From an uncultured Solirubrobacteraceae bacterium (GTDB lineage Bacteria; Actinomycetota; Thermoleophilia; Solirubrobacterales; Solirubrobacteraceae), in NCBI GenBank assembly GCA_964588985.1, contig CAZPQW010000001.1, forward strand, positions 256,001 through 320,000: a stretch of DNA of 64,000 bases, read 5' to 3'. The notes beneath the pieces were generated by a model that worked only from the letters and a program-made list of their open reading frames with translations, ran no database searches and had not been told where the DNA came from. The position numbers and the translations under genes were made by a program. Each line of letters opens with the position of its first letter. The first letter of the stretch is position 1. Positions 1 to 64,000 of the stretch are shown piece after piece.

Positions 1-176
1 TGACGGGCGAGTGGGACTTCGTGGCGATTGTGCGAGTGCCCCACCACGAGCAGCTGGCCGAGGTGGTCACGGGCCAGATCGGGGCGCTGTCGGGCGTGGC
101 GCGCACCCAGACGATGGTTGCGTTCGCGGCGTATTCGCGCCACGACCTCGAGTCGATGTTCTCGATCGGCGAATGA
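1..176 (+). CDS. Lrp/AsnC ligand-binding domain protein (3' part, truncated by window edge)
   Basis: Frame from nt 3 reads TGEWDFVAIVRVPHHEQLAEVVTGQIGALSGVARTQTMVAF...GE*; TGEWD and GVxRTxT are typical of AsnC/RAM domains. Confidence 0.8.
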   Translation, partial: TGEWDFVAIVRVPHHEQLAEVVTGQIGALSGVARTQTMVAFAAYSRHDLESMFSIGE

Positions 177-191
177 CCCATCGCTAGCCAG

Positions 192-845
192 ATGGCCGCG
201 GTACCGATGAAGGCCGAGTACGGGCCGACGCTCGGTCGGCTGCTGGCGCCGCGCTGGCACGCCGCGCGAGGCGCGACCCGTGCGGTGGTGGTGGCGGGCG
301 GCGTGGGGTTGCTCGCGGCGGTGGTGGCGCTGGCGCTGACGCTGGAGAACGCGCACTACTCCCACGGTGGGCCGGTGCCGTTCGGCTTCAGCTACCGCGG
401 CCTCTACCGGGTGACGCCCGATCCGGGCGGCTTCGTGAAGGTGCAGAGCCACGACTCGGACGGCGCGGTGAAGTACTCCTTCGCGGTCGATCCGCTGCGC
501 CTGCCGCGCTACTCGGGCGAGCTGCTGGGGGAGCTGCCGGTGTTCGCGAGCAGCTACATCGCGACGCTCGCGCGACGGGACAGGGACTTCGTCCTGCGCG
601 GCGAGGGCAAGGCGCGGGTGAACGTGAACCTGACGGGCTACCAGGTGCTCTACACCGCGACGGTGGACGGCCGCGAGGTCTACGGGCGCGACGTGCTGCT
701 CGTGCCGCCGCGCGGGGGCGCGCGCGAAGGCGTGGCGGTGGTGATGCTGACCTCGACGACCGCGACGAAACAGATCGCCTCCCCGCAGGAAGTGGCGACC
801 ACGGGCGTGCTGCTGCGCCCGCTGAAGACGTTCGCGTTCGGTTAG
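192..845 (+). CDS. hypothetical membrane-anchored protein
   Basis: ORF with GC3-rich codons and one N-terminal hydrophobic segment (VVVAGGVGLLAAVVALAL); no family recognised. Confidence 0.65.
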   Translation: MAAVPMKAEYGPTLGRLLAPRWHAARGATRAVVVAGGVGLLAAVVALALTLENAHYSHGGPVPFGFSYRGLYRVTPDPGGFVKVQSHDSDGAVKYSFAVDPLRLPRYSGELLGELPVFASSYIATLARRDRDFVLRGEGKARVNVNLTGYQVLYTATVDGREVYGRDVLLVPPRGGAREGVAVVMLTSTTATKQIASPQEVATTGVLLRPLKTFAFG

Positions 846-2404
846 CTGGAGGGAACGCCGGTGGCGGGGCGGCCGTCGCTCGGAGAGCGGGTGCCGCCGG
901 TGCTTGCGCCGCCGCTCGAGGGCGGGGTGGGGTTGGGCACGGGCACCGGTTCGGCGCTGGGCAGCTGCGCGGGGGGCGTGGCGGGGGTGGTCGCTGTGGG
1001 CGGCGCTGGCGTTTCGGTGGTGCTCGTGGGTGGGGCGGGCGCTGGGGTGGTGGCGGTGGTGGGCAGCTGGGTGGTCTCGGTGGTGACCTCGGTGACCTGC
1101 ACGGGTGGCTGGCTTTCGGGTTTGGCGGTGGGCGCGGGTGTCGTCGTGGCCGGCGTGACGGTGGCGGGAGCGGGTGTGACGGGCTTGGCGGCCTGCTTGA
1201 GCGCGCGTGCGTGGAGGGCGCGGCGTCGGGCGAGGGCCGCGGCGGCGAGCCTCGCGTGCGCGGCCGCTCCGGCGGAGGCGGGCTGGGCGAGCTCGTGGAC
1301 GACGACGGGTGCGGCGGCGTAGCGCGTGGCGCTTGCGTAGGTGGCGCTCGCCGCCTGTGAGGGGTGGCGATGGGTGGCGGAGGAGTGGTCGGCGGCGGCG
1401 ACCCCGGCGGTGACGATCGCGGCTGCGGCGAGCCCGGCGACGGCCTTGGTGGCGAGCGCTCCGGCGCCCGCGGTGACGAGCCCACCGGCGAACCCGACCC
1501 CTCCGGTGGCGGCGGCGCCCGCGCCGACGGTGGCGGCGGCGCCAGCGGTGGCACCGGCGCCCCCCGCGACGTGCGCGCCTCCGGCGGAGGCGGTGGAGCC
1601 GAGCTTGGCGAGGATGACCTTCTTGAGGATCAGCAGCGGCCCGACGGGCAGGATGGCGGCGAGCGCGTGGTTGTTCTGCTTGAGGTGCTTCTTGAAGCCG
1701 AGGCAGCGTTCGCAGCCGCGCACGTGGCGGCGGGCGGGGGTGCTGAGCTTGGCGAGGCCCTCGGCTGCTTCGCCGAGCTCGAGGCGGACCTCGTCGCAGC
1801 TGAGCTTGCGCGCCTCGGCGGCCTCGGCGAGCGAGATGCGGGCGCGCACGAGCAGCGACTTGACGGACGGCACGGTGGTCTCCATGGCGTCGGCGATCTG
1901 TTCGTAGGACAGCGCGTCGATCTCGCGCAGCAGAAGTGCGGTGCGCTGCGTCTCGGGCAGCTCGTGGACGTCGGCGATGAGCTCGCGGAAGCTCTCGCGG
2001 CGCATGACCTTGTCGCCGGTGGAGAGACCGTTGTCGGCGAAGTGGATGTCCATCGAGTCGACGCCGACGGCGGAGGCGCGACGGAGGTGGTTGAGGGAGC
2101 GGTTGCGCGCGATGCGATAGAGCCACGGGCGCACGTTGATGTCGCGCTCGTCGGCGAGGACGGCGTTGAAGGCGGCGGCGAAGACCTCCTGGAGGACATC
2201 CTCAGCGTCCTCGCGCGAGCCGAGCATGTGCCGGCAGAAGGACAGAAGCCGCGACTGGTAGCGGGAGCAGAGCACCTCGAAGGCGGCGTGTTGGCCGCGG
2301 CGGGTGAGCGCGATGAGGCGCTCGTCGGACTGCAGGCGCAGCAGGGCAGAGGGGCCTCGAAGGCCCGGGATGCTGCTCGGATGTTCTAGGGCGGAAACCT
2401 CCAT
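842..2404 (-). CDS. ECF sigma factor with fused C-terminal extension (HxxxCxxC, TM, Pro/Thr-rich tail)
   Basis: Sigma2 ([10 protein letters not shown]...WLYRIARN) and sigma4 ([23 protein letters not shown]...[10 protein letters not shown]); then HVRGCERC, an Ala/Gly hydrophobic stretch and a PTTATTPAP tail. Start set at MEVSAL because the longer ORF overlaps the tRNA. Confidence 0.88.
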
Positions 2405-2519
2405 GCGTATCCCATCACTACCCCTGCTTGACCTTAGAGACACGGTAGCAGCGGAGAAGTTGCGGTCTTTCCCCCGGATTCTCGCGTGGGAGCGCCCGAA
2501 TAGACTGGCCCGGCGCCCC

Positions 2520-2606
2520 GCCCGGGTGGCGGAATGGGAATACGCAATCGACTTAAAATCGGTGGCCTCGATTGAAGGCATGTGGGTTCGAATCCCACCC
2601 CGGGCA
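2520..2606 (+). tRNA. tRNA-Leu (anticodon UAA), bldA-type isoacceptor
   Basis: Acceptor GCCCGGG/CCCGGGC+A, anticodon arm ATCGA-CTTAAAA-TCGGT, long variable arm, T-arm GTGGG-TTCGAAT-CCCAC. Confidence 0.95.
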
Positions 2607-2642
2607 TCTCTGTGGTCTGTGGAAATGGATAGAGTCGCGCGA

Positions 2643-4289
2643 ATGTCAACCGGTGCGCAGGAGATCGAGACCTACCACGGCGGAAGGCTGGTGGCGCGCC
2701 GTCTGAAGGCGCACGGCGTGAGCAAGCTGTTCACGCTGTCGGGCGGCCATCTGTTCTCGATTTACGACGGCTGCCGCGAGGAGGGGATCGACATCGTGGA
2801 CGTGCGCCACGAGTCGACGGCGGCGTTCGCGGCGGAGGGCTGGGCGAAGGTGACGCGCGAGCCGGGCGTGTGCGCGCTGACGGCCGGCCCGGGCGTGACG
2901 AACGGGATGAGCGCGATGGCCTCGGCGCAGGCGAACCACTCGCCGATCGTGGTGCTGGGCGGCCGCGCGCCGGCTATGCGCTGGGGGCAGGGCTCGCTGC
3001 AGGAGATCGACCACGTGCCGTTCGTGGCGCCGCTGTGCAAGTTCGCGACGACGCCGACGGCGACCGACGAGATCCCCGACCTGATGGACGACGCGTTCGC
3101 GGCGGCGGTTGCGCCGCACGGCGGAGCGGCGTTCCTGGACTTCCCGATGGACTACGTGTTCATGGACGCGCCCGAGCCGCCGGTGGGACGCGAGCCGGCG
3201 CCGGTCCCGCAGTCGGCGGCTGGGGACGCGATCGAACGCGCCGGGGCGCTGCTGGCGGGCGCGGAGCGTCCGGTGATCATGGCTGGGACGGACATGTACT
3301 GGGGCCGGGGCGAGCTGGAGCTGCTGGAGTTGGCGCAGACGCTGCGCATACCGGTGTTCCTGAACGGTCTGGCGCGGGGGTGCGTGCCGGCTGATCACGA
3401 GCTGTTCTTCTCGCGAGTGCGCTCGCAGGCGCTGAAGGGCGCTGACGTGGCGGTTGTGATCGGCGTGCCGATGGACTTCCGCCTCGGCTTCGGCGGCTCG
3501 TTCGGTGAGGACACTCAGATCGTGGTGGTGGACTCGACGGAGTCCGAGCGTCCGCACCCGCGGCCAGTGGCGGTGGAGTGCTACGGCGCGATCGGGCCGA
3601 CACTTGCCGGCATGCAGGCGGCGGCGGGCGCGAAGGCGCTGGCGAGCGAGAGTTGGATCTCGGAGCTGCGCGCGGCGGAGCTGGAGCGGCGCGAGGGGGA
3701 GCGCGCGGAGTGCGAGGACGGCCGCTCGCCGCTGCACCCGATGCGGCTGTATGCGGAGCTGGCGAAGGTGCTGGACCGCGACGCGATCGTGATCGGCGAC
3801 GGCGGCGACTTCGTGTCGTACGCGGGCCGCGTGATCGACAGCTACCAGCCTGGGTGCTGGCTGGACCCGGGGCCGTTCGGCTGCCTGGGCACGGGGCCTG
3901 GATACGCGCTGGCGGCGAAGCTCGCGCACCCGGAGCGTCAGGTGGTGATGATGGTGGGCGACGGCGCGTTCGGTTTCTCTGGCATGGAGTACGACACGCT
4001 GGCGCGCCACGGCGTGAACGTGGTGGGCGTGATGGGCAACAACGGCATCTGGGCGCTGGAGAAGCACCCGATGGAGTTCCTGTATGGGTATTCGGTGGCG
4101 GCGGACCTGCGCCCCGAAACCCGCTACGACCAGGTGGTGGAAGCGCTGGGCGGCTACGGCGAGCTGGTGAACCGTGCGGAGGAGGTGGGCCCGGCGATCG
4201 AGCGGGCGTTCTCCTCGGGCAAGCCTGCGCTGGTGAACGTGCTGACCGATCCCACGGTCGTCTACCCGCGCAAGTCGAACCTGGCGTAG
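2643..4289 (+). CDS. thiamine-diphosphate-dependent enzyme, acetolactate synthase-like (IlvG / 2-hydroxyacyl-CoA lyase family)
   Basis: VRHE catalytic Glu, TAGPGVTN, ThDP motif GDGAFG...NN; TAGAGT-N7-ATG leaderless start. Confidence 0.88.
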
Positions 4290-4342
4290 AAGGGTTTTGA
4301 CGGGGCCGCCTTCCGGCGGCTGCTCGGTTCGCGGTGTGGCGG

Positions 4343-5281
4343 TCAGGCGGCGGCTTGGCCCACACCGGCGAGGCGCAGGGCGCCGCCGTAGAGGATGTCG
4401 TGCTCTGAGACCTCGACCTGTTCGAGGTCGAACGCGCGCATCGCCTCGGAGAGCAGGATCATGCCGGCGACGATGGTGGGCGCGCGGTCGGGGTTGAGCC
4501 CGACGACGCTGCGGCGGTCGTTTTCGTCCATGTCGGCGAGGCGCGCGAGCAGCATTTCGACGGTGGCGAGCATGAGCGGGTAGCCGTGGACGCGCTCGGG
4601 GTCGTACGGGTCGAGCTCCTGGTCGATGGACGCGGCGGAGGTGGCGGTGCCGGCGACGGCGATGGCTCGCTTGACGGGTGCGCGCTCGTCGGCGGGCAGG
4701 CCGTCGAGGAACGTGGCGCGAACGTCCTGGGCGAGGTTCTGCAACTCCTCGGGGTCGGGCGGGTCGGAGTGGATGTGGCGCTCGCTCATGCGGACGACGC
4801 CGGCGTGGAGGGAGACGTGGAAGCCGGCGGTGCGCCCGACGCCGACGACGAACTCGGTGGAGCCCCCGCCGATGTCGATGACGACGGTGGGCTCGGTGGC
4901 GGCGGGACGGCCGGACATGGCGCCGAGGAACGTGAGCTGCGCCTCCTCCTCGCCGGAGAGCACGCGCGCGTCGAGGCCGTAGTCCTGGCGCACTAGCGCG
5001 GCGAACTCGGCGCCGTTGGACGCGTCGCGCACGGCGGAGGTGAGCACGGCGATGTTGGCTTCGCATCCGTGTTCGTCGATCTCGGTGCGGTAGCCCTCGA
5101 GCGTGGCGAACACGCGGTCGCACGCCTCGGGGGAGAGGGCTCCGGTGGCGTCGACGCCGTGGCCGAGGCGGGTGACATTGGAGTGGCGGACGAGCACCTC
5201 TACGGCGTTGCTGGCGGCGTCGACATCGGCGATGAGCAGTCGCGTGGAGTTGGTTCCGATGTCTACGACCGCGACGCGCAC
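4343..5281 (-). CDS. ppx: Ppx/GppA family exopolyphosphatase
   Basis: VAVVDIGTNSTRLL, TSAVRDASN, LSGEEEA, DIGGGSTE, RAPTIVAG motifs; TACCAT-N7-GTG start. Confidence 0.92.
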   Translation of the reverse strand: MRVAVVDIGTNSTRLLIADVDAASNAVEVLVRHSNVTRLGHGVDATGALSPEACDRVFATLEGYRTEIDEHGCEANIAVLTSAVRDASNGAEFAALVRQDYGLDARVLSGEEEAQLTFLGAMSGRPAATEPTVVIDIGGGSTEFVVGVGRTAGFHVSLHAGVVRMSERHIHSDPPDPEELQNLAQDVRATFLDGLPADERAPVKRAIAVAGTATSAASIDQELDPYDPERVHGYPLMLATVEMLLARLADMDENDRRSVVGLNPDRAPTIVAGMILLSEAMRAFDLEQVEVSEHDILYGGALRLAGVGQAAA

Positions 5282-5329
5282 GGCGGGGATGGTAGAGGTG
5301 TGGGCATACAACGGCGAAAAGGGGCTGAG

Positions 5330-6049
5330 ATGAGCGAGCAGGGAGCGGGACGAGTGGCGCTGGTGACGGGCGCGAACAGGGGCATCGGCAGGGAGGTGGC
5401 GCGCCAGCTGGCGGGGCAGGGCTACGAGGTTCTGGTGAGCGCGCGCGACGGCGCGAAGGCGGAGGCGACGGCCGCGGAGCTGGCGGCGGAGACGGGCGCG
5501 ATCGTGAGGCCGGTGACGCTCGACGTGTCGGACCCGGAGAGCATCGCGGCGGCGGCGGAGAGTGTGAAGGCGGACCCCGGTCGGCTGGACGTGCTGGTGA
5601 ACAACGCGGGCATCGGCAGCGACTTCGGCGTGTCGGGCACGGCCCCGGACTTCGACGCGATCCAGCGCGCGCTGGACACGAACTTCTTCGGTGCGTATCG
5701 CGTGACGGTCGGCCTGCTGGAGCTGCTGCGCGCGAGCGCGCACCCGCGGATCGTGAACGTGTCGAGCGGGATGGGCGGGATCACGGAGATGGGCGGCTGG
5801 TCGCCGGGCTACCGCGTGTCGAAGGCGTCGCTGAACGCGATGACGCGGATCCTGTCGACGGAGCTGAAGGATGCTGGCTTCCTCGTCAACTCGGCGTGCC
5901 CGGGGTTCGTGGCCACCGACATGGGCGCCCCGATGGGAGCGAAGAAGTCGGTGGAGGACGGCGCTGCGGGCATCACGTGGCTGGCGACGCTGCCGGACGA
6001 CGGGCCCACGGGCGGGTTCTTCCGGGACGGGGAGGCAATCGCGTTCTGA
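5330..6049 (+). CDS. short-chain dehydrogenase/reductase (carbonyl reductase-like)
   Basis: TGANRGIG, NNAG, YRVSK, CPGFVATDM, GPTGGFF. Confidence 0.92.
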   Translation: MSEQGAGRVALVTGANRGIGREVARQLAGQGYEVLVSARDGAKAEATAAELAAETGAIVRPVTLDVSDPESIAAAAESVKADPGRLDVLVNNAGIGSDFGVSGTAPDFDAIQRALDTNFFGAYRVTVGLLELLRASAHPRIVNVSSGMGGITEMGGWSPGYRVSKASLNAMTRILSTELKDAGFLVNSACPGFVATDMGAPMGAKKSVEDGAAGITWLATLPDDGPTGGFFRDGEAIAF

Positions 6050-6100
6050 ACGGAGGATGACGGCCGCATGTGCGGTTCTTTGCTAGAACATAAGAAGCGA

Positions 6101-6174
<74 letters not shown>

Positions 6175-6198
6175 TGAACGGTTGCGCTACCGACGCAG

Positions 6199-6468
6199 AT
6201 GGAAGCTCCGCGGTACCCGCGCTTCGGCTACCGCCTCCGTGACCCTCGTGGACACGCCTTGTACGCTGGCAAGCACGTGGCTGTTCGCTGGACTGATGAG
6301 TACGGCGACTTGACGGTCGTCGGGGGTATGCCTTGGGACGTCGAGGGCAATGAGGTGCTGATCATGACCCCCTCAAATCGGCCGGGCGCCTATACGACCA
6401 GGATCCCTGTTGACTCGATCATCAGTGTGGAGGTCATGGCATACGACGCCATCGTGCGTGAGGGCTGA
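6199..6468 (+). CDS. small hypothetical protein (possible Sm/SH3-like beta fold)
   Basis: 89-aa ORF directly after the tRNA; beta-strand pattern, RIPVDSIISVEV. Confidence 0.5.
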   Translation: MEAPRYPRFGYRLRDPRGHALYAGKHVAVRWTDEYGDLTVVGGMPWDVEGNEVLIMTPSNRPGAYTTRIPVDSIISVEVMAYDAIVREG

Positions 6469-6770
6469 AGACCTTGCGATCACACACAACGTCTTGGCTC
6501 AGCAAGCGTGCTGAGTTGAGTGCCCACCCTCTTGGTGGTCGCTGGGCTTGAGTGAACACGCCAACTCCGCCGCGCGCCCCTGACTTCGACCTGCCACGCC
6601 GGGGACGGCGTAGAGGCATGTCGACCCAGCTAAGCACCCGAGACAAGCAGGCCCGCTGGGGCGGGGCTTGCGGTGTCTCGCGGATTTCAGAGTCAAACTC
6701 AGAGTCCGAAGTCCATAGAGGGCCGTCTACTGCTTCGGTCGACGCGCCGAAGGGCTCTACAATTGAGAGC

Positions 6771-6932
6771 ATGTCGACCCACCGCGCAAACGTCACCCAA
6801 GAGCAGCACCTTGAGCTCCCGGTCGAGGAACTCCTACGTCGTGCACGGCCGCTGCCTTCGCACGATGAAATGGTGATCGAAGATCTCACCGCGGAGGAGG
6901 GCGAAGCCTTCTTCCTAGCTGTGGAGTCGTGA
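6771..6932 (+). CDS. putative antitoxin (VapB-like, 53 aa, acidic C-terminus)
   Basis: TACAAT-N7-ATG start; GTGA overlap with the PIN gene; acidic IEDLTAEEGEAF. Confidence 0.7.
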   Translation: MSTHRANVTQEQHLELPVEELLRRARPLPSHDEMVIEDLTAEEGEAFFLAVES

Positions 6933-7363
6933 GTCCGGGCGGGCTGCGCGGGCCGATCGTCATCGACACGGACGTCTTCAGCGCAGATCTCGTCCCGCGA
7001 TCACGCTTGACAGAGCTCTACGCTCCGATCGTCACCGGGCGGCCGGCATTCATCTCGTTTCAAACTGTCGCCGAGCTGCGCTACGGCGCGCTTCGTCGTG
7101 GCTGGGGCGATGCGCGGATGCTCAGGCTCGAAGCGAAGATCGCGAGGGCGGAGATCGTGCACACAGGGCCAGAGCTCGTCCTGATCTACGCCCGGCTCCG
7201 GGCCGACTGCGAGGCGCAGGGCCATGCTCTGGGCCAGCGCGAGCACAACGCCGATCGCTGGATAGCGGCGACCGCGATTCGCCTCGGGGTGCCGCTCGTC
7301 TCCAACGACGGGATCTTTCGAGATGCGCCTGGGCTGGAGCTCGAGACGCTCGCTCTTCCGTGA
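6929..7363 (+). CDS. vapC: PIN-domain toxin (VapC family)
   Basis: IVIDTDV, TVAEL, ADRWIAATA, LVSND acidic PIN motifs. Confidence 0.9.
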   Translation: MSPGGLRGPIVIDTDVFSADLVPRSRLTELYAPIVTGRPAFISFQTVAELRYGALRRGWGDARMLRLEAKIARAEIVHTGPELVLIYARLRADCEAQGHALGQREHNADRWIAATAIRLGVPLVSNDGIFRDAPGLELETLALP

Positions 7364-7537
7364 TGCCTGGATGCCAGCCATCTGAGAGGCGCGCGTGCGG
7401 TGCCCCTTCCGGGTCAAGGAAAAACCAAGGGAAGGCCCAGAAACAGCCGCAAACGAGAGCCGCCGATTCCGTCGAAAACCGCTATTTAGAGGGCAGAACG
7501 TGGTCCAGCCGCAAACAGCCGCAAGCGCCCGGACGGT

Positions 7538-7581
<44 letters not shown>

Positions 7582-7586
7582 CGAAG

Positions 7587-7611
7587 AAGCCCCGCGAAAG
7601 CGGGGTTTTTT
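7587..7611 (+). terminator. intrinsic terminator, probably the displaced tRNA terminator
   Basis: AAGCCCCGC-GAAA-GCGGGGTTTTTT hairpin plus T tract right after attR. Confidence 0.85.
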
Positions 7612-7667
7612 AGTTAGGTGTGCGGATCGCTCGAACGTGGCTTGGTAACGGGCGTTCGGCTAGGGAA

Positions 7668-7701
7668 AATGATGCTAATCAAACTAGCTCTTAGCATCAT
7701 T
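7668..7701. repeat. AT-rich perfect 11-bp inverted repeat
   Basis: AATGATGCTAA-N12-TTAGCATCATT. Confidence 0.75.
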
Positions 7702-7861
7702 CTGCGGTCATTAGCGCTATCAGAAGCTTTATCAATCTCGCTCCACAGACGCCGGTCGTTGCGTGGGGAAGAGTGAAGCGATGCCGCCGACCGCGGAAGG
7801 CGAAGCCGCGGCATGGGCCTTGCCACTCCACAAGCGTCGCCGTGCGTTTAGGTCCCGCGTG

Positions 7862-7882
7862 TGTTATCGGATCTGATAACAT
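7862..7882 (+). promoter_or_regulatory. palindromic operator overlapping the -10 box of the NTase-HTH operon
   Basis: TGTTATCGGA|TCTGATAACA (1 mismatch) overlapping TAACAT, 6 nt before ATG 7889. Confidence 0.65.
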
Positions 7883-7888
7883 TAGAGT

Positions 7889-8554
7889 ATGCGGCCTGCG
7901 CTGAATGACGTCCTGGACAAGGCTGCGCGCCTGCAGGAATTGGTCCCTGGCGCAGCCTTGGTCGGGGGATCGGCCGCGGCGTTCTACGCTCACCATCGGG
8001 AGTCGCAAGATCACGACCATGTCGTCACGGATCTGGGAGAGCGTTTCGACTCGATCCTCGAGAACCTGGAGGCGCTCGGGGATTGGTCGACCGCCAGAGC
8101 CCAGCCTGGGAAGATCATCTTGGGCGAACTTGGCGGCATCGAGACGGGGGTCCGGCAACTGCTTCGCAGCCGGCCCTTGGAGACCGTTGAGATCGACGTG
8201 GACGGCAGGCATCTCGTCGTGCCAACCGCCGCGGAGATCCTGCGGATCAAGGCATGGCTCGCGCTGAGTCGCAACCAGACCCGCGACTACCTCGACATCG
8301 CAGCTCTCGCGGATAGCATCGGACTCGACGACGCGGCTGCCGTCTTGCGAGACATCGACGATTACTACGCCGACATCAACCGCCGTCCAGAGGCGGTATC
8401 CACACAGCTCGTGAGGCAGCTGGCAGACCCACGACCGCGAGATGCAGAGGTCACGACACAGCTTGCCAGCTACAAGGCGCTCGACATGCGCTGGCACGAG
8501 TGGTCAACGGTCAAGGCGGTCCTTTCAGAACTCGCGGAGGCGATGGTGCGGTGA
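7889..8554 (+). CDS. AbiEii/DUF1814-like nucleotidyltransferase (putative toxin)
   Basis: LVGGSAA...HRESQDHD NTase motif and C-terminal KAWLALSRNQTRDYLD. Confidence 0.75.
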   Translation: MRPALNDVLDKAARLQELVPGAALVGGSAAAFYAHHRESQDHDHVVTDLGERFDSILENLEALGDWSTARAQPGKIILGELGGIETGVRQLLRSRPLETVEIDVDGRHLVVPTAAEILRIKAWLALSRNQTRDYLDIAALADSIGLDDAAAVLRDIDDYYADINRRPEAVSTQLVRQLADPRPRDAEVTTQLASYKALDMRWHEWSTVKAVLSELAEAMVR

Positions 8555-8994
8555 CGATGCAATTTCGCAACCTGGACTTCGATTCCGACGCCCCGCTGGA
8601 CCTGTGGCCGGCCGAGGCAATCGAGACAGTCATGGACCGTGGCTCACTATCGGACTGGCGTCGTCTCGCTGATGCGATCCGGCAAAACCCCTGGGGTCCC
8701 GCTGCGCGCACAGCTGAGGCCGTGGCTGCTTGGGGCGAGCACTATGGCGTCGATGCGCTGATGATCAATGTGATTCGTCACGCCCGTGAAGACATTGCCC
8801 AGCGAGGACGAGCCGAGTACGCCGCGCAAATCCGCTCGTGGCGCGCGCAGGCAGGGATGACGCTACGCCAGTTCGCGCTCGCGGCTGGCACTTCGGCTTC
8901 TCGGCTATCCGACTACGAGAACGCGAAGGTTGCCCCGACCACAGATGTGCTCGGCCGCCTCAACCATGTCGCTACGCATCTGCGTGACTCATAG
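8551..8994 (+). CDS. XRE-family HTH protein (putative antitoxin/regulator)
   Basis: GTGA overlap with the NTase gene; C-terminal IRSWRAQAGMTLRQFALAAGTSASRLSDYENAKVAP. Confidence 0.8.
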   Translation: MTMQFRNLDFDSDAPLDLWPAEAIETVMDRGSLSDWRRLADAIRQNPWGPAARTAEAVAAWGEHYGVDALMINVIRHAREDIAQRGRAEYAAQIRSWRAQAGMTLRQFALAAGTSASRLSDYENAKVAPTTDVLGRLNHVATHLRDS

Positions 8995-9076
8995 CCAAGC
9001 GAAGGGCTTGCCGGATCGTTCACTACGCATGACCCCACAAGCAATCGCTGCTCGTCCGTCGCTGCATTCTCCATCG

Positions 9077-9928
9077 CTATCCGGTCCAAGACGTGTCATC
9101 GAGCTGTGGCGTCTCGCCGAAGCTCTCGGCGTGCCGTACCATCCACGCAGCCACGTCGCGACACGGCGCCGCCCACAGCTCGCGGTCGTCCACCGCCGCT
9201 CGCACGTGGGCGAGAACGTCGCGCACGGCATCGAGCTCCAGCTCGATCATCCAAGTGTGTAACACCAGCGTCGCGTGTCCACCATCTGCGATCGCGTCAT
9301 CCACGCTCTGCAGCAAAGCCGCGCACACCGCGTCCGCGCCGCCCGCCTCGCTGTCGCCGGTGACATGCTCGCGCAGCGCCGCGAACGTGGGCAACACGTG
9401 AAACGCGTCCACCGCGGGCCACGCGAACGGCAGCACAACCACACCGTCGATGCCCGCCGCGCTGCCCGCCGGAGAGCAGTGGCGCAGCCCCCGGCTCTCG
9501 AGCAGCTCGAGCGTCCTAGGGGTGAGTCGTCCACCCGGTGGGCGAAACCCAACGACCTCGATGTCGATCTCGCGCAGCGCCGCGAGGCCCCGGTCGAGGT
9601 TCGCGGCCTCCGCGTCGGCGTCGAGCGTCGACCAGTCCTCGTGGCACCACGCGTGGTAGGCGACCTCGTGTCCCGCGTCGTCGATCTCGATCAGCGCGTC
9701 GGGGTAGGTCTCAGCGTTGACTCCCTCGATGAAGAACGTCGCGCTCAGCCGAGCAGCGGCCAGCGCGTCGATCACGATCGGCAGCGCGGTGGTGACGGAG
9801 TAGTGATCGCCACGCGGCTCGTCCGCGGCTCGCAGTCCCAGCTCGATCTCGGCGGCCTCGCCGAGGTTGTCGACCGTGATCGACACGGCCGCGCGGGCGC
9901 CTCCGGGCCAGACCGGGGCGCCACTCAT
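9077..9928 (-). CDS. polysaccharide deacetylase family protein
   Basis: WPGGARAAVSITVD, ATFFIEG, GHEVAYHAWCHE, GFRPPG. Confidence 0.85.
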   Translation of the reverse strand: MSGAPVWPGGARAAVSITVDNLGEAAEIELGLRAADEPRGDHYSVTTALPIVIDALAAARLSATFFIEGVNAETYPDALIEIDDAGHEVAYHAWCHEDWSTLDADAEAANLDRGLAALREIDIEVVGFRPPGGRLTPRTLELLESRGLRHCSPAGSAAGIDGVVVLPFAWPAVDAFHVLPTFAALREHVTGDSEAGGADAVCAALLQSVDDAIADGGHATLVLHTWMIELELDAVRDVLAHVRAAVDDRELWAAPCRDVAAWMVRHAESFGETPQLDDTSWTG

Positions 9929-10479
9929 CCCGTCGGCGCTTCCCGCTCTTCGCCATCGAGCAGCGCGGCGCTCCAGTGCTCCGGGTCGCGACGCGCCTGC
10001 TCCTTGGCCCACCTGAAGTGGTGGCGCGCGGACTCGAGCAGCAGCGGCGCCGTCGCGATCCCCGCGATCGTGTACTTCAGGTGCTCGCGGCGGGTCTCCA
10101 GCAGCACGCTCCCGACGCCCCCGAACAGCCACGCCCACAGCAGCGCGTTGTAGTACGGCATCTGCTCCGGCGTGAGGCCCTCGGCCTCGTCGAGCCACGG
10201 CAGCGCTCCCCAGCGCAGCGACCACGGCCAGTCGGCGAAGTGCACTCCCATCCCCGCGATCGCCACGCCCGCGTTGAACGCGAGCAGCGGACCGTCGCGG
10301 TCGTTGCCGACCAGCGCGCGCGTGAAGCCCACCGGGAGTGTCACGCTCCACAGCACGTTCGTCGCCCGGCGCCCGATCCATGGCTCGAGGAACACCCCCA
10401 CGCCCGCCTTGCGCTCGAAGCCGTTGTGCGCCGCCGCACCCAACGTCGCGAGCGCGTTGAGCGGCTTGAAGACCCTCAC
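9925..10479 (-). CDS. hypothetical membrane protein with His residues in or near TM segments
   Basis: Several hydrophobic segments; TACGAT-N7-GTG start; ATGA-coupled to the deacetylase. Confidence 0.65.
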   Translation of the reverse strand: MRVFKPLNALATLGAAAHNGFERKAGVGVFLEPWIGRRATNVLWSVTLPVGFTRALVGNDRDGPLLAFNAGVAIAGMGVHFADWPWSLRWGALPWLDEAEGLTPEQMPYYNALLWAWLFGGVGSVLLETRREHLKYTIAGIATAPLLLESARHHFRWAKEQARRDPEHWSAALLDGEEREAPTG

Positions 10480-10498
10480 ACCGTTGATCGTACGACGC

Positions 10499-12307
10499 TC
10501 AGCTCTCGAGCGCCTCCGACGTCTCCAGCCACGAGGTCTCGAGCGTTTCCCGCTCGCTCGCCACCTGCTCCAGCTCTCTCTGAAGTTGCGCCAGTTGCGC
10601 ATGGTCGGATGCGTTGGCCGCCATCTGCTCGTTCAACGTCGTCTCGCGCTCCGACAACTGCTCGATCGCTCGTTCAAGCCGCTTGAGCTCGCGCGCGGAG
10701 CGCTGGGCCTCCTTGCGCGCGGCACGGATCTGCGCGCCCGCGGGAACGCCGTCGGCTCGCGGCGCATCCGTGCTCGCCGCCGCCTCCTCGGCCCGTCGCT
10801 CCTCGACGTACTGCTCGATCCCGCCGGGCAGGTGGCGGATCCCGCCGTCGGCGGTGAGCGCATACACGTTGTCGCACACGCGCTCGGCGAAGTAGCGGTC
10901 GTGGCTCACCACCACGAGCGTGCCCGGCCAGCCGTCGAGCAGGTCCTCGAGCGCGGTTAGGGTGTCGATGTCGAGGTCGTTAGTGGGCTCGTCGAGCAGC
11001 AGCACGTTCGGCTCGCCCATCAGCAGGCGCATCAGCGCGAGGCGCCTGCGCTCGCCGCCGGACAGCTCGCTCACGATCGTGCGCGCCTTCTCGCCGCGGA
11101 AGCCGAAGCGGTCGCACAGCATCGCCGCGGTGATCTCCTGCCCGTCGCTGAGCGTCGCGTGGCCGCGGACCTCCTCGAGAGACTCGAGCACACGCAGGTG
11201 CTCGGGGATCTCCACCGTGTCCTGCGAGAGGTGTGCGACGCGGACGGTCGCGCCCCGCGTCACCCTGCCGGACGTCGGCTCCATCTCGCCCGCGAGCAGC
11301 TTTACGAGCGACGTCTTGCCCGACCCGTTCACGCCCACCACCGCCACACGATCACCGGGGCCGAGGCGCCACGTCAAGTCGTGCAGCACCTCGCGCGAGC
11401 CGAGCGTCAGCGACACGTCGACAGCGTCGAGCACCTTGTCGCCGAGGCGCGAGGTGGCGAAGCGCAGTAGCTCCGTCTGGTCGCGCGCCTGGGGCTCGTT
11501 CTCGATCAACGCGTTCGCCGCGTCGATGCGGAACTTCGGCTTGCTCGTGCGCGCCGGCGGTCCGCGCCGCAGCCACGCGAGCTCCTTGCGCAGCAGCTGC
11601 TGGCGGCGGCCCTCGCGCGCGCTCTCCTGGCGGTCGCGCTCGGCGCGCGCGAGCACGTATGCGGCGTAGCCGCCCTCGTACTGGTGCACCGCGCCGTCTG
11701 ACACCTCCCACGTGGACGTGCACACCGCGTCGAGGAACCAGCGGTCGTGGGTCACCACGAGCATCGAGCCGCGGCGGGCGGCGAGGTGCCGTGCGAGCCA
11801 ATCCACGCCTTCCACGTCGAGGTGGTTCGTCGGCTCGTCGAGCAGCAGCAGCTCGGGTGGGTCGAGCAGCAGGCGCGCCAAAGCGATGCGCCGACGCTCG
11901 CCGCCCGACAGTCCAGCGATCGGCGTGTCCATCCCGTGTGCGAACAGCGACAGCGCCATGCCGCCCATCAGGCCGTCGAGCACGTCACGAAACGCGCTGT
12001 CCGCGGCCCACTCGTGCTCCGCGCGTTCGCCCACGAGGACCTCGCGGATCGTGCGGAGCTCGTCCAGCTCGTCGCGCTGCCCCAGCAGCGCAACGCCCAC
12101 GTCGCCCGTCCGCGTGAGCGCTCCCGTGTCGGGCTCCTCCACGCCGGCGATCAGCCGCAGCAGCGTCGACTTGCCGCCGCCGTTCTGGCCCACCACACCG
12201 ATGCGCTCGCCGGCGGAGACCCCGAGCGTGACGTCGTGCAGCACCGAGCGGCTGCCGTAGCCCTTGGCCACGGACTTGAGGTTCACGAGGTTGCGCGGTG
12301 CGGGCAT
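10499..12307 (-). CDS. ABC-F family ATPase (Uup-like)
   Basis: Two NBDs (GQNGGGKST, GVNGSGKTS, LSGGE, LLLDEPTN), no TM segments, C-terminal coiled coil. Confidence 0.93.
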   Translation of the reverse strand: MPAPRNLVNLKSVAKGYGSRSVLHDVTLGVSAGERIGVVGQNGGGKSTLLRLIAGVEEPDTGALTRTGDVGVALLGQRDELDELRTIREVLVGERAEHEWAADSAFRDVLDGLMGGMALSLFAHGMDTPIAGLSGGERRRIALARLLLDPPELLLLDEPTNHLDVEGVDWLARHLAARRGSMLVVTHDRWFLDAVCTSTWEVSDGAVHQYEGGYAAYVLARAERDRQESAREGRRQQLLRKELAWLRRGPPARTSKPKFRIDAANALIENEPQARDQTELLRFATSRLGDKVLDAVDVSLTLGSREVLHDLTWRLGPGDRVAVVGVNGSGKTSLVKLLAGEMEPTSGRVTRGATVRVAHLSQDTVEIPEHLRVLESLEEVRGHATLSDGQEITAAMLCDRFGFRGEKARTIVSELSGGERRRLALMRLLMGEPNVLLLDEPTNDLDIDTLTALEDLLDGWPGTLVVVSHDRYFAERVCDNVYALTADGGIRHLPGGIEQYVEERRAEEAAASTDAPRADGVPAGAQIRAARKEAQRSARELKRLERAIEQLSERETTLNEQMAANASDHAQLAQLQRELEQVASERETLETSWLETSEALES

Positions 12308-12354
12308 CGGGTGCCCCATCCTCGCCGATCGACACTCGCACTACGATCCACGCG

Positions 12355-13449
12355 ATGAGAGGCCGGCGACACAGCCTTTGGGTTCGGACGCTCGGTCTCA
12401 CGGCCGCGCTGCTGGCGAGCGGAGCGGTCGCGACCTCCTCGGCGCCCGCCGCCGCGATCCCAGCCGCTACGTCGCCGTTCTCGGGCACCGCGCTGTGGAT
12501 CAAACAGGTGCCATCGCAGTCCACCCCGCAGGCGCTCGCGGCGCAGGCGACCCAGAGCGGCGCGCGCACGCTGTTCGTGAAGGCCGCCGATGGCTCCACG
12601 CCCGATCCTCAGTTCACCCCCGCGCTCGTAGCCGGGCTGCGGGCCGCCGGGGTGTCGGTGTGCGGCTGGACGTTCGCGTACGGGCAGAGCCCGCTCGGCG
12701 AGGCCGCCGCCGCGGTGGCGGCCGTACGGTCGGGAGCACAGTGCCTGGTGGTAGACGCCGAGGGTCAGTACGACAAGCTCTACGGCGCGGCGCAGCTGTT
12801 CGTGAGCAGCCTGCGCTCGCAGCTCGGGCCGCGCTTCCCGATCGGATTGGCGGGCCAGGCGGAGGTCCTGCAGCACCCCACGTTCCCCTACTCGGTGTTT
12901 CTCGGGCCGGGCGGCTTCGACTTCGACATGCCGCAGATCTACTGGCGGGAACTCGGTGTGAGCGTCGACGCCGCATACGCCGCGACGATCGGATCCAATG
13001 CCATCTACGGCCGCCCGATCGTCCCAGTCGGGCAGATCTTCGGCGCGCCGGCACCGACTGCACTGGCGCGCTTTCGCGCTCTTGCCCGCGCGTACGGCTC
13101 CCCCGGCGCGAGCTTTTTCGATCTCGACGCCGCGCTGCCGGAAGCGCTCGCGGCGCTCGCCGCCCCGGTGGTGAGGCTCGCGCGCCGACCTGTCGTCGCG
13201 CCGACGCTCCACGCGGGAGCGGACGGGGATGAGGTCGTGTGGGCCCAGGAGCTGCTCGACGCTGCCGGTGCGCATCTCCCTGTAGGTGGCTTCTTCGGCG
13301 CCCAGACCGCACGTGCGCTGGCTCGCTTTCAGGCGCGACACCGCCTGCGCCCCAACGGGGTGCTCGGCCCGGCGACGTGGAGGGCGCTGATGCGCCTGCG
13401 CCCCCGCGAGCCGTCGTGGGCCGGAGGGCCGCCCGACAGCGCCCGGTAG
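12355..13449 (+). CDS. secreted GH25-like TIM-barrel protein with C-terminal peptidoglycan-binding domain
   Basis: Signal peptide; LFVKAADG and VVDAEG (DxE); PG_binding_1 pattern LHAGADGDEVVWAQ...GFFGAQTARALARFQ...NGVLGPATW. Confidence 0.72.
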   Translation: MRGRRHSLWVRTLGLTAALLASGAVATSSAPAAAIPAATSPFSGTALWIKQVPSQSTPQALAAQATQSGARTLFVKAADGSTPDPQFTPALVAGLRAAGVSVCGWTFAYGQSPLGEAAAAVAAVRSGAQCLVVDAEGQYDKLYGAAQLFVSSLRSQLGPRFPIGLAGQAEVLQHPTFPYSVFLGPGGFDFDMPQIYWRELGVSVDAAYAATIGSNAIYGRPIVPVGQIFGAPAPTALARFRALARAYGSPGASFFDLDAALPEALAALAAPVVRLARRPVVAPTLHAGADGDEVVWAQELLDAAGAHLPVGGFFGAQTARALARFQARHRLRPNGVLGPATWRALMRLRPREPSWAGGPPDSAR

Positions 13450-13490
13450 CCCATAGGGCGCCCGTCCACCAGGTCGAATAATCTGCCCTC

Positions 13491-13952
13491 GTGGTCGTCG
13501 CGGTCGCGTTCTACGACGTCGTGCTCTGGGTGCACATCACCGCCGTGATCGCCGCGTTCGGAGCGCTGTTCGCCTACCCCGTTTTCCTCGCGGTCAACGC
13601 AAAGGCGCCGCTCGCCCAGCGGGCCAACTTCCACCGTCTGCAGATCGCGTTCAGCAAACGCGTCACCGGCCCGGTGATCGGCGTGGTGCTGCTCGCCGGG
13701 ATCTATCTCGCCAGCGACCACCATCTCTGGTCTCACACGTGGGTGGTGGTGCCGTTCGTCCTGCTGCTGGTGATCGCGGGCCTCGGGGCGACGGTGCTGC
13801 GCCAGGGCGAGAAGCAGCTGATCGCCTCATCCGAGGCGGAGGACGAGCCTGCCTATGCGGCCGCCCTCGCGACTGTCCAGACGTGGACGTTCGTGACGAT
13901 CGCGCTGATCGTGATCACGGTGTTCTTCATGGCCGCGAAGCCGTTCGGCTAG
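13491..13952 (+). CDS. DUF2269-like four-TM membrane protein
   Basis: WVHITAVIAAFG start, four TM segments, C-terminal FFMAAKPF. Confidence 0.75.
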   Translation: MVVAVAFYDVVLWVHITAVIAAFGALFAYPVFLAVNAKAPLAQRANFHRLQIAFSKRVTGPVIGVVLLAGIYLASDHHLWSHTWVVVPFVLLLVIAGLGATVLRQGEKQLIASSEAEDEPAYAAALATVQTWTFVTIALIVITVFFMAAKPFG

Positions 13953-13977
13953 GGAGCCGTCGCGCCCGCCGGGAGCG

Positions 13978-14985
13978 TCACACCCGCACGATCACCTTGC
14001 CGGTGTTGCCGCCGGTGAACAGCAGGTTGAGCGCGTCGGGCGCGTGCTCGAGGCCGTCCACGATGTGCTCCGCGGACTTGATCTTCCCGGCGGCGAGCCA
14101 GCCCGCCATCTCCGCCTGACCCGCGGGGAAGCGGTCGAAGTAGTCGAGGATGATGAAGCCCTCCATCCGCCCGCGGCGGATCAGCAGCGACAGGTAGTTC
14201 GCCGGACCGGTGGGGCGCCCGTCGTTGTTGTAGCCGGAGATCGCACCGCACAGCACCACCCGGCCGCGCATCGCGAGCTGCGCGAGGCACGCGTCGAGGA
14301 TCTCCCCGCCGACGTTGTCGAAGTACAGGTCGATCCCCTGCGGCGCCTCCTCGCGCAGGCGCTTGGCGACATCCTCTGACTTGTAGTCGATCGCCGCGTC
14401 GAAGCCGAGCTCGTCGACGATCCACGCGCACTTCTCCGAGCCGCCCGCGATCCCGATCACCTTCCCCGCGCCCTTGATCCGTGCGATCTGCCCGACGGTC
14501 GAGCCGGTCGCGCCGCCCGCGCCGGAAACCACCACCACGTCGCCCTCCTGCACGCGGCCAACGTCGAGCAGACCGAAGTAGGCGGTCATGCCGGTGATGC
14601 CGAGCACGCCGAGCGCCGCGGTGGGGGACACGCCCGCGGGCAGGCTCTGCATCGTCCGCGCTCCCTCGTCCGCGATCACGTAGTCCTGCCAGCCGGTCAT
14701 CCCGAACAGCAGCTCGCCGAGCTTGTATTGGGGCGTGTTGCTCTCGATCACCTCGGCGATCCCTCCGGCGCGCACCACTTCGTCGATCGCGATCGGAGGC
14801 AGGTAGCCGGGCGCGTCGTCCATCCACGTGCGGATCGTCGGGTCGATCGACAGGTAGCGCACGCGCGCGAGCGCCTCGCCAGGACCGGCGACGGGAATGT
14901 CGGTCTCCTCCATGCGGATCGTCCGCTCGTTCACCATCCCCGACGGGCGCTCGGCCAGGACCAGACGACGATTACGCTCGCTCAC
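13978..14985 (-). CDS. NADP-dependent oxidoreductase (prostaglandin reductase/CurA-like MDR)
   Basis: YLSIDPTIR, GITGMTAYFGL, SGAGGATG, YFDNVGG, NTGK. Confidence 0.92.
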   Translation of the reverse strand: MSERNRRLVLAERPSGMVNERTIRMEETDIPVAGPGEALARVRYLSIDPTIRTWMDDAPGYLPPIAIDEVVRAGGIAEVIESNTPQYKLGELLFGMTGWQDYVIADEGARTMQSLPAGVSPTAALGVLGITGMTAYFGLLDVGRVQEGDVVVVSGAGGATGSTVGQIARIKGAGKVIGIAGGSEKCAWIVDELGFDAAIDYKSEDVAKRLREEAPQGIDLYFDNVGGEILDACLAQLAMRGRVVLCGAISGYNNDGRPTGPANYLSLLIRRGRMEGFIILDYFDRFPAGQAEMAGWLAAGKIKSAEHIVDGLEHAPDALNLLFTGGNTGKVIVRV

Positions 14986-15398
14986 TCGGTGCTCCCCTCG
15001 TTGGTTGGTGTGGCATGGCGCTCGCGCTGGACTCTCGCGATCCATCCGCCCAGCGCGCTCAGAAGCATCCCCGCGATCGCGGTCACCACCGCGAGCAGCG
15101 GCGGGAAGCTGCCGAGCGAGACCAGTGCGTGCGTGCCGACGATCGCGTGCGCGACGAGGAGGCCGACGCCGTAGATGCCGCCGGCGACGAGTCCCCGGTC
15201 GGCGCCGCCCCAGCCGTCGAGGTGCTCGAAACCCGCTACGACGCTCGCGACGGCCACCACCGCGGCGTATCCCCAGTAGGCGCCGCTCGAGGCGCCCACG
15301 AGGACCCCCGCGACCGCGCCGGCGATCGCCGGGATGACGCCGCCGATGACGATCTGCGCGGGACGCTCACGGTCGCGAAACAGGACAGGCTGGTACAT
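14982..15398 (-). CDS. hypothetical four-TM membrane protein
   Basis: GGAGG RBS; hydrophobic Gly-rich helices; GTGA overlap with the oxidoreductase. Confidence 0.65.
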   Translation of the reverse strand: MYQPVLFRDRERPAQIVIGGVIPAIAGAVAGVLVGASSGAYWGYAAVVAVASVVAGFEHLDGWGGADRGLVAGGIYGVGLLVAHAIVGTHALVSLGSFPPLLAVVTAIAGMLLSALGGWIARVQRERHATPTNEGSTE

Positions 15399-15449
15399 CG
15401 GATCCCCTCCTCCAAGAGTGGTCTCCAACACTACCGGACGGGTTGACTC

Positions 15450-15881
15450 CTAATGGCGTGGCCGTGGCTTATTGGCAGGTGGGTTGCGGCGGAGGTCCTG
15501 CCAGAACTGGCGGGGCTTGCACGACGCGACCAGCGGCGCGCCCGCTGTGCGAATCGTTTCGGCGCCGGCGACGTACTCCATGCACGGGCTGGATTTCGAA
15601 GCTGGGCATTCCCCGCCGGGCGTCGAGGGCACATGGGGACGGACGGCGACCGCGACCGGGACGGTGCAGCCGCAGGCGCCGGTGGCGAACGAGCATTCGG
15701 GACGCGGCGTGGCCGACGGATGGGTCTTGCGTTCGATCAGCTCCAGCAGCGAGCGGGGGATGGCCGTCGCGCGAGCGTGGCCGGTCTGGGCGTGGCGGGC
15801 GGTGGCGTGCCCGCTGCTCACCGCGGCGAGCGCGCAAGCGATCGCGAAGCAACCGAGCAAGACAAGCACCATGCGCCTCAC
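15450..15881 (-). CDS. small secreted Cys-containing hypothetical protein
   Basis: TATCCT-N6-GTG start, signal peptide RRMVLVLLGCFAIACALAA, six Cys in the mature part. Confidence 0.5.
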   Translation of the reverse strand: MRRMVLVLLGCFAIACALAAVSSGHATARHAQTGHARATAIPRSLLELIERKTHPSATPRPECSFATGACGCTVPVAVAVRPHVPSTPGGECPASKSSPCMEYVAGAETIRTAGAPLVASCKPRQFWQDLRRNPPANKPRPRH

Positions 15882-15932
15882 CGGTCCAGGATAACCCGGT
15901 AGACGCGGTCGCGCACCACCTAGCATTGCCTC

Positions 15933-16949
15933 ATCTTCCGCCTCTCCGTCCTCGACCAGTCCCCGATCTCCCAGGGCTTCTCCGGCGCGCAGGCGCTGCG
16001 CAACACGCTCGAGTTGGCGCGCCTGACCGACCGCCTCGGCTACCACCGCTACTGGGTCGCCGAGCACCATGGCGGGCCGATGCTCGCGGGGCCGAGCCCG
16101 GAGGCGCTGATCGGGCCGATCGCGGCCGCGACGAAGCACATCAGGGTGGGCAGCGGGGGCGTGATGCTGCCGCACTACAGCCCGTTCAAGGTCGCCGAGA
16201 CGTTCAGCCTGCTCGCCGGTCTGTTCCCCGGGCGCATCGACCTCGGGCTGGGACGCGCCGCGGGTACCGACCCGCTGACCACGTACGCCCTGCAGCGCGA
16301 CAGGCGCCAGGCGACACCGGACGACTTTCCCCAACAGCTCGAGGAGCTGTTGGGCTATCTATATGACCGCCTCCCGAGTGACCACCCGTTCGCGCGGCTG
16401 GCGAAGATGCTCCCCGGTCTCCCGGAGCGTCCTGAGCCGTGGCTGTTGGGCTCCTCGCCGCAGAGCGCGCTGTGGGCCGCGGAGCTGGGACTGCCTTACG
16501 CGTTCGCGGACTTCATCAACCCGCGCGGAGCGGAGATCACGGCGCTCTACCGCGAGCGCTTCGCCGAACACGAACACGAGGGCCTGCACCCGCGTACGGC
16601 GGTGGCGGTGTGGACGATCTGCGCCGAGACCGACGAGGAGGCGCGGCGGCTGGCGGCGAGCGGGCGGATGACGTTCACGCTGCTGCGCCGCGGGCAGCTG
16701 ATCGCGGTGCCGCCGCCCGAGGAGGCGCTGCGGTTCCTCGAAGCCGACGACCGCTCCGCCGCGGGGCCGCGCTCGGAGCGACGCGCGGTCCTCGGTGCGC
16801 CGGCGACGGTGCGCGCGGAGCTCGAGGACGTGGTCGCCCGCTACGGCGCGGAGGAGGCGATCATCGTGTCGATCACCTACGACCACCTCGCGCGCATGCG
16901 CTCGTACGAGCTGCTCGCCGAGGCGTGCGGGTGCGAGTCGCGCCCATAG
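15933..16949 (+). CDS. luciferase-like (LLM class) flavin-dependent oxidoreductase; start codon apparently ATC
   Basis: RLSVLDQSP lies upstream of the ORF-track start; YWVAEHH, RVGSGGVML, GRIDLGLGRA. Confidence 0.88.
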   Translation: MFRLSVLDQSPISQGFSGAQALRNTLELARLTDRLGYHRYWVAEHHGGPMLAGPSPEALIGPIAAATKHIRVGSGGVMLPHYSPFKVAETFSLLAGLFPGRIDLGLGRAAGTDPLTTYALQRDRRQATPDDFPQQLEELLGYLYDRLPSDHPFARLAKMLPGLPERPEPWLLGSSPQSALWAAELGLPYAFADFINPRGAEITALYRERFAEHEHEGLHPRTAVAVWTICAETDEEARRLAASGRMTFTLLRRGQLIAVPPPEEALRFLEADDRSAAGPRSERRAVLGAPATVRAELEDVVARYGAEEAIIVSITYDHLARMRSYELLAEACGCESRP

Positions 16950-16956
16950 AGGGCTC

Positions 16957-17976
16957 ATGCACGCCGAGCGACTGACCGCGCAGATGCTCGCCGGGCCGCC
17001 GGCGAGCGACCCGGTGGAGGTGACACGCAGGCTGCTCGCGGTGCAGGGGCAGGACCCGCGTGGAGCGCGGCTCGCGATCCGCGCGCGGAGCACCGGCCTC
17101 TCAGCGGCGGACGTCGATCGCGCGCTCACGGAGGACCGCTCGCTGCTGATCACGTGGGTGAACCGCGGCACTCTGCATCTGCTCGCGAGCGAGGACTACC
17201 CGTGGCTGCACGAGCTCACCGCGCCGACGCTGTTCACCGCCGCCGCGAGGCGCCTCGCGCAGGAGGGTGTCACGCCGGACGCGGCCGATCGCGCGGTGGC
17301 GGCGGTCGAGAGCTCGCTGGCCGAGGAGGGGCCGCTGAGCAGGCTGCAGCTGCGCGAGCGGATCGACGCCGTGGGTGTGCGCACGGAGGGGCAGGCGCTG
17401 GTGCACTTGCTGCTGCTCGCGACGCTGCGCGGGCTGACGGTGCGCGGGCCGATTGTGGAGGGGCAGCACGCGTATGTGCTCGTGCGCGACTGGCTAGGGG
17501 AATCCGCGCCGGTCGATCGCGAGCGCGCACTCGCGGAGCTCGCCCGCAGGTATCTCGTGGGTCACGCGCCGGCCGACGAGCGCGACCTCGCGAAGTGGGC
17601 GGGCCTGCCACTGCGCGACGCGCGCGCAGGCCTCGCCGCGATCGCGTCGCAGCTGCATCAGCGCGAGGACGGGCTCGTCGAGCTCACGGGTAGCGGTGCG
17701 CCCGCACCGCTACCGCCACCGCGCCTGCTCGGGTCGTTCGAGCCGGTGCTGCTCGGATGGCGCTCGCGCGCGGCGTTGCTGGGCGCGCACGAGCAGCGGC
17801 TCGTCACGAACAACGGCATCTTCCGCCCGTTCGCGATGGTGAACGGGCGCGCGGTCGCCGTGTGGAAGCTGTCGGCTGGGAAGGTCACCCTCGAGCCCTT
17901 CGCGCGGATCGCGGCGAAGGACGAGGCGGCGCTGCAGGCGGACGCCGAGGATGTCGTCCGCTTCCTCTCCCGTTAG
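16957..17976 (+). CDS. AlkZ/YcaQ-family (HTH_42) DNA glycosylase-like protein
   Basis: AVQGQD (QxQ motif), WVNRGTLHL, LARRYLVGHAPA...DLAKWAGL. Confidence 0.82.
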   Translation: MHAERLTAQMLAGPPASDPVEVTRRLLAVQGQDPRGARLAIRARSTGLSAADVDRALTEDRSLLITWVNRGTLHLLASEDYPWLHELTAPTLFTAAARRLAQEGVTPDAADRAVAAVESSLAEEGPLSRLQLRERIDAVGVRTEGQALVHLLLLATLRGLTVRGPIVEGQHAYVLVRDWLGESAPVDRERALAELARRYLVGHAPADERDLAKWAGLPLRDARAGLAAIASQLHQREDGLVELTGSGAPAPLPPPRLLGSFEPVLLGWRSRAALLGAHEQRLVTNNGIFRPFAMVNGRAVAVWKLSAGKVTLEPFARIAAKDEAALQADAEDVVRFLSR

Positions 17977-18521
17977 CCGGGGATCGCCACCCTCAGGATT
18001 GGGGCGCTCGTCGGGCTCGGGCTGCCACCGAGCGGCTCGGCGGTGACGAGCACGCTGCGCACGCCGCGCAGGCTGCCGGGGATCTGCACGTCGGCGCTAC
18101 CCGCTCTCGTGACCGTGAACAGCGCGTCGGTGGGTCGTGGCGGAGCGCCCGGTCGATCGAGCCAGAGCTCGTAGACCTCGCCGAACGGCGGCTCGGACAT
18201 CCGAGATATCTCCAGCTCCGTGCTGTGTCCGACACGTCGGAGCGAAACCACGGGGGCGCTTGCGCGCGCGCCGCTGTTCGGCGTTCCGGCGGGGTTTCCG
18301 CTTCTCAACGATCCGACCAGCGCAAGTGCACCGCTGAGCGCGAGCGCCGTGCAGACGAGGCCGCCCCCGGTCTGCATCGCACGCCGTCCGCGCACCGGCT
18401 TTCCCGGATCGCCATTGCCGCCGGCCGCCGCCAGTACGCGTCGACGAAGAGAGCCTGGTGCGATCACCCGCTGCGCGGGCACCTGAGCGGTGCTGCAAGA
18501 CGATCGTGTCGAGCGAAGCAT
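17973..18521 (-). CDS. stand-alone RskA C-terminal-domain protein (no ZAS domain)
   Basis: TM segment, then GEVYELWL...TDALFTV...VLVTAEPLGGSPSPTS, closely similar to the C-terminus of 22800-23519; start position uncertain. Confidence 0.75.
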   Translation of the reverse strand: MLRSTRSSCSTAQVPAQRVIAPGSLRRRVLAAAGGNGDPGKPVRGRRAMQTGGGLVCTALALSGALALVGSLRSGNPAGTPNSGARASAPVVSLRRVGHSTELEISRMSEPPFGEVYELWLDRPGAPPRPTDALFTVTRAGSADVQIPGSLRGVRSVLVTAEPLGGSPSPTSAPILRVAIPG

Positions 18522-18530
18522 CGAGTTCCC

Positions 18531-18556
18531 TACGCACAGCGCCCCGCGGTGGATCA
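18531..18556 (-). promoter_or_regulatory. ECF (SigK-like) promoter copy 1
   Basis: Minus strand TGATCC-accgcggggcgctgtg-CGTA, 9 nt before ATG 18521. Confidence 0.8.
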
Positions 18557-18602
18557 CTCCCGCGCTCAATCGCCGGCGACGCGCGCAATTAACACTCTCG
18601 AT

Positions 18603-18628
18603 TGATCCGTATTCGCGCTGACGGCGTA
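18603..18628 (+). promoter_or_regulatory. ECF (SigK-like) promoter copy 2
   Basis: TGATCC-gtattcgcgctgacgg-CGTA upstream of the first ferritin-like gene. Confidence 0.82.
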
Positions 18629-18697
18629 GTCACACCAAGCAAGGCTGACAGGGGGAGGTTTCCTCAGCCGACCTGCCAACCCCAACATGGGAGAGTC

Positions 18698-19390
18698 ATG
18701 ACTTACACGATCAACCTGGATGAGGTCGATGTTGACGGTGCGGTACGCGAGGCGGCGGACGACGTGTCGGGTGACACGCGACTGAGCTTCCTCAAGAAGG
18801 CCGGTGTCGCGGGCGGCGCGGCGATGAGCGGCGGCGCGACTCTGTCAGTGTTCGCGCCGAGCGCGTTCGCGGCAAGTCACGGTCGCCCGCCGGCGAAATT
18901 CGGTAAAGGTGACATCGGCATACTCAACTACGCGCTCACGCTCGAGTATCTCGAGGCGGCGTTCTACAACGGCGCAACCGCGGCGAACCTGCCGCTTAGC
19001 GCCCAGGCGAGCGCGTTCCTGAAGGTGGTCACCGCCGATGAGAACGCACACGTCGCGTTCCTCAAGAAGGCGCTCGGCAAAAAAGCCGTCGCGTCGCCGA
19101 AGTTCGACTTCAAAGGCTCCAACACCAACGCCGAAACGTTCATGAAGACCGCACAGGTCTTGGAGAACACGGGCGTGCACGCCTATTCGGGGCAGGCCCT
19201 CAACATCAAGTCGGCCACGTACGTCAAGGCAGCATTGTCGATCCTTACGATCGAGGCTCGCCACGCGAGCGTGATCGGGCTGCTGAACGACCCGACGGGC
19301 AAGGAAATCGCACCCGACGGCCCGTTCGACACACCGCTCACGGCGTCGAAGGTGCTCGCCGCGGTGAAGGCCACCGGCTTCGTCGTCTGA
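18698..19390 (+). CDS. ferritin-like (Ferritin_2/desiccation-related) protein 1 with Tat-type signal
   Basis: ILNYALTLEYLE, DENAH, LENTG, IEARH di-metal ligands; signal DTRLSFLKK...AFA. Confidence 0.9.
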   Translation: MTYTINLDEVDVDGAVREAADDVSGDTRLSFLKKAGVAGGAAMSGGATLSVFAPSAFAASHGRPPAKFGKGDIGILNYALTLEYLEAAFYNGATAANLPLSAQASAFLKVVTADENAHVAFLKKALGKKAVASPKFDFKGSNTNAETFMKTAQVLENTGVHAYSGQALNIKSATYVKAALSILTIEARHASVIGLLNDPTGKEIAPDGPFDTPLTASKVLAAVKATGFVV

Positions 19391-19434
19391 GTGCACGTGC
19401 GATTCCCGACAAACACGACGTGGAGGTAGTGAAG

Positions 19435-20124
19435 ATGTCAAGTGCAACCAGTGAGGACACGGCTCCGCAGCCGGCTGGGATCGTCGAGCGACTCGTGCGC
19501 GACGATCTCGACCGAAAGCGGTTCCTGAAGGTGGTCGGAAGCGCAGGCGCGGCGAGCTTCGGCGCGTTCGTGATGGCGGCGTGCGGCAGTTCCAGCAAGA
19601 CCGCCTCGACGGCAGCGGCGCCGACGACGACGTCGACCGCCACGACCGGCGGTGGCGGTGACATCGCGATCCTCAACTACGCGCTCACGCTCGAGTACCT
19701 CGAGACCGCGTTCTACGAGAAGGTGATCGCGGCGGAACTGTTCAGCGGCAAGGTCGGAGGTCTGCTCGAGGACTTCGGCCGTCAGGAGGCATCGCACGTG
19801 GTCGCGCTGAAAGCGGCTGTCAGCAAGCTCGGAGGCACGCCGGCCACGAAGCCGAACGCGAAGTTCCCGATCACGAGCGCCACACAGGTGGCCGAGCTCG
19901 CCTACACCGTCGAGAATCTCGGCGCGTCGGCGTATCTCGGGCAGGCGGCGAACATCCAGAGTCCCGAGGTCCTGGCCTCGGCGCTCGCGATCCACTCCGT
20001 CGAGGCGCGCCACGCGGCGACCCTCGGCACGCTGGTCAAGAAGTCGGTCTCTCCGGACGGGGCGTTCGCCAAGCCGGCTGACATGTCAACTGTGCTGGCG
20101 GCCGTCAAGCCGTTCCTGGCCTGA
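19435..20124 (+). CDS. ferritin-like protein 2, Tat-type lipoprotein
   Basis: DRKRFLK, lipobox MAAC, Ser/Thr linker; LEYLE, QEASH, VENLG, VEARH. Confidence 0.9.
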   Translation: MSSATSEDTAPQPAGIVERLVRDDLDRKRFLKVVGSAGAASFGAFVMAACGSSSKTASTAAAPTTTSTATTGGGGDIAILNYALTLEYLETAFYEKVIAAELFSGKVGGLLEDFGRQEASHVVALKAAVSKLGGTPATKPNAKFPITSATQVAELAYTVENLGASAYLGQAANIQSPEVLASALAIHSVEARHAATLGTLVKKSVSPDGAFAKPADMSTVLAAVKPFLA

Positions 20125-20152
20125 TCGCTGCTGGAAAAGGAGCACGAAAACG

Positions 20153-20809
20153 ATGTCCGACAAACAACTCACACATTCGAGCCGCGCTGCGCTCGCCAAT
20201 CCCGAGCTGGCCTCGCTGGAGGTGCACGGCATGACGCGCGGGAGCTTCATCCTGCGTGGCGCGCTCGCAGCGGGAGCGTTCTACGGAACCACGGCGGTGA
20301 CGCCGTTCGTCTCACAGGCGCTCGCCGAAACCGGTGGGGGTGACGTTGACATCCTCAACTTCGCGCTCACCCTCGAGTACCTCGAGGCCGACTTCTACAC
20401 GGTCAAGGGGAGGTCGCTGAAACTCAGCGGGCAGGCGAAGGCCTACGCGCAGCAGTTCGGCGAAGAGGAGGCAGAGCACGTCACGGCGCTGATCGCCGCG
20501 ATCAAACAGCTGGGCGGCACTGCGGTGAAGAAACCGCAGTTCGTGTTTCCGGCGAGCAGCGAGAGCTCGTTTCTGGCGCTCGCCTCGGTGCTGGAGAACA
20601 CCGGAGTGGGCGCCTACAACGGCGCTGCTCCCTCGCTTCAGAGCAAGCAGGTGCTTGCGGCTGCCGGCGGGATCGTGCAGATCGAGGCTCGTCACGCGGC
20701 GGCGATCGACCTGCTGATCGGCAAGAGCCCGACGCCGACCGAAGGGTTCGACACGCCGCTCACCAAGGCGCAGGTGCTCGCCAAGGCGGGGCCGCTGATC
20801 AAGGCCTAG
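20153..20809 (+). CDS. ferritin-like protein 3 with Tat-type signal
   Basis: MTRGSFILR...SQALA; LEYLE, EEAEH, LENTG, IEARH; AAGGAG RBS. Confidence 0.9.
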   Translation: MSDKQLTHSSRAALANPELASLEVHGMTRGSFILRGALAAGAFYGTTAVTPFVSQALAETGGGDVDILNFALTLEYLEADFYTVKGRSLKLSGQAKAYAQQFGEEEAEHVTALIAAIKQLGGTAVKKPQFVFPASSESSFLALASVLENTGVGAYNGAAPSLQSKQVLAAAGGIVQIEARHAAAIDLLIGKSPTPTEGFDTPLTKAQVLAKAGPLIKA

Positions 20810-20836
20810 CAAGTGAAGCAGTGGAGGGGTCGCGGG

Positions 20837-20862
20837 TGATCCGCCGGCGGCCCCTCCGCGTA
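20837..20862 (+). promoter_or_regulatory. ECF (SigK-like) promoter copy 3
   Basis: TGATCC-gccggcggcccctccg-CGTA upstream of tatA. Confidence 0.82.
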
Positions 20863-20900
20863 ATACCAACCAGAGTCAATCTCAGGAGGCAACACCAATC

Positions 20901-21119
20901 ATGGGTCTCGACAATCCAATCCACATCGCATTTCTGCTGATCCTGCTGCTGCTCGTGTTCGGCGCCAAGCGCCTGCCGGAGATGGGCAAATCGCTCGGCA
21001 CCGGAATGCGCGGCTTCAAGGACGCGCTCAGCGGTGAGAGCGAGCCGGCGCCGCAGATCGCACACGAGCCGCAGGCAGTCGCTGTGGCTCCTGTTCCCGC
21101 CGAGAAGATCGCCGCCTGA
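20901..21119 (+). CDS. tatA: twin-arginine translocase TatA
   Basis: Short TM, FG hinge, AKRLPEMGKSLGTGMRGFK amphipathic helix; AGGAGG RBS. Confidence 0.95.
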   Translation: MGLDNPIHIAFLLILLLLVFGAKRLPEMGKSLGTGMRGFKDALSGESEPAPQIAHEPQAVAVAPVPAEKIAA

Positions 21120-21121
21120 TC

Positions 21122-22093
21122 ATGGCGGTTGCCGTCGGCAGGATCGGGCACGAAGATCGGGTCAGCCTGGTCGACCATCTGCAGGAGCTGCGCGGCCGTC
21201 TGATCATCTCGCTGGTCGCGGTAGCGGTGACGTTCGCGCTGTGCATGTGGCAGAACCACGCGCTGTTGAACATCATCAACGAGCCGCTCTCGCACGAGAC
21301 GCAAAAGCAGGTGAAGGCGGGCAACGGGCCGCTCGGCGCGACGTACACCGTCCAACAGAACGCGCGTGCGCTCGCCACCGAGCTGCAGGTGGTGGTGGGC
21401 GTGCTGGGGCGGCCCGGCAGCGGCGCCTCGCCCGCGGCCCGCGCAGCACTGGCGCCGGTCGCACCGCAGCTGCAGCGCCAGATCGCGAGTCTCTCGGCTC
21501 CGCCGCAGGGCAACAAGCCGGTGACGCTCGGGATCGGCGAGCCGTTCACCACGACGATCGGCATCGCGCTGATCTTCGCGTTGATCCTCGCGCTCCCCGT
21601 GATCCTGTACGAGCTGTACGGATTCCTGCTGCCGGCTTTCAGTCCCGAGCAGCGCAGCGTGACGACGCCCCTGATGCTGGCGATCCCGTTCCTGTTCGTG
21701 GCGGGTGTGCTGTTCGGGTACTTCGTGGTGCTCCCGGCGGCGGTGCGCTTCTTTCAGAACTTCAACAGCGGCCAGTTCAACGTGCTGGTGCAGGCCAACC
21801 AGTACTACCACTTCGCCGCGGTGACACTGCTGGCGATGGGACTCGTCTTCCAGGTTCCCGTCGGCATTCTCGCGGCCACTCGCGCGGGAGTCGTGACGAC
21901 GCGCCAGCTGCGCCACAACCGCCGCTATGCGATCCTCGCGTGCGGCGCGGTGGCGGCGTTCCTCCCCGGCGATGCGGTCACACTCGTCCTCGAGACGGTT
22001 CCGCTGTACCTGCTGTTCGAGCTGAGCGTTCTGATCGCCAGGTTCATCGAGCACCGCGAAGCCCGCCGGACGGCCGCAGATGCACTCCGATGA
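21122..22093 (+). CDS. tatC: twin-arginine translocase TatC
   Basis: SLVDHLQELRGRL, LPVILYELYGFLLPA, FGYFVVLPAA, GLVFQVP, PLYLLFELS. Confidence 0.95.
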   Translation: MAVAVGRIGHEDRVSLVDHLQELRGRLIISLVAVAVTFALCMWQNHALLNIINEPLSHETQKQVKAGNGPLGATYTVQQNARALATELQVVVGVLGRPGSGASPAARAALAPVAPQLQRQIASLSAPPQGNKPVTLGIGEPFTTTIGIALIFALILALPVILYELYGFLLPAFSPEQRSVTTPLMLAIPFLFVAGVLFGYFVVLPAAVRFFQNFNSGQFNVLVQANQYYHFAAVTLLAMGLVFQVPVGILAATRAGVVTTRQLRHNRRYAILACGAVAAFLPGDAVTLVLETVPLYLLFELSVLIARFIEHREARRTAADALR

Positions 22094-22147
22094 CCGCGAC
22101 CGCCGGCTCCGCTGGCATCGGTGGGAGGATCCTCGCGCGTGGATGAG

Positions 22148-22173
22148 TGATCCAAACGCGGGTATCTGCCGTA
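22148..22173 (+). promoter_or_regulatory. ECF (SigK-like) promoter copy 4 (autoregulatory)
   Basis: TGATCC-aaacgcgggtatctgc-CGTA just before the sigma gene ATG. Confidence 0.85.
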
Positions 22174-22176
22174 ACC

Positions 22177-22803
22177 ATGACGAGCATGTTCAATCCCTTG
22201 CGTCCAGCTGCTGGTGGAGGAGATTCGGTGGAGCGGCTGCGCGTGCTCGCGGACGAGGAGCTCATGCAGCTCGTTTACAGGAGCCGAGCGGACGCGTTCG
22301 AGGTCATCTATGACCGTCATGCCGACGCCGCCTTCTCGCTCGCCCTGCGCATCTGCGGCCAGCGTGCGCTTGCCGAGGATGTCGTGCAGGAGGCGTTCCT
22401 GTCGTTGTGGCGCAGCCAGGCGCACTACGACCGCGGCCGCGGGAGCGTGCGCACCTGGCTGCTCGGCATCGTGCACAACCGCGCGATCGACGCGTTGCGC
22501 AGACGCGCAGTGCGCGAGCGCGGGATCGTCGACGAAGAGGGACTTGAGGAGCGAGTCGCCTCGCCCGAGCGCACAGACCTGGAGTTCGCGCGCCGCGAGG
22601 AGGCGCGCCAGGTCCGCGACGCGCTCGAGCAACTGCCCGGGGAGCAGAGCCGGGTGATCGAGCTCGCTTACTTCGGCGGTCTCACACACGTCCAGATCGC
22701 GTCGATGCTCGACACGCCGGTGGGAACGATCAAGGGCCGCATGCGTCTCGGTCTTTCGAAGATGCGCATCACGCTCGGCGACCCGGCGGAGGCGGCGCGA
22801 TGA
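22177..22803 (+). CDS. SigK-like ECF sigma factor
   Basis: AEDVVQEAFLSLWR...YDRGRGSVRTWLLGIVHNRAID; IELAYFGGLTHVQIA...PVGTIKGRMRLGL. Start may be 22177 or 22186. Confidence 0.92.
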   Translation: MTSMFNPLRPAAGGGDSVERLRVLADEELMQLVYRSRADAFEVIYDRHADAAFSLALRICGQRALAEDVVQEAFLSLWRSQAHYDRGRGSVRTWLLGIVHNRAIDALRRRAVRERGIVDEEGLEERVASPERTDLEFARREEARQVRDALEQLPGEQSRVIELAYFGGLTHVQIASMLDTPVGTIKGRMRLGLSKMRITLGDPAEAAR

Positions 22804-23519
22804 GCCCCGACGAGATCGACATCCACATGGACGGCTGCGGCGTGGACGCCGCGCCATACGTGCTCGGATCGCTCACCGACCAGGAGGTCGAGACGTTCAA
22901 GGCCCACCTCGCGACGTGCGCGGTCTGCCGCGAGGAAGTGGCCGCGCTGCAGACGATCGTGTCGACGCTGCCCGCCGCAGCCCCCCAGGTGCAGGCGCCC
23001 ACGGAGCTCAAGCAGAGGGTGCTCGCCACCGTGCGACAGGAGGTCAGCCTGCACGGGGGCCCGGCCACATCAGGCGGAGCAAGGACCGGACGCAAGCCGT
23101 CACGGTCGTGGCTCGGATGGCGCCCGGCGCTCGCCGGTGTCGGCGTGGCGGCGGTCGTCGCGGTGGTTCTCGCGATTGCGCTTGCTCCGGGAGGAGGCGG
23201 CGGCGCTACGCGCACGATTCAGGCCGAAGTGCTCGCCCCGCGCGCGAGCGCGACGTTGCGGGTGAGCGACGGTCACGCCGAACTGAACATCGCCCGCATG
23301 CCGCAGACGACGCCCGGCCGCGTGTATGAGGTGTGGATTCAGCGCAGCGGACCGCCGCAGCCCACGAACGCGCTGTTCACCGTCAGCCGCGCAGGCGACG
23401 CCACCGTCGGCGTGCCCGGAGCGATCGCCGGCGTGAAGGTGGTCATGGTCACCTCCGAGCCGCGAGGCGGCAGCGCCGTCCCTACGCGCTCGCCTGTGAT
23501 CGTCGCGCACGTCAGCTGA
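22800..23519 (+). CDS. RskA-like anti-sigma factor (ZAS, TM, extracytoplasmic RskA_C)
   Basis: APYVLGSL...HLATCAVC, one TM, VYEVW and VTSEPRGGS motifs; ATGA overlap with the sigma gene. Confidence 0.9.
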   Translation: MSPDEIDIHMDGCGVDAAPYVLGSLTDQEVETFKAHLATCAVCREEVAALQTIVSTLPAAAPQVQAPTELKQRVLATVRQEVSLHGGPATSGGARTGRKPSRSWLGWRPALAGVGVAAVVAVVLAIALAPGGGGGATRTIQAEVLAPRASATLRVSDGHAELNIARMPQTTPGRVYEVWIQRSGPPQPTNALFTVSRAGDATVGVPGAIAGVKVVMVTSEPRGGSAVPTRSPVIVAHVS

Positions 23520-23730
23520 CAGCGGTCACGAGCAGCTCCTCATCGCCCACGCGCACCGTGTCGCCGCGAGCGAGCTGGCGCCCGCGTCTGTCCTCGCGCT
23601 CGCCGTTGACCCACACGGGCTCGGTCGCGAGCAGCGCCTTGGCCTCGCTGCCGCTGTCGATCAGTCCGGCGAGCTTGAGCAGCTGACCGAGCCGGATCTT
23701 CTCCTCCCTGATCGGGATCTCGCGAGCCAT
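23512..23730 (-). CDS. S4-domain RNA-binding protein (YbcJ/YaaA-like)
   Basis: IRLGQLLKLAGLIDSGSEAK...VWVNGEREDRRGRQL. Confidence 0.9.
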   Translation of the reverse strand: MAREIPIREEKIRLGQLLKLAGLIDSGSEAKALLATEPVWVNGEREDRRGRQLARGDTVRVGDEELLVTAVS

Positions 23731-23792
23731 CCGAGGAATCTAGCGCCCGGAAGAAGACGGCCGCTCGGAATGCGCTACTGTCGCGCTCAGCG

Positions 23793-24566
23793 ATGGGCGA
23801 GCGAAGCGAGTACACACCGGGAACGTTCTGCTGGACCGACCTGAGCGCCCCCGACCAGGCCGCCGCGAAGGCGTTCTACACCGCGCTGTTTGGCTGGAGC
23901 GCGGTCGACATGCCGGTCGGCGAGTCGGTCTACTCGATGATGCAGGTAGACGGCAAGACGGTCGCCGCGATCTCCCCGCAACCCCAGCAGCAGCGCGACG
24001 CGGGTATGCCCGCGATCTGGAACTCCTACATCTCGGTCGGTAGCGCCGACGCGGTCCTCGAGCGCGCGAAAGAGCTCGGCGGCTCGGCGCACACCCCCGC
24101 CTTCGACGTGTTGGACGCCGGTCGCATGGCGGTCATCCAGGACCCGCAGGGGGCGTACTTCCTGGTGTGGGAGCCGCGCGCGCGACCCGGCGCCGCGCTC
24201 GTGAACGCCCCCGGCGCGCTCGTGTGGAACGAGCTGCAGTCCCCCGACCTCGACGCCTCCGCGTCCTTCTACGGCGACCTCTTCGGCTGGGACGTCGCCC
24301 CGTTCGAAGGCATGGCGGATCGCTACCTGTCGATCAAAAACGCGAGTGCGAACAACGGCGGCATGCGCGAGCTCGCGCCCGGCACTCCGCCCAGCTGGCT
24401 CGTTTACTTCGGCGCCGAGGACATCGACGCGGCGCTCGCCAAGGTGCAGGAGCTCGGCGGCTCCAAGTTGGCCGGCCCGATCGACATCCAGATCGCGAAG
24501 ATCGCGGTCGTGCAGGATCCGCAGGGCGGCGTGTTCGCGCTCTACGCGGGCGCGCTCGAGCCCTAG
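23793..24566 (+). CDS. two-domain VOC/glyoxalase family protein (CFP32-like)
   Basis: PGTFCWTDL...FYTALFGW and PGALVWNEL...FYGDLFGW; DPQG twice. Confidence 0.9.
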   Translation: MGERSEYTPGTFCWTDLSAPDQAAAKAFYTALFGWSAVDMPVGESVYSMMQVDGKTVAAISPQPQQQRDAGMPAIWNSYISVGSADAVLERAKELGGSAHTPAFDVLDAGRMAVIQDPQGAYFLVWEPRARPGAALVNAPGALVWNELQSPDLDASASFYGDLFGWDVAPFEGMADRYLSIKNASANNGGMRELAPGTPPSWLVYFGAEDIDAALAKVQELGGSKLAGPIDIQIAKIAVVQDPQGGVFALYAGALEP

Positions 24567-25930
24567 CTCCGAGCGCTCGGCCGCATCGCGCCGGCCGCCG
24601 GGTCGACGATCGGCGCGGGATAGTCGCGCGGAGAGCAGCGACGAGGCAGCAGCCACGGCTCGTGGACAGCGGCGCCCGCGATCGCCTCCAGCTCCGGCAC
24701 GTAGCGGCGCACGTAGTCGCCGCGAGGATCGAAGCGCTTGGCCTGGCGCAACGGGTTGAGCACGCGGTTGGGGCGCGTGTCGTTGCCAGTGCCCGCGACC
24801 CACTGCCAATTTCCGACGTTGTTCGCCACGTCGGCGTCCACGAGCAGCCGCGCGAAGTGCGCGGCGCCGATACGCCAGTCGAGGTAGAGGGTCTTCGTGA
24901 GGAATGACGCGACGATCATGCGCGCACGGTTGTGCATGAACCCCTCGCGCGCGAGCTGGCGCATGCCCGCGTCCACGATCGGATAGCCCGTAAGCCCGGC
25001 GCGCCATGCTTCGCTCGCGTGCGCGTCGATCCGCCATCGGTCTCCGCGCGGTCGGTAGTCGGCATGTGTCATGTCCGGACGGGCGGCGAGCACCTGGTGG
25101 TGGAAGTCGCGCCAGCAAAGCTGGCGGGCGAAGCCCTCCGTGGATGGCGCGTGCGCGTGAGCGCAGGACGACGCACGCTCGAGCACGGTGCGCGCCGACA
25201 GGCAGCCGAAGTGCAGGTACGTGCTCAGACGCGACGTGCTCGCGCCCGCGAGGTCGTCGTGGCCCTGCTCGTAGCCGGACAGCCCACCGCGCAGCCAGCT
25301 CGTGAGCTGCTTGCGCCCGGCGCTCTCGCCGCCCTTTGCCAGCACCGGAGAGGGCGGCTCGCGTGTCAGGTTCTCGAGTGCAGGAGGAGGCGGCGCATCC
25401 TGCAGGCTGTGCGGGACTGGGATGCGGTGCGGCGTGGACGCTTTCGGACGAAGCTGTGCTTCGCTCCACACGCGCCAGTACGGGGTAAAGACGCGATAGT
25501 GATCGCCGCCGCTCGGCACGAGCTCGCCCGCCGGCACGACCGTCACGCCAGGAAACGTGCGCAGCGCGACGCGTGCGTGCTCGCAGCCAGCCGCGAGGCG
25601 GGCATGCCTTCGTCGTGCGTACGGAGTGACGTCCTCGCTCACGCAGATCGCCGACAGGTCGAGCTCGCGCACGAGACGCAGGGCCTGCTCGACGACATCG
25701 CCGCGGCGCACGAGCAGACGCGCGCCGCGCACGGCCAGCGAGTCGTCCAGATCGCCCAGGCAGTCGAGCAGGAACGCGAGCCGGTTGGGCGAGCCGCACG
25801 GCCCGCGCAGCAGCTCGCGGTCGAGCACGAACGCGGGCACCACCACGTCGTACTCGCGCACCGCGGTCGCCAGCGCCGGCTGGTCGCGCACGCGCAGGTC
25901 GCGCGTGAACAGCACCAGGGCGCCGCTCAC
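24563..25930 (-). CDS. phr: DNA photolyase (class I/III CPD type)
   Basis: LFTRDLRVRDQPAL, YRVFTPY, TSRLSTYLHFG, TGYPIVDAGMRQL, MHNRARM, NVGNWQW. Confidence 0.93.
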   Translation of the reverse strand: MSGALVLFTRDLRVRDQPALATAVREYDVVVPAFVLDRELLRGPCGSPNRLAFLLDCLGDLDDSLAVRGARLLVRRGDVVEQALRLVRELDLSAICVSEDVTPYARRRHARLAAGCEHARVALRTFPGVTVVPAGELVPSGGDHYRVFTPYWRVWSEAQLRPKASTPHRIPVPHSLQDAPPPPALENLTREPPSPVLAKGGESAGRKQLTSWLRGGLSGYEQGHDDLAGASTSRLSTYLHFGCLSARTVLERASSCAHAHAPSTEGFARQLCWRDFHHQVLAARPDMTHADYRPRGDRWRIDAHASEAWRAGLTGYPIVDAGMRQLAREGFMHNRARMIVASFLTKTLYLDWRIGAAHFARLLVDADVANNVGNWQWVAGTGNDTRPNRVLNPLRQAKRFDPRGDYVRRYVPELEAIAGAAVHEPWLLPRRCSPRDYPAPIVDPAAGAMRPSARS

Positions 25931-26817
25931 TCGGCGAGGGCTCTCCGGAGAGCCTCGTCGAAGGACATCGGCACGATCCCGAACGGCGCCGCGCCCGAGG
26001 GGTCGGTGACGATCGTCTCGGTGGTGAGGCCCTCGACGAGCGGGCGTGCGACGTTCACGTCCACAGGCGTGACCAGGCCGAGCCACAGCGCCGAGAGCCA
26101 AGGGGTGATGAACGGGACGGGCAGCTTGGGGCGCACGCGCACGCCCATCGCGATGGCCATCCGGTCGAGCATCTCGCCGTAGCCGAGCACGTCCGGGCCG
26201 CCGATCTGGACCTCGCGCCCGAGCGACTGCGGCACGTCCGGAGCGAGGCGGAGATACTCGATCACGTCGTCGATCGCGATCGGCTGGGTGGAGATCTTCA
26301 GCCAGCTGGGGGCGATCATCACGGGCAGCCGTTTCACGAGGTAGCGCAGCGTGCGGTAGGACTCGCTGCGCGCGCCGACGACCATCGCGGCCCTGAAATA
26401 GGTGAGCGGCGGTCCGTCGGCGGCGAGCGCGAGCGCGGTCCGGTGGCGGCTCTGCAGGTGCTTGGAGACGCTCTCGTCGCCGAGGCCGCCGAGGTAGACG
26501 ATCTGCTTCACGCCGTCGCGCTTCATCGCGCGCGCGAAGTTCGTCGCTCCCTTGAGCTCGCGCTCCTCGAAGCCCGCGCCGCCGGCCATCGCGTGCACGA
26601 GGAAGTACGCCACGTCGATCCCCTCGCCAAGGCCCTCCAGGCTCGCGGCGTCCATCACGTCGCCCCGGCGGATCTCGCAGCGCTCGTGTTCGAGACCGCG
26701 TGCGCGGTCCGGGTTGCGCACTAGACAGCGCACGTCCTTCCCCGCGTCGAGCAGCGCCTCGGTGAGGCGAGTGCCGATGAACCCCGTTGCTCCTGTGACG
26801 AGCGCCTTCTGAGCGAT
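25927..26817 (-). CDS. NAD(P)H-binding atypical SDR (YbjT-like); start codon apparently ATC
   Basis: Rossmann motif KALVTGATGFIG lies upstream of the ORF-track start; AYFLVHAM, IVYLGGLG, SKHLQSR. Confidence 0.85.
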   Translation of the reverse strand: MAQKALVTGATGFIGTRLTEALLDAGKDVRCLVRNPDRARGLEHERCEIRRGDVMDAASLEGLGEGIDVAYFLVHAMAGGAGFEERELKGATNFARAMKRDGVKQIVYLGGLGDESVSKHLQSRHRTALALAADGPPLTYFRAAMVVGARSESYRTLRYLVKRLPVMIAPSWLKISTQPIAIDDVIEYLRLAPDVPQSLGREVQIGGPDVLGYGEMLDRMAIAMGVRVRPKLPVPFITPWLSALWLGLVTPVDVNVARPLVEGLTTETIVTDPSGAAPFGIVPMSFDEALRRALAE

Positions 26818-26826
26818 ACGAGGAGC

Positions 26827-27660
26827 TTAGACCCGCGGGACGCTGCCGGTGCCGTTGCGCCGGTCGGCCATGTCGGGGCCGGTGGTGGTCGTCATCGCCT
26901 TCGCCGCGCCGCCGCCCATCACACGGCGCACCAGCCCGGGCGCGAGCACGCGCAGCGCGGCCGCGAGCTCGTACGCGCGCGGCACGTAGCGCTCGGCCTT
27001 GCGCCCGATGCCCGCCTCGTAGATCGCCTCGGCGCCCTTCTCGGGCGTGGACACGGCCCAGCGTGTCCACGGCTTGGACGTGAGCTCCGACTGCGGGAAG
27101 CCCTCCGTGGAGATGAAGCCCGGCAGCACCAGGCCGACGTGCACACCGTTGGGGCGCTCCTCGGCCCACAGCGCGTCCGACCAGCCCGCGAGCGCGAACT
27201 TCGACGCGCTGTACGCGCCGGAGCCCGCCCGCGAGACGCGCCCGGCGGTGGAGGAAACGTTCACGATCGCGCTCGGCGCGCTCGAGCGCAGCAGCGGCAG
27301 GAGCGCCTCGGTGAGGCGTATCTGCGCGTCGAAGTTGATCGCCATCGTGCGTCGCACGTTCTCGTAGCCGCCGTCGGCGAACGTCGCGCGCCACGCCGCG
27401 CCGGCGTTGTTGACGAGCAGGTCGAGGCGCCCGTGGCGCTCCTGTACGTGCTCGCGGATGCGCTCGGGGGCGTCCTCGTCGAGCAGGTCCACCGCGACGA
27501 AGCTCACGCGCTCCTCGCCGAGCGACGCCGCCAGCGCGCGCAGGCGCTCCTCGCGGCGGGCGACCAGCACGAGCGCAGCGCCGGGCTCGCGTGCGAGCCG
27601 CTTCGCCGTGGCTTCGCCGATCCCGCTGGACGCGCCGGTGATGAGCATCACTGTTGGCAT
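26827..27660 (-). CDS. short-chain dehydrogenase/reductase
   Basis: ITGASSGIG, NNAG, YSASK. Confidence 0.92.
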   Translation of the reverse strand: MPTVMLITGASSGIGEATAKRLAREPGAALVLVARREERLRALAASLGEERVSFVAVDLLDEDAPERIREHVQERHGRLDLLVNNAGAAWRATFADGGYENVRRTMAINFDAQIRLTEALLPLLRSSAPSAIVNVSSTAGRVSRAGSGAYSASKFALAGWSDALWAEERPNGVHVGLVLPGFISTEGFPQSELTSKPWTRWAVSTPEKGAEAIYEAGIGRKAERYVPRAYELAAALRVLAPGLVRRVMGGGAAKAMTTTTGPDMADRRNGTGSVPRV

Positions 27661-27691
27661 TCACCGATAGCCTCTCAGATCGGCGAACACG

Positions 27692-28450
27692 ATGAGCATG
27701 TCCAAGTCCAGCGGCGCCACCAACGCCGCATCTCCCCGCAAGCGCGAGGCGCTCGAGCTCTTCAGCGGCCTGCCGCGGAGATACGACGCGCTGTCGGCCG
27801 CGCTCAGCTTCTGGCAGGACCCGCGCTGGCGGCGCGCGTTGGTGGACGAGATCTCGCCGAAGCCAGGTCAGCGCGTGCTCGACGTCGCCACCGGCACGGG
27901 GATGGTCACGGCGGAGCTGCTGAGGCGCTGCGGCGAGTGCACGGTCGTGGGGATCGACCAGAGCGCGGAGATGCTCGGCGCCGCCCGCGCGCGTTTCGCG
28001 AACGACCCGCGCGTGGAGCTGGTCGAAGGCGAAGCCGAGGCGCTGCCGTTTCCCGACGAGAGCTTCGACGCGCTCACCGTCACCTACCTGCTGCGCTACG
28101 TCGAGGACCCGCGCGCGACCATCAGCGAGCTCGCTCGGGTGCTGCGCCCAGGCGCACGCATCGCCTCGCTGGAGTTCGGCGTGCCGCCGCTCGTTCCGGC
28201 GCGCTGGGCGTGGCGCTTCTACACCGCGGTGGGGCTGCCGGTTCTCGGACGGCTCGCGTCGCGCGAGTGGATGGAGGTGGGCCGCTTCCTCGGCCCGAGC
28301 ATCCGCGGCTTCTACGAGCGCCATCCGATCGAGCGGCTCGTGGCCTACTGGCAGGACGCGGGCCTCGAGGACGTGCGCGTACGCCGGATGAGCCTGGGCG
28401 GCGGCGTGGTGATGAGCGCGAGCAAGCGCGGCGATGCGCGCGGGGCCTGA
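27692..28450 (+). CDS. UbiE/MenG-like SAM-dependent methyltransferase
   Basis: YDALSAALSFWQDPRWRR, VLDVATGTG, LPFPDESFD, ELARVLRPG. Confidence 0.85.
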   Translation: MSMSKSSGATNAASPRKREALELFSGLPRRYDALSAALSFWQDPRWRRALVDEISPKPGQRVLDVATGTGMVTAELLRRCGECTVVGIDQSAEMLGAARARFANDPRVELVEGEAEALPFPDESFDALTVTYLLRYVEDPRATISELARVLRPGARIASLEFGVPPLVPARWAWRFYTAVGLPVLGRLASREWMEVGRFLGPSIRGFYERHPIERLVAYWQDAGLEDVRVRRMSLGGGVVMSASKRGDARGA

Positions 28451-29165
28451 GCGCCCGGCGTTCTACGCGCTCGGGCGGGGACGCGCGAGCGAGCTGCTCA
28501 CGCTGCTTCACCCGCCCTACACCGCCTGGCACCTCAGCTACTTCGCGCTCGGTGCGGCCGTCGCGCCGAAGCTGCACGTGGATCGCCTGCTTTGGGGTCT
28601 CGCCGCGTTCGCGCTCGCGGTGGGCGTGGCGGCGCACGCTCTGGACGAGCGCCACGACCGTCCGCTGCGAACCGGCTTCTCCGATCGCACGCTGGGTGTG
28701 CTGGCCGCGTTGAGCCTGCTCGGGGCGGTCGCGATCGGTGTGGGCGGCGTGATCGTGGTCTCTCCGTGGCTCGCGCCGCTCGTGCTCGTGGGCGGCGCGT
28801 TCCTGCCTGCCTACAACCTCGAGCTGGTCGGTGGCCGCTTCCACAGCGACCTGTGGTTCGCGGTCGGCTGGGGCGGCTTCCCGGCCTTCACCGGCTACTT
28901 CGTCAACGCGCAGGAGATCGCGCTGCCGGGGCTGCTGATCGCTGCCGGCTGCACCGCGATGAGCGTCGCCCAGCGGCGGCTGAGCTCTCCCGCGCGCGAG
29001 CTGCGCAGACGCACGCTCAGCGTCGAGGGGGTGCGTACGCTCAGCGACGGTGTCACCGAGCCGCTGTCCGTGGCTGGCCTGCTGGCTCCACTGGACGGCG
29101 CGCTCGCGGCGCTGTCGCTCGCGACCGTCGTCACCGCGTGCGCGTTGGTGGCGGCGCGTCTCTGA
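28434..29165 (+). CDS. multi-TM membrane protein, possibly UbiA-superfamily-like
   Basis: About seven TM segments; LHPPY and AHALDERHDRP at positions resembling the UbiA RP and Asp-rich motifs; overlaps the methyltransferase stop. Confidence 0.6.
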   Translation: MRAGPERPAFYALGRGRASELLTLLHPPYTAWHLSYFALGAAVAPKLHVDRLLWGLAAFALAVGVAAHALDERHDRPLRTGFSDRTLGVLAALSLLGAVAIGVGGVIVVSPWLAPLVLVGGAFLPAYNLELVGGRFHSDLWFAVGWGGFPAFTGYFVNAQEIALPGLLIAAGCTAMSVAQRRLSSPARELRRRTLSVEGVRTLSDGVTEPLSVAGLLAPLDGALAALSLATVVTACALVAARL

Positions 29166-29179
29166 AGGCTGCTGTCCGC

Positions 29180-30253
29180 TCAGCCCGCGAGCAGGTGCGC
29201 GCCCGCGCCGGGGTGCACCTCGTGCGCTTCGTCTGGCCAAGCCACACCAGGCGCGAACAGCGCGAGGACACTCCCCCCGAAGCCTCCGCCGACCACCCGC
29301 GCCCCCGCTGCGCCCGCCTGCATCAGGCGCTCGACGGTTGCCTCGACCGCGGGGGTGGAGACCTCGTATAGGTCGCGCAGGCTCGCGTGGGAGGCGCTCA
29401 GGAGTCGTCCGACCGCAGGCAGGTCGTCAGCTTGCAGGGCCGTGACAGTCTCGCGCACGCGCTCGTTCTCCTCGATCACGTGGATCGCGCGGCGGTCGAG
29501 CGGGGGTGGTAGTCGCGCGGCCTGCTCGGTGGAGGCGTCGCGCAGCGATTCGACCCCCAGCATCACGCAGGCGCGGACGCACTCGGCCCTGCGCTCGTTG
29601 TAGCCGGAGCTGGCGTGAGCGTGTCGCTCGCCGGAGCTCAGCACGACCAGATGCCAGCCGTCGAGCGGGAGTGGCACGGGCTCGACGTCGAGCGTGCGGA
29701 AGTCGATCAGCAGCGCGCTGTCGGGTGCGCCGTGGAGGCAGGCCAGCTGGTCGAGCAGGCCGGTCTGAGCGCCCACCCAGTCGTTCTCCACGCGCGAGCA
29801 CAGCTGGGCTATCTCCAGCCGATTCAGACGCCCGATCCTGCCATCCGATTCGGCCGGTTCGCCATTCCCGCAGCCGAGCTCGGTCAGCGCGAGACAGAGC
29901 GCGACCTCAAGCGCCGCGGAAGACGAGAGCCCCGCGCCTCGTGGCACCTCGCCGCCGATCTCGAGCGTCGCGCCGCCGAGCGGGACTCCGGCACGTCCGA
30001 GCTCCGCCACGACACCTCTGAGATACGCGCGCCACCCCTGCGCGTGAGCAGCGGGCTCCTCGAGCGAGAGCTCGTCGCGCTCGTCCAGGTCGCGTGCGTG
30101 GGCGAGGATGCGGCGATCCTGACGGGCCTCTCCGCGGACGGCGATGCCGTCGGCGATCGCGAACGGCAACGCGAGGCCCTGGTTGTAGTCGGTGTGCTCG
30201 CCGATCAGGTTCACGCGCCCGGGGGCGAACGCGCTGCAGGTTCTAAGCGCCAC
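29180..30253 (-). CDS. galK: galactokinase
   Basis: APGRVNLIGEHTDYN, PRGAGLSSSAA, GARVVGGGFGG. Confidence 0.95.
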   Translation of the reverse strand: MALRTCSAFAPGRVNLIGEHTDYNQGLALPFAIADGIAVRGEARQDRRILAHARDLDERDELSLEEPAAHAQGWRAYLRGVVAELGRAGVPLGGATLEIGGEVPRGAGLSSSAALEVALCLALTELGCGNGEPAESDGRIGRLNRLEIAQLCSRVENDWVGAQTGLLDQLACLHGAPDSALLIDFRTLDVEPVPLPLDGWHLVVLSSGERHAHASSGYNERRAECVRACVMLGVESLRDASTEQAARLPPPLDRRAIHVIEENERVRETVTALQADDLPAVGRLLSASHASLRDLYEVSTPAVEATVERLMQAGAAGARVVGGGFGGSVLALFAPGVAWPDEAHEVHPGAGAHLLAG

Positions 30254-31157
30254 TGGCGATCGCCTCGCGGAGCGTCGCGGCAGACTCCTCCGGAAGTACG
30301 TCGGAGATGAACGTGCCGGCGCCCTGCTCGGAGCCGGCGAGGTACTTGAGCTTCTCCGCGGTGCGCAGCGGCGGATAGAACTCCACATGCAGGTGGCCGC
30401 GTCCCGCGGGCGGCGCGGTGGGCGCCTGGTGGACGGCCATCACGTATGGGAACGGCCGATCGAACAGGGCGTCGTAGCCGAGTACGAGCTTCTGCAGACC
30501 CGCGGCGAGCGCGCGCAGATCCTCCCCGTCGCAGTCGGAGAGGCTCGGGCGATGCTCGCGCATGACGATGTGCGCTTCGTACGGCCAGCGTGCTGCGTGG
30601 GGGATGTACGCGACCACGCGCTCGCTCTCGAACAGCACCCTCCGCCCGTCGTGCAGCTCTCGCTCGAGCAGCGTGCAGGGTGCGCAACCGCCGAGACGAG
30701 CGTCCGCGGCGAGCTCGAGCGCGGGCGCCGGAGGCAGCAACGGGTAGCCGTAGATCTGCCCGTGCGGATGGTGAAGCGTCACGCCCACCTCCACGCCGCG
30801 GTTCTCGAAGATGAACACGTAGTCGATGTCCGCGCGCGCTCCGAGCTCTTCGTAGCGGTGACGCCACACCCACATCAGCGCCTCGGCGCGCTCCGGTGCG
30901 AGCGTTCCGAACGACTCGTCGTGCTCGGCGGTGTAGACGACCACCTCGGCGGCGCCGTGCGGCGCCTCGAACGCGGGGAAGCGGTTGTCGAACACAGCGA
31001 TCTCGAATGTCCCTCGCGGAATCTCCGTGGGCGGGTCACCGGGCTTGGTGGGGCACAGGGGACAGCGGTCGCGCGAGGGCAGGAAGGTGCGATCCTGGCG
31101 ATGGATCGCGTAGTCGACCTGCTCGCCGCGCAGCTCGTTGAAGCGCAGCTCGCTCAC
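30243..31157 (-). CDS. galT: galactose-1-phosphate uridylyltransferase
   Basis: CPLCP, FDNRFP, FENRG, catalytic HPHGQ, KYLAGSE. Confidence 0.93.
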   Translation of the reverse strand: MSELRFNELRGEQVDYAIHRQDRTFLPSRDRCPLCPTKPGDPPTEIPRGTFEIAVFDNRFPAFEAPHGAAEVVVYTAEHDESFGTLAPERAEALMWVWRHRYEELGARADIDYVFIFENRGVEVGVTLHHPHGQIYGYPLLPPAPALELAADARLGGCAPCTLLERELHDGRRVLFESERVVAYIPHAARWPYEAHIVMREHRPSLSDCDGEDLRALAAGLQKLVLGYDALFDRPFPYVMAVHQAPTAPPAGRGHLHVEFYPPLRTAEKLKYLAGSEQGAGTFISDVLPEESAATLREAIASGA

Positions 31158-31333
31158 GTGCGCGGCGGCCGGACAGAGGTGTAGAGAAGCAGCGCGCGGC
31201 CGTCGTCTTTGCTCAGCCGCTCGAGCTCGAGCGGCCCCAAACGCTCACCCGGCTGCGCGCTTTCGCCCGCCGTGTCGCGCTCGCTTTGTTCCCTTGGGCC
31301 GGCGGAGGGCGCGGCGGCGGGTTTCCCAGCCAT
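31154..31333 (-). CDS. 59-aa small protein heading the galT-galK operon
   Basis: TACCCT-N6-ATG start; GTGA overlap with galT; ERLGPLELERLSKDDGRALLLY. Confidence 0.65.
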   Translation of the reverse strand: MAGKPAAAPSAGPREQSERDTAGESAQPGERLGPLELERLSKDDGRALLLYTSVRPPRT

Positions 31334-31523
31334 CGTCCGAGGGTATACCCACACGCAGTGAGGGCTACGCGTGGATATGAACGCTCCGGACGGTCTGCGG
31401 GTTTTCCGCAGTCTGAACGCGGAGTTTCCGCAGAACTGACCATTGACTCCGGCCGCAACAGGGGAGAAGGTAGCAGTGACGCTGTGACGATTAGTCACGG
31501 CCACTCGAATAGAGGAGGCTCCG

Positions 31524-32663
31524 ATGTCTGAGATCGACCATCCGCAGGATGTGGGGGATAGCCTGCGGCAATCCGATGGGTCACGATTCGCCTGGCCCGA
31601 GATCGACCGGCGCTCGTTCCTGCGTCGAACCGCATTGACAGGTGTGGCCGCGGGCTCGGTGAGCACCATCCTCAGCGCATGTGGCTCGGGGGGCGCGAGT
31701 TCCACCAACGCCAGTGGCGGTGGCGGTGGCGGTGGTGCATCGGGCGTGTTCGGCTCGAGCAAGAAATACAAATTCGTGTTCGTCAACCACGTGACGACGA
31801 ACCCGTTCTTCACTCCCACGCAGTACGGGGCGGCGGACGCGTGCAAGCTGCTGGGATGTGAATACCAGTGGACGGGCTCGGAAAACAGCAACGTCAGCCA
31901 GATGGTCAACGCTCTCAACAGCGCCGTGACGAGTGGCGCCGACGGCATCGCGGTCGCGCTGATCGACCTGCACGCGTTCAACGCACCGGTCGAAGCGGCT
32001 ATCAAGGCGGGCATACCGGTGGTCGCCTACAACGCGGATGCGGTCGGCAACGGTCGGCTTGCCTACATCGGCCAGGACCTGTTCAAGGCCGGCGAAGAAA
32101 TGGGCAAGAGGATCGTCGCGGCCGTCGGCTCAGGTGAAGTGGGGCTGTTCATCGCGACTCCGGGCTCGGCGAATCTGCAGCCGCGCATCGAAGGCGCCGA
32201 AAAGGCGATCAAGGACTCAGGCAAGCCGATTACCGCGAAGACGGTCGCGACCGGCGCCGCGGTGGCGCAGGAGCAGCCGGCGATCGAAGCCTGGTATCTC
32301 GGGCACAAGAACGCGAAGGGAATGTACGCGGTCGACGGTGGCAGTACCGAAAGCCTCGCCAAAGTGATGCAGAAGCTTGGCTTGGCGGCCAAAGGCGTCA
32401 AGGCGGGTGGGTTCGACCTCACCGAACAGACCCAGAAGCTGCTGCAGGAAGGCAACATCGAATTCACGATCGACCAGCAGCCTTATCTGCAGGGGTTCAT
32501 CCCGATCCTGCAGCTGTACATGTACAAGGTATCGGGCACGCTGACCGGACTGGCCGAAACGGACACCGGCCTGAAGTTCCTCGACAAGACCACCGTGGAC
32601 CCGTACGTCAAAACGAAATCCCGCTACGAGGGAACCTCCTCGTCGGTCGCGGCGATCGCCTGA
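31524..32663 (+). CDS. sugar ABC transporter substrate-binding lipoprotein (Tat signal)
   Basis: IDRRSFLRR, lipobox LSAC, NPFF, IDQQPYLQG. Confidence 0.92.
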   Translation: MSEIDHPQDVGDSLRQSDGSRFAWPEIDRRSFLRRTALTGVAAGSVSTILSACGSGGASSTNASGGGGGGGASGVFGSSKKYKFVFVNHVTTNPFFTPTQYGAADACKLLGCEYQWTGSENSNVSQMVNALNSAVTSGADGIAVALIDLHAFNAPVEAAIKAGIPVVAYNADAVGNGRLAYIGQDLFKAGEEMGKRIVAAVGSGEVGLFIATPGSANLQPRIEGAEKAIKDSGKPITAKTVATGAAVAQEQPAIEAWYLGHKNAKGMYAVDGGSTESLAKVMQKLGLAAKGVKAGGFDLTEQTQKLLQEGNIEFTIDQQPYLQGFIPILQLYMYKVSGTLTGLAETDTGLKFLDKTTVDPYVKTKSRYEGTSSSVAAIA

Positions 32664-32680
32664 TCGCTCAGTAGTAGGCG

Positions 32681-33814
32681 ATGGCCAGCGTGGCAGAGGA
32701 CCCGGCTGCTCCCTCCCCGCCCTCGGGCGGGGCAGGGAAGGCAGTCGCGGGGCCCCACACGGCATCGCCCGGGAAGCGGGTGCTTGAGCGTCTGCTCTCG
32801 CTGCGCGAGGGCAGCATCATCGTCGTCACGATCGTCGTCGCGGTCTACTTCTCGATCAACACGAGCACCTTCCTGACGGGTGCGAACTTCAAGACGGTGC
32901 TGCCGTACTTTGCGCCGTTCGCGATCCTCGCCGCGGGCGAGGTGTTCGTGATGATTCTCGGGGAGATCGACCTGTCGATCGGGGCGATGTACATGTTCGC
33001 CCCGATCGTCTTCTACAAGCTGGACACCGCCGGCCTGGGTCTGGCGCCGTCGGTGATCCTGGCGCTGTTGGTGTGCATGGTGGTCGGATTGGCCAACGGT
33101 GCGTTCGTCTCGATCGTCGGAGTGAGCTCGTTCGTGACCACGCTGGGGATGCTGTTCACCTTCGAGGGGCTCAGCCTGATCATCTCGCACGGGCAACCCC
33201 AGTCGACGCCTGGGGCGCAGATCCATCAGACGACCGTGCAGGTTCACCACGTGGTCAATGGCCATAGCATTGTGCTGCCCGAAACGGTCAACCACATCAG
33301 CACGTTCGCGAAAATCTTCGGCGGCGGGGTCTACTCTGAGCTGATCTGGGCGGTTGCGATAGTGATCGTGCTGCAGGTCGCGCTGACCTTCAGTCGCTGG
33401 GGCCTGTACACGGTGGCGATCGGATCGAACAAGCTCGGCGCCGCTGAGGCGGGGGTCAAGGTCAAGCTGGTGACGATCCGCAACTTCGTGCTCTGTTCGC
33501 TGACCGCGGGTCTCGTCGGGATCTTCGAGGCGGTCCGCTCGCAGACGATCCAGCCGGACCCCTCGGGCCCCAACAAGATCCTCCTGCTCGCGATCGCCGC
33601 GGCGGTGATCGGTGGCACGTTGCTGGCGGGAGGCTCGGGTACTGTCGTCGGCGCCCTCATCGGCGCGCTGTTCCTGGGGGTCCTCGAAGACGGCTTGATC
33701 CTGCAAGGAGTCAATGCGAACTATCTGCTGTTCTACATCGGCCTGGCGATCGTTGCGGCGATGACAGCGAACGTGTACGTCGGTCGAGTGCGCAGGGGGC
33801 ACGGGAGTGGCTGA
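32681..33814 (+). CDS. monosaccharide ABC transporter permease
   Basis: GEIDLSIG, SFVTTLGM, AIGSN...AAEAGV, IAAAVIGGTLLAGG. Confidence 0.93.
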   Translation: MASVAEDPAAPSPPSGGAGKAVAGPHTASPGKRVLERLLSLREGSIIVVTIVVAVYFSINTSTFLTGANFKTVLPYFAPFAILAAGEVFVMILGEIDLSIGAMYMFAPIVFYKLDTAGLGLAPSVILALLVCMVVGLANGAFVSIVGVSSFVTTLGMLFTFEGLSLIISHGQPQSTPGAQIHQTTVQVHHVVNGHSIVLPETVNHISTFAKIFGGGVYSELIWAVAIVIVLQVALTFSRWGLYTVAIGSNKLGAAEAGVKVKLVTIRNFVLCSLTAGLVGIFEAVRSQTIQPDPSGPNKILLLAIAAAVIGGTLLAGGSGTVVGALIGALFLGVLEDGLILQGVNANYLLFYIGLAIVAAMTANVYVGRVRRGHGSG

Positions 33815-34649
33815 CGTGCAGGCATCCACTCCTGGAATAGTCGGCCCGGCATCGGCGCCGGACGATGTGCTGCGCGTCGAGCACATCTCCAAGCGCTTCG
33901 GCCCGGTCACGGCGCTGCGCGACGTGAGCCTGCACCTGAAAAAGGGAGAGGTGCTGGGCCTGCTCGGCGACAACGGCGCGGGCAAGTCGACGCTGATCAA
34001 GATCCTGTGCGGATTTCAGAAGCAGGACGGGGGCAAGATGTTCCTGCACGGGCAGCCGTACGAGCCTAAGAGCGTCGACGACGCCCGCGCACATGGCATC
34101 GAGACCGTCTACCAGGACCTCGCGCTGATCGACGAACTGTCGGTCTACCACAACCTTTTCTTGCGCAAGGAGCGCGTCCACCGGCCGATCCCGCTGCTGG
34201 CGAACCGTCAGATGAAGCGCGAAGCGCGCAAGGCTCTGGACGAGATCGGGATCAACATTCCGCGGATCGACGTATCGGTGGCCAGGCTGTCCGGCGGCCA
34301 GCGCCAGGCGATCGCGGTGGCGCGCACGGTGAACTCCGACGCGGACATCATCCTGCTCGACGAGCCGCTCGCGGCGATGGGAGCCAAGGAGGGCGCGATG
34401 ATCCTCGACCTCGTGGCGCGCCTGAAGGCGGAGGGGAAGGTCTCGATCATCATGATCCTCCACAACTACGTCCACGTGCTCGAGGCTTGCGACCGCGTGA
34501 GCATGATCCAGGACGGCGCCATCGCGCTCGACAAGCCGACCGCTGACACCTCGGTCGACGAGCTCACCGAGATCGTCGTCAACGAGTACCGGCGAGCGCG
34601 GACCGCGGCCCACGAAGCGGAGGCCGCAGTGAGAAGCGGGGGCGTCTAG
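33807..34649 (+). CDS. monosaccharide ABC transporter ATPase
   Basis: GDNGAGKST, VYQDLAL, LSGGQRQ, LLDEP. Confidence 0.93.
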   Translation: MADVQASTPGIVGPASAPDDVLRVEHISKRFGPVTALRDVSLHLKKGEVLGLLGDNGAGKSTLIKILCGFQKQDGGKMFLHGQPYEPKSVDDARAHGIETVYQDLALIDELSVYHNLFLRKERVHRPIPLLANRQMKREARKALDEIGINIPRIDVSVARLSGGQRQAIAVARTVNSDADIILLDEPLAAMGAKEGAMILDLVARLKAEGKVSIIMILHNYVHVLEACDRVSMIQDGAIALDKPTADTSVDELTEIVVNEYRRARTAAHEAEAAVRSGGV

Positions 34650-34658
34650 CTGTAGTTC

Positions 34659-35318
34659 CTAGGAGCGTTCGTCAGTTGTGAGCAGCTGCTCGATGTAAGG
34701 GCCGAGCAGTTCTGAGATCGATGCGGCGGTCATGCTGGCGGGGCCCTTGGGCAGCGCGGCGTAGCTGATCGCGAGGCGCACGAGGCACTCGCTGAGCAAC
34801 TGTGCGCCTGCGGGCTCCACGCCGGGCCAGCCGTCGAGCATGACCGCGGTGAGACGCTCGGAGGTGCTCTCCACGATCGGCTTGCCCTGCGTGGTGAACA
34901 GCGCGAGCAGCTCCTCCGCGCCTTCGCCGTGAACGATCGTGCGTACGAGCGGGTTCTCCGCGGCGGCGGTGAGGAAGACGTCGAACGCGGCTGCGAGCGC
35001 AGCGGCGGGATCGTCGAGATTGTTGGTGACCGCGTCTTCGACGGACGCGAGGAAGCTGGTCGCCTCGCGCATCAGCAGCAGCTGCGAGAACTCCTCCCGC
35101 GAGCCGAACTCCTTGTAGAGGGTCTGGCGGCTGACCCCCGCGGCGAGCGCGATGTCCGCCATCGTGATGTCGGCCCAGCGGCGTGTCTGCAGCTCGTGGC
35201 AGGCGGCGTCGAGCAGCGTGTTGCGCAGCAGCTCGCGGGCGGCGACGGAGTAGGGCTGACGCTGCTTGACGGCCGGCACGCGCTCAACCGTAGCGGCGCC
35301 CGGCGCTCCCGGCGTCAC
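34659..35318 (-). CDS. TetR-family regulator of the alkB operon (AlkX/AlkU-like)
   Basis: ITMADIALAAGVSRQTLYKEFGSR; last gene of alkB-rub operon. Confidence 0.9.
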   Translation of the reverse strand: MTPGAPGAATVERVPAVKQRQPYSVAARELLRNTLLDAACHELQTRRWADITMADIALAAGVSRQTLYKEFGSREEFSQLLLMREATSFLASVEDAVTNNLDDPAAALAAAFDVFLTAAAENPLVRTIVHGEGAEELLALFTTQGKPIVESTSERLTAVMLDGWPGVEPAGAQLLSECLVRLAISYAALPKGPASMTAASISELLGPYIEQLLTTDERS

Positions 35319-35488
35319 GACTCCGGCCCGTCGCGCTCGAAGTCCACCTTGTCGCGCACCCCGCAGTCCGGGCAGGCCCAGTCGTCGGGTACCTCGCTCC
35401 ACGGCGTGCCGGGCGGGAAACCCTCGCGCGGGTGCCCGCGCTCCTCGTCGTAGAGGTAGTCGCAGGCGGGGCAGCGGTAGCTGCTCAT
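35315..35488 (-). CDS. rubA: rubredoxin (RubA/AlkG1 type)
   Basis: YRCPACDYLYDE...WACPDCGVRDKVDF. Confidence 0.92.
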   Translation of the reverse strand: MSSYRCPACDYLYDEERGHPREGFPPGTPWSEVPDDWACPDCGVRDKVDFERDGPES

Positions 35489-36696
35489 GCCGCCGCCCGG
35501 TAGCGGCTCAACGTCCTCTCGCGCAGGCCCGGCCTGATGTTCGCCAGCTCCAGCTGACCCCGGTAGTGCTCGAGCACGCGATGGTCCATCACCACTCGCC
35601 ACAGGGGCGGGACGATCGCGAGCACGATCATGCCCGCGTAGCCGGTGGGCAGCTGCGGAGCGTCATCGACGTGGCGCAACGCCTGGTAGCGGCGGATGGG
35701 GTTGGCGTGGTGGTCGGAGTGGCGCTGGAGGTGGTAGAGCAGCACGTTGGAGGCGGCGCTGTTGCTGTTCCAGCTGTGCTCTGGGCGCGTCCGCTCGTAG
35801 CGCCCGTCCTCGCGCTTCTGGCGCATCAGGCCGTAGTGCTCGAGGTAGTTGACGACCTCCAGCAGCGAGAAGCCGAACACCGCCTGGATCAGCAGGTAGG
35901 GCAGGACGACCACGCCGAAGATCGCGACGAGCGCGCCGAACAGGACGACCGTCATGCCCCACGCGTTGAGGATGTCGTTCCGGGGGCTCAGCATTGAGGT
36001 GCCGACACGGCGCAGGCGCACCCGTTCGAGCTCCCACGCCGAGCGCAGGCTGCCGAGGATGGTGCGCGGCAGGAAGCGGTAGAAGCTCTCGCCGAGGCGG
36101 GCGCTGGCGGGGTCCTCGGGCGTGGCGACGCGCACGTGGTGGCCGCGGTTGTGCTCGATGAAGAAGTGCCCGTACCCGCTCTGGGCGAGCGCCACCTTGC
36201 TCAGCCAGCGCTCGAGCGAGTCGCGCTTGTGTCCGAGCTCGTGCGCGGTGTTGATCGCCACGCCGCTGACCATCGCGACGGTCAGCGCCAGCCCGACGTT
36301 CTCGAGCGTGGACAGGTTGCCGCGGGACCACATCCAGCAGGCGAAGACCAGGCCGGCGTACTGGATTGGGATGTAGAGGTAGGTGCACCAGCGGTAGTAG
36401 CGGTCCTGTTCGAGCCACTTGATGACGCTGTCGGGGGGGTTGCTGGCGTCAGCGCCGATCGCGAGGTCGAGCAGCGGGAAGATGCCGAAGATGAGCACCG
36501 GTCCGTAGAACCAGAACACGCCCAGGCCTGTGAGTTCGACGAGGCCCCAGGAGAGGAACGGAAGCGTGGGCACGACCAGGCCGAGCAGCCACGCGTAGCG
36601 CTTCGGGTCGCGCCAGACCGCGTCCGTGGGCTCAGCATCGGCGCCAAGCGATTGGACGGCGGCGGGTTGTGCGCTGGCTGCTGCGGGTGTGGACAT
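35485..36696 (-). CDS. alkB: alkane 1-monooxygenase
   Basis: HELGHK, EHNRGHH, NYLEHYGL, LQRHSDHHA histidine boxes; GAGGAGG RBS. Confidence 0.96.
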   Translation of the reverse strand: MSTPAAASAQPAAVQSLGADAEPTDAVWRDPKRYAWLLGLVVPTLPFLSWGLVELTGLGVFWFYGPVLIFGIFPLLDLAIGADASNPPDSVIKWLEQDRYYRWCTYLYIPIQYAGLVFACWMWSRGNLSTLENVGLALTVAMVSGVAINTAHELGHKRDSLERWLSKVALAQSGYGHFFIEHNRGHHVRVATPEDPASARLGESFYRFLPRTILGSLRSAWELERVRLRRVGTSMLSPRNDILNAWGMTVVLFGALVAIFGVVVLPYLLIQAVFGFSLLEVVNYLEHYGLMRQKREDGRYERTRPEHSWNSNSAASNVLLYHLQRHSDHHANPIRRYQALRHVDDAPQLPTGYAGMIVLAIVPPLWRVVMDHRVLEHYRGQLELANIRPGLRERTLSRYRAAA

Positions 36697-36740
36697 GGGC
36701 TGGCGACCTCCTCTGTTGGGGCACGGCCGTTTCGCGCCGC

Positions 36741-36768
36741 ACTTTACAGCGATACGCAGTCGTGTCAA
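36741..36768 (-). promoter_or_regulatory. sigma70-type promoter of alkB, overlapped by an imperfect inverted repeat (candidate TetR operator)
   Basis: Minus strand TTGACA-N16-TAAAGT; plus strand TTTACA...TGTCAA. Confidence 0.6.
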
Positions 36769-36896
36769 GCAAAGTTACACACTGGCCGCAGTTGTCCTGC
36801 GTCGTGGGTGCGCCTCGCAAGACGGCGTGCACGGCTTTGACGGCCGGTACACTCGACTGGGCCGGTGTTCGAATTCGGAAAGCTCGTGAGGTCCTG

Positions 36897-37979
36897 ATGG
36901 GCGCAGCTTCGGTAGACGTTGGCGCTGCGGCGCGTGGCAGGCGGGTGCTTCCGATCGTGGCCCTCGGCTTGGCGATCGTGCTCGTGCTGCTGGTGGGCGG
37001 CGCGTACCTCTACGACCACTCGCGCAGGGACGTGATCGCCAACGGCGTGCGCATCGACGGGGTGGCGGTGGGCGGCCTGCACGCGACGGCCGCTCGACAG
37101 AAGGTGGAACGCGACCTCGTTGCGCCGCTGCAGGGACGACTGACGGTCCGCTCGGGCGCGCACAGCTGGACGCTCGAAGGGCGTCAGGCGGGCGTGCGGG
37201 TGGACGTCTCCAACATGGTCGCCCAGGCGGTGAGCGCGAGTCGCGGAGGATCGTTCCTCTCCCGGGCCGCGCGTGGAGTGTTCGGCGGCAGCGTCAAGCA
37301 CGAAGTCCCACTCGTGATCAGCTACTCCCACGCGGCCGTGCGCGCCCTCACCGCGAAGGTGCGAGCCGCGGTCAACCGCCCGCCGCGCGACGCCACCGTG
37401 CAGCCGACGGCGAGCGGGCTGAGCGATGTGCGCGGCCAGACGGGGCTGACCGTGGACAGCACGAAGCTTGGGGGGCGCATCGAGTCGGCGCTCGTGGGGG
37501 CGACGACGAGCCGCACCGTCGCAGTGCCCACCCTCAAGGTGCAGCCGAAGGTGACCACCGCGGAGCTGGCGGCGAAGTACCCCGCGTACATCGTGGTCGA
37601 CCGCGCGACGTTCCGGCTGAAGCTCTACAGCCACCTGAAGCTCGCGAGGACTTACGAAATCGCGGTTGGCATGGAAGGCCTGGAAACGCCGGCCGGCCTG
37701 CACCACATCGAATGGAAGCAGGTCAACCCGCCGTGGTACGTGCCCAAGAAAGCGTGGGCGGGCTCGCTGGCGGGCACCGTCGTGCCGCCCGGGCCGGGGG
37801 ACCCGTTGAAGGCGCGCTTCATGTCCTTCGAAGGCGGCGCGGGCATCCACGGGATCGACCCGAGCGAGTACTCCTCGATCGGCCACGACGCCTCGCACGG
37901 CTGCGTGCGGATGCGCATCCCGGACGTGATCGATCTGTACGCCCGCACGCCCGTGGGCACGCCCGTCTACATCATCTAG
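36897..37979 (+). CDS. L,D-transpeptidase with peptidoglycan-binding (PG_binding_4-like) domain
   Basis: N-terminal TM, NGVRIDGVAVGGL, IAVG...TPAG, GIHG...SHGCVRM. Confidence 0.92.
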   Translation: MGAASVDVGAAARGRRVLPIVALGLAIVLVLLVGGAYLYDHSRRDVIANGVRIDGVAVGGLHATAARQKVERDLVAPLQGRLTVRSGAHSWTLEGRQAGVRVDVSNMVAQAVSASRGGSFLSRAARGVFGGSVKHEVPLVISYSHAAVRALTAKVRAAVNRPPRDATVQPTASGLSDVRGQTGLTVDSTKLGGRIESALVGATTSRTVAVPTLKVQPKVTTAELAAKYPAYIVVDRATFRLKLYSHLKLARTYEIAVGMEGLETPAGLHHIEWKQVNPPWYVPKKAWAGSLAGTVVPPGPGDPLKARFMSFEGGAGIHGIDPSEYSSIGHDASHGCVRMRIPDVIDLYARTPVGTPVYII

Positions 37980-38013
37980 CGCGAAGCGGTCGCTTCCAAG
38001 CGGTCGCGGCGCG

Positions 38014-38187
38014 TCAGGAGGCGCCGGGCGGGCGGCGCGAGGCCAGGTATTCCTGGTTCTGGCGGCGCTCTCCGCGAACCTGCACGGCGATGTACACGAC
38101 GATGATGTTGACCACCACGCCGATGCCGCCGAACGTGGCGATCAGGCCGACGTCCTTCGTGAATGCTTCGCTGGCGGCAAGGATCAT
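38014..38187 (-). CDS. 57-aa single-TM small protein (below ORF-track cutoff)
   Basis: TAGGCT-N6-ATG; MILAASEAFTKDVGLIATFGGIGVVVNIIVVYIAVQVRGERRQNQEYLASRRPPGAS; GC3-rich codons. Confidence 0.7.
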   Translation of the reverse strand: MILAASEAFTKDVGLIATFGGIGVVVNIIVVYIAVQVRGERRQNQEYLASRRPPGAS

Positions 38188-38274
38188 GCGGGCAGCCTAG
38201 CAATCGCGGAACGCGTCGGTATCGTAGCCTTGGTCATGCCGCCGTCGGTCCTCGCGATCGGCGCACATGCACCC

Positions 38275-38363
38275 GGAGAGGTGCCGGAGCGGTTGAACGG
38301 GCGCGACTGGAAATCGCGTAACGGGGGTAACCTCGTTCGAGGGTTCGAATCCCTCCCTCTCCG
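38275..38363 (+). tRNA. tRNA-Ser (anticodon GGA)
   Basis: Acceptor GGAGAGG/CCTCTCC+G, anticodon arm CGCGA-CTGGAAA-TCGCG, long variable arm, GAGGG-TTCGAAT-CCCTC. Confidence 0.96.
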
Positions 38364-38448
38364 TTTTCACTGGGTTTGAGGTCGTTGCTCGAACTCAGAC
38401 GTGGCGTTGTGGCCGGCGTATCGTCCAGCGAGTCACGAGGAGGAGACG

Positions 38449-38808
38449 ATGTCTGACGCAGTCGCGGGTCTTGTCGGGGGTGTCGTCGGGGGAAGTCTCG
38501 GAGTTCTGGGCACGACTGTCAGCGCCTACTACGGTCCGCGCCGGCTCGAGCAATGGCGACAGGATCGACACGACCAGCCGAGAAAGCTTCTGCTGAGGCG
38601 CATGCTCGAAGACAACCGATTCCGGAACGGTCGAAGTCTCGAGCGACTGATGATCGTGACAGGCACGGAGCCAGAGGAGTGCCGGCGACTGCTGATCCAG
38701 ATCGGTGCGCGAGGAATCCTTTTCCGAGGCGGCAAGGAGGGCTGGGCGCTCATAGAGAGAAAGCCGCTGGCAGGCGACTATTCGTCCGACGCATCCCCGG
38801 ACGCTTGA
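38449..38808 (+). CDS. hypothetical protein, N-terminal TM plus possible winged helix
   Basis: GAGGAGGAG RBS; Gly-rich TM; RSLERLMIVTGTEPEECRRLLIQIGAR. Confidence 0.65.
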   Translation: MSDAVAGLVGGVVGGSLGVLGTTVSAYYGPRRLEQWRQDRHDQPRKLLLRRMLEDNRFRNGRSLERLMIVTGTEPEECRRLLIQIGARGILFRGGKEGWALIERKPLAGDYSSDASPDA

Positions 38809-38869
38809 GGAAATTGAGCTCGAATATGGCGCCAGGGTGTTCACGCGGGTGTGAGCGATACTGACCGTT

Positions 38870-40267
38870 GTGCCTGCTCGCCTGGCGTCAATCGTCATCG
38901 CGCTCGGCCTCGTCCTGGCAATGGTCCTCGAGGGGCAGAGTGCGGGCGCGCGCTCGGGCGCCTCGAGTGCGGCGACCTGGGGAAGCCCGCAGGTGTTGGC
39001 GCCAGCTTCGCAGTCTGCGTTCGACCCCCAGCTCGCGGTAGCGGCGGACGGGCAGACACTCGCCGGCTGGTTCGACGGGCCACCTCCCAGCATCTGTGCA
39101 GCGATGGTTTGTCCTCACGCATCTCCCTGGAGCGGCTCGGAGGTCGTTCTCGATCCGGGCACCGTCGACGGGGGCTTCGGCACGCCGGTGGTGGTGAGCA
39201 CTCATGGAAGCGACAGCCCGGAGGGGTTGCAGCTCGCCATCTCGGGGGCGGGGGTCGCCTACGCCGCCTGGGAACAGAAGAGCGGTCCGTGGGTGATCTC
39301 GAGCGCGAGCCGTGGGGGTTCGTTCGCCAGCCCCCACACGCTGTTGCCACGCGGTGTCAGGCTGCCGCACTTGGTGCGGAGTCCGACGGGACCGGTCGCA
39401 GCTGTCTGGTCAGACCGCTCCTCGCAGCTGCACTACGCGCTGTTGCGTCCGGACGGAACCCTGGGGCGAACGATCACCATGGGCCGGTGGAACGGCTCGG
39501 CCGAAGGGATGCCGTTCGCCCTGAACGACCGCGGCGAATTCGCGGCTATCGACACCGTCGGCACGACTCCGCAGGCTCCGCTCGTGCACGTCTGCAACGC
39601 CGCCGGACGCTGCTCCCGGCCGCACGAGATGCGCTTCGGCGACATTCCCGCACAGGTCTACGAGGAAAACGCGATCGCGCTGTCCGACGACGGGACCGTG
39701 ACGGTGCTCGCCGCCTTCTCGAAGCCGCCAAAGCATCCTGCACCGAACACGCCGTTTGGACTATGGGCCGTGGTGCGCCGTCCAGGCAAGCATTGGAGCG
39801 CTCCCCAGGAGCTCTCTCGTGGTGGCGATGAGCCGATAGCGGTGGCCGACGGCAATGGCTCGGTGACGGTGCTCTTCGATCACTCCTGGACGTCCCGTCC
39901 TCGCTTCCTCGGCAACCGGCTGGAAACCTCGACGCTGCCCGCCACAGGCACCAGCCTGACGCGACCCACCATCGTGCGAGGCCTGGAAGCACCCGAACCC
40001 TCGACGCTGGTGGCCAACAACGCAGGCGCCTACCTGATCGTGGGAATGCCTCGGGAGCCGGAATCCGTCGCCAACGCAAGCATCGTCGCCGTGAGCGGCA
40101 GCGCTGGTGGTCTCGGCACTGCGCAACTCGTGGTCTCAGGTGAAGTCTCCGACCATCCGCCGCGCGCCGGCATCGATCGCAAGGGCGACGCGGTGGTCCT
40201 TTGGGATGAAGACAGCGCGTCAGGCCCACACGGTGTCTTCGCCGCGACGCTTCGCGCCGAACCGTGA
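38870..40267 (+). CDS. secreted repeat protein, probable beta-propeller
   Basis: Signal peptide; recurring W/F-x-x-P-x-x-L/V units (WGSPQVL, FGTPVVV, FASPHTL, WSAPQEL) each followed by P.LA...G...VAW. Confidence 0.7.
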   Translation: MPARLASIVIALGLVLAMVLEGQSAGARSGASSAATWGSPQVLAPASQSAFDPQLAVAADGQTLAGWFDGPPPSICAAMVCPHASPWSGSEVVLDPGTVDGGFGTPVVVSTHGSDSPEGLQLAISGAGVAYAAWEQKSGPWVISSASRGGSFASPHTLLPRGVRLPHLVRSPTGPVAAVWSDRSSQLHYALLRPDGTLGRTITMGRWNGSAEGMPFALNDRGEFAAIDTVGTTPQAPLVHVCNAAGRCSRPHEMRFGDIPAQVYEENAIALSDDGTVTVLAAFSKPPKHPAPNTPFGLWAVVRRPGKHWSAPQELSRGGDEPIAVADGNGSVTVLFDHSWTSRPRFLGNRLETSTLPATGTSLTRPTIVRGLEAPEPSTLVANNAGAYLIVGMPREPESVANASIVAVSGSAGGLGTAQLVVSGEVSDHPPRAGIDRKGDAVVLWDEDSASGPHGVFAATLRAEP

Positions 40268-40280
40268 CCGCCGTCTGAAG

Positions 40281-40298
40281 GCGAGTATCAGCTCGCGT
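40281..40298. promoter_or_regulatory. candidate TetR operator (copy 1)
   Basis: GCGAGTatcAGCTCGCGT upstream of tetR; same motif at 42197. Confidence 0.65.
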
Positions 40299-40328
40299 TA
40301 GGCGTGCGTTCGTGCGATCTTGTGCGCG

Positions 40329-40934
40329 ATGAGCCGCTCCGGTCGCAGGCATCCTCGGCAGCAACGCTCGCGAGAGATGGTGGAGCGGATCGTCGATGCG
40401 GCGGCCCGCGTCCTGGAGGACGTCGGCTATCAGCACGCGTCGACGAACCGGATCGCAGCCGCGGCGGGTGTCAGTCCCGGCAGCGTGTACCAGTACTTCA
40501 CCGGCAAGGACGAGATCTTCGCCGTGGTCGTCGAGCGGCTCGGAGTCCGGTTCGCCGAGAGCATCGTCCCGGTGCTCCGTCGCTCCGCATTGGAGGATCC
40601 GGCGACGAGGACGCATACGGTCATCGACGCTGTGCTCGCCGCCCTCGAAGCTGAGGCGCGACTGCTGCGGGCGCTCGTCGACCGCATCCCCACGCTCGAG
40701 CAGCAGAAGGCCGCGACTGCGATCCGGGGTCGCGTTGGAGAGATGGTCTACCAGTCGCTGGCATCGACGCCAAGCGCGCTGCGCCACGACGACCTCGACC
40801 GGACCACCTGGATGATCGTCGAGCTGGCTCAGCACCTGCCCGTTCGCTACGTCCTCGACCAACCGCCGATTGCCCGCGAGGCCTTCATCGACGATCTCGC
40901 CCAGATCATCCTGGGTGTCGCGTACGTCGCTTGA
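40329..40934 (+). CDS. TetR/AcrR family regulator
   Basis: PRQQRSR...STNRIAAAAGVSPGSVYQYF. Confidence 0.92.
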   Translation: MSRSGRRHPRQQRSREMVERIVDAAARVLEDVGYQHASTNRIAAAAGVSPGSVYQYFTGKDEIFAVVVERLGVRFAESIVPVLRRSALEDPATRTHTVIDAVLAALEAEARLLRALVDRIPTLEQQKAATAIRGRVGEMVYQSLASTPSALRHDDLDRTTWMIVELAQHLPVRYVLDQPPIAREAFIDDLAQIILGVAYVA

Positions 40935-40964
40935 GTCGCGCCAGAGGGCCGACTTGGGCGGGGC

Positions 40965-42182
40965 TCAGCTGCCCTCAGCTGCCGCCGGCATCTGCGCTGG
41001 CAGTCGCTCGGTGGGGTTGGTGCGCCGCGCGCCGCCGCGGGTTCGGGCAGCGCGAAACTGAAGCGTCGCGATCAGGTGGTCGTTCAGTCGATCGTTGGCC
41101 AAACGCAGGCCAGCCTCTGCGGCAGGGACGGCGCGGCGCAGAGCTTCACCGATCCGGATCGCGCCCCTCAGCGCAGGAACGGTGCGACGGGACCGGCTGG
41201 CGGGGAACCGCAGGCGCTCCAGGTGGCTGTCGGGCAGGTGATGCCAAGCGAGCTCGCGCTCCATGCTTTCCAGCAGCGACGCCGAGCGGCGCTCGAGCCG
41301 ACTCGTGGCTCCGACGTGCGTCGAGCCGAGCGTGGCCGCGACCAGTGCGATCGAATCCTCGTCCGGCGGATCACGCGTCAGCTCGATTAGCTCGAGCAGT
41401 CGAGCGGACTCCTGCTCGCCGTCAGGGTTGATGTTCGCCGGCACCCCGATCAGGTGGCCGACGTAGCGCCATAGCGCGTAGACGCCGTCGAGCTCCTCTG
41501 CGCTGAACCGGACCCCTAGCAGGCGCAGCATGCGCAGCGGCAGATGGCAGAACTCGAGCACCGTCATCGCGGTGTCCGCCTGATTGATCGGTGCGCCCCA
41601 CGCGGTGTCGTCCCAGCGCCCGGAGGCGCGTAGCGCTCGCCGCACCCGGGCGTGAACCAGCCGCACCCGCACCGTCGCGTGCCATGCGGCCGCATCGCGA
41701 CTGAGCTGCCCTGGGCGCACCACGGCGAGTGTCCAGGTGCCGGTCTCTGTGAGTCGACGCAGGGCTGCCTCGGGCTGGCGCAGCTCGCCTGTCCAGGCCA
41801 ACGGCTTGACCGCCGAGCCGCTGAAGTAGCCCCAGTAGAGGGACTGCTTGGTCGCGATTCCATACGGGACGCCGCAGCGTCCGAGCGCGCGAGCGCCGCG
41901 GTCGATGCGCGCGAGATCGACCTCGAACGGCGGAGAGGCGAGATCCGCGAACAGCGCGCGCAGCTCAGCCGGCGCGTCCGGGGCGGCGTCGATGCCGGCC
42001 GTCAGCGCATGCTCGAGCACCAGTCGTCCGCGCTCACCGAGCGCATCCAGCGCTTCGAGCGCCGCGTCGCCGAGCTCGTCGGATGTGGACAGCGCCTCCA
42101 CGTAGTCTCGGGCGAGCGCACCGAAGCGCTCCTCGGCCTGCTCGCGGTTACCGTAACGCGCGGGTGCGGGTGAGGTGGACAC
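40965..42182 (-). CDS. MpaB/Lcp-like (DUF2236) oxygenase family protein
   Basis: RRLTETGTW, VRVRLVHARVR, WGAPINQAD, LWRYVGHLIGV. Confidence 0.85.
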   Translation of the reverse strand: MSTSPAPARYGNREQAEERFGALARDYVEALSTSDELGDAALEALDALGERGRLVLEHALTAGIDAAPDAPAELRALFADLASPPFEVDLARIDRGARALGRCGVPYGIATKQSLYWGYFSGSAVKPLAWTGELRQPEAALRRLTETGTWTLAVVRPGQLSRDAAAWHATVRVRLVHARVRRALRASGRWDDTAWGAPINQADTAMTVLEFCHLPLRMLRLLGVRFSAEELDGVYALWRYVGHLIGVPANINPDGEQESARLLELIELTRDPPDEDSIALVAATLGSTHVGATSRLERRSASLLESMERELAWHHLPDSHLERLRFPASRSRRTVPALRGAIRIGEALRRAVPAAEAGLRLANDRLNDHLIATLQFRAARTRGGARRTNPTERLPAQMPAAAEGS

Positions 42183-42194
42183 GTCGAGAACATA

Positions 42195-42214
42195 ACGCGA
42201 GTGTGAGCTCGCGT
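42195..42214. promoter_or_regulatory. candidate TetR operator (copy 2)
   Basis: ACGCGAG-tgtgag-CTCGCGT palindrome abutting the TATGTT -10 of the oxygenase gene. Confidence 0.7.
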
Positions 42215-42236
42215 ACTACTCGCGTATTGATCGCAG

Positions 42237-43289
42237 TCAGTCCTCGCCTGGCGGTGCCCACAGATTGATCCCGCCCTCGTGTGCGTGACGGTCGATCTGG
42301 GTGAGCTCGTCCGCATCGAAGTCGAGCCGCGAGAGCGCCGCGATGTTCTGCTCGAGCTGCTCAACGCTGCTTGCGCCGAGCAGCGCCGAGGTGACGCGCT
42401 CGTCGCGCAGCACCCACGCGATCGCCATCTGCGCGAGCGACTGCCCGCGCGCGGACGCGATCTCGGTGAGCGCACGCACGCGCGCGAGGTTCTCCTCTGT
42501 GAGTAGATCCGCGGAGAAGTAGTTGCCGCTGCGCACGCGCGAGTCGCTCGGGATCTCGTTGAGGTAGCGGTCGGTGAGCAGGCCCTGGGCGAGCGGGGAG
42601 AAGACGATCGCGCCGACGCCCTCCTGACCGAGCACGTCGAGCAACTCGCCCTCGATCCAGCGGTTCACCAGCGAGTAGGACGGCTGGTGGATCAGCAGCG
42701 GGGTGCCGAGCTCACGCAGGATGCGAACCGCGTCGAGGGTGCGTTGCGGTCCGTAGGAGGAGATGCCCACGTAGCGGGTGAGCCCTCGTTGCACCGCTGT
42801 GTCGAGCGCTCCCATCGTCTCTTCGAGCGGCGTGTCGGGGTCGAAGCGGTGCGAATAGAAGATGTCCACGTGGTCGAGGCGCATCCGCTGGAGGCTCTGC
42901 TCGAGGCTCGAGAGCAGGTACTTGCGAGAGCCCCACTCCCCATAGGGGCCGGGCCACATGTCGTAGCCCGCCTTGGTCGAGATCACGATCTCGTCGCGGA
43001 AGGGGCGGAAGTCCTCGCTGTAGATCCGCCCGAAGTTGATCTCCGCGCTCCCGTACGGCGGCCCGTAGTTGTTCGCCAGGTCGAAGTGCGTCACGCCGAG
43101 GTCGAACGCGCGGCGCAGGATCGCACGGCTGTTGGCCAGCGGGCGGTCGTCACCGAAGTTCTGCCACAGCCCCAGGGAGATCGCCGGCAGGCGTAGGCCG
43201 CTGCGTCCGCAGCGGCGGTAGACCATCTCTCCGTAGCGCTCGTCCGCCGGTACGTAGCGCGACGGGGCGAGCTTGGAGTTGAACGCCAT
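42237..43289 (-). CDS. aldo/keto reductase, L-glyceraldehyde-3-phosphate reductase (Gpr/YghZ-like)
   Basis: GLRLPAISLGLWQNFG, HFDLANNYGPP, STKAGYDMWPGPYGEWGSRKYL. Confidence 0.92.
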   Translation of the reverse strand: MAFNSKLAPSRYVPADERYGEMVYRRCGRSGLRLPAISLGLWQNFGDDRPLANSRAILRRAFDLGVTHFDLANNYGPPYGSAEINFGRIYSEDFRPFRDEIVISTKAGYDMWPGPYGEWGSRKYLLSSLEQSLQRMRLDHVDIFYSHRFDPDTPLEETMGALDTAVQRGLTRYVGISSYGPQRTLDAVRILRELGTPLLIHQPSYSLVNRWIEGELLDVLGQEGVGAIVFSPLAQGLLTDRYLNEIPSDSRVRSGNYFSADLLTEENLARVRALTEIASARGQSLAQMAIAWVLRDERVTSALLGASSVEQLEQNIAALSRLDFDADELTQIDRHAHEGGINLWAPPGED

Positions 43290-43320
43290 CGGTCGAGTAT
43301 TGCAACTCGCCGTCTGGCGC

Positions 43321-43944
43321 TCAGGTCGGGCCCGTCACCGGCTGTCGAATCACGGTCTTGAGCTTCTCGGGAGCGGTGCGCCGGGGGTCGCCGAGGTAGA
43401 TCTCGTGATGCTTGCCGCGCAGACCTCGGCCGCTCTCGGCGATGAACGCGTGCAGCCGTTCGATCGTCGGGCCCTCCGCCGAGTACGGGCCGACGTGCAT
43501 GATCTGCGCCGACGGTCCCTCCTGCCAACGCTCCAGCCGGAGCTTCGCAGCGGCCGGCAGCGACTTCTTGGCGGTCGCGCTCGCGAGCGCCTCCTCGAGG
43601 AGATCCTGCATGACCTCGTCGGGCTGCATGATCATCGCCGTCCAATCCCAGTCGGACTTCTCCGAGACGTCGAACCTGGTCATGTCCTCCACCCACCACA
43701 GCCCCTCGAGCGGCATCACGCCGTAGTCGAACCCGCCCGGCGAGCGCTTGATCGTGAACTTGAGCGTGTAGGAGACGGTGTACAGCGCTTCGATCGCCTG
43801 CGTGTACTCCGCCGCTGTGTTCGGGTCCCCGTGCCCGTCGACCATCAGGAACGCCAGCTCCGGCACGTCGACCAACGCCGGCTCGCGCCCCGCCTTGTAG
43901 AGATCCCTGTACTCGCGCTTGAAGTCGACCTTCGTCGCCGGCAT
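43321..43944 (-). CDS. GyrI-like small-molecule-binding domain protein
   Basis: KVDFKRE...FLMVDGHGDPN, VMPLEGLWW, HVGPY, GKHHEIYLGDPRR. Confidence 0.85.
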   Translation of the reverse strand: MPATKVDFKREYRDLYKAGREPALVDVPELAFLMVDGHGDPNTAAEYTQAIEALYTVSYTLKFTIKRSPGGFDYGVMPLEGLWWVEDMTRFDVSEKSDWDWTAMIMQPDEVMQDLLEEALASATAKKSLPAAAKLRLERWQEGPSAQIMHVGPYSAEGPTIERLHAFIAESGRGLRGKHHEIYLGDPRRTAPEKLKTVIRQPVTGPT

Positions 43945-44072
43945 CGCTCTCAGCCTCCGCTTCGCGTCGTGTTGGCCAAACCGTACGCTCGGCAGGTGAG
44001 CGGGGAATCCGTACGTTCCCCGCGGCCGAGCCGGTAGTCGGCCCGCCTGCGAGAGCGGCTTATGATCCGGCC

Positions 44073-44759
44073 ATGTCAACTCTCACGAATTACGAGCTCT
44101 CCGACGGCATCGCGACGATCACGATGGACGACGGCAAGGTCAACGCGCTCTCGACGAGCATGCTCGCCGACATCGCAAGCCGGTTCGATCAAGCCCAGGC
44201 CGACGAGGCGGTCGTGATCCTGACGGGCAACCACAAGCTGTTCTCCGCTGGCTTCGACCTACGCTGCGAGATGGAGCGATGGCCGGAGATGCTCGCGGCT
44301 GGCGCCGGGCTGGCCGAGCGGATGCTCTCGTTCCCGCGGCCAGTCGTCGTGGCATGCCCTGGCGCCGCGATCGCGATGGGCGGCTTCCTGCTGCTCTCCG
44401 GCGACCACCGGATCGGGGTCGAGGGCGACTACGGCATCGGCCTCAACGAGGTCGCCATCGGTCTCACGCTCCCGTGGTTCGGCATCGAGATCGCCCGCCA
44501 CCGACTCACGCGGCCTTACTTCGACCGCTGCACCGTCACCGGAGCGATCCTCCCGCCCAGCGAGGCGCTCGCGGCCGGCTTCCTCGATCAGGTCGTCCCG
44601 GCGGGCGAGCTGCGGACAGCCGCGCTCTCGGTGGCTGGCGCCCTGACGACAGTCGACGCCGCCGCCCATGCTGCGACCAAGCTGCGAGTTCGCGAGCGGG
44701 TGTTGCGCGGCGTGAGGGACGGCATAGAGCGGATCGCCGATCCAGACCGGGAGATGTAG
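44073..44759 (+). CDS. crotonase/enoyl-CoA hydratase family protein
   Basis: MDDGKVNAL, FSAGFDL, AIAMGGF, GLNEVAIG. Confidence 0.9.
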   Translation: MSTLTNYELSDGIATITMDDGKVNALSTSMLADIASRFDQAQADEAVVILTGNHKLFSAGFDLRCEMERWPEMLAAGAGLAERMLSFPRPVVVACPGAAIAMGGFLLLSGDHRIGVEGDYGIGLNEVAIGLTLPWFGIEIARHRLTRPYFDRCTVTGAILPPSEALAAGFLDQVVPAGELRTAALSVAGALTTVDAAAHAATKLRVRERVLRGVRDGIERIADPDREM

Positions 44760-44769
44760 CCGACCAGGC

Positions 44770-45564
44770 TCAGACGATGTCGACGGGCGTGCCGAGCGTC
44801 AGTCGCGGCGCGAGTCGCGCGATGTCCGCGTCGCGCATCCGGATGCAGCCGTGCGACGGGTCGCCCGGGATCAGCTGCGGTTCGCCGAAGTCGCCATGGA
44901 TGCCCACCACGCCGCCTCCCGGCCAGTCGGTCAGCGTGGAGTAGTCCGACGTGCCGAGCGCGTAGGGCCAATAGGGGTTGCTGCGGTTGGTGAGGCGAAA
45001 GCGCTCGCGGATCCAGAAGTGACCCGGAGGGGTGGGGGAGCTCGGCTTGCCGACGCCGACCGGCGCCTGGAAGCGCCGGCGCCCTTTGTAGTAGGCGGTG
45101 AGTTGTCGCTTGTGCAGGCTCACCACCACCAGCCAGTGCGTCACGTGAAAGCCGCCCAGATCTTCACGTTGCACCCATCCGGTCCGTCCGTTCGGGCGTC
45201 CGGGGACCCGCAGCTCGACCCACACCTGTCCCTGCGTGTCGGTGTGTCTTGCGAGCAGCAGGTAGACCTCGGGGAAGCCGTCCTCGGTTTCCAGGTGGAT
45301 GCTCGCAAGCCTCCGCGCGTGTGCTTCCGGCTTCGTGTAGATCGGCGCGCTTTCGACGGGGTGCGCCCACGTGGTCAGCGTTCGCTCGTTGGAAAGACTC
45401 ACGTCCGCCGGTGGGCCGGATGCGGGTGGCGCCGGCTGTTGTTCCGGCGGAGCCTGCGTGGGTGGCGTTGCGGGTGTTTCTGCGTTTGCGAGCGGCATGC
45501 CCACCTGCAAGAGCACAAACGCGAGCCCGCATGCCGCGAGCGCCACTCGTGTTCGTCTCAGCAT
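44770..45564 (-). CDS. secreted L,D-transpeptidase
   Basis: Signal peptide; VGVGKPSSPTPPG, VGIHG...SHGCIRM. Confidence 0.9.
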   Translation of the reverse strand: MLRRTRVALAACGLAFVLLQVGMPLANAETPATPPTQAPPEQQPAPPASGPPADVSLSNERTLTTWAHPVESAPIYTKPEAHARRLASIHLETEDGFPEVYLLLARHTDTQGQVWVELRVPGRPNGRTGWVQREDLGGFHVTHWLVVVSLHKRQLTAYYKGRRRFQAPVGVGKPSSPTPPGHFWIRERFRLTNRSNPYWPYALGTSDYSTLTDWPGGGVVGIHGDFGEPQLIPGDPSHGCIRMRDADIARLAPRLTLGTPVDIV

Positions 45565-45663
45565 CGCCGGGCCCTCATTCCTGTCCACGATTGTGAGGCA
45601 CCGGCGCGGGCGACGGTCGCTGCTTGCGACCGCTGCCCGCGCCAACTGCCTTCCTGCCTCGAC

Positions 45664-47313
45664 TCAGCCGGTGAACCTGGGGCTCACGGTACGCGCGGCG
45701 CAGCGCGCCAGCGTCTGGTGAATCGTTTTGGACGGCGTTTTGCTGGACGCCGTGAACACCACGTGGATCGACAGGTGGTGCTTGGAGCCCGCGCGCAGGC
45801 CGATGCGGAGCGCGAACGCTCCATGGGTCGACTTGAGCAGCGTCTTGACCTTGTGACCGTCGAGCGTGAACGTCACGGACGCGATCGAGCTGCCCCGAAC
45901 CGACGCGAGGTAGCCGGTCTGGGCGACGCAGCCGCGAACACCGGCTGCGTGTGCCGAGCCTTTCGGCGCGACTACTTCTTTCGTGCCGAGGACGGCACCG
46001 GCCGGCGGGGGCGTGGTAGTCACCACGACCGGCGCCGTGACCCATGTCTCCTGGGCCGTGGCGTGCTGTACCGATTCTCCCAGCGTGACGCTGGCGTTGA
46101 TCGTGTCGGTGCCCACGCCGTTGGTGTCGGGGTAGGTGAACACGACCTTGCCGGCGCCGTCGGTCTTGCATTCGGGGTCGGCTTCGCCGCTCGGATACGT
46201 GCAAGTTCCGCTCACGCCGGCGTTCTGGCCGGTGACGGCGAAGCTCACCACGGTGCCGCCGACGGGTTCAAGCGAACCGGCCATCGGCCGGACGCCGGCC
46301 GCGCGGGCCGAGGGGATCTCGAGTGTTTCCTGCACCACCGTCGCCGTCACCGCGTGGGTGCCGCCTGCGACGTCGCTGTGCGTGACGGGTTCGAGGCTGA
46401 GGTTCGGCGAGCTGACGATCACGCCGGTTCCGGCCACGAGCACGTAGGCCTGACCACAGGCCGTTTCTTTGGTGCTCGGGTCTGTGCCGCACGTCGGTCT
46501 CGTTTCCGTGTCCGTCGCCACGGCCAACGCGTTCCAGTCGGTCGGGAAGGCGGGGAACGTGACGTGGTCCGAGCACTCCCAGCCCTGGATGTCGGCGTCG
46601 GTCAGAGCCGTCGGCCCAGTTTCGAACGCGGGGTTGGAAGCGATCTGCTGCACGCTTCCGCCGCACGGCGGATCGCTGTTCTCGGTCCAGTGCCCTGGGC
46701 CCGTCGTGGTCAGCTGATCCAGCACGGAGACATCGAGGCCCGAGTCGTCGCAGCTGGTGTCGTAGTAGACGCCGGTCGCGCCGGGGATGGCGCCCGCGAA
46801 GGCGATGCCGTCCTGCACCAGATGCTCCGCTCCGGCTGTGGCCGGTTCGGCCGGGTTCGTCGGCGAGGCTCCGCCTCCGCCGTACTGGTAGTGGTCCTCA
46901 GGGTCGGTGCCGACGAGCGCGCGGTTGCCCGAGCTGCCCATGACGACCGGCGCCCACGTTCCCGCGCTGTTGTTGGCCGACACAGCGGTGTCGCCGCAGT
47001 TCGGGTCGCCCACGATCAGCACCTGGTATTTCGCGAATTCGGCAGCCGTCATTGCTTCCCAGGCCGATCCCGAGACGACGGTCACCGAGAACCCCGCGTT
47101 TTCGGCGGCGAACTGCTCGAGGCTGATCGGCGTTTCGCCCTTCGTGATCCCGTCGCTGGTCGTGACGGATTCTTCGTTGATCAACGCCGTGTTGGCGGTG
47201 CTGGTGGCACTCGCGATTCCCGGCGCCGTGGCGGCCGCCAAGGGCACGCTCAGTGCCGCAAGCGCGGCTGCCGATACGGCAGCGCGCCGTAGAAGTTGCA
47301 TCGTCGACTTCAT
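45664..47313 (-). CDS. secreted protein with Big-1/Ig-like domain and basic C-terminal domain
   Basis: Signal peptide; acidic Cys-containing body; HAVTATV...KTDGAGKVVFTY...GTDTINASV; ends PRFTG. Confidence 0.75.
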   Translation of the reverse strand: MKSTMQLLRRAAVSAAALAALSVPLAAATAPGIASATSTANTALINEESVTTSDGITKGETPISLEQFAAENAGFSVTVVSGSAWEAMTAAEFAKYQVLIVGDPNCGDTAVSANNSAGTWAPVVMGSSGNRALVGTDPEDHYQYGGGGASPTNPAEPATAGAEHLVQDGIAFAGAIPGATGVYYDTSCDDSGLDVSVLDQLTTTGPGHWTENSDPPCGGSVQQIASNPAFETGPTALTDADIQGWECSDHVTFPAFPTDWNALAVATDTETRPTCGTDPSTKETACGQAYVLVAGTGVIVSSPNLSLEPVTHSDVAGGTHAVTATVVQETLEIPSARAAGVRPMAGSLEPVGGTVVSFAVTGQNAGVSGTCTYPSGEADPECKTDGAGKVVFTYPDTNGVGTDTINASVTLGESVQHATAQETWVTAPVVVTTTPPPAGAVLGTKEVVAPKGSAHAAGVRGCVAQTGYLASVRGSSIASVTFTLDGHKVKTLLKSTHGAFALRIGLRAGSKHHLSIHVVFTASSKTPSKTIHQTLARCAARTVSPRFTG

Positions 47314-47521
47314 GTCTAACCCCCCAGAGGTGACAGTTGGTCGTCGCCCATCCATGGCGACAGATTTGTGATTGTTACGCGGCTTGGATTTCGCGCGTCC
47401 CAGGCAAAGACATCAGTGTCTCCCGTAGCCCGGAGCACGGCAACCGCACTTCAGTCGCTGGAAGGTAGCGAAACGAAGGCGTTTTTACTAGGGCTGGAGC
47501 CGCCGTGCCAGATTCGGGGGT

Positions 47522-48346
47522 TCAGCCCCCGCCGCGGCCCATCCCACGACGCATCCGATGTACGCGCCGCATCTCCTGTACAGCCTCGTCGTGTCCACCC
47601 AGAGCGCTCGAGGGACCGTCGCCAAGGAGTTCGACGTCGAGGCGCTTGCGCACGAGCTCGCCCGCGATCGCGTCAACCCTCTGCGCGCCCGCTCCGGGAC
47701 GGGAGCTGACGGCGCGCTCGAGACGATGTCCACGGAACAGCAGCCCCACACCGTCGTCGAGGGCCCAGCCTCCGGGCAGCGTGCCGTCGCGCACGCCCGC
47801 CAGCCACACGGGCAGGCGCTCCGGCTCGCCGTCGGCGTGGACCGTGAGCGAGCCGTCCAGCAGCCCCAGCCCGTCGATCGCTTCCGGGGGGCCGCTGGAG
47901 CGCGTGACCCCGGCCTGGAACCAGCACATCGCTCCGGCGCTCAGGCCCGCGAGGACGGTGCCCGCGCGCCAGGCCTCGAGCAGCAGCTGGTCGAGGCCGT
48001 GCGCCTGCCAGATGGCGAGCAGGTTGCGCATCGAGCCGCCGCCCACGTACAGGATGTCCTGCTCGAGGACCGTCTCCTGCAGCGAGCGAGTGGTCTCGCG
48101 CAGGCGAAACAGCGACAGGTGTTCGGGCACGCAGCTGCGGTCGGTGAAGCGGGCTTTGAAGGCGTTGATCTGCGCGGTGGTGTCGCCGGAGGCCGTCGGA
48201 AGGAACAGGATCCGCGGCACGGTCGGCCTCGCCAGCGACAGCACGTAGTCGTCCAGCAGCGGGTTGTTCGGCTCCATCGTGAAGCCACCGCCGCCCATCG
48301 CGAAGATCACCCGCGAGTCGATCGGCACGGCGGGCAGCTCACTCAC
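47522..48346 (-). CDS. peptidase S51 (dipeptidase E family), paralog 2
   Basis: FLPTASGD, YVGGG, nucleophile GLSAG, TVHAD; GTGA overlap with paralog 1. Confidence 0.88.
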   Translation of the reverse strand: MSELPAVPIDSRVIFAMGGGGFTMEPNNPLLDDYVLSLARPTVPRILFLPTASGDTTAQINAFKARFTDRSCVPEHLSLFRLRETTRSLQETVLEQDILYVGGGSMRNLLAIWQAHGLDQLLLEAWRAGTVLAGLSAGAMCWFQAGVTRSSGPPEAIDGLGLLDGSLTVHADGEPERLPVWLAGVRDGTLPGGWALDDGVGLLFRGHRLERAVSSRPGAGAQRVDAIAGELVRKRLDVELLGDGPSSALGGHDEAVQEMRRVHRMRRGMGRGGG

Positions 48347-49167
48347 GCGGCGACCCGCTGACGTGGGGAGCGAGCCGAGCCGGATGCGGACATGGAGCGC
48401 CCGCGGCTGGGCCCCGGTTCCGCCGCGGGCGCGTCCACGCGCGGTGCGGGCGCGCCGAGGTAGGAGACCTCGAGCGGCGTCTCGCGCACGCCGTTGCCGC
48501 TCGCTTCCACGTGGTAGGCGCTGCCGTCGGGGCGTGAGCTGACCGCGCGCTCGAGCAGTGTGCCGTGGAAGTGCAGCGCCACGCCGTCCTCCACCGCAAA
48601 CCCGGGGCGCATGCCGTCGGCGACCGCGCGGTGATACTCCGCTCGGCGTGCCGGCTCGGCGTCGTAGTGGACGCAGTTCGAGTAGGGCAGGAGCCCGAGG
48701 CCGCGCACCGGTCGAGGGTCGCCGTGGAAGGCGCTCAGCGCCTGCTCGAACCAGCACAGCGATCCCGCGGATGGCCCGCACAGCACGATCCCGCGCCGCC
48801 ACGCCTTGCGCAGGATCGCGTCGAGGCCGTGCGCTCGCCAGGCGCCGAGCATGCTCAGCACGTTGCCTCCGCCTACGTAGATCAGATCCTGCGAGAGCAG
48901 GTGGCTGGCTAGGTCGTCCTCGACGCCCCCGGTGCCCTGGTCGCGGCGAAACAGCGACACGTGACTCGCCTCGCATCCGGGAGAGAACCGACGGTAGAAG
49001 CGCACCACGTAGTGGTCCGCGTCGCCCGATGCTGTCGGCAGGAAGCAGACCCTCGGGCGCGGGTTGCGCAGCAGCGAGAGCACGTAGTCGTCCAGCAGTG
49101 AGCCGTCTTTCTCCATCGAGAAGCCGCCACCACCGAGCGCGACGATCTGGGGAGACGTGGATGGCAT
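48343..49167 (-). CDS. peptidase S51 (dipeptidase E family), paralog 1
   Basis: FLPTASGD, YVGGGN, GPSAG, CVHYD. Confidence 0.9.
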   Translation of the reverse strand: MPSTSPQIVALGGGGFSMEKDGSLLDDYVLSLLRNPRPRVCFLPTASGDADHYVVRFYRRFSPGCEASHVSLFRRDQGTGGVEDDLASHLLSQDLIYVGGGNVLSMLGAWRAHGLDAILRKAWRRGIVLCGPSAGSLCWFEQALSAFHGDPRPVRGLGLLPYSNCVHYDAEPARRAEYHRAVADGMRPGFAVEDGVALHFHGTLLERAVSSRPDGSAYHVEASGNGVRETPLEVSYLGAPAPRVDAPAAEPGPSRGRSMSASGSARSPRQRVAA

Positions 49168-49356
49168 CTACTCACTCCGCTCGGGCCGGGAACATGGGCG
49201 TGCAGCTACGGCAGGTTGCCCGAACTGAGCGCTCCCAGCTATGGACCGGCGTCCCAATACCGCAGGCGCGCTGATCGACATTCGCCCAGGTGGGATCGTT
49301 GCTGATCCTTTCGTGCAACCCGGGCGACGGCGTCGAGGCTCGTAGAGTGTCGGGCG

Positions 49357-50289
49357 ATGGCCGCCCCGGGGAACGACCCAACGACACGATCCGCGAGCAC
49401 GTCGGCGATCTCGCTGCACGGCGTGCGCAAGCGCTTCGGAGAGATCGTGGCGGTCGACGGTCTCGACCTCGACGTGCCCCCGGGCGTGTGCTTCGGCCTG
49501 CTCGGGCCCAACGGAGCGGGGAAGTCCACCACGATGCGGATGCTGACCGCGCAGACGCTCGCGGACGAAGGCGCGATCTCGGTGTTGGGTTACGAGCTGC
49601 CGCGCGAGTCCAAGCAGTCGCGCCTGGAGATGGGCGTCGTACCGCAGCTCGACAACCTCGACGTGGAGCTCACATGCAGGCAGATCCTCACGGTGTTCGC
49701 GCGCCTCTATCGCGTCCCCCGCGCGGAGCGCGACGCGGCGGTCACGCGGGCGCTGGAGATCGCCAACCTCGTCCCGCGCGCGGAGACGATCGTGCGCGAG
49801 CTCTCCGGCGGGATGCGCCGCCGGCTGCTCGTCGCGCGCGGGCTGATCCACCGCCCGCGGCTGGTGCTGCTGGACGAGCCCACCGTGGGCCTCGACCCCC
49901 AGATCCGCCAGGAGCTTTGGACGCTGATCGACGGTCTGCGCGCCGAGGGAGTGACAGTGCTGATGAGCACCCACTACATCGAGGAGGCCGAGCGCCTCGC
50001 GGACACCGTCGCGGTGATGTCCGCCGGGCGGATCATCGCGCAGGGCACGCCCGCGGAGCTCGTGAGCGCGCACGCCGGCGAGCAGGTGCTGGAAGTGTAT
50101 GGGCCGCCCGACCGTCTGGCGGAGGTGAGCGAGCTGGCGAGCGCCAACGACTGGTCGAGCAGGCGCAGCGGACCCGCGGTCGCGATCATGCGCGCCGAGA
50201 CGCTGGACGGACAGGCGCCCGAGGGTGTGCGCAGGCCCGCGAACCTAGAGGACGCGTTCGTGGCTCTGACGGGAGAGGAGATCGAGTGA
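49357..50289 (+). CDS. ABC-2 exporter ATPase (NodI-like)
   Basis: GPNGAGKST, VVPQLDNLD, LSGGMRRR, LDEPT. Confidence 0.92.
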   Translation: MAAPGNDPTTRSASTSAISLHGVRKRFGEIVAVDGLDLDVPPGVCFGLLGPNGAGKSTTMRMLTAQTLADEGAISVLGYELPRESKQSRLEMGVVPQLDNLDVELTCRQILTVFARLYRVPRAERDAAVTRALEIANLVPRAETIVRELSGGMRRRLLVARGLIHRPRLVLLDEPTVGLDPQIRQELWTLIDGLRAEGVTVLMSTHYIEEAERLADTVAVMSAGRIIAQGTPAELVSAHAGEQVLEVYGPPDRLAEVSELASANDWSSRRSGPAVAIMRAETLDGQAPEGVRRPANLEDAFVALTGEEIE

Positions 50290-51104
50290 GCGCGGAGGTA
50301 CAGACGGGGCAGACGGTCGCGGACGGTGCGCGTCGCGTGGGTCGCCTGGAACCAGCCGCCCTCGCCGGTGTGATGAGCCGCGACGTGGCGATCTTCGGCC
50401 GCTACTGGAAGGCGACGACGTTCTCCTCCGTCGTGCAGCCCACGATCTACCTGCTCGCGTTCGGGCTCGGTTTCGGGACGCTCGTGAAAACCATCGGGCA
50501 CGTCAAGACCGTGCAGTACGTCGCGACTGGGACAGTCGCCACGGCTGTGCTGTTCTCCTCGGCCTTCCCCGGCATGTTCAACACGTTCATCCGCTGGCAG
50601 TTCCAGCGCACCTACGACGCGATGCTCGCGGCGCCGGTCGACGTGGAGGAGCTGATCACAGCGGAGGTGCTGTGGATCTCTCTGCGCGCGGGCGTGTATG
50701 GGATGGCGCCGCTGCTGGTCGGATTCGCCTTCGGGCTCCCGCCCGAGCCGGGGATGCTGCTGGTGCCGCTGGTCGGCTTCGTCACCGGCTTCGGCTTCGC
50801 GGCGTTCGGCGTGACGGTCGCCGCGATCGCGAAGACGATCGACAACTTCAACTACATCACCAGCGCGGTGCTCACGCCGATGTTCCTCGTCGCCGGCACC
50901 TTCTTCCCGGTCTCCACGCTGCCGGACGGCGTGCGCCAGGTCGCGCAGGTGAACCCGCTCTACCACTGCGTCCAGCTCGTGCGCGACGCGTCGCTCGGCG
51001 GCCTGCACTCGGCCGACCTCGGTCACGCCGCGGTGCTCGTGGCGTTCGCGCTGATCATGTGGCGTCTGGCGATCTCCCAATTGGGCAAACGCCTCATCGA
51101 CTGA
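50286..51104 (+). CDS. ABC-2 exporter permease (NodJ-like)
   Basis: QPTIYLLAFGLGFG, QRTYDAML, PMFLVAGTFFP, NPLYHCV. Confidence 0.9.
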   Translation: MSAEVQTGQTVADGARRVGRLEPAALAGVMSRDVAIFGRYWKATTFSSVVQPTIYLLAFGLGFGTLVKTIGHVKTVQYVATGTVATAVLFSSAFPGMFNTFIRWQFQRTYDAMLAAPVDVEELITAEVLWISLRAGVYGMAPLLVGFAFGLPPEPGMLLVPLVGFVTGFGFAAFGVTVAAIAKTIDNFNYITSAVLTPMFLVAGTFFPVSTLPDGVRQVAQVNPLYHCVQLVRDASLGGLHSADLGHAAVLVAFALIMWRLAISQLGKRLID

Positions 51105-51119
51105 CGGCCCACACGGTCG

Positions 51120-51145
51120 CTTAGGCGATCTTCAGCTTTCTCACA
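51120..51145 (+). promoter_or_regulatory. possible OmpR/MprA-type direct-repeat box
   Basis: CTTAG-N6-TTCAG-N4-CTCAC upstream of the glycosyltransferase-RR-HK operon; degenerate. Confidence 0.3.
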
Positions 51146-51180
51146 CGCTGCTCCTACAACCGCCGGCGATGCTCTCTCGC

Positions 51181-53472
51181 ATGAGCTACTCACCGCAACC
51201 CAACTCGGGCGCATCCGCCGCGGCCGCGGTGGCCCCCGCCGCCGCCACAGCCGACTCCGCGCAACTTCGATCACGAGCGCAGGCGCTCGTGCGGCGCGCT
51301 CCGCGTCCGGAGCTGCTGGGAGTGATGGCGCTCGCGGCGGTGCTGAACCTGTGGGCGCTCAGCCGCAACGGCTGGGCGAACGCCTACTACAGCGCGACTG
51401 TGCACTCGATGAGCTCCAGCTGGCACGACTTCCTGTTCGCGTCGCTGGACAAGGGCGGCGTGATGACGGTCGACAAGCCGCCGCTCGCGCTGTGGGTCCA
51501 GGCGCTGTCGGTGCGCATCTTCGGCTTCCACTCGCTCAGCATGCTCGTGCCGCAGGCGCTGATGGGCGTAGCGAGCGTCGCGCTCGTGTACGACCTCGTG
51601 CGGCGCCGCTTCGGCCGCGTGGGCGGGTTCGTCGCGGGTCTCGCGCTCGCGCTCACGCCGATCGCGGTGGCGGTCTCCCGCCACAACAACCCCGACGCGC
51701 TGCTCGTGCTGTGCTGCGTGGCCGCGCTTTGGTGCTCCGTCCGGGCGCTGGAAGGCGGCCGGACGCGCTGGCTCGTAGCCGCCGGCGTGTGCGTGGGCCT
51801 GGGCTTCGAGACGAAGATGGCCGTCGCCTTCGCGGTCGTCCCAGGCATCGTGGCGGCGTGGCTGTGGATCGCGCCGGCGGGACGCGGACGGCTGCACGCG
51901 CTGCGCCAGCTGCTCGCGGGCGGCGGCGCGATGGTGCTCGTCGGCGGCGCGTGGCCGGCGCTCGTCGAATTGACCCCGGCGTCTCAGCGCCCGTGGATCT
52001 CCGGCACGAGCGACAACCGCGTGCTGTCGCTGATCTTCGAATACAACGGCGTCGGCCGCGTCGACGGTCAGGCAGGCGGTCCGGGAGGGGGCGGCGGCAG
52101 CATGTTCGGCGGCACGCCCGGCCCGCTGCGGCTGCTCAACTCGGCCCTCGGCGGGCAGGCGAGCTGGCTGCTCGGCTTCGCGCTCGTGGGCGGCCTCGGG
52201 ATCCTCCTCTCCACGCGCCTGCGTCGCTCGGATTCGCGTACCGGCTGGTTGCTGTTGGTGGGCGGAGCGTTCCTCACGACCGCGGTGCTGTTCAGCGAGG
52301 CGAGCGGGATCTTTCATCCTTATTACGTTTCTCTGCTCGCGCCGTTCGTGGCAGCGCTCGTGGGCGCATCCGCCGCGCAGCTGATCGACGGCAGGCTCCC
52401 GGTGCGGATCGTCGGGCCGCTCGCGATCCTCGCGGGCGTGGTCGTGGAGCTGGTCGTTCGCGGCGACTACCCAGAACAGCTCCGGTGGCTACCCGCGGTG
52501 CTGATCGTGGTCGGCGTGCTCGCCGCGATCACGCTGGTCGCCTTCGGGACACGCGAGATACGGATGGCGGCCGTGGGCGGGGCGCTCGTCGCGCTGCTGA
52601 TCGCTCCGTCGGTGTGGGCGTTCGACACGCTCGGTCACGCCACCAGCGGCACGTTTCCCGCAGGTGGGCCGGCGTCGGTGGCCGACGGCGGTGGTCCAGG
52701 CGGCGGCTTTGGTGGATTCGGCGCCCGCGGCGGAGCGCGCAATGGCGCGGGCAGCGTCGGTGCAATGCCGCAGCTGTTCGGGCCCGGCGGATCGTCCTCG
52801 ACCTCGTCGGGGTCTGCGTCCGGCGGCGCTCAGGCCGGCGGTCCGCCCGAAGGCGGCGCCCCTCCCGCCGGCGCGTCCGGCGCGACGCCCACCGGCGCCC
52901 CTCCCGCCGGCGCGTCCGGCGCGACGCCCACCGGCGCCCCTCCCGGGCTCCCTGGTGCGGGCGGCTCGTTCGGTGGTGCGCCGGGCGCCGGTGGATTCGG
53001 CGCCGGCGGGCCCGGCGGCGGCTTCGGCGGCGGTTCGATCAAGCAGGCCCTCGCGTATGTGAAGGCGCACGGCGGCGGTACGATCGCGGTGTCGAGCCAG
53101 TCCAGCGCGGCGTCGGCGATCCTCGAAGGCGCCACCAACGTCGCGGGCATCGGCGGTTTCTCCGGCCGTGAGAGCGACGTGAGCGTCGCGTGGATGGCAC
53201 AGGAGGTCAGCGCGGGCAAGATCCGCTGGGTGGTCGGCGAACAGAGCGCAGCCGGCGGCGGCTTCGGCGGACGCCTGCCAGGCGACACGCGCACGGGCTC
53301 GAAAACGGCGATGGCGGCCGTCGAGTCGGCGTGCACGAAGGTGACGCTCCCGGCGAGCACCACCGCGGCGAGCGAAGCGATCGCCGGCGGTGCGACTAGC
53401 GCAGCGACGGGCTCGGCGGCGAGCACCCTCTACGACTGCCAGGGCCGTGCGAGCGCGCTCGCGCACGCCTAG
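51181..53472 (+). CDS. GT-C (ArnT/PMT_2) membrane glycosyltransferase, YkcB/YycA-like
   Basis: NAYYSA, TVDKPP, RHNNPD, GFETKM, YNG, FHPYY, IGGFSG; many TM segments. Confidence 0.88.
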   Translation: MSYSPQPNSGASAAAAVAPAAATADSAQLRSRAQALVRRAPRPELLGVMALAAVLNLWALSRNGWANAYYSATVHSMSSSWHDFLFASLDKGGVMTVDKPPLALWVQALSVRIFGFHSLSMLVPQALMGVASVALVYDLVRRRFGRVGGFVAGLALALTPIAVAVSRHNNPDALLVLCCVAALWCSVRALEGGRTRWLVAAGVCVGLGFETKMAVAFAVVPGIVAAWLWIAPAGRGRLHALRQLLAGGGAMVLVGGAWPALVELTPASQRPWISGTSDNRVLSLIFEYNGVGRVDGQAGGPGGGGGSMFGGTPGPLRLLNSALGGQASWLLGFALVGGLGILLSTRLRRSDSRTGWLLLVGGAFLTTAVLFSEASGIFHPYYVSLLAPFVAALVGASAAQLIDGRLPVRIVGPLAILAGVVVELVVRGDYPEQLRWLPAVLIVVGVLAAITLVAFGTREIRMAAVGGALVALLIAPSVWAFDTLGHATSGTFPAGGPASVADGGGPGGGFGGFGARGGARNGAGSVGAMPQLFGPGGSSSTSSGSASGGAQAGGPPEGGAPPAGASGATPTGAPPAGASGATPTGAPPGLPGAGGSFGGAPGAGGFGAGGPGGGFGGGSIKQALAYVKAHGGGTIAVSSQSSAASAILEGATNVAGIGGFSGRESDVSVAWMAQEVSAGKIRWVVGEQSAAGGGFGGRLPGDTRTGSKTAMAAVESACTKVTLPASTTAASEAIAGGATSAATGSAASTLYDCQGRASALAHA
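52855..52945 (+). repeat. 39-bp in-frame tandem repeat (2.3 copies)
   Basis: GGCGCCCCTCCCGCCGGCGCGTCCGGCGCGACGCCCACC x2 plus partial copy, encoding GAPPAGASGATPT. Confidence 0.85.
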
Positions 53473-53487
53473 CGGGACAATCAGCCC

Positions 53488-54162
53488 GTGAGGATTCTGG
53501 TTGTGGACGACGACCGCGCGGTGCGCGAAGCGCTGCGGCGCACCCTCACACTCGCCGGCTACGACGTGGATCTCGCCGAGGACGGCGAGCAGGCGCTCGA
53601 GCGAGCGGTGCAATCCGTCCCCGATGCCGTGGTGCTCGACGTGGGTCTGCCGGGCATCGACGGGCTGGAGGTGTGCGCGCGGCTGCGGCGGCTGGGCAAC
53701 CGCGTGCCGATCCTGATGCTGACCGCGCGCGATGCGGTCGCCGACCGAATCGACGGCCTGGATGCGGGAGCCGACGACTACATGGTCAAGCCGTTCGACG
53801 TGGGCGAGCTGAAGGCACGCCTGCGCGCGCTGCTGCGCCGCGCGAATCCCGAGGCGGACACGGACGCGCTTGCGTTCGCCGAGCTGCGCCTCGACCCCGA
53901 TCGTCACGGCGCGCAGGTGGGCGAGAGCTTCGTGGAGCTCACGCGCACCGAGTACCAGCTGCTCGAGCTGCTGATGCTCAACCCGCGCCGCGTGCTCTCG
54001 CACAGCCTGATCTACGACCGCGTGTGGGGCTATGACTTCGGCCCGGCGTCCAATGCGCTGCGTGTGTACGTGGGCTATCTGCGGCGCAAGCTCGAGGATG
54101 CGGGCGCGCGCGAGCTGATTCACACGGTGCGCGGCGTGGGCTACGCGCTGCGTGAGCCGTGA
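53488..54162 (+). CDS. OmpR-family response regulator (MprA-like)
   Basis: ILVVDDD, VLDVGLP, GADDYMVKPF, VYVGYLRRKL, HTVRGVGY. Confidence 0.93.
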   Translation: MRILVVDDDRAVREALRRTLTLAGYDVDLAEDGEQALERAVQSVPDAVVLDVGLPGIDGLEVCARLRRLGNRVPILMLTARDAVADRIDGLDAGADDYMVKPFDVGELKARLRALLRRANPEADTDALAFAELRLDPDRHGAQVGESFVELTRTEYQLLELLMLNPRRVLSHSLIYDRVWGYDFGPASNALRVYVGYLRRKLEDAGARELIHTVRGVGYALREP

Positions 54163-55657
54163 GCAAACGACCCAGGACCATCTGCCGGCGATGACGCTGC
54201 GCACGCGGATCGCGGCGGTGGCGAGCGTGTCGGTGGCAGTCGCGGTGCTGGCCGCTGCGATCGGCCTGTACGTCGCGGTGCGCTCGGATCTGCGCGGCGA
54301 AATCGACAGCGCGCTGCGCGCCCGCGCGCGGGCGTTTGCGCAACCCCTCGCCGCTGGGCCGTATGGGGGCGGACCGGGAGCTGGACTCGGCGCCCTCCAG
54401 CCCGGCGGACCGCAGCCAGACGGCAGCCGGCCGGACGCGGACCGCTCCGCCGCGGGAGGCGCGCGGACGGGCGGCTTTCCCGGCAACGTGCAGCCGGCGC
54501 CGTTCGGAGCGGCGTCGGGCTACGTGCAGTTCGTCTCGCCGCAGGGACGGGTGTTCGTGCCGGGCGGCCAGGGAACTTCGCCGACGCGGATCGTGCTCAC
54601 ATCCTCGGACCGTTCGTTCGCGCGCTCGGGCAGCGGCAGCAGCCTGACGGACAGATCGGTCAAGGGGACGCACCTGCGCGTCCTCACCGTCGGCACCGGC
54701 GCGGGCGGCGCGGTGATGATCGTGCGTCCGCTCACGGAGGTGGAACACGAGCTGGGCAGACTGCTGCTGATCCTCACGCTGATCGGCGCGGGCGGGATCG
54801 TGCTGGCCGCGTTGCTGGGGACGCTCGTCGCCCGCACGGCGCTCGCCCCGATCGCGCGGTTCACCCGCAGCACTGAGACCCTGACGGGCGACCTCGACCT
54901 GTCCAGACGCCTGGAGGTGCGCGGCCGCGACGAGCTGGGGCGCCTGGCGGAGAGCTTCAACGGCACGCTCGACGCGCTCGAGCGCTCGGTCGGCGCTCAG
55001 CGCCAGCTGATCGCGGACGCCAGCCACGAGTTGCGCACGCCGATGTCCTCGCTGCGGGCGAACATCCAGATCCTCGGCGAAGCGGAGAGGATGGGGGCGC
55101 AGGAGCAGGAGAGCCTGCGCTCCGACATCGTGGCCGAGCTCGACGAGCTGACCGCTCTGGTGGGCGACGTGGTCGAGCTGGCCAGAGGCGCGGCGCCCGA
55201 GATCGAGGCAGAAGACGTACGTCTGGACGAGCTCGTCGGGGGCTCAATAGAGGCCGCCCGCCGTCGACGCGGAGATCTCCACTTCGAGGTTCAGCTGGAG
55301 CCCACGCTCGTTCGCGGTCAAGCCGACCGCATCGCAAGGGCGGTCTCCAACCTGATGGACAACGCCCGCAAGTGGAGTCCCGCCGGCGGGACCATCGAGG
55401 TCGAGCTGGCCGACGGCGTGCTGAGCGTGCGCGATCACGGGCCCGGCTTCGCGGAGTCCGACCTGCCCCTGGTGTTCGATCGCTTCTACCGCGCGCGGGA
55501 CGCACGCGGCCTGCCCGGCTCGGGTCTGGGACTCGCGATCGTCCGCCAGGCCGCGGAGGGGTGCGGCGGCTTCGCGGAGGCGTCCAACGCGCCCGGAGGC
55601 GGGGCGCTGCTGCGCGTGGGATTCGGGCCGCGGTTGCAGCTCGACATTGCCGGTTGA
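54152..55657 (+). CDS. HAMP sensor histidine kinase (MprB-like)
   Basis: Two TM segments, DELGRLAESFN, ASHELRTP, NLMDNARK, DHGPG, GSGLGL; start may be 54191. Confidence 0.93.
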   Translation: MSREQTTQDHLPAMTLRTRIAAVASVSVAVAVLAAAIGLYVAVRSDLRGEIDSALRARARAFAQPLAAGPYGGGPGAGLGALQPGGPQPDGSRPDADRSAAGGARTGGFPGNVQPAPFGAASGYVQFVSPQGRVFVPGGQGTSPTRIVLTSSDRSFARSGSGSSLTDRSVKGTHLRVLTVGTGAGGAVMIVRPLTEVEHELGRLLLILTLIGAGGIVLAALLGTLVARTALAPIARFTRSTETLTGDLDLSRRLEVRGRDELGRLAESFNGTLDALERSVGAQRQLIADASHELRTPMSSLRANIQILGEAERMGAQEQESLRSDIVAELDELTALVGDVVELARGAAPEIEAEDVRLDELVGGSIEAARRRRGDLHFEVQLEPTLVRGQADRIARAVSNLMDNARKWSPAGGTIEVELADGVLSVRDHGPGFAESDLPLVFDRFYRARDARGLPGSGLGLAIVRQAAEGCGGFAEASNAPGGGALLRVGFGPRLQLDIAG

Positions 55658-55742
55658 TGGCGGCGCGCCGGCGCGCGAAACGCGCTAAGTTCGATCAACT
55701 CGCATTTCAGCCGGGAGGCGTATGCTGAAGCGGAGGGATATA

Positions 55743-55797
55743 GGGGCTTGACTGCAGGAAATACGCAGCGTTCGTCTAATACGACGAGCGAAGCCCC
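55743..55797 (+). ncRNA. candidate structured leader RNA (three-way junction)
   Basis: GGGGCTT/AAGCCCC enclosing CTGC/GCAG and CGTTCGTC/GACGAGCG hairpins, downstream of a TATGCT -10 at 55721. Confidence 0.45.
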
Positions 55798-55868
55798 GCA
55801 ACTTTGGGGATTTGGAGGAGTCACAAGAGGGTAGACGGCAGGTGCACTGGTTCTATAGGGAGGTTGGC

Positions 55869-58800
55869 ATGGGGTCTCGCGTTCGTTCTTTGTTCTTCGC
55901 GCTGCTGGTTGGTGCGCTTGTTGGGATCTCGGCGCCAGCCGCGCTCGGTGCTGTGGGCATCGAAAAATTTGTGGCGGTCAACTGCCAGGAAGGGTTTGAA
56001 GAATGCGCTGAAGAAAGCTTCGGCCCCTACTCCATACCCAAGGAACCCACCAAAGAAGAAGCCGAAGAAGCCGGCTACACCCAGGCCGGTGGACACGTGC
56101 CCTATGGCGTCACCGACTTCAAGGTGACAACGGTGGGGGAACTCGCCAAAAACGAACAGGTGCCGACCGGTGTGGTGACGCACATCAGAACCGACGTCGC
56201 CCCGGGTCTCGCGACCAATCCGTTTGCCACCGAACAGTGCACGATGGCTCATTACGACGGCTCGGCGAAAGAAGAAGAAGCGATCCCGGGCACAGGCTTC
56301 TATGCGAAACCCACTTGTGGAGCCGAAAGCATCATCGGCGAAAACAAGGTGACTGTCTACGCAGGGCCTGCCGGCGACGTGCCGATCACAGGCAACGTCT
56401 ACAACCTCGTGCAGCCGGAAGGTCTCGCGTCGGACTTCGGCGTGGCGCTCAAACTCCCGATCCCGCTCACCAAAGGCGCGCTCGAAAAAGCGTTCGCGGA
56501 AAAAGGCCACCCTCTCGGTAAACCCACCGAAGAATTCCTCGAGGAACAGCAGTACTACGCCCACACCTTGATCGAAGGAAACGTCGAATGGGGTCAGGAA
56601 GCGAAGGGCACGAACCAAGGCGACTACCACGACTACTTCGAAATCGACGTCTCGCCGGCGCTGCCGCTGATCAGTTCGCGTCTGGTCTTCTACGGCCGCA
56701 GCGGTGAAGGCGACTTCGTCACGAACGCGACCAGCTGTCCTGGACACAACACCACGACACTGCATCTGACCGAAGCGGGAGGCACTGCAACCCAGGCCTA
56801 CACCAGCCCGGTCAGTCTCTCTGGATGCAGCGCAGTGCCGTTCGCACCGACCTTCGCCCTCACCCCGGCGACGACCGCGTTCGACCAGCCCGACGGGTTC
56901 ACGACCGAAGTCGGCGTACCTCATCAGACGGGCGAAGAAGAAATCGACAGCTCACAGCTGAAAGACGCGACCATCAAGCTTCCGGAAGGCATGACGCTGA
57001 ACCCGTCGGCCGCCCCCGGGCTGACCGCGTGCACGCCAGCCGAAGCACGGATTCACAGCTCGCAGGCCGGCATCGGATGCGCGAAAACCGCTGAGCTCGG
57101 CACGGTCAACCTTGATGTCCCGACGCTGCCCGATGGATCTCTGAACGGCAAGATCTACCTCGGCGGCCCGGAAGACGAAAAAACGCATGCGCTGCTTCCG
57201 ATCACCGGGCCTCCGTACACCATCTACGTAGACGCGGAGTCCAAGCGCTATGGCGTGTCGGTGCGCATCAAAGGCGAAGTGACGCCCAACGAAACCACCG
57301 GGCAGCTCACGACGGTGTTCTCGGAAAACCCCGAACAGCCGTTCACGAGTATCGCGCTGCAGTTCAAGGAAGGCGCGCTCGCGCCCGTCGCCAACCCGCT
57401 CACATGCGGGAGCGCTACTAGCGAAATCAGTCTCGTTCCGGTCGCGAAACCATTGACGTCAGCCGTCCTGAAAGACGCGTTCACGGTCGACAGCAACGGC
57501 GCCGAAGGCGCCTGCGCATCGCCGACTCCGTTCGCGCCGACTCAGGGCACCGCGACACAGGTTCCGAGCGGAGGAGTGCACACGAACTACACGTTCGCCC
57601 TGCAGCGCAACGACGGCGAACAGTACCTCTCCAAAGTCACGACGACTCTCCCCGCGGGCCTCGTCGGCGCGATCCCCGCGGTGGCGCTGTGCACCGAAGC
57701 TCAGGCGACGGCCGAAAGCTGTCCGGCTGAAAGTCTGATCGGGAAAGTGACGGTGTCGGCCGGCGCGGGCCTCACGCCCGACACGCTCACGGGCTCGGTC
57801 TACATGACCGGTCCGTATGCGGGAGCGCCGTACGGGATGTACATCTCCGTGCCGGTCGTCGCCGGTCCGTTCAACCTCGGCAACTCGATCACGCGCGCAA
57901 CGGTCAACATCGACCCGAAGACGGGTCGCGTGATCGTGAGCAGCACGCTGCCCACGATCGTCAAAGGCGGCGTACCCGTCCGTCTGCGCAAGCTGAGCCT
58001 GGAGATCAACCGTCCGGGCTTCCTGACGAACCCGACGAGCTGCGGTTCGCTGGCGACCGAATCGACCGTGACTGGGCTCGGCGGCACGAGCGTGAGCCTG
58101 TCCACCCCGTTCCAGGTCGAAAACTGCTCGGCGCTCGCATTCAAACCGTCGTTCAAGGCGGCCACGAGCGGGAACCCGACCAAAGCGGGCGGCGCGAGCC
58201 TCGAAACGACGATCGCCCAGACGGCAGGCCAGTCGAACATCAAATCGGTGGTGGTGCAACTGCCCAAGCAGTTGCCGTCGCGTCTGACCACGCTGCAGAA
58301 AGCGTGCGGCGCGGCGACGTTCGACGCCAACCCCGCAAGCTGCTCGCCCGAATCCGTGGTCGGCAGCGTCCGGGCGACCACGCCGGCACTGCCTGGCAAA
58401 CTCCAGGGCGTGGCCTATCTGGTCGGACACGCGGGGGCGGCGTTCCCCGATCTCGACCTCGTGCTCGACGGCGACGGCGTGCGCGTGATCCTGGTCGGAA
58501 ACACGGACATCAAAAACGGCATCACCACGACGACGTTCGCCACCACGCCTGACGTGCCGGTGACGAGCCTCACGGTGAACCTGCCGATGGGCCCGCATTC
58601 GGCGCTCGCGGCGTTCGGCAGTCTGTGCGCCAAACCGCTCGTGATGCCGACGACGATCGTCGGGCAGAACGGCGTGACGGTCAAACAGAACACGATCATC
58701 AATCCGGTCGGCTGCGGCGTGAAGATCGTCGGGCACAAGGTCATCGGCAACACCGCCTACCTCACGGTCCAAACCCCGTCCGCGGGCCGCGTTAGCGGCA

Positions 58801-58991
58801 GCGGAGCGGGCGTGGGCACCGCCTACCGCCGTCTCGGGAAGGCCTACAAAGCGGCGACCGTGAAGCTCTCCCTGAACCGCAGCGGACTGAGCCGCCGCAA
58901 GCCGTTCAAGGTGCGCCTGCGCGTGGGCTTCGTGCCCACGAGCCACAGTCGCAAGCCCTCGACGGCATTCGTGACGGTCACGTTCCGCTGA
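55869..58991 (+). CDS. large secreted protein with about four internal Cys-containing beta-rich repeats
   Basis: GGAGG RBS, signal peptide ending ALG; repeats PFAPT...K.T..LP.G....P...C; basic C-terminal domain. Confidence 0.85.
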   Translation: MGSRVRSLFFALLVGALVGISAPAALGAVGIEKFVAVNCQEGFEECAEESFGPYSIPKEPTKEEAEEAGYTQAGGHVPYGVTDFKVTTVGELAKNEQVPTGVVTHIRTDVAPGLATNPFATEQCTMAHYDGSAKEEEAIPGTGFYAKPTCGAESIIGENKVTVYAGPAGDVPITGNVYNLVQPEGLASDFGVALKLPIPLTKGALEKAFAEKGHPLGKPTEEFLEEQQYYAHTLIEGNVEWGQEAKGTNQGDYHDYFEIDVSPALPLISSRLVFYGRSGEGDFVTNATSCPGHNTTTLHLTEAGGTATQAYTSPVSLSGCSAVPFAPTFALTPATTAFDQPDGFTTEVGVPHQTGEEEIDSSQLKDATIKLPEGMTLNPSAAPGLTACTPAEARIHSSQAGIGCAKTAELGTVNLDVPTLPDGSLNGKIYLGGPEDEKTHALLPITGPPYTIYVDAESKRYGVSVRIKGEVTPNETTGQLTTVFSENPEQPFTSIALQFKEGALAPVANPLTCGSATSEISLVPVAKPLTSAVLKDAFTVDSNGAEGACASPTPFAPTQGTATQVPSGGVHTNYTFALQRNDGEQYLSKVTTTLPAGLVGAIPAVALCTEAQATAESCPAESLIGKVTVSAGAGLTPDTLTGSVYMTGPYAGAPYGMYISVPVVAGPFNLGNSITRATVNIDPKTGRVIVSSTLPTIVKGGVPVRLRKLSLEINRPGFLTNPTSCGSLATESTVTGLGGTSVSLSTPFQVENCSALAFKPSFKAATSGNPTKAGGASLETTIAQTAGQSNIKSVVVQLPKQLPSRLTTLQKACGAATFDANPASCSPESVVGSVRATTPALPGKLQGVAYLVGHAGAAFPDLDLVLDGDGVRVILVGNTDIKNGITTTTFATTPDVPVTSLTVNLPMGPHSALAAFGSLCAKPLVMPTTIVGQNGVTVKQNTIINPVGCGVKIVGHKVIGNTAYLTVQTPSAGRVSGSGAGVGTAYRRLGKAYKAATVKLSLNRSGLSRRKPFKVRLRVGFVPTSHSRKPSTAFVTVTFR

Positions 58992-59014
58992 GCGCTTTGC
59001 GCTGAAACGATCCT

Positions 59015-59044
59015 CTTGGGGGGCGGCCTATGCCGCCCCCCAAG
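59015..59044 (+). terminator. strong hairpin, likely terminator
   Basis: CTTGGGGGGCGGC-CTAT-GCCGCCCCCCAAG perfect 13-bp stem after the stop; no clean T tract. Confidence 0.7.
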
Positions 59045-59136
59045 TAGTTTCGGTCCGAGCCTCGAGGTTGTGTCTTTTCGGCGTACGTAGCGGGTTTGTG
59101 CTCGCCAATGACCACCCCATGCCGTAGATTGACCCC

Positions 59137-60204
59137 ATGGATGTCGTAACGGGTACGGATACCTCGTCGTCTGTTGGCGTCGATCGCCTGCTTGCAGGCA
59201 TCCGCCGTCTGACAGCGCTGGCCGACAGCGCGTCGGACTCCGACACGATCTACCGGGCGCTCGCCGGCGAGCTGCTGCTGGCGCCGGGTGCGGAGGAGGT
59301 GCACGTGCACCATCTCGTCAGTACCGGCGAGGAGGAGCTCGTGACCGTGTACGTATCCGAGGGCAACGGGCGTCTCAGCTACCTGACGCCGCGCGCCGAG
59401 CGCCCGCCGGGGGTGAGCTGGGTGGCGAGCACTCAACAGAGCTTCCTCGCAACCAGCGCCGCGGAGTTCGCCGCGAGCGTGCCGCGGCTGGCGGAGACCG
59501 GCACGGTGAGCTGTGCGCTGCTGCTCCCGCTGGCCGAGCGTGGTGAGGTGGAGGCGGTGGTGGTGATCGTGCGTCGAGTCACCGGTGTGCTGACCCCCGC
59601 CGCGGTGGAGCTCGCCACCGGCCTCGTGGAGCACGCGGCGACGACGCTCGCGCTGGTCCGCGCCCGCGCCGAGGCGGGCACAGACGCGGTCACCGGCTGC
59701 ATGAACCACCGCGCGATGCGCAGGCGCCTGGACGAGGAGATCGGGCGCGCGATGCGCACCGGCGGGCCGCTGTCGTGCCTGCTGATCGACCTCGACGACT
59801 TCAAGCTCGTCAACGACCAGCACGGCCACCAGGCCGGCGACGCGATGCTGCGCGGCGTCGTGCAGGCGCTCGTGGGCGAGTTCAGGGCGTTCGACCGCGT
59901 GGCCCGCTATGGCGGCGACGAGTTCGTGGTGATCCTGCCGAACGCCGAGCTGGAGAGCGCCGCCGCCGCGGCGAGCCGCGCCCTGGAGCATCTGCGCGGC
60001 ATCCCCGCAGGATCGGGCGGGATTCGACGCGGGATCCTCGCCGACAGCGGCATCGGGCGGGGCGTGTCGGCCTCGATCGGCGTCGCGCAGTGGCAGGCGC
60101 CGATGGGCACCGACGAGCTGCTCGAGGCGTGCGACGCGGCACTGCTGCGCTCCAAGCGCCAGGGCAAGGGGCGCGTCACGCGCGCCTCCGAGCTCGTCGT
60201 CTGA
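59137..60204 (+). CDS. GAF-GGDEF diguanylate cyclase
   Basis: DLDDFKLVNDQHGHQAGD, RAFD I-site, RYGGDEF. Confidence 0.92.
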   Translation: MDVVTGTDTSSSVGVDRLLAGIRRLTALADSASDSDTIYRALAGELLLAPGAEEVHVHHLVSTGEEELVTVYVSEGNGRLSYLTPRAERPPGVSWVASTQQSFLATSAAEFAASVPRLAETGTVSCALLLPLAERGEVEAVVVIVRRVTGVLTPAAVELATGLVEHAATTLALVRARAEAGTDAVTGCMNHRAMRRRLDEEIGRAMRTGGPLSCLLIDLDDFKLVNDQHGHQAGDAMLRGVVQALVGEFRAFDRVARYGGDEFVVILPNAELESAAAAASRALEHLRGIPAGSGGIRRGILADSGIGRGVSASIGVAQWQAPMGTDELLEACDAALLRSKRQGKGRVTRASELVV

Positions 60205-60288
60205 CGCGCCCACGGCGCCGACGCTGAGGTCGTGACGGCGACTCTGCGAGACTGGAAACTCGACCTGTAGACCGCGGATCGCCGGGAG

Positions 60289-63146
<2,858 letters not shown>

Positions 63147-63150
<4 letters not shown>

Positions 63151-64000
63151 GCGACGAGCGCGCACCGAAGATCCTGCTCGACCTGCTCGCCGCGCGCGGG
63201 CCGTCGGGCTATGAGAGCGCCCCCGCGGGCGTGTGGCTGGAGGCCGCCGGGAAGTTCGCGCAGACCAGCAGCGACGTGGTGGGCACGCCGCTGGCGATCG
63301 TCGGAGCGAAGCACGGCTTCGAGGTCGAGCCGCGGCGGCTGCTCGTGATGGGCCACATCGACGAGATCGGCCTGATCGTCACCCACATCGACGACGAGGG
63401 CTACCTGTGGTTCCGCGAGGTTGGCGGCTGGGACGCGCAGATCCTCGTGGGCCAGCGCGTGGTCCTCGACACGCGTGAGGGCCCGGTGAAGGGCGTGGTG
63501 GGCAAGAAGCCGATCCACCTGCTGCGCGACGAGGAGCGCAAGAAGGTCGCGGAGATCCGCGACCTGCACATCGACATCGGCGCGAAGGATGGGAAGCAGG
63601 CGCGCGAGATGGTCCGCACCGGCGACGTCGCCGTGATCGACGCTGCACCAGAGGCGCTGCCCAACGGGCGCCTCATCTCACGCGCCCTCGACAATCGGCT
63701 CGGCTCGTTCGTGGCGCTGGAGGCGGCGCGACTGGTGGCTGAGGCGGGCGGAGCGCAGTGGGAGCTCGCGTCGGTGGCCGTAGCCCAGGAGGAGATCACG
63801 TTCGGCGGCTCGCGCACCAGCGCGTTCTCGCTTGAGCCCGACGCGGCGATCGTGGTTGACGTGACCCACGCGACCGACGCTCCGGGGATCGACGTCAAGG
63901 AAGCTGGCAAGCACGAGCTCGGTTCGGGCCCCGTGATCACCCGTGGCTCGACGATCAACGAGCGCCTGTTCGAGCTGCTCCACGAGACCGCCGAGGCGGA
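63147..64000 (+). CDS. M42 family metallopeptidase (5' part, runs off window)
   Basis: [34 protein letters not shown]; ATGA overlap with acnA. Confidence 0.9.

Follow-up and report, generated by a model that had tools for sequence, protein, structure and literature searches.

The window analysed here, a stretch of 64,000 nucleotides from an uncultured Solirubrobacteraceae bacterium, contains two intact genes, one on each strand, whose reading frames appear to open with ATC. The features at the two sites are as follows.

15879..15893, minus strand: canonical leaderless start of a divergent neighbour encoding a small signal-peptide-like protein, with TATCCT (15893-15888), six bases and GTG (15881-15879)
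15921-15926, plus strand: -10-like hexamer TAGCAT of the LLM gene promoter, its TAG (15921-15923) in frame with the gene
15933-15935, plus strand: ATC, proposed 5'-terminal start codon of the LLM gene, six bases past TAGCAT
15933..16949, plus strand: MsnO8-family luciferase-like monooxygenase (LLM) gene, 338 codons plus stop, intact
25927..26817, minus strand: NAD(P)H-binding (NAD) gene (atypical SDR / NmrA-like, "YbjT"-type), 296 codons plus stop, intact
26815..26817, minus strand: ATC, proposed 5'-terminal start codon of the NAD gene, six bases past TAAGCT
26824..26829, minus strand: -10-like hexamer TAAGCT of the NAD gene, its TAA doubling as the SDR stop codon
26827..27660, minus strand: upstream classical short-chain dehydrogenase (SDR) gene, 277 aa, with an ATG start and ending in the TAA of the hexamer

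At the first site, the ATC is followed by TTC CGC CTC TCC GTC CTC GAC and lies three codons ahead of the LSVLDQ strand, the first in-frame ATG, GTG or TTG being the TTG at 16014. Read from 15933, the protein matches NCBIfam TIGR03558 with 381.3 bits (cut-off 166.95) over profile positions 1-325 of 325, and it also matches Pfam Bac_luciferase (E 2.8e-41). Since position 1 of the TIGR03558 profile corresponds to residue 4 of the LLM protein, the N-terminus of the family falls at ATC 15933. The genome holds at least 172 canonical leaderless ATG/GTG sites, and the hexamers of the ATC genes are of the same kind; TAGCAT is among the commonest of those ahead of canonical leaderless genes (8/172). The LLM start codon is separated by 51 bp from that of its GTG neighbour, which is divergent, so that there is no upstream gene for translational coupling.

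At the second site, the ATC (26817-26815) is followed by GCT CAG AAG GCG CTC GTC ACA GGA, and no canonical start occurs in frame until GTG 26733, behind the Rossmann loop. The protein carries the GxxGxxG loop as GATGFIG at residues 9-15, matches Pfam PF13460 (NAD_binding_10) from residue 9 with 69.3 bits (gathering cut-off 27.2, E 5e-19) and has full-length relatives that number in the thousands in public collections. One point missed in the sequence-only reading has to be corrected here: the SDR gene (27660..26827) terminates at the TAA of the hexamer, 26829-26827. If this TAA were read as a residue, SDR and NAD would form a single frame of 577 aa with both Pfam domains; we rejected such a fusion because the orthologs lack aligned frames and their upstream stop usually lies elsewhere.

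Both sites share the arrangement TANNNT-N6-ATC, in which the hexamer includes an in-frame stop and the essential N-terminal motif is not preceded by any ATG, GTG or TTG, just as the sequence-only reading had described them. Its further claim that the first canonical start would cost the barrel strand or the Rossmann loop is borne out by the in-frame positions of TTG 16014 and GTG 26733. The in-frame stop itself follows from geometry alone, since a hexamer starting with TAA or TAG begins 6 + 6 = 12 bases ahead of the codon. Reading the 15 bases ahead of each ATC, here and in the rhomboid protease and aldo-keto reductase genes described below, we found no Shine-Dalgarno-like (GGAGG-like) run. 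A scan for consensus promoters and terminators gave no match at the LLM or the NAD site, a blank result that says little because the scanner needs a -35 box. We infer from the promoter geometry that these messengers would be leaderless: a TANNNT hexamer stands six or seven bases ahead of the first codon in the LLM and NAD genes, and likewise in a rhomboid protease gene and an aldo-keto reductase gene found elsewhere in the genome. At the proposed 5' end the codon is ATC instead of AUG or GUG, and it is in this deviation that the finding consists.

The genome assembly is a draft in 48 contigs with 95.9% completeness and 68% G+C; no match to the Pfam profile for WhiB, an actinobacterial marker, was seen in this 96%-complete assembly. 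A genome-wide search for TANNNT-N6/7 ahead of open frames of at least 100 codons returned 3721 sites, of which a start-like filter was passed by 60/301 with ATG, 40/209 with GTG, 0/24 with TTG, 4/63 with ATC and 27/3124 with all other triplets. Of the non-canonical triplets, ATC occupies the leaderless position most often, in agreement with the genome-wide excess anticipated from the two window sites. The binomial P for this excess, which concerns small numbers (three to four ATC starts per genome), is 0.003 for four sites and 0.023 for three, the latter because the candidate on contig C29, a Pro/Ser/Thr-rich low-complexity frame, was rejected. Another ATC, at window position 33344, was discarded as it lies inside a permease gene. 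Within the window, a filter of TANNNT-N6/7, an open frame of at least 100 codons and GC3 of at least 0.78 gave 10 ATG/GTG sites; the presence of such leaderless genes, reported earlier as 14, is confirmed and the number is not. An unbiased scan of 2100 gene-like frames found 41 with at least 12 coding-like codons ahead of the first canonical start, and the four ATC cases among these all lie at TANNNT-N6: LLM, NAD, the rhomboid protease (contig C30) and the aldo-keto reductase (contig C4).

We then turned to orthologs of the NAD gene, sampled as 80 loci from other species, one per species, with 67-86% identity. The codon four positions ahead of the Rossmann motif is ATC in 64, ATT in 1, ATG in 1, GTG in 1 and another codon in 12, the motif not being found in 1; ATC therefore holds the start position in 64/79 loci with a recognisable motif, counts that overstate the number of events since related species are not independent. 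TANNNT precedes ATC, ATT or ATG in 60 of 66 loci, and 47 of the 80 can be called clean, having ATC or ATT, the hexamer, an upstream in-frame stop and zero canonical codons. Six species of the genus (G000, G015, G018, G001, G012 and G008; NAD protein 70-84% identical) show TA[AG]NCT-N6-ATC, with a stop lying four codons upstream and the Rossmann loop preceded by no canonical codon.

These loci bear on the possibility that ATC is indeed the start, but of a leadered messenger, reached by standby binding, 70S scanning or reinitiation after an upstream gene, which we regard as unlikely. In the window, the SDR stop lies nine bases ahead of the NAD ATC in the same frame and would permit reinitiation, and in four NAD orthologs (L163, L165, L167 and L171) GGAGG stands five bases ahead of ATC in place of the hexamer. 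Against this, no Shine-Dalgarno-like run accompanies the two window sites, the LLM neighbour is divergent, and TANNNT is found at exactly N6 in 56 of the 66 NAD loci, five of them with TACCCT, which is not a stop. Moreover, only in 5 of 65 NAD loci does the stop codon of a co-directional upstream gene coincide with the hexamer; that stop lies 29-77 nt ahead of ATC in 27, no co-directional ORF ends nearby in 26, and the remaining 7 have a stop that is either in some other overlap with the hexamer or spacer or downstream of ATC. Judged across these loci, the hexamer-ATC arrangement of the NAD gene is not a stop-codon artefact.

The codons that follow are far more variable. Codon 2 uses all four GCN synonyms, codon 3 occurs in 23 forms and codon 4 in 18, while ATC stays constant in 64 of the 66 loci, although constancy of the third base alone carries little weight, Ile in a G+C-rich genome being encoded by ATC far more often than by any other codon. 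It could be imagined that translation starts at another nearby near-cognate, such as ACG or ATA at NAD codon 3, and that ATC is kept as initially transcribed sequence. ACG does occupy codon 3 in 20 of the 66 loci, and in one NCBI-sourced record (P0007, from the contig of L125) the protein begins at ATA two codons past ATC. The many forms of codon 3 make this highly improbable, as does the fact that a canonical codon can occupy the ATC position itself: NAD ortholog L158 carries a canonical start exactly there, and so does the aldo-keto reductase of G018, where TAACCT-gagcgc-ATG is matched in G015 by TAACCT-gagcgc-ATC with identical hexamer and spacer. The same exchange is seen in the rhomboid gene, with ATC in 4 of 11 genus orthologs, each behind TA[AG]NCT-N6, and ATG, GTG or TTG at that residue in the others. 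ATC is present in 7 of 8 aldo-keto reductase orthologs.

For the LLM gene, TAG[CG]AT was found upstream in 17 of 37 ortholog loci, followed by ATC or ATT in 11 (11 species). In 10 of these 11 the codon is in frame with LSVLDQ over eight distances (9, 30, 57, 60, 63, 66, 69 and 84 nt), a preservation of frame with binomial p 1.3e-4 against one third expected. ATC or ATT occurs without any canonical codon in 5 of the 37 loci, and ATG or GTG is found at the same position in L004, L192, L194 and L196. An alternative in-frame canonical codon, which could serve as start, is present in 5 of the 10 LLM and 4 of the 7 aldo-keto reductase orthologs with ATC or ATT.

In a further alternative, the window genes start at the next canonical codon (TTG 16014 and GTG 26733) and encode N-terminally truncated proteins, as in several public gene calls. 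Public NAD relatives of 264-275 aa do begin behind the Rossmann loop (P0001, P0002 and P0093), and 5 of 6 genus orthologs share the GTG at NAD codon 29. We nevertheless hold this to be very unlikely: truncation would remove the first barrel strand of the LLM protein or the nucleotide-binding loop of the NAD protein, the LLM frame is kept across its eight lengths, and the next canonical codon shifts from +10 to +68 among the rhomboid and aldo-keto reductase orthologs. The skipped stretch is also conserved as protein in the ATC-bearing species, with synonymous changes in ALVTGATGF (GTC/GTA, GGA/GGG/GGC, GCA/GCC/GCG). Synonymous and non-synonymous codon differences behind ATC number 126:125 for NAD, 205:114 for the aldo-keto reductase and 343:398 for rhomboid, ratios too crude to be taken as dN/dS.

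The sequence-only reading had left room for base-call errors, start loss or, in the LLM gene, a 1-nt indel after TTG 15926. That ATC stems from errors in base calling or assembly of a metagenome-assembled genome, or from a fresh start loss toward a pseudogene, would fit the draft state of the assembly; and the exact LLM arrangement, with ATC three codons ahead of the motif, occurs in this genome only, the nearest relative (86% identical) having TAGCAT-N7-ATG. As a general explanation it has very little probability, given that, in each of the four families, the same ATC recurs in many species whose genomes were assembled independently, and that all four genes are full length and free of frameshifts, with a conserved protein stretch behind ATC. 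Cross-species conservation excludes these alternatives in three of the four families. In this single genome, the ATC of the LLM gene may still stem from a base-call error at 15935, its C.

Taken over all four gene families, ATC is kept across species and swaps with ATG or GTG at the same position in a few. Close orthologs, which might have carried ATG, mostly do not, and the proposal that this lineage may initiate at 5' AUC is upheld by the many species that have ATC or ATT at this same promoter-proximal position. On the strength of these comparisons, the best reading, and in our judgement a probable one, is that leaderless mRNAs of an uncultured Solirubrobacterales genus are truly initiated at a 5'-terminal AUC. 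That ATG appears in just 1 of 79 NAD orthologs, though one mutation away, hints that ATC may be preferred at this start, beyond being merely tolerated.

We propose that, in this genome and its large uncultured genus, ordinary TANNNT promoters drive a small number of genes whose messenger would begin at the A of ATC (rarely ATT), and that translation would proceed from this 5'-terminal AUC. A 70S ribosome would bind the 5' end, as on other leaderless mRNAs, and the normal initiator tRNA (anticodon CAU) would pair with A and U and tolerate a third-position C:C mismatch, so that the protein would begin with (f)Met. Because the first codon would also be the transcription start, it would have to start with a purine, a constraint that together with 68% G+C could make ATC the favoured near-cognate. 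The yield from the putative AUC would likely be below that from AUG. An initiator tRNA gene with anticodon CAU lies in the window at 6101-6174, and the genome carries a single standard initiator besides one elongator Met tRNA, a further CAU tRNA and a single tRNA-Ile(GAU); an initiator-like tRNA with anticodon GAU was not found. The infC frame opens with GTG three codons past a stop, and the AUU start looked for in this gene was not seen. As a separate observation, pth has a conserved CTG start behind GAGGAG in the same genus.

In the literature searched we found no description of 5'-terminal AUC leaderless initiation in bacteria. Rare near-cognate bacterial starts are known behind a Shine-Dalgarno sequence, such as the AUU of infC and the ATT, ATC and CTG of NCBI table 11, and these leadered starts give low expression. 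The ATC genes resemble infC-type starts in the third-position mismatch with the initiator anticodon, low or tuned expression being conjectural here; they differ in that infC-type starts need a leader and a ribosome-binding site, whereas here the codon lies at the presumed 5' end and no such site is found. With the leaderless mRNAs of actinobacteria and Deinococcus they share TANNNT, six or seven bases, the first codon and the lack of a Shine-Dalgarno sequence, but that first codon is AUC or AUU in place of 5' AUG or GUG. A 5'-terminal AUH codon as start, proposed here, would be a feature shared with animal mitochondrial leaderless mRNAs (AUA/AUU/AUC). Animal mitochondria have their own code, their own factors and a modified tRNA-Met, in contrast to this free-living bacterium with standard-looking initiator and elongator tRNAs; the resemblance is functional and does not imply shared descent. 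In mouse mitochondria, GUG, AUC, AUU and AUA together outnumber AUG on leaderless mRNAs (PMC8459731). In every bacterium tested in the cited literature, ATC fails to support leaderless translation: in M. smegmatis ATC served as negative control and just ATG and GTG worked at the 5' end (PMC4633059), AUC reporters fell drastically in Caulobacter (PMC8459731), the 916 leaderless genes of D. deserti with a 0-nt 5'-UTR have ATG or GTG only and its single ATC start is leadered (PMC4007540), and ATC enrichment is absent from M. tuberculosis Ribo-RET (PMC9094748). Searched for whole words, the S. lividans reannotation paper (PMC8079986) yielded no match to ATC, ATT or CTG.

Gene callers restricted to ATG, GTG and TTG truncate such proteins, so that metagenome annotations of this abundant soil group would be systematically wrong for these genes; the public NAD-binding relatives recorded at 264-275 aa, without the nucleotide-binding loop, are a consequence of this kind. 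A natural, conserved set of 5'-AUC genes would also supply concrete candidates for reporter, 5'-end and N-terminal tests. On balance, we lean towards the view that AUC at the 5' end, and at times AUU, is a genuine leaderless start maintained by selection throughout a species-rich soil lineage of Actinomycetota, the uncultured Solirubrobacteraceae. The prevailing view is that leaderless translation relies on nothing but codon-anticodon pairing. If our reading is true, the AUG/GUG start rule of 70S leaderless initiation would not be universal in bacteria and would differ between lineages, and the initiation machinery of this lineage would either tolerate a third-position mismatch at the 5' end or exploit it for low or conditional enzyme levels.

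Two genes of the window carry ATC six bases after a -10-like hexamer, with no ATG, GTG or TTG (hereafter canonical codons) ahead of the conserved N-terminal motif, as the sequence-only reading had claimed; the observation is real in both. One gene encodes a luciferase-like oxidoreductase (the LLM gene, motif LSVLDQ) and the other an NAD(P)H-binding protein (the NAD gene, motif the Rossmann loop). The features concerned are as follows.

15921-15926, + strand: LLM hexamer TAGCAT, six bases ahead of ATC
15933-15935, + strand: LLM ATC, the frame continuing FRLSVLDQSP
15881, - strand: GTG of the divergent LLM neighbour (TATCCT-N6-GTG), a canonical leaderless start
26829-26824, - strand: NAD hexamer TAAGCT, six bases ahead of ATC
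26817-26815, - strand: NAD ATC, followed by AQKALVTGATGFIG

In the LLM gene an in-frame TAG lies at 15921, and TTG 16014 is the first in-frame canonical codon; translation from ATC gives a complete oxidoreductase of the luciferase-like MsnO8 family, which scores 381 bits with TIGR03558 (cut-off 167) and whose residue 4 aligns with profile position 1. The first canonical start of the NAD gene, GTG 26733, falls past the Rossmann loop, and the Pfam NAD_binding_10 match begins at residue 9. The NAD hexamer does begin with an in-frame stop, as had been noted, but this TAA doubles as the stop codon of the upstream gene, which encodes a 277-aa short-chain dehydrogenase. The start codons of the LLM gene and its divergent neighbour are 51 bp apart (window 15879-15935; GTG -, ATC +), and a -10-like hexamer stands six bases ahead of each. 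Fourteen ATG/GTG sites of the same geometry had been counted in the window; the filter used here found 10. The source assembly (G000), in which the window is contig C1, positions 256001-320000, is a 48-contig draft of 3.41 Mb, 95.9% complete and with 68.3% G+C.

The NAD gene shows TA[AG]NCT-N6-ATC in six species (G000, G015, G018, G001, G012 and G008; 24 genus genomes), in all of which an in-frame stop precedes the ATC by four codons and the stretch up to the Rossmann loop is free of canonical codons; the ortholog in G006 has an upstream GTG, and those of sister families have TAGGTT-N6-ATG and similar arrangements. We extended the comparison to 80 further loci (67-86% identity), the closest in a species-representative collection and almost all labelled as uncultured Solirubrobacteraceae or Solirubrobacterales bacteria, scoring the codon four positions ahead of the Rossmann motif. 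It is ATC in 64 of the 80, ATT, ATG and GTG in one each (the ATG in locus L158, TAACCT-caaccg-ATG) and another codon in 12; the motif was not found in the remaining locus. TANNNT precedes 60 of the 66 ATC, ATT or ATG sites, at N6 in 56, N5 in three and N7 in one, and 47 loci combine ATC or ATT, the hexamer and an upstream in-frame stop with zero canonical codons ahead of the motif. All four GCN synonyms occur at codon 2, and 23 and 18 forms are seen at codons 3 and 4, so that a fixed ATC stands at the head of an otherwise free-running N-terminus. Its being a stop codon is not what conserves the hexamer: in only 5 of 65 loci does an upstream co-directional gene end in it. Such a stop lies 29-77 nt ahead of the ATC in 27, no co-directional gene ends nearby in 26, and the remaining seven have a stop that either overlaps hexamer or spacer elsewhere or falls downstream of the ATC; five hexamers read TACCCT. 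Four NAD loci (L163, L165, L167 and L171) lack the hexamer and have GGAGG five bases ahead of the ATC, then AAC CAG CGC GTG CTG GTA; in these, initiation may occur at a leadered ATC or at the motif-adjacent GTG.

The genus comprises more than 200 species-level genomes, and an LLM ortholog was found in 83 of 201. Among 37 LLM loci examined, 17 have TAG[CG]AT no more than 150 nt ahead of the motif, followed in 11 by ATC or ATT at N6 (N7 in one). This codon is in frame with the motif in 10 of the 11, the distances being 9, 30 (twice), 57, 60, 63, 66 (twice), 69 and 84 nt; chance would put one third in frame (p = 1.3e-4; 8/9 and p = 1e-3 when each length is counted once). At the exception, L208, it is out of frame (56 nt) and the protein match starts only at residue 17. 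Five of the in-frame loci (L003, L007 with ATT, L203, L204 and L210) have no canonical codon between stop and motif; the other five have one, which could serve too. In L004, L192, L194 and L196 the codon this far from the promoter is ATG or GTG. For the G000 LLM gene, and for that gene alone, a base-call error at the ATC is formally possible, because no other locus examined shares its exact layout, in which ATC stands three codons ahead of the motif.

A genome-wide scan of G000 took in 2100 frames, each running from stop to stop over 100 codons or more and coding-like in G+C pattern, and required at least 12 codons past the upstream stop free of canonical codons and a coding look in the up to 20 codons nearest the first canonical start. 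Forty-one frames passed, many of them antisense. ATC was found in four real-looking genes, at TANNNT-N6 in all four; they are the two window genes and the following:

C30:4234-3440, - strand: rhomboid-type protease, TANNNT-N6-ATC
C4:76225-77160: aldo-keto reductase, TANNNT-N6-ATC

In a second scan, of 3721 TANNNT-N6/7 sites ahead of long open frames, a start-like filter was passed by 60 of 301 ATG, 40 of 209 GTG, 0 of 24 TTG and 4 of 63 ATC sites, and by 27 of 3124 sites with any other triplet. One passing ATC site, on C29, was rejected as a low-complexity frame; the aldo-keto reductase escaped the filter owing to its distant upstream stop. Eleven genus orthologs of the rhomboid gene have the N-terminal motif: four (G000, G001, G012 and G005) show TA[AG]NCT-N6-ATC-TTC-CCG, in five a hexamer of this kind lies 33-40 nt ahead of an ATG, and the last two start with ATG or GTG and lack such a hexamer; other families use TTG, GTG or ATG at the same residue. 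Within one genus this gene has two architectures (L066, L067, L073, L074 and L085 versus L065, L068, L069 and L072), namely hexamer-N6-ATC, or the hexamer and a 33-40 nt leader without obvious Shine-Dalgarno site before ATG. Hexamer-N6/7-ATC occurs in seven of eight aldo-keto reductase orthologs, four of which also have an upstream in-frame canonical codon; the eighth, in G018, reads TAACCT-gagcgc-ATG, with hexamer and spacer identical to those of the ATC version in G015.

In pth, maf, bioA and nadD, other real-looking cases of the first scan, CTG follows a stretch rich in purines. In pth (G000:C1:245346-245960, outside the window; L213:146-760) no canonical codon lies ahead of the GLGNPG motif, and CTG follows a GAGGAG that overlaps the upstream gene's stop, an arrangement conserved in about 20 genus genomes; sister families have ATG (L234, L236, L237) or TTG (L242, L245) in this region. 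The pth CTG is a conserved start led by a Shine-Dalgarno site. In G000, a conserved N-terminal motif also lies upstream of the first canonical start in maf (C43), bioA (C19), nadD (C17), thiD (C6), an ECF sigma factor gene (C14) and comA (C25). Most of these have a plausibly placed CTG, and comA has ATA; the scan assigned no clear start to thiD, the sigma factor gene or comA. On C2, a 156-codon frame from 76004 (+) covers just the C-terminal part of an enzyme-like protein, presumably an FMN-dependent alpha-hydroxy-acid dehydrogenase, and may be a frameshift or gene fragment.

Taken across species, the comparison supports well the earlier proposal that this lineage initiates at leaderless ATC, and the simplest account of these genes would be initiation at a 5'-terminal AUC. 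Messengers would start at the A of ATC, and the ordinary initiator tRNA would begin translation there. On this account the constancy of the ATC would come from its role as start codon, that of the hexamer at N6 from its role as promoter, and the intact frame past ATC or ATT from its translation; at the same place, ATG or GTG could stand in. Here we infer the transcript end, the inserted amino acid and the yield alike. G000 has 48 tRNA genes, among which no initiator-like tRNA for AUC was found. The initiator tRNA (window 6101-6174) is standard and single-copy; its anticodon is CAU, and its anticodon stem has three G-C pairs. Besides an elongator tRNA-Met there are one tRNA-Ile(GAU) and a third tRNA with anticodon CAU. 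The infC gene apparently opens with GTG. A 97-nt ARAGORN tRNA on C27 (31243-31339, -), with an odd four-base anticodon 'ggag', has a long extra arm as well as a TCA placed as if in a loop, and may be a mis-parsed tRNA-Sec.

These starts relate both to leaderless mRNAs and to near-cognate start codons, each of them known already. In the available text of the respective sources, changing a leaderless AUG to AUC, AUU, AUA, CUG, UUG or GUG drastically lowers a reporter in Caulobacter, AUC, AUU and AUA are in use on leaderless mRNAs of mouse mitochondria (both PMC8459731), 916 leaderless D. deserti genes with a 0-nt 5'-UTR have ATG or GTG, one leadered D. deserti gene starts with ATC and has a detected N-terminal peptide (both PMC4007540), and ATC is given as not enriched in M. 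tuberculosis Ribo-RET (PMC9094748). A full-text search of papers outside subscription journals found no description of bacterial leaderless AUC or ATC starts.

Traces of the phenomenon already stand in public annotation, though not by name. NAD relatives (P0001, P0002, P0029, P0093 and others) are called at 264-290 aa and start past the Rossmann loop, apparently because gene callers bar ATC, and some calls cut the NAD protein down to 264-275 aa; P0036 and P0061 are called from a TTG within the promoter spacer, the NCBI-sourced P0007 from an ATA two codons past the ATC, and some calls give M and then the residue of codon 2. As far as we searched, ATC starts are limited to one large uncultured genus, with few genes per genome. 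Transcripts of mycobacteria favour a purine at +1, according to the available text of PMC4633059. A +1 purine requirement together with G+C bias would explain why the near-cognate start of this genus is ATC when leaderless and CTG when leadered.

Follow-up and report, generated by a model that had tools for sequence, protein, structure and literature searches.

The tardigrade proteins RvFeMP-1 and RvFeMP-2 and the Deinococcus protein DRB0118, the sole characterized representatives of the Ferritin_2 family, have been described as dinuclear-metal metabolite phosphatases; DRB0118 acts as a phosphatase in vitro, and its loss reduces the survival of desiccation (PMC11616004). In the TatC protein of E. 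coli, Glu103 forms a salt bridge with the second arginine of the twin-arginine signal while Glu15 and Phe94 contact the first, and the E103A variant has served as a binding-negative control (PMC13323110). Phe94 and Glu103 are highly conserved across bacteria and archaea (PMC13673990), and substitutions of Glu103 inactivate the E. coli protein (PMC3827258, table; PMC13323110). The published promoter pattern of ECF19 sigma factors reads 'ATC in -35, CG or TG in -10', and a mttA/Hcf106 (TatA) gene is listed at position -1 of subgroup ECF19s27 (PMC7826278, supplementary text). We describe here a locus in which Ferritin_2 proteins, a TatA/TatC pair and an apparently ECF19-like sigma factor are encoded side by side.

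Gene content, promoters and distribution of the locus

The locus originates from an uncultured soil bacterium of the Solirubrobacteraceae (genome of 3.4 Mb, 95.9% complete, 48 contigs) and lies in a window of 64,000 nt, the whole stretch of DNA analysed (GCA_964588985.1, contig CAZPQW010000001.1, positions 256,001-320,000), to which all coordinates refer. Open reading frames and Pfam searches confirmed the eight genes that the initial annotation had placed at 17973-23519, including a second, divergently oriented RskA_C gene.

17973..18569 (ORF; likely 17973..18521), minus strand: RskA_C-only gene (Pfam RskA_C, E 1.2e-10)
18531..18556, minus strand: motif copy 1, GTGATCC-N16-CGTAGG, before the RskA_C-only gene
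18603..18628, plus strand: motif copy 2, TTGATCC-N16-CGTAGT, 95 nt before the Fer1 start
18602/18698..19390 (ORF; start 18698), plus strand: Fer1, 230 aa (Pfam Ferritin_2, E 5.7e-39)
19420..20124 (ORF from GTG 19420; likely 19435..20124), plus strand: Fer2 (Ferritin_2, E 9.3e-38)
20153..20809, plus strand: Fer3 (Ferritin_2, E 2.2e-40)
20837..20862, plus strand: motif copy 3, GTGATCC-N16-CGTAAT, before tatA
20901..21119, plus strand: tatA (Pfam TatA_B_E, E 6.3e-15; TIGR01411, 53.4 bits, slightly below the cut-off of 53.9)
21122..22093, plus strand: tatC, 323 aa (Pfam, E 8.1e-51; TIGR00945, 161 bits, above the cut-off of 132.7)
21650..21652, plus strand: codon CAG, encoding Gln177 of the linked TatC, which corresponds to Glu103 of the E. 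coli protein (loop alignment)
22148..22173, plus strand: motif copy 4, GTGATCC-N16-CGTAAC, directly before the sigma gene
22147..22803 (ORF from GTG 22147; likely from ATG 22177 or 22186), plus strand: ECF sigma factor (Sigma70_r2, E 4.1e-20; r4_2, E 1.1e-12)
22800..23519, plus strand: anti-sigma factor (zf-HC2, E 2.7e-05; RskA_C, E 9.7e-11; NF052375, 109.4 bits, above the cut-off of 100)

A genome-wide search found two tatC genes, three genes of the tatA family, three Ferritin_2 genes and two RskA_C genes, and all of the latter two kinds are situated in the present locus. The promoter motif bears out the view of a self-contained unit with one common ECF-type promoter ahead of every transcription unit, as four copies precede the four units. 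TGATCC-N(15-17)-CGTA occurs four times in the window against an expectation of 0.13, a count reached in none of 100 shuffles, and four of the eight genomic matches to TGATCC-N16-CGTA (both strands) are found within 3.7 kb at the locus. Among the four sites elsewhere in the genome, three are located inside long open frames and one is intergenic with no credible downstream gene. The third copy is embedded in an inverted repeat (GGAGGGG, 20823-20829; CCCCTCC, 20851-20857).

The motif was also examined in 80 related loci, which together comprise 1.17 Mb and 69 exact copies. Of these copies, 62 are positioned between -60 and +330 nt relative to the start of a Fer1, Fer2, tatA, sigma or RskA_C-only gene, at mostly fixed distances. 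Upstream of Fer1, an exact copy is present at a distance of 77-111 nt in 21 of the 80 loci; for tatA, the distance is 57-103 nt (18 of 54 tatA matches), and 17 of 36 sigma matches have a copy at the start of the gene (20 of 36 within the scoring range, three of these 59-315 nt upstream). The RskA_C-only gene, which is present in 6 of the 80 loci, carries it in two. The motif fits the ECF19 pattern (PMC7826278), and all four units would be transcribed by the locally encoded sigma factor.

This protein is an ECF factor of the RskA-partnered, ECF19-like kind. The proposed SigK/RskA-like switch thus stands with regard to the RskA-type pair, but not as a SigK equivalog: the best NCBIfam models, PRK12519 (151 bits) and SigK PRK09646 (135.6 bits), are both below their cut-offs (226 for SigK), and the protein has one cysteine where SigK possesses a redox pair. 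The fourth motif copy overlaps the listed GTG start at 22147; promoter and ribosome-site geometry suggest a start at ATG 22177 or 22186, and the position of the motif directly at the sigma start points to autoregulation and to a transcript that is leaderless or nearly so. The anti-sigma gene, whose start overlaps the sigma stop codon (ATGA), codes for a protein with a zinc finger (HxxxCxxC) in the cytoplasm, a single membrane segment and an RskA_C domain on the outside. The RskA_C-only protein lacks a zinc finger; its RskA_C domain is preceded by a short N-terminus in the cytoplasm and a single hydrophobic segment. It is a paralogue of the sensor domain of the anti-sigma factor, sharing 52% identity with the C-terminal domain of the latter in a stretch of 91 residues. 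Its ORF is open to 18569 but the motif occupies 18531-18556, which makes ATG 18521 the likely, near-leaderless start.

The gene set recurs in the Solirubrobacterales in several orders. The expected conservation in relatives therefore holds for gene content but not for gene order, since the sigma pair is found downstream, divergently upstream or shuffled. In the 61 related loci with at least 4 kb on both sides, tatA or tatC lies within 8 kb in 44 and the sigma/anti-sigma pair in 25, while Fer1 occurs with none of its partners in 17. The full set (three Fer genes, tatA, tatC, sigma and anti-sigma) is present in 16 of the 80 loci, in at least three different arrangements. In the loop-less lineage (L058-L090), Fer1-tatA-tatC is usually not accompanied by the sigma pair, and the exact motif is mostly absent, although three of its loci have the motif before Fer1; the switch is therefore an add-on rather than part of the core. 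Among 101 evenly sampled genomes of the class, nine possess two tatC genes, and all nine contain Ferritin_2 (17 of the other 92 do so); in eight of the nine, a Ferritin_2 match is at most about 600 bp away from one tatC.

Ferritin_2 proteins and their export tags

All three Ferritin_2 proteins contain the metal ligand set that the initial annotation had ascribed to them (LEYLE / ExxH / E / EARH). In the structural model of Fer1, the four-helix bundle has pLDDT values above 90 and residues 1-60 have values below 50. The top solved match of Fer1 is RvY_06210, both by sequence (PDB, E 5.3e-18) and by fold (30% identity), and the fold matches ranking after it are weak. The closest characterized relatives are dinuclear-metal phosphatases and not ferritins. 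The proteins studied here have a glycine at the position of RvFeMP-1 Asp135 and a second glutamate on helix 1, two features shared with DRB0118 (PMC11616004); the second histidine of their ligand set is not among the ligands listed for RvFeMP-1.

The initial annotation envisioned the three proteins as a di-iron or di-manganese complex at the cell surface, perhaps a hetero-oligomer held by the lipoprotein. On this view, they would store metal or destroy peroxide (by ferroxidase or catalase-like activity) rather than hydrolyze phosphate esters. The complete E / ExxH / E / ExxH set in all three is typical of redox di-iron and di-manganese proteins, Asp135, needed by RvFeMP-1 for phosphatase activity, is replaced by glycine, and family members are known to dimerize (PMC11616004). 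DRB0118, however, acts as a phosphatase in vitro despite having glycine at the very same position, and PMC11616004 reports no ferroxidase or catalase activity for Ferritin_2 members. Furthermore, these are monomers or dimers of about 170 residues and not cage-forming ferritins, and 42 of the 61 loci with full flanks contain a single Ferritin_2 gene, so that a three-part complex is not required. We thus consider this proposal unlikely, and its metal-storage or peroxide-defence function is unsupported by the characterized members of the family. Fer1-3 would instead be metal-loaded enzymes; by analogy with DRB0118, they might perhaps serve as metal-dependent hydrolases or protectants at the surface or the periplasmic side under desiccation-type stress.

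The export tags of the three proteins (TRLSFLKK in Fer1, DRKRFLKV in Fer2, TRGSFILR in Fer3) are not canonical twin-arginine signals: the first arginine, the phenylalanine and the Leu-Lys part are retained, and the second arginine is absent, replaced by leucine (Fer1), lysine (Fer2) or serine/glycine (Fer3). The initial annotation noted neither this absence nor that of the arginine-binding glutamate in the linked TatC. Fer1, whose start at 18698 is preceded by a GGGAGAG ribosome site, has an unusually conserved n-region (residues 1-27), the tag GDT-R-L-SFLKK, a Gly/Ala-rich h-region and the site AFA-A. Fer2, with a GGAGG site upstream of ATG 19435, carries D-R-K-RFLK followed by VMAAC and a Ser/Thr-rich linker; its lipobox, AAC-G, is invariant in 25 of 25 orthologue rows, in agreement with the predicted lipoprotein. 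Fer3 combines T-R-G-SFILRG with the cleavage site ALA-E. The first arginine is invariant in the orthologues of all three proteins; the residue that follows it is leucine (35), arginine (3) or alanine (2) in the 40 rows for Fer1, lysine (23) or arginine (2) in the 25 rows for Fer2, and serine (20), alanine (3) or glycine (2) in the 25 rows for Fer3. A strict single-arginine pattern has six matches in the genome, three of which are Fer1-3; the remaining three resemble membrane or internal segments. Ordinary RR tags are also present (three by a strict pattern, e.g., at window position ~31605), presumably for the other TatC.

Given that the defining second arginine is missing, Fer1-3 could be Sec substrates, with the adjoining tatAC serving other cargo. 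We regard this as highly improbable. Apart from that residue, the Tat motif is conserved in hundreds of relatives: T/S-R-x-x-F-L-K, an extended n-region, and an h-region that is Gly/Ala-rich and weakly hydrophobic. In addition, tatA-tatC directly follows Fer1 on the same strand in two deep lineages, this linkage survives rearrangements, and every two-tatC genome of the class sample has Ferritin_2. Hence, Tat export of Fer1-3 is the probable route.

The linked TatC protein and the Glu103 position

The locus does possess its own TatA/TatC pair, and its tatC is not the sole copy of the genome, since another, 61% identical, is found on a different contig (C13). The linked TatC has an insert of about 68 aa in its first external loop, and it aligns without gaps with the E. 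coli TatC chain 9dzz_A over the signal-binding loop (P97-A98...P-L). Here, the loop reads PAFSPEQRS as compared with PALYKHERR in E. coli and PALYSHEKR in Aquifex, which places Gln177 at the position of Glu103; the equivalents of Glu15 and Phe94 are retained (HLQELR, YGF).

For a comparison across relatives, TatC groups were set by genomic context and not by residue. Among 48 Fer-linked TatC proteins, 45 lack glutamate at the Glu103 column (Q 37, H 6, E 3, R 1, G 1), whereas glutamate is found in 36 of 36 sole or other copies; it is the column of the whole alignment that best discriminates the two groups (score 0.94; next 0.67). Unlinked second copies have glutamine in seven of seven cases. 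This contrast is established within the Solirubrobacterales only; in the remainder of the class, where the alignment is less certain, the TatC loop often lacks glutamate at this column even in single-copy genomes.

In a tree of 51 TatC proteins, the second copies belong to two lineages. Within either lineage they group together in a single clade (support 99 in both cases) whose sister is a Glu-type clade (support 94 and 91), and both pairs are nested in a grade of single-copy Glu-type proteins. Forcing the 11 Glu-type partners of two-copy genomes into one clade cost 104.9 lnL (p-AU 3.6e-10); the groups were named in the light of an initial tree, and all trees are quick searches. According to this phylogeny, the glutamate was lost in two separate duplications, a loss that could reflect relaxed selection rather than adaptation.

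The cassette might simply provide general extra Tat capacity under stress, with the glutamine arising by neutral drift without effect on selectivity and the odd tags being unrelated to it. Three Fer-linked TatC proteins (L061, L065, L081) have kept the glutamate even though their Fer1 tag reads TRL, hydrophobic h-regions can compensate for a damaged RR motif (bioRxiv 10.1101/135103), and the tags are older than the second TatC. Five of ten genomes with Fer1 but no tat gene within 8 kb contain a single TatC, of the Glu type (G114, G115, G117, G118, G119; the G115 record is a complete chromosome), and their Fer1 tags read TRLxFLRK or TRASFLRK; the Ferritin_2 tags of the single-TatC genomes G033, G045 and G075 (same family) are solely of the single-Arg or Arg-Lys type. 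The tag thus preceded the second TatC and can evidently be handled by a Glu-type TatC or by some other route, which contradicts a strict dependence of such tags on the Gln-type protein. However, a general Tat booster should have kept the glutamate in view of the inactivating substitutions in E. coli, and it was lost from the Fer-linked copy in both duplications while being kept in all other copies, so that we judge this explanation to be very unlikely.

Alternatively, the Gln-type TatC may not be a receptor itself but may work in mixed complexes with the Glu-type TatC, which would read the tags, and thereby add capacity or TatA-recruiting sites upon induction. Every examined genome with a Gln-type TatC also has exactly one Glu-type copy, the latter can presumably handle Fer tags, given that those without the second arginine occur in Glu-only genomes, and the haloarchaeal TatCt, which lacks both Phe94 and Glu103, has been read as an inactive site in need of a partner (PMC13673990). 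Unlike TatCt, though, the linked TatC keeps the equivalents of Glu15, His12/Leu13 and Phe94, and only the Glu103 position differs systematically. Moreover, the Gln-type protein is always accompanied by its own tatA and cargo, and in G015 and G027 it occurs beside a distantly related (42% identical) Glu-type TatC, which suggests that it moves and works as a unit. Mixed complexes are therefore quite an unlikely explanation.

A putative dedicated export cassette

Building on the gene content, the shared and conserved motif, the linkage across species, and the residue pattern with its two origins, we suggest that the locus is probably a portable, stress-switched export cassette whose TatA/TatC pair is dedicated to the Fer cargo. 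The zinc-finger/RskA_C anti-sigma factor would hold the ECF19-like sigma factor at the membrane. Once freed, the sigma factor would transcribe, from TGATCC-N16-CGTA, its own gene with that of the anti-sigma factor, the gene for the RskA_C sensor-domain protein, fer1-fer2-fer3, and tatA-tatC. The cargo would be the three Ferritin_2 proteins, each of them small, similar to DRB0118 and equipped with a dinuclear metal site. Their folding and metal uptake most likely take place in the cytoplasm, before the co-induced TatA/TatC pair moves them over the membrane; Fer2 would remain lipid-anchored, while Fer1 and Fer3 would be freed upon cleavage. Because the tags lack the second arginine and the linked TatC has glutamine at the Glu103 position, we read the second translocase as being dedicated to such tags and ill-suited to ordinary twin-arginine cargo.

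If the translocase is indeed dedicated, the induced cargo would have its own export lane, one in which the tags and the linked exporter have both dropped the Arg-Glu contact that normally defines the Tat pathway.

Gene content of the locus and nature of its cargo

The eight genes that the initial annotation had named between positions 17973 and 23519 were all recovered as open reading frames and by searches with Pfam and NCBIfam profiles. On the plus strand, three Ferritin_2 genes (encoding Fer1, Fer2 and Fer3, which are predicted to be exported, Fer2 as a lipoprotein) are followed by tatA, tatC, the gene for an ECF sigma factor, and that for an anti-sigma factor composed of a zinc finger, one helix and an RskA_C domain; the start of the anti-sigma gene overlaps the stop codon of the sigma gene. 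The eighth gene lies on the opposite strand:

17973-18569 (probable start 18521), minus strand, lone RskA_C gene (Pfam)

Over 91 residues, the product of this lone gene shares 52% identity with the outer domain of the anti-sigma factor, of which it is, judged by its sequence, a paralogue. A profile search of the genome places both of its RskA_C genes and all three of its Ferritin_2 genes in this locus. The cassette is flanked on one side by a gene for an AlkZ-like DNA glycosylase (16795-17976, E 1.3e-51) and on the other by a gene for a two-domain glyoxalase-fold protein (23793-24566); recurring neighbors in the closest related loci are a Lux-type monooxygenase, an S4-domain protein and a glyoxalase. 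The sequencing runs listed for window positions 18300-23600 include no RNA run; all entries are DNA contigs, labelled as rhizosphere or soil metagenome.

The three cargo proteins match the Ferritin_2 profile (PF13668) at 133.9, 129.9 and 138.4 bits (cut-off 24.7; E 2e-40 to 6e-39), and each contains the elements LEYLE, ExxH, E and EARH, which bears out the full E/ExxH/E/ExxH ligand set that had been ascribed to all three. The ligand positions (the Glu of helix 1, the ExxH of helix 2, the Glu of helix 3, and the Asp/Glu of helix 4) are invariant in the paralogues and in the orthologue alignments, and they align to Glu51, Glu90, His93, Glu132 and Asp162 of the tardigrade protein RvY_06210 (RvFeMP-1; PDB accession code 8kce), the closest solved structure (sequence E 5.3e-18; fold match at 30% identity). 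The structural model of Fer1 has pLDDT values >90 in the bundle. RvFeMP-1 possesses a dinuclear Zn/Mg site and is described as a metal-dependent phosphatase acting on sugar phosphates and nucleotides; the same text reports this phosphatase activity also for the Deinococcus radiodurans protein DRB0118 and cites a reduced desiccation survival of the corresponding mutant (PMC11616004).

The Fer proteins belong to the same Pfam family as RvFeMP-1 and conserve the Glu, Glu and His ligands of its M1 site. Their LENTG segment aligns with LENAD of RvFeMP-1, which places a Gly at the Asp135 position, and their LEYLE segment provides two Glu residues. DRB0118, by its description in PMC11616004 and not by alignment, likewise has a Gly at the Asp135 position and a second Glu in helix 1, and it also resembles the Fer proteins in having a long N-terminal signal region and no IgG-like domain; the mature part of the Fer proteins comprises about 170 residues, as against 280 for DRB0118. 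Different from both RvFeMP-1 and DRB0118, the Fer proteins form a set of three paralogues with a private exporter, and they keep the full second ExxH, which leaves room for redox chemistry. On general grounds, export through the Tat pathway would fit a protein that folds around metals in the cytoplasm. Complex predictions for mature Fer1 and Fer3 with Fer2 as partner, run without controls, gave scores of 0.29, 0.37 and 0.29 (mark 0.32) and speak neither for nor against a hetero-oligomer.

Cargo tags and the Glu103 position of TatC

The consensus Tat tag reads S/T-R-R-x-F-L-K. None of the tags of Fer1 (T-R-L-S-F-L-K-K), Fer2 (D-R-K-R-F-L-K) and Fer3 (T-R-G-S-F-I-L-R) contains both arginines of this consensus; the first Arg, the Phe, and the Leu/Ile-Lys/Arg positions are kept. 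The other traits of Tat tags (a long n-region, a weakly hydrophobic h-region, and a cleavage site of AxA or lipobox type) can be read from the sequences of all three proteins, and all 25 orthologue rows of Fer2 share its lipobox. No orthologue row of Fer1, Fer2 or Fer3 deviates at the first Arg. This Arg is followed in the 40 Fer1 rows by Leu (35), Arg (3) or Ala (2), in the 25 Fer2 rows by Lys (23) or Arg (2), and in the 25 Fer3 rows by Ser (20), Ala (3) or Gly (2); the second Arg is hence absent from 37/40, 23/25 and 25/25 rows, respectively. Distant family representatives exhibit a T-R-x-x-F-[LF]-[KR]-K pattern with a minority carrying RR, but these classes are rough, as some of the RR assignments hit the Lys-Lys position of TRxxFLRR tags and 70 of the 150 representatives have no assessable N-terminus.

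The n-region of Fer1 (residues 1-27; 18698-18778) follows approximately the pattern L-x-x-[VL]-D-x-D-G-A-[IV]-R-E and is kept in representatives that are only about 40% identical, a degree of conservation that is unusual for a signal peptide; the Fer1 model assigns low confidence to these residues. This segment could form a contact with a chaperone or with the receptor that replaces the second Arg. About 8 kb downstream of the locus (window position ~31605; G000:C1:287605 in the numbering of the contig), an ordinary twin-arginine lipoprotein tag (IDRRSFLRR...LSAC) is found, and the genome therefore also possesses canonical Tat cargo.

Two tatC genes, 61% identical to each other, and three tatA genes are present in the genome. 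The claim that the locus has its own TatA/TatC thus stands, since its tatC is not the sole copy, and an additional tatA-tatC pair placed beside a cargo gene is what marks a cargo-dedicated second TatAC. The TatC protein of the locus scores 173.2 bits against PF00902 (cut-off 25.1) and 161 bits against TIGR00945 (cut-off 132.7). Its HMMER alignment to the E. coli TatC protein is free of gaps between the conserved P-A and P-L (PAFSPEQRS versus PALYKHERR) and positions Gln177 (codon 21650-21652) at E. coli Glu103. The equivalents of E15 and F94 are kept (HLQELR and YGF aligned to E. coli), and the other genomic TatC copy reads PALKPNERR at the same stretch and has kept the Glu. In the E. coli TatBC complex with substrate, as described in a cryo-EM study of 2026, the second Arg of the tag forms a salt bridge with E103 and the first Arg reaches E15 via water and is stacked beneath F94; the E103A variant was used there as the control that does not bind (PMC13323110). 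A review from the same year describes F94 and E103 as highly conserved in bacteria and archaea (PMC13673990), and an older survey gives E103G and E103K as inactivating and two or more tatC genes for about 5% of species (PMC3827258).

When the TatC proteins of the order were grouped by genomic context alone, with those encoded within 8 kb of a Fer gene counted as Fer-linked, the Glu103 column held Gln in 37, His in 6, Glu in 3, Arg in 1 and Gly in 1 of the 48 Fer-linked proteins, and Glu in 36 of the 36 that were sole copies or partners of a Fer-linked copy. This column was the most discriminating of all alignable columns (score 0.94; next best 0.67). Seven further second copies that do not adjoin Fer1 all have Gln at this position. 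In both TatC paralogues the first external loop, which joins helices 1 and 2, is extended by an insertion of some 68 residues (window 21293-21496, residues ~58-125; locus L001, 1303-2391, minus strand). This insert is found in all TatCs sampled from the window's family (matches of 819-879 nt), and the sister families of the order do not have it (621-624 nt).

A tree of 51 TatC proteins, obtained in a quick LG+G4 search, splits first into two lineages (support 98 and 98). In both, all second copies fall into a single clade (99, 99) with a clade of Glu-type proteins as its sister (94, 91), and each such pair arises from within a grade of Glu-type TatCs that are single copies. An AU test rejected a topology in which the Glu-type partner copies are held together (104.9 lnL; p 3.6e-10); this group had been chosen with a first tree already at hand. 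The most economical interpretation of the 51-protein tree is that two duplications occurred and that the Glu was lost each time in the cargo-linked copy. The alternative to this history would be a gene conversion sparing the residue at the Glu103 position. Under either history, two duplications or conversion, the difference between Glu and non-Glu copies would be one that selection keeps; we also entertain that the Gln may have come about through plain relaxation of constraint.

A strict one-to-one covariation between tag and receptor had to be rejected, because Fer tags without the second Arg also occur in genomes that have only a Glu-type TatC. Ten genomes in which Fer1 has no tat genes nearby were examined; five of these (G111, G112, G113, G116, G120) possess a Gln-type copy elsewhere, and the other five (G114, G115, G117, G118, G119) possess a single Glu-type TatC, with the record of G115 being a complete chromosome. 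Furthermore, the Ferritin_2 tags in three single-tatC genomes of the window's family are all single-Arg or Arg-Lys, and three Fer-linked TatCs have kept the Glu. The existence of tags without the second Arg where a Gln-type TatC is missing points to an order of events in which the odd tags came first and the dedicated receptor later. We read the Gln as a probable specialization of a private translocase whose clients never show a second Arg, and it may insulate this translocase from the ordinary RR cargo that is also present in the genome. It should be noted that the sole TatC of G118 (L123, L126) is found in two adjoining frames, which reflects either a frameshift or an assembly error.

An extension of the contrast between Glu and Gln to the entire class was dropped, as the loop differs in other orders and the column is not reliably aligned there. 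In three families (f4, f6 and f10; loci L132-L143 and L158-L163), the TatC loop is different after P-A, and the E103 column frequently lacks a Glu, also in genomes with a single tatC (e.g., G025, G083, G097), with the alignment being uncertain in this region; either the alignment is shifted, or Tat recognition is more widely different in Thermoleophilia. Two TatC matches of G079 (L142, L143), with equal scores and an identical loop, stem from two contigs, one of which may be a duplicate.

Recurrence of the cassette and its promoter motif

Searches that scanned one genome per species confirmed 588 relatives of the Fer proteins, and the best 80 of these 588, all from Solirubrobacterales-type MAGs, were taken as related loci. 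For 61 loci both flanks measure 4 kb or more; among these, tatA or tatC lies within 8 kb in 44 (tatA in 43, tatC in 39), the sigma/anti-sigma pair is present in 25, three Ferritin_2 genes in 19, and the lone RskA_C gene in 4; none of the partners was found in 17. The full set is present in 16 of the 80 related loci, with the sigma pair placed downstream as in the window, divergently upstream, or shuffled together with inverted cargo genes. The occurrence of several arrangements of the same gene set implies that content has been kept through rearrangement; consequently, the expectation of conservation in relatives holds for gene content and fails for gene order. In a second deep lineage, whose TatC has about 253 amino acids, the unit consists of Fer1-tatA-tatC; the sigma pair is usually missing from it, and most of these loci lack the exact promoter motif. 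Cargo and translocase thus form the core of the cassette, to which the switch was added in the window's lineage.

Of 101 genomes sampled evenly across the class, 9 have two tatC copies, 85 have one and 7 have none. Ferritin_2 is present in all nine genomes with two tatC genes and in 17 of the 92 others, and in eight of the nine one tatC has a Ferritin_2 match no more than about 600 bp away; these are bare counts, and kin among the genomes are not independent. Of the 8,000 candidates examined for Fer1 itself, more than 7,900 are relatives that reach E 1e-10 or better, and its close homologues are named solely as "hypothetical" or "ferritin-like domain" proteins. In two genomes (G015 and G027; L128-L131), the Fer-linked TatC falls into the second-copy clade of the window's lineage, and the Glu-type TatC is 42% identical to that of the window and groups with a distant single-copy TatC; this suggests a horizontal transfer of the whole cassette between genomes.

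The promoter motif TGATCC-N16-CGTA occurs eight times in the 3.41 Mb genome (both strands), and four of these copies are located in a 3.7 kb stretch of the locus. One of them precedes each transcription unit, just as the initial annotation had stated; 0.13 matches were expected by chance in the window, and none of 100 shuffles reached four. The other four genomic copies were rejected as targets, as three are intragenic and the single intergenic one (C1:205503) has no credible downstream gene. Judged by the motif, the regulon would coincide with the locus. The copy ahead of the sigma gene overlaps its listed GTG start, and ATG codons at 22177 or 22186 fall a few bases past the -10 element; the sigma transcript is therefore probably leaderless and autoregulated. 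The same promoter/start geometry is found at the lone RskA_C gene. The 80 related loci, 1.17 Mb in total, contain 69 exact copies of the motif, of which 62 lie between -60 and +330 nt of the start of a module gene: 77-111 nt ahead of Fer1 in 21 of the 80 loci, 57-103 nt ahead of tatA in 18 of 54 tatA matches, and at the sigma start in 17 of 36 sigma matches, with a few copies preceding Fer2 and the lone RskA_C gene. Hence, cargo and translocase units have a promoter motif in common that is kept in relatives.

A scan of 17800-23900 detected no sigma-70 promoter-like site and a single terminator-like site, which lies inside Fer3 in a search where shuffled sequences yielded more. Just past the Fer3 stop codon, an inverted repeat (GGAGGGG...CCCCTCC, 20823-20857; arms of 7 bp, 21 nt apart) extends across the -35 element of the promoter copy ahead of tatA and over the greater part of its spacer. 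No T-run follows this repeat, which could be a read-through or attenuation element.

The switch had been likened to SigK/RskA. That likeness holds for the RskA-type anti-sigma factor with its zinc finger and fails for the sigma factor as a SigK equivalog: the latter scores 135.6 bits on PRK09646 (cut-off 226), lacks the redox cysteine pair of region 4, and has a single Cys, in region 2; the predicted targets are Ferritin_2 proteins and tatAC instead of fasciclin antigens. ECF19 is described as a mostly actinobacterial group, for which a cysteine pair is not defining, with an anti-sigma gene at +1 whose product combines a zinc finger and a single membrane helix with an RskA-like domain (PMC7826278). 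The sigma/anti-sigma pair of the window agrees with this group description. TGATCC-N16-CGTA also matches the promoter pattern predicted for the group, with ATC in the -35 and CG or TG in the -10 element (PMC7826278, supplementary text part 8). In the same supplementary text, a single line on subgroup ECF19s27 names mttA/Hcf106 (TatA) as the gene at -1 and mentions neither tatC nor cargo; the window's sigma gene, which may belong to this subgroup, also has a TatA-family gene nearby. This line of the ECF classification is the sole earlier trace of the linkage that was found, and full-text literature searches did not retrieve a description of the cassette.

Comparison with known Tat systems

In kind, the cassette would be a cargo-dedicated second TatAC, comparable to TatAdCd of B. 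subtilis with its substrate PhoD. The phoD gene is part of the tatAd-tatCd operon, which is induced by phosphate starvation, and PhoD carries an ordinary twin-arginine tag; we know of no described change at the Glu103 position of TatCd. Both systems are second, two-component TatA/TatC pairs encoded beside a cargo gene, and the cargo classes would be alike (metal-dependent phosphate-ester hydrolases) should the Fer proteins share the phosphatase activity of DRB0118. They differ in that the contact between the second Arg and the Glu is lost here in both tags and receptor, in that the regulator is an ECF19-like sigma/anti-sigma pair within the cassette and not a global two-component regulon, and in that the cargo consists of three Ferritin_2 paralogues, one of them a lipoprotein. 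The two operon-encoded Tat systems of B. subtilis are described as acting in parallel on specific substrates, and haloarchaeal TatCt as a 14-helix fused double TatC without F94 and E103 that is read as binding-inactive (PMC13673990). By this description, TatCt and the window copy are both natural TatC paralogues that lack the conserved Glu of the RR-binding site beside a paralogue that keeps it; in contrast to TatCt, the window copy is a normal six-helix TatC in which E15 and F94 are kept and the Glu103 position alone is changed, and the cargo encoded with it has tags without the matching Arg.

We tentatively propose, as a reading that deserves serious attention but falls somewhat short of probable, a natural single-arginine Tat pathway: a TatC duplicate that twice independently lost the Glu in Solirubrobacterales would serve as private receptor for ferritin-like cargo that has Leu, Lys or Ser in place of the second Arg, in an export lane orthogonal to the housekeeping route that is mobile as a cassette with its cargo and, in one lineage, with its own sigma/anti-sigma switch.

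The twin arginines and the Glu103 of TatC are treated as near-invariant. The locus would represent a natural reciprocal experiment, in which a Glu-less receptor is encoded beside cargo that lacks the second Arg, in a cell that also has an ordinary receptor; the change apparently arose twice. It makes testable the question of whether Tat signal-receptor pairs can be re-coded into orthogonal export lanes, and the answer would also be useful for engineering the secretion of folded proteins. Moreover, through the cassette the Ferritin_2 family, which is linked to desiccation and poorly understood, becomes connected with a defined regulator and a defined route of export in abundant, mostly uncultured soil actinobacteria.

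Follow-up and report, generated by a model that had tools for sequence, protein, structure and literature searches.

Can a bacterium operate a second twin-arginine (Tat) receptor that, together with its cargo, has given up the second arginine of the targeting code? This question is raised by positions 18698–22093 of a 64,000-nt stretch of DNA (hereafter, the window) from a soil actinobacterium of the Solirubrobacteraceae, where three ferritin-like proteins whose Tat-like signals lack an arginine pair are encoded beside a TatA–TatC pair, and where TatC carries Gln at the position of Glu103 in the E. coli receptor. According to the cryo-EM work of Deme et al. 2026 (PMC13323110), the first arginine of the pair (R1) bonds to E15 via water and stacks under F94, while the second (R2) forms a salt bridge with E103; a 2025 preprint (10.1101/2025.09.16.676506) describes the same for R1 and predicts the R2–E103 contact. 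E103 and the arginine pair have been described as almost invariant (PMC5539426, PMC7317946), and compensation for a missing RR or a missing E103 was described by Huang et al. 2017 (PMC5539426).

Gene Content of the Locus

Every element named in the original prediction was found in place by open reading frame (ORF) analysis and a Pfam profile search of the window (Table 1). All three Ferritin_2 proteins pass the profile cut-off (133.9, 129.9, and 138.4 bits for FerA, FerB, and FerC, vs. 24.7), and the metal ligands E / ExxH / E / ExxH can be read in each translation. The genes have the build of an operon, with a Shine–Dalgarno (SD)-like site before each of them and 2 nt between the tatA stop and the tatC start, and the anti-sigma gene overlaps the stop of the sigma gene. 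The FerB reading frame opens at a GTG (19420), and the ATG at 19435 is preceded by an SD-like GGAGG. TatA scores above the cut-off of PF02416 (54.6 vs. 21 bits) and just below that of TIGR01411 (53.4 vs. 53.9 bits), and TatC exceeds both that of PF00902 (173.2 vs. 25.1 bits, over profile positions 1–208, i.e., the full six-helix core) and that of TIGR00945 (161 vs. 132.7 bits). No TatB gene is present in the ferritin/TatAC cluster. The divergent ORF upstream of FerA is possibly a second anti-sigma-like protein, and a similar ORF adjoins FerA at two related loci (L126 and L143).

Table 1. Features of the ferritin/TatAC locus, in window coordinates.
Feature	Position	Strand	Evidence
ORF with RskA_C, without a zf-HC2 match, divergent from the ferritin operon	17973..18569	-	PF10099, E 1.2e-10
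FerA, predicted exported Ferritin_2 protein	18698..19390	+	PF13668, E 5.7e-39
FerA signal	18776-18796		T27-R-L-S-F-L-K
FerB, Ferritin_2 lipoprotein candidate	19435..20124	+	PF13668, E 9.3e-38
FerB signal	19510-19530		D26-R-K-R-F-L-K
FerC, predicted exported Ferritin_2 protein	20153..20809	+	PF13668, E 2.2e-40
FerC signal	20234-20257		T28-R-G-S-F-I-L-R
Accessory TatA, 72 aa	20901..21119	+	PF02416, E 6.3e-15
Accessory TatC, 323 aa	21122..22093	+	PF00902, E 8.1e-51
Gln177 codon of TatC	21650-21652		E. coli E103 column
ECF sigma factor	22147..22803	+	Sigma70_r2, E 4.1e-20; Sigma70_r4_2, E 1.1e-12
Anti-sigma factor, zf-HC2 + RskA_C	22800..23519	+	PF13490, E 2.7e-05; PF10099, E 9.7e-11

The genome that contains the window encodes two TatC and three TatA/B-family proteins. 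Its housekeeping TatC is unlinked, on another contig (C13), and the window therefore holds a second tatA–tatC pair, located beside candidate cargo. Accessory and housekeeping copies of the genus were defined by gene context, as cluster-linked and unlinked, respectively. At a distance of no more than 6.5 kb, TatA accompanies 54 of the 57 accessory TatC genes of the genus, the sigma factor 45, the anti-sigma factor 45, and a strong ferritin match 38, whereas the same interval around the 37 housekeeping TatC genes contains none of these four. Several of the 19 accessory copies without a strong ferritin match at this distance have divergent Ferritin_2 genes only.

Signals of the Ferritin-Like Cargo

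As originally predicted, none of the three signals contains two consecutive arginines (they read R-L, R-K, and R-G), and this holds in every readable orthologue of the genus, namely 34/34 for FerA, 37/37 for FerB, and 38/38 for FerC, one further FerC gene being left out because a contig end truncates it. The lost second position is occupied by L, A, S, G, or K, and FerB has R-K in 37/37 orthologues of the genus set. Moreover, the remaining Arg stands three residues before Phe, i.e., in the R1 register, and positions -1, R1, F, L, and K are conserved throughout the ferritin orthologues. In FerA, the motif is followed by a further K and preceded by a long and conserved n-region (I-N-L-x-E-[VI]-D-x-D-G-A-[VI]-R-E-A), and D26, T27, R28, F31, and L32 are invariant in an alignment of 30 sequences. 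Across the class, FerC-type genes that were read also have a single Arg, and FerB carries R-R in the groups f3, f4, and f7.

The other features of a Tat signal are present, including a weakly hydrophobic, Gly/Ala-rich h-region and either an A-x-A site (A-F-A in FerA and A-L-A in FerC, before the mature part) or, in FerB, an h-region that ends M-A-A-C, with a lipobox-like A-A-C followed by a Ser/Thr-rich linker. The hydropathy of the h-regions (1.03–1.70) is that of six RR signals from the same genome (1.06–1.56); thus, the higher h-region hydrophobicity that compensates in Huang et al. (PMC5539426) is not seen in the ferritin signals. When the genome was scanned with a strict motif, six RR signals, the three ferritins, and six others that resemble noise were retrieved. 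The sugar-binding lipoprotein at 31524, pointed out earlier as a canonical RR protein, indeed reads D-R-R-S-F-L-R-R. The NCBIfam Tat-signal models gave no match to the ferritins at E up to 1, and the scan is uninformative, since an RR control protein had no match either.

Receptor Site of the Accessory TatC

The window TatC was aligned with E. coli K-12 TatC by MAFFT and, without gaps, with the solved E. coli chains 9dzz/9r91 by HMMER (E 2.3e-29 to 9dzz_A), and both alignments agree with the predicted residues. Gln177 occupies the E103 column, so the canonical set of receptor residues is incomplete, while F168 (F94) and E22 (E15, within H-L-Q-E-L-R) are kept, H12–L13 is conserved, R104 is kept, and both Y100 and R105 have become Ser. 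The surrounding motif is P-A-F-S-P-E-Q-R-S vs. P-A-L-K-P-N-E-R-R in the unlinked paralogue, which has Glu at the column. An insertion of about 65 aa in periplasmic loop 1 is common to both f1 paralogues and missing from the TatC copies of f2–f6 (255–266 aa). The match between receptor and signals agrees residue for residue with the contacts of the 2026 cryo-EM structure: the retention of R1, E15, and F94 and the loss of R2 and E103 fit what is described there (PMC13323110).

This remodeling is a feature of the clade. The genus set comprises 94 intact TatCs, of which all 57 cluster-linked copies are non-Glu at the column (Q 46, H 11) and all 37 unlinked copies have Glu, so that gene context and residue split without exception; housekeeping copies might have shared the Gln, or ferritin-linked second copies kept the Glu, and neither is the case. 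E15 is kept in 97/97 genus TatCs and F94 in 96/97, the sole exception being a frameshifted copy, and conservation of the accessory TatC is good (mean column identity of 81% over 44 sequences). In other families of the order, the second, ferritin-linked TatC is non-Glu in 5/5 genomes (Q in G149, G160, G050, and G054; A in G361), and Glu occupies the column in 17/20 TatC loci, the remaining three being accessory copies. The sole TatCs of ferritin-bearing genomes elsewhere in the order have Glu in 16/16 cases. A second TatC copy with Q and no ferritin in view was observed in G045.

Related genomes are not independent of each other, and the real sample amounts to three or four evolutionary events. 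The 57 Q/H copies form a clade (SH-aLRT 98), and non-Glu copies nest within the Glu copies of their own family (f1 clade, 99; f2 pair, 99; f4 L230, 97; f5 L170, 93), so that second TatCs without Glu occur in at least three separate family clades and the branches starred in the trees force at least three changes. Gln is the outcome in three of the four events. The Gln at E103 is more than chance, and the loss of E103 arose several times independently, only in second TatC copies sitting with ferritin cargo. At larger distances, the column varies more than textbook descriptions suggest, since no TatC copy of the orders f7 and f9 of the same class has Glu there. Non-Glu TatCs are also far from rare in metagenomic data: among the 150 closest representatives of 50%-identity clusters, 51 of the 130 with a residue at the column are non-Glu, some of them frameshifted junk.

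Cargo Without the Altered Receptor

The expected covariation between the signals and column 103 did not hold. Ferritin signals without R2 occur in 24 genomes whose only detected TatC has E103, eight in the genus (G008, G036, G078, G137, G094, G071, G140, and G064) and 16 elsewhere in the order, and several of the 24 are at least 92% complete (G008, G071, G137, G421, G177, G166, G204, G396, G238, and G376); the altered TatC is thus not needed for such signals. In three of these genomes (G071, G140, and G064), the cluster has lost its linked TatC by deletion and still contains TatA and all three ferritin genes. Moreover, the only TatC of G059 is ferritin-linked and retains Glu, and RR cargo adjoins altered receptors in two places: at L151, 1.2 kb upstream of the TatA–TatC(Q) pair, there is a divergent Ferritin_2 gene that reads T-R-R-S-F-L, and an RR-bearing FerB stands beside the A103 TatC of G361. 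Consequently, the signals do not covary with the presence of a Q/H TatC. R2-less signals belong to the cargo family itself, and it is the altered TatC that follows the cargo. The signals are older than the altered TatC and independent of it, and an ordinary E103 TatC, or another route, must also handle them in many relatives. To judge from genome sequences, this phyletic pattern argues against a strict dependence of the cargo on the accessory TatAC pair.

Proposed Function and Alternative Explanations

We consider it reasonably probable that the locus encodes a cargo-linked accessory TatAC, co-adapted to its ferritin cargo yet dispensable. The three ferritin-like dinuclear-metal proteins would fold in the cytoplasm, where they would probably also acquire their metal, and would then be exported by Tat through signals with all consensus positions except the second Arg ([S/T/D]-R-x-x-F-L-[K/R]), FerB becoming a lipoprotein and FerA and FerC being released after the A-x-A site. 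The TatA/TatC pair would act as a Gram-positive-type minimal TatAC translocase, and the neighboring ECF sigma/anti-sigma pair would probably induce it together with its cargo. We infer that the accessory TatC would receive this cargo in its retained R1 pocket (E15, F94, and H12–L13), without the carboxylate that bridges R2 (E103 to Q, H, or A). Since a single Arg in the R1 register meets a receptor with an R1 pocket and no R2 carboxylate, the parts lost on the two sides would be the partners in a single contact. The loss of E103 would reflect release from RR clients, as it occurred only in second copies with ferritin cargo and several independent times, and the near-exclusive Gln/His outcome suggests some tuning as well. 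Hence, the second exporter looks specialized, not indispensable. It is unlikely, in our estimation, that a second Tat receptor with a code of its own arose repeatedly in Solirubrobacterales, such that an R2-neutralized TatC (E103 to Q/H/A) prefers [S/T]-R-x-x-F-L-K and disfavors RR.

A strictly orthogonal route, with single-Arg signals passing only through the Q/H103 TatAC and RR signals only through the housekeeping Tat as two insulated codes, would account for the exceptionless split between gene context and residue 103 in genus and order, for the lost partners forming one contact in the solved complex, and for the coexistence of RR and R2-less signals in the genome of the window, and the reported inactivation of E. 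coli TatC by E103K and E103G also speaks for it. However, the 24 genomes with R2-less cargo and an E103 TatC only, the three TatC deletions, G059, and the RR ferritin-like genes beside Q103 and A103 TatCs make it highly improbable. Of the co-evolved, dedicated route originally proposed, the match between receptor and signals is real and clade-wide, whereas the terms orthogonal and dedicated are not supported by these same observations. Another explanation, already raised as a caveat in the original prediction, is that the site has shifted, with the acid of column 102 (Glu176) replacing E103 in an RR-competent accessory TatC and the R2-less signals being a tolerated quirk of the cargo. The caveat is justified insofar as column 102 is acidic in 42/57 accessory vs. 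6/37 housekeeping copies of the genus; moreover, every TatC copy of the order f7 has an acid two places earlier ([E/D]-Q-P-R-R), showing that the acid moves within the class, and the RR neighbors at L151 and G361 fit an RR-competent receptor. Nevertheless, column 102 holds K, S, G, P, R, A, or T in the other 15/57 genus copies, the independent accessory copies of f2 and f4 have G, T, and R, and column 104 changes from R to Q in 26/57 accessory copies, so that the E-R-R triad was remodeled as a whole; a mere shift is distinctly unlikely.

It is also quite improbable that the association is a coincidence, with the ferritins leaving by Sec or by the housekeeping Tat alone, and with the accessory TatAC serving other cargo or being a decaying duplicate in which E103 drifted. 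Such an explanation would fit the persistence of the cargo without an accessory TatC in many genomes and the accessory copies found in pieces at L057, L058, L059, L104, L105, and L130, although these fragments sit in low-contig, low-completeness assemblies and may be assembly indels. Furthermore, ferritin–TatA–TatC adjacency recurs across the order, in no fewer than four families, and in two further orders of the class, the accessory TatC is conserved, the Tat motif positions of the cargo other than R2 are all conserved, and an outcome of only Q or H in 57 copies, with Q in three of four events, is not what drift predicts.

Implications and Comparison with Known Systems

In the accessory TatAC, a natural lineage has dropped both halves of a receptor–signal contact that was resolved by cryo-EM only in 2026, and its loss at least three times, confined to TatC copies relieved of general duties, provides independent evolutionary support for the R2–E103 pairing. 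This makes testable both the contribution of each arginine to Tat targeting and the re-coding of Tat specificity, the latter being useful for engineering insulated export channels. In addition, a whole family of probable Tat cargo in Thermoleophilia will escape predictors that rely on RR. If a receptor with its own code were true, the stress-induced ferritin-like cargo would not compete with housekeeping Tat clients, and nature would have provided a Tat system with two channels, in which covariation already proves the R2–E103 contact.

The window ferritins belong to the same Pfam family as the tardigrade RvFeMP-1 / RvY_06210 and Deinococcus DRB0118 ("desiccation-related" metabolite phosphatases), RvY_06210 being the nearest solved relative of FerC (E 7.4e-14, at low identity), and a dinuclear metal site has been described for a ferritin-like metabolite phosphatase (PMC11616004).

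Regarding the signals, a natural Tat signal without one "invariant" Arg was reportedly recorded by Hinsley et al. in 2001 and, to our knowledge, the second Arg is retained in the exceptions known from nature (K-R, R-N-R). One Arg is missing there too, and the window ferritins differ in that it is the second. The cargo-linked TatAC pairs of B. subtilis (phoD–tatAd–tatCd and tatAy–tatCy), which are thought to serve a narrow set of clients, are likewise second, minimal TatA–TatC pairs encoded beside their cargo. Their known clients are RR proteins, whereas the cargo of the window system is R2-less; the window system also has the change of E103 to Q/H/A in its TatC and an ECF sigma/anti-sigma pair as the neighboring regulator. 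Separate clades of paralogous TatCs are common to the relatives of the window and to Bacilli (PMC3827258). Finally, the accessory TatC belongs to the same fold family as the E. coli TatBC site (E15, F94, Y100, and E103), sharing H12–L13, E15, and F94, and the signal positions that contact E. coli-site residues or lipid in the 2026 cryo-EM structure, namely the cap residue, R1, F, L, and K, are retained in its cargo, while the changes of E103 to Gln and of Y100 and R105 to Ser, the loop-1 insertion, and the cluster without TatB set it apart from E. coli TatBC.

The Ferritin–Tat Gene Cluster and Its Probable Cargo

The cluster under study joins three Ferritin_2 genes, FerA, FerB and FerC, to a tatA–tatC pair and a sigma/anti-sigma pair. 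The five plus-strand genes running from FerA to TatC all have an SD-like site, and 2 nt separate the tatA stop from the start of tatC. ORFs similar to the divergent RskA_C ORF adjoin FerA in two relatives' loci (L126 and L143). In the assembly (3.41 Mb, 48 contigs, 95.9% complete), the TatA/B family has three genes, and Ferritin_2 has no members beyond the three of this cluster.

Features of the ferritin–Tat cluster
Feature	Coordinates	Strand	Remark
RskA_C-domain ORF without zinc-finger N-terminus	17973–18569	minus	divergent from FerA
FerA, Ferritin_2	18698–19390	plus	
FerA n-region	18698–18775		I-N-L-x-E-[IV]-D-x-D-G-A-[IV]-R-E-A
FerB, Ferritin_2	19435–20124	plus	
FerB n-region	19435–19509		P-A-G-I-V-E-R-L-V-R-D-D
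FerC, Ferritin_2	20153–20809	plus	
FerC n-region	20153–20233		P-E-L-A-x-x-E-V-H-G
Inverted repeat	about 20823–20857		GGAGGGG ... CCCCTCC
tatA	20901–21119	plus	
tatC	21122–22093	plus	
ECF sigma factor	22147–22803	plus	
zf-HC2/RskA anti-sigma factor	22800–23519	plus	

Between 17800 and 23700, a sigma-70 promoter scan returned no promoter-like site, and a terminator scan returned one terminator-like site, within FerC, fewer than shuffled sequences give; no GGAAC-type ECF −35 box was found in the cluster's intergenic regions. The 91-bp FerC–tatA gap contains a G+C-rich inverted repeat that has no T-run and was left uncalled by the terminator scan; it may act between the cargo and translocase genes as an attenuator or a site of processing.

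The metal ligands E / ExxH / E / ExxH are retained in FerA, FerB and FerC alike. Among solved proteins, FerC comes closest to RvY_06210, a ferritin-like protein of tardigrades (E 7.4e-14), which the abstract of PMC11616004 presents as a metabolite phosphatase with a dinuclear metal site, linked to tolerance of desiccation and with a homologue in Deinococcus. Assembly of the metal site of these ferritins in the cytoplasm would explain their presumed export by Tat.

Signals without the Second Arginine

As originally predicted, the three ferritin signals read T-R-L-S-F-L-K, D-R-K-R-F-L-K and T-R-G-S-F-I-L-R, and the sugar-binding lipoprotein at 31524 has RR (D-R-R-S-F-L-R-R). In the genus set, no RR occurs in FerA orthologues (34/34; T-R-[L/A]-x-F-[L/M]-[K/R]), FerB orthologues (37/37; [D/N/S]-R-K-[R/K]-F-[L/M]-[K/R]) or readable FerC orthologues (38/38, one more being truncated; [T/S]-R-[S/A/G]-x-[F/L]-...). 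All 120 matches listed in the FerC homologue search were at least 77% identical and so added no diversity; the taxon names they carry point to Solirubrobacteraceae. A class-wide FerC search gave a match in 65 of 301 genomes, and in the 29 ferritin loci read from it signals of the FerC and FerA types always show a single Arg. FerB reads R-K in f1 (the family of the window organism), f2 and one f9 genus, and R-R in families f3, f4 and f7. The lone Arg stands three residues ahead of Phe, that is, in the register of the first Arg of the Tat motif (R1), and the second (R2) is missing.

Compensation for the missing R2 by a more hydrophobic signal, of the kind described by Huang et al. (2017), was rejected because the h-region hydropathy of the ferritin signals (1.03–1.70) lies in the range of six RR signals from the same genome (1.06–1.56). 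A scan with the NCBIfam Tat-signal model (E up to 1) is uninformative, since it matched neither the ferritins nor an RR control protein. A loose R-x scan of the genome gave 274 'Rx' matches, mostly wrong-frame noise at 70% G+C, and was superseded by a stricter motif scan.

Ahead of the single Arg, the n-regions are long and conserved, as signal n-regions seldom are, and that of FerA is recognisable in other orders of the class too. They might serve as a binding site for a chaperone or make further contacts with TatC.

The Arginine Pocket of the Accessory TatC

In the E. coli TatBC–signal complex reported by Deme et al. (2026, PMC13323110), the cap residue caps a helix, R1 is bonded to E15 through a water and lies stacked beneath F94, R2 forms a salt bridge with E103 and packs against Y100, and the consensus Phe occupies a pocket of F94, L9, H12 and L13. 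A 2025 preprint (10.1101/2025.09.16.676506) agrees on R1, the R2–E103 contact being predicted there. F94 and E103 are called almost completely invariant by Huang et al. (2017, PMC5539426), in whose work E103K is inactive and a rise in h-region hydrophobicity suppresses both E103K and KK signals; E103G and E103K are listed as inactivating by Simone et al. (2013, PMC3827258).

Alignment of the window TatC with E. coli K-12 TatC and the second TatC of the genome (contig C13) bore out the predicted Gln at the E103 position (Gln177, P-A-F-S-P-E-Q-R-S), the paralogue having Glu (P-A-L-K-P-N-E-R-R), with E15, F94 and R104 invariant among the three. HMMER gives a gap-free alignment of this stretch with 9dzz and 9r91, the solved E. 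coli chains. Since the lone Arg is in the R1 register, the parts kept (cap, R1, F, L and K in the signal; E15, F94 and H12-L13 in TatC) and the parts lost (R2; E103) are matching halves. Among the genus copies sorted below, column 102 is acidic in 42/57 accessory vs 6/37 housekeeping TatCs, and R104 is replaced by Gln in 26/57 accessory copies; these residue patterns suggest that the accessory pocket may have been remodelled and not merely emptied. A complex prediction for the accessory TatC (44-row alignment) with FerA 1–62 (29 rows) scored 0.00 twice, was run without controls and counts neither way.

At the E103 column, the 150 closest 50%-identity TatC cluster representatives (P0121–P0270) have E in 79, Q in 21, H in 5, another residue in 25 and a gap in 20. 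Full-length non-E representatives at 38–43% identity include P0181, P0206, P0208, P0213, P0223, P0236, P0244 and P0267.

Genomic Context and Residue 103

The searches covered 61 relatives and then 121 genomes of the genus (counts include the unpublished G065, otherwise unused), of which 119 have TatC and 87 Ferritin_2. From 116 loci, TatC copies were sorted by neighbours, without use of the residue, into accessory (cluster-linked) and housekeeping (unlinked) copies; 97 were full-length, and exclusion of two broken copies (L058, L130) and one of another family (L094) left 94. Broken accessory TatCs were not counted as evidence of decay, as their pieces come from low-contig, low-completeness assemblies, in which indel errors are probable.

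Of these 94, 37 have E and 57 have Q (46) or H (11). The 6.5-kb neighbourhood of the Q/H copies holds TatA in 54 cases, sigma in 45, anti-sigma in 45 and a strong ferritin match in 38, two contigs (L133, L148) being too short for TatA or sigma to show; none of these genes lies that close to any of the 37 E copies. The 57 form a single clade (SH-aLRT 98; quick IQ-TREE, 116 rows). Some of the 19 accessory TatCs without a strong ferritin match adjoin divergent Ferritin_2 genes with signals S-R-S-Q-F-L-R, T-R-K-G-F-L-K or T-R-R-S-F-L; therefore, the putative client set is the Ferritin_2 family in a broad sense. Two such proteins, with Pfam E about 1e-10, are encoded close to Q103 copies at L151:4290–5609 (G109) and L122:12000–12944 (G124), one with the full T-R-R-S-F-L and the other with T-R-K-G-F-L-K.

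R2-less ferritins also occur in genus genomes for which the searches gave only a single TatC: G008 (94% complete, 4 contigs), G036, G078, G137 (93%), G094, G071 (92%), G140 and G064. Apart from that of G064, and that of G094, which was found in two pieces, the sole TatCs were read and have Glu (L063, L061, L176, L177, L178, L179). In the G071, G140 and G064 clusters, the sigma gene comes 145–200 bp after tatA, and the interval contains no tatC. Clusters with tatA and without tatC are L101 (G071), L103 (G140), L110 (G064) and L204 (G250); in the last, tatA lies between two FerA-type genes.

Other Families and Orders

Five other families of Solirubrobacterales contributed 20 TatC loci, with E in 17 and Q in 3, the Q copies of G050 and G054 coming directly after FerB-FerC-TatA or FerA-FerB-FerC-TatA. 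All TatC copies were also read in 30 genomes, namely those of the 29 ferritin loci and G045. Within the order, the sole TatC has E in 16/16 ferritin-bearing genomes, including G059, whose only TatC is itself ferritin-linked.

The non-E copies nest within their own families in an 85-row tree, with support of 99 for f1 (genus and g16), 99 for the f2 pair, beside f2 housekeeping copies, 97 for L230 of f4 and 93 for L170 of f5, and the starred branches of this tree force at least three changes at the E103 column. Separate duplications are also argued for by an insertion of about 65 residues in periplasmic loop 1 (window 21300–21500, residues about 60–126; L001:1303–2391), which is common to both f1 paralogues and absent from E. 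coli TatC and from the 255–266-aa TatCs of the order's other families (f2–f6).

No TatC copy read in f7 (L212, L221, L244–L246, L249) or f9 (L220, L224, L237, L238, L240–L243, L248, L251), two further orders of the class, has Glu at this column. The f7 copies have [E/D]-Q-P-R-R, with an acid two places earlier, in housekeeping and ferritin-linked TatCs alike, and those of f9 are variable. A class-wide rule of non-E in ferritin-linked and E in housekeeping copies was thus rejected, and the rule is confined to Solirubrobacterales.

Likely Co-Adaptation, with Orthogonality Unsupported

The original prediction held that receptor and signals had co-evolved into a dedicated single-Arg pathway, a possible orthogonal Tat route, and its two parts fared differently. 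In Solirubrobacterales, E103 is lost only in second, cargo-adjoining TatCs and kept wherever TatC is alone, with no exception in these data: housekeeping copies of the genus have Glu in 37/37, and second copies have Q or H in 57/57 there and a non-E residue in 5/5 genomes elsewhere in the order (Q in G149, G160, G050 and G054; A in G361). This pattern recurs in three to four lineages; three of the four events ended in Gln, and the 57 diverged copies show no residue other than Q or H. Exceptionless distribution, recurrence and near-uniform outcome together argue against free drift and for co-adaptation of the accessory TatC with its R2-less cargo, which is the likely reading.

The same data do not support strict orthogonality, which we regard as very improbable, since the cargo signals are constant with or without the altered TatC, three loci retain the cargo after deletion of this TatC, and both a Q103 TatC (L151) and the A103 TatC of G361 adjoin RR-bearing ferritin-like genes. 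The expected covariation of residue 103 with signal position 2 likewise fails, as the same R2-less signals occur alongside lone Glu TatCs. In the literature searched, we found neither a case in nature of repeated loss of the R2-binding Glu accompanied by cargo signals that lack R2 nor a report of a TatC with E103Q. Accessory TatAC pairs linked to their cargo are, as such, known in Bacilli.
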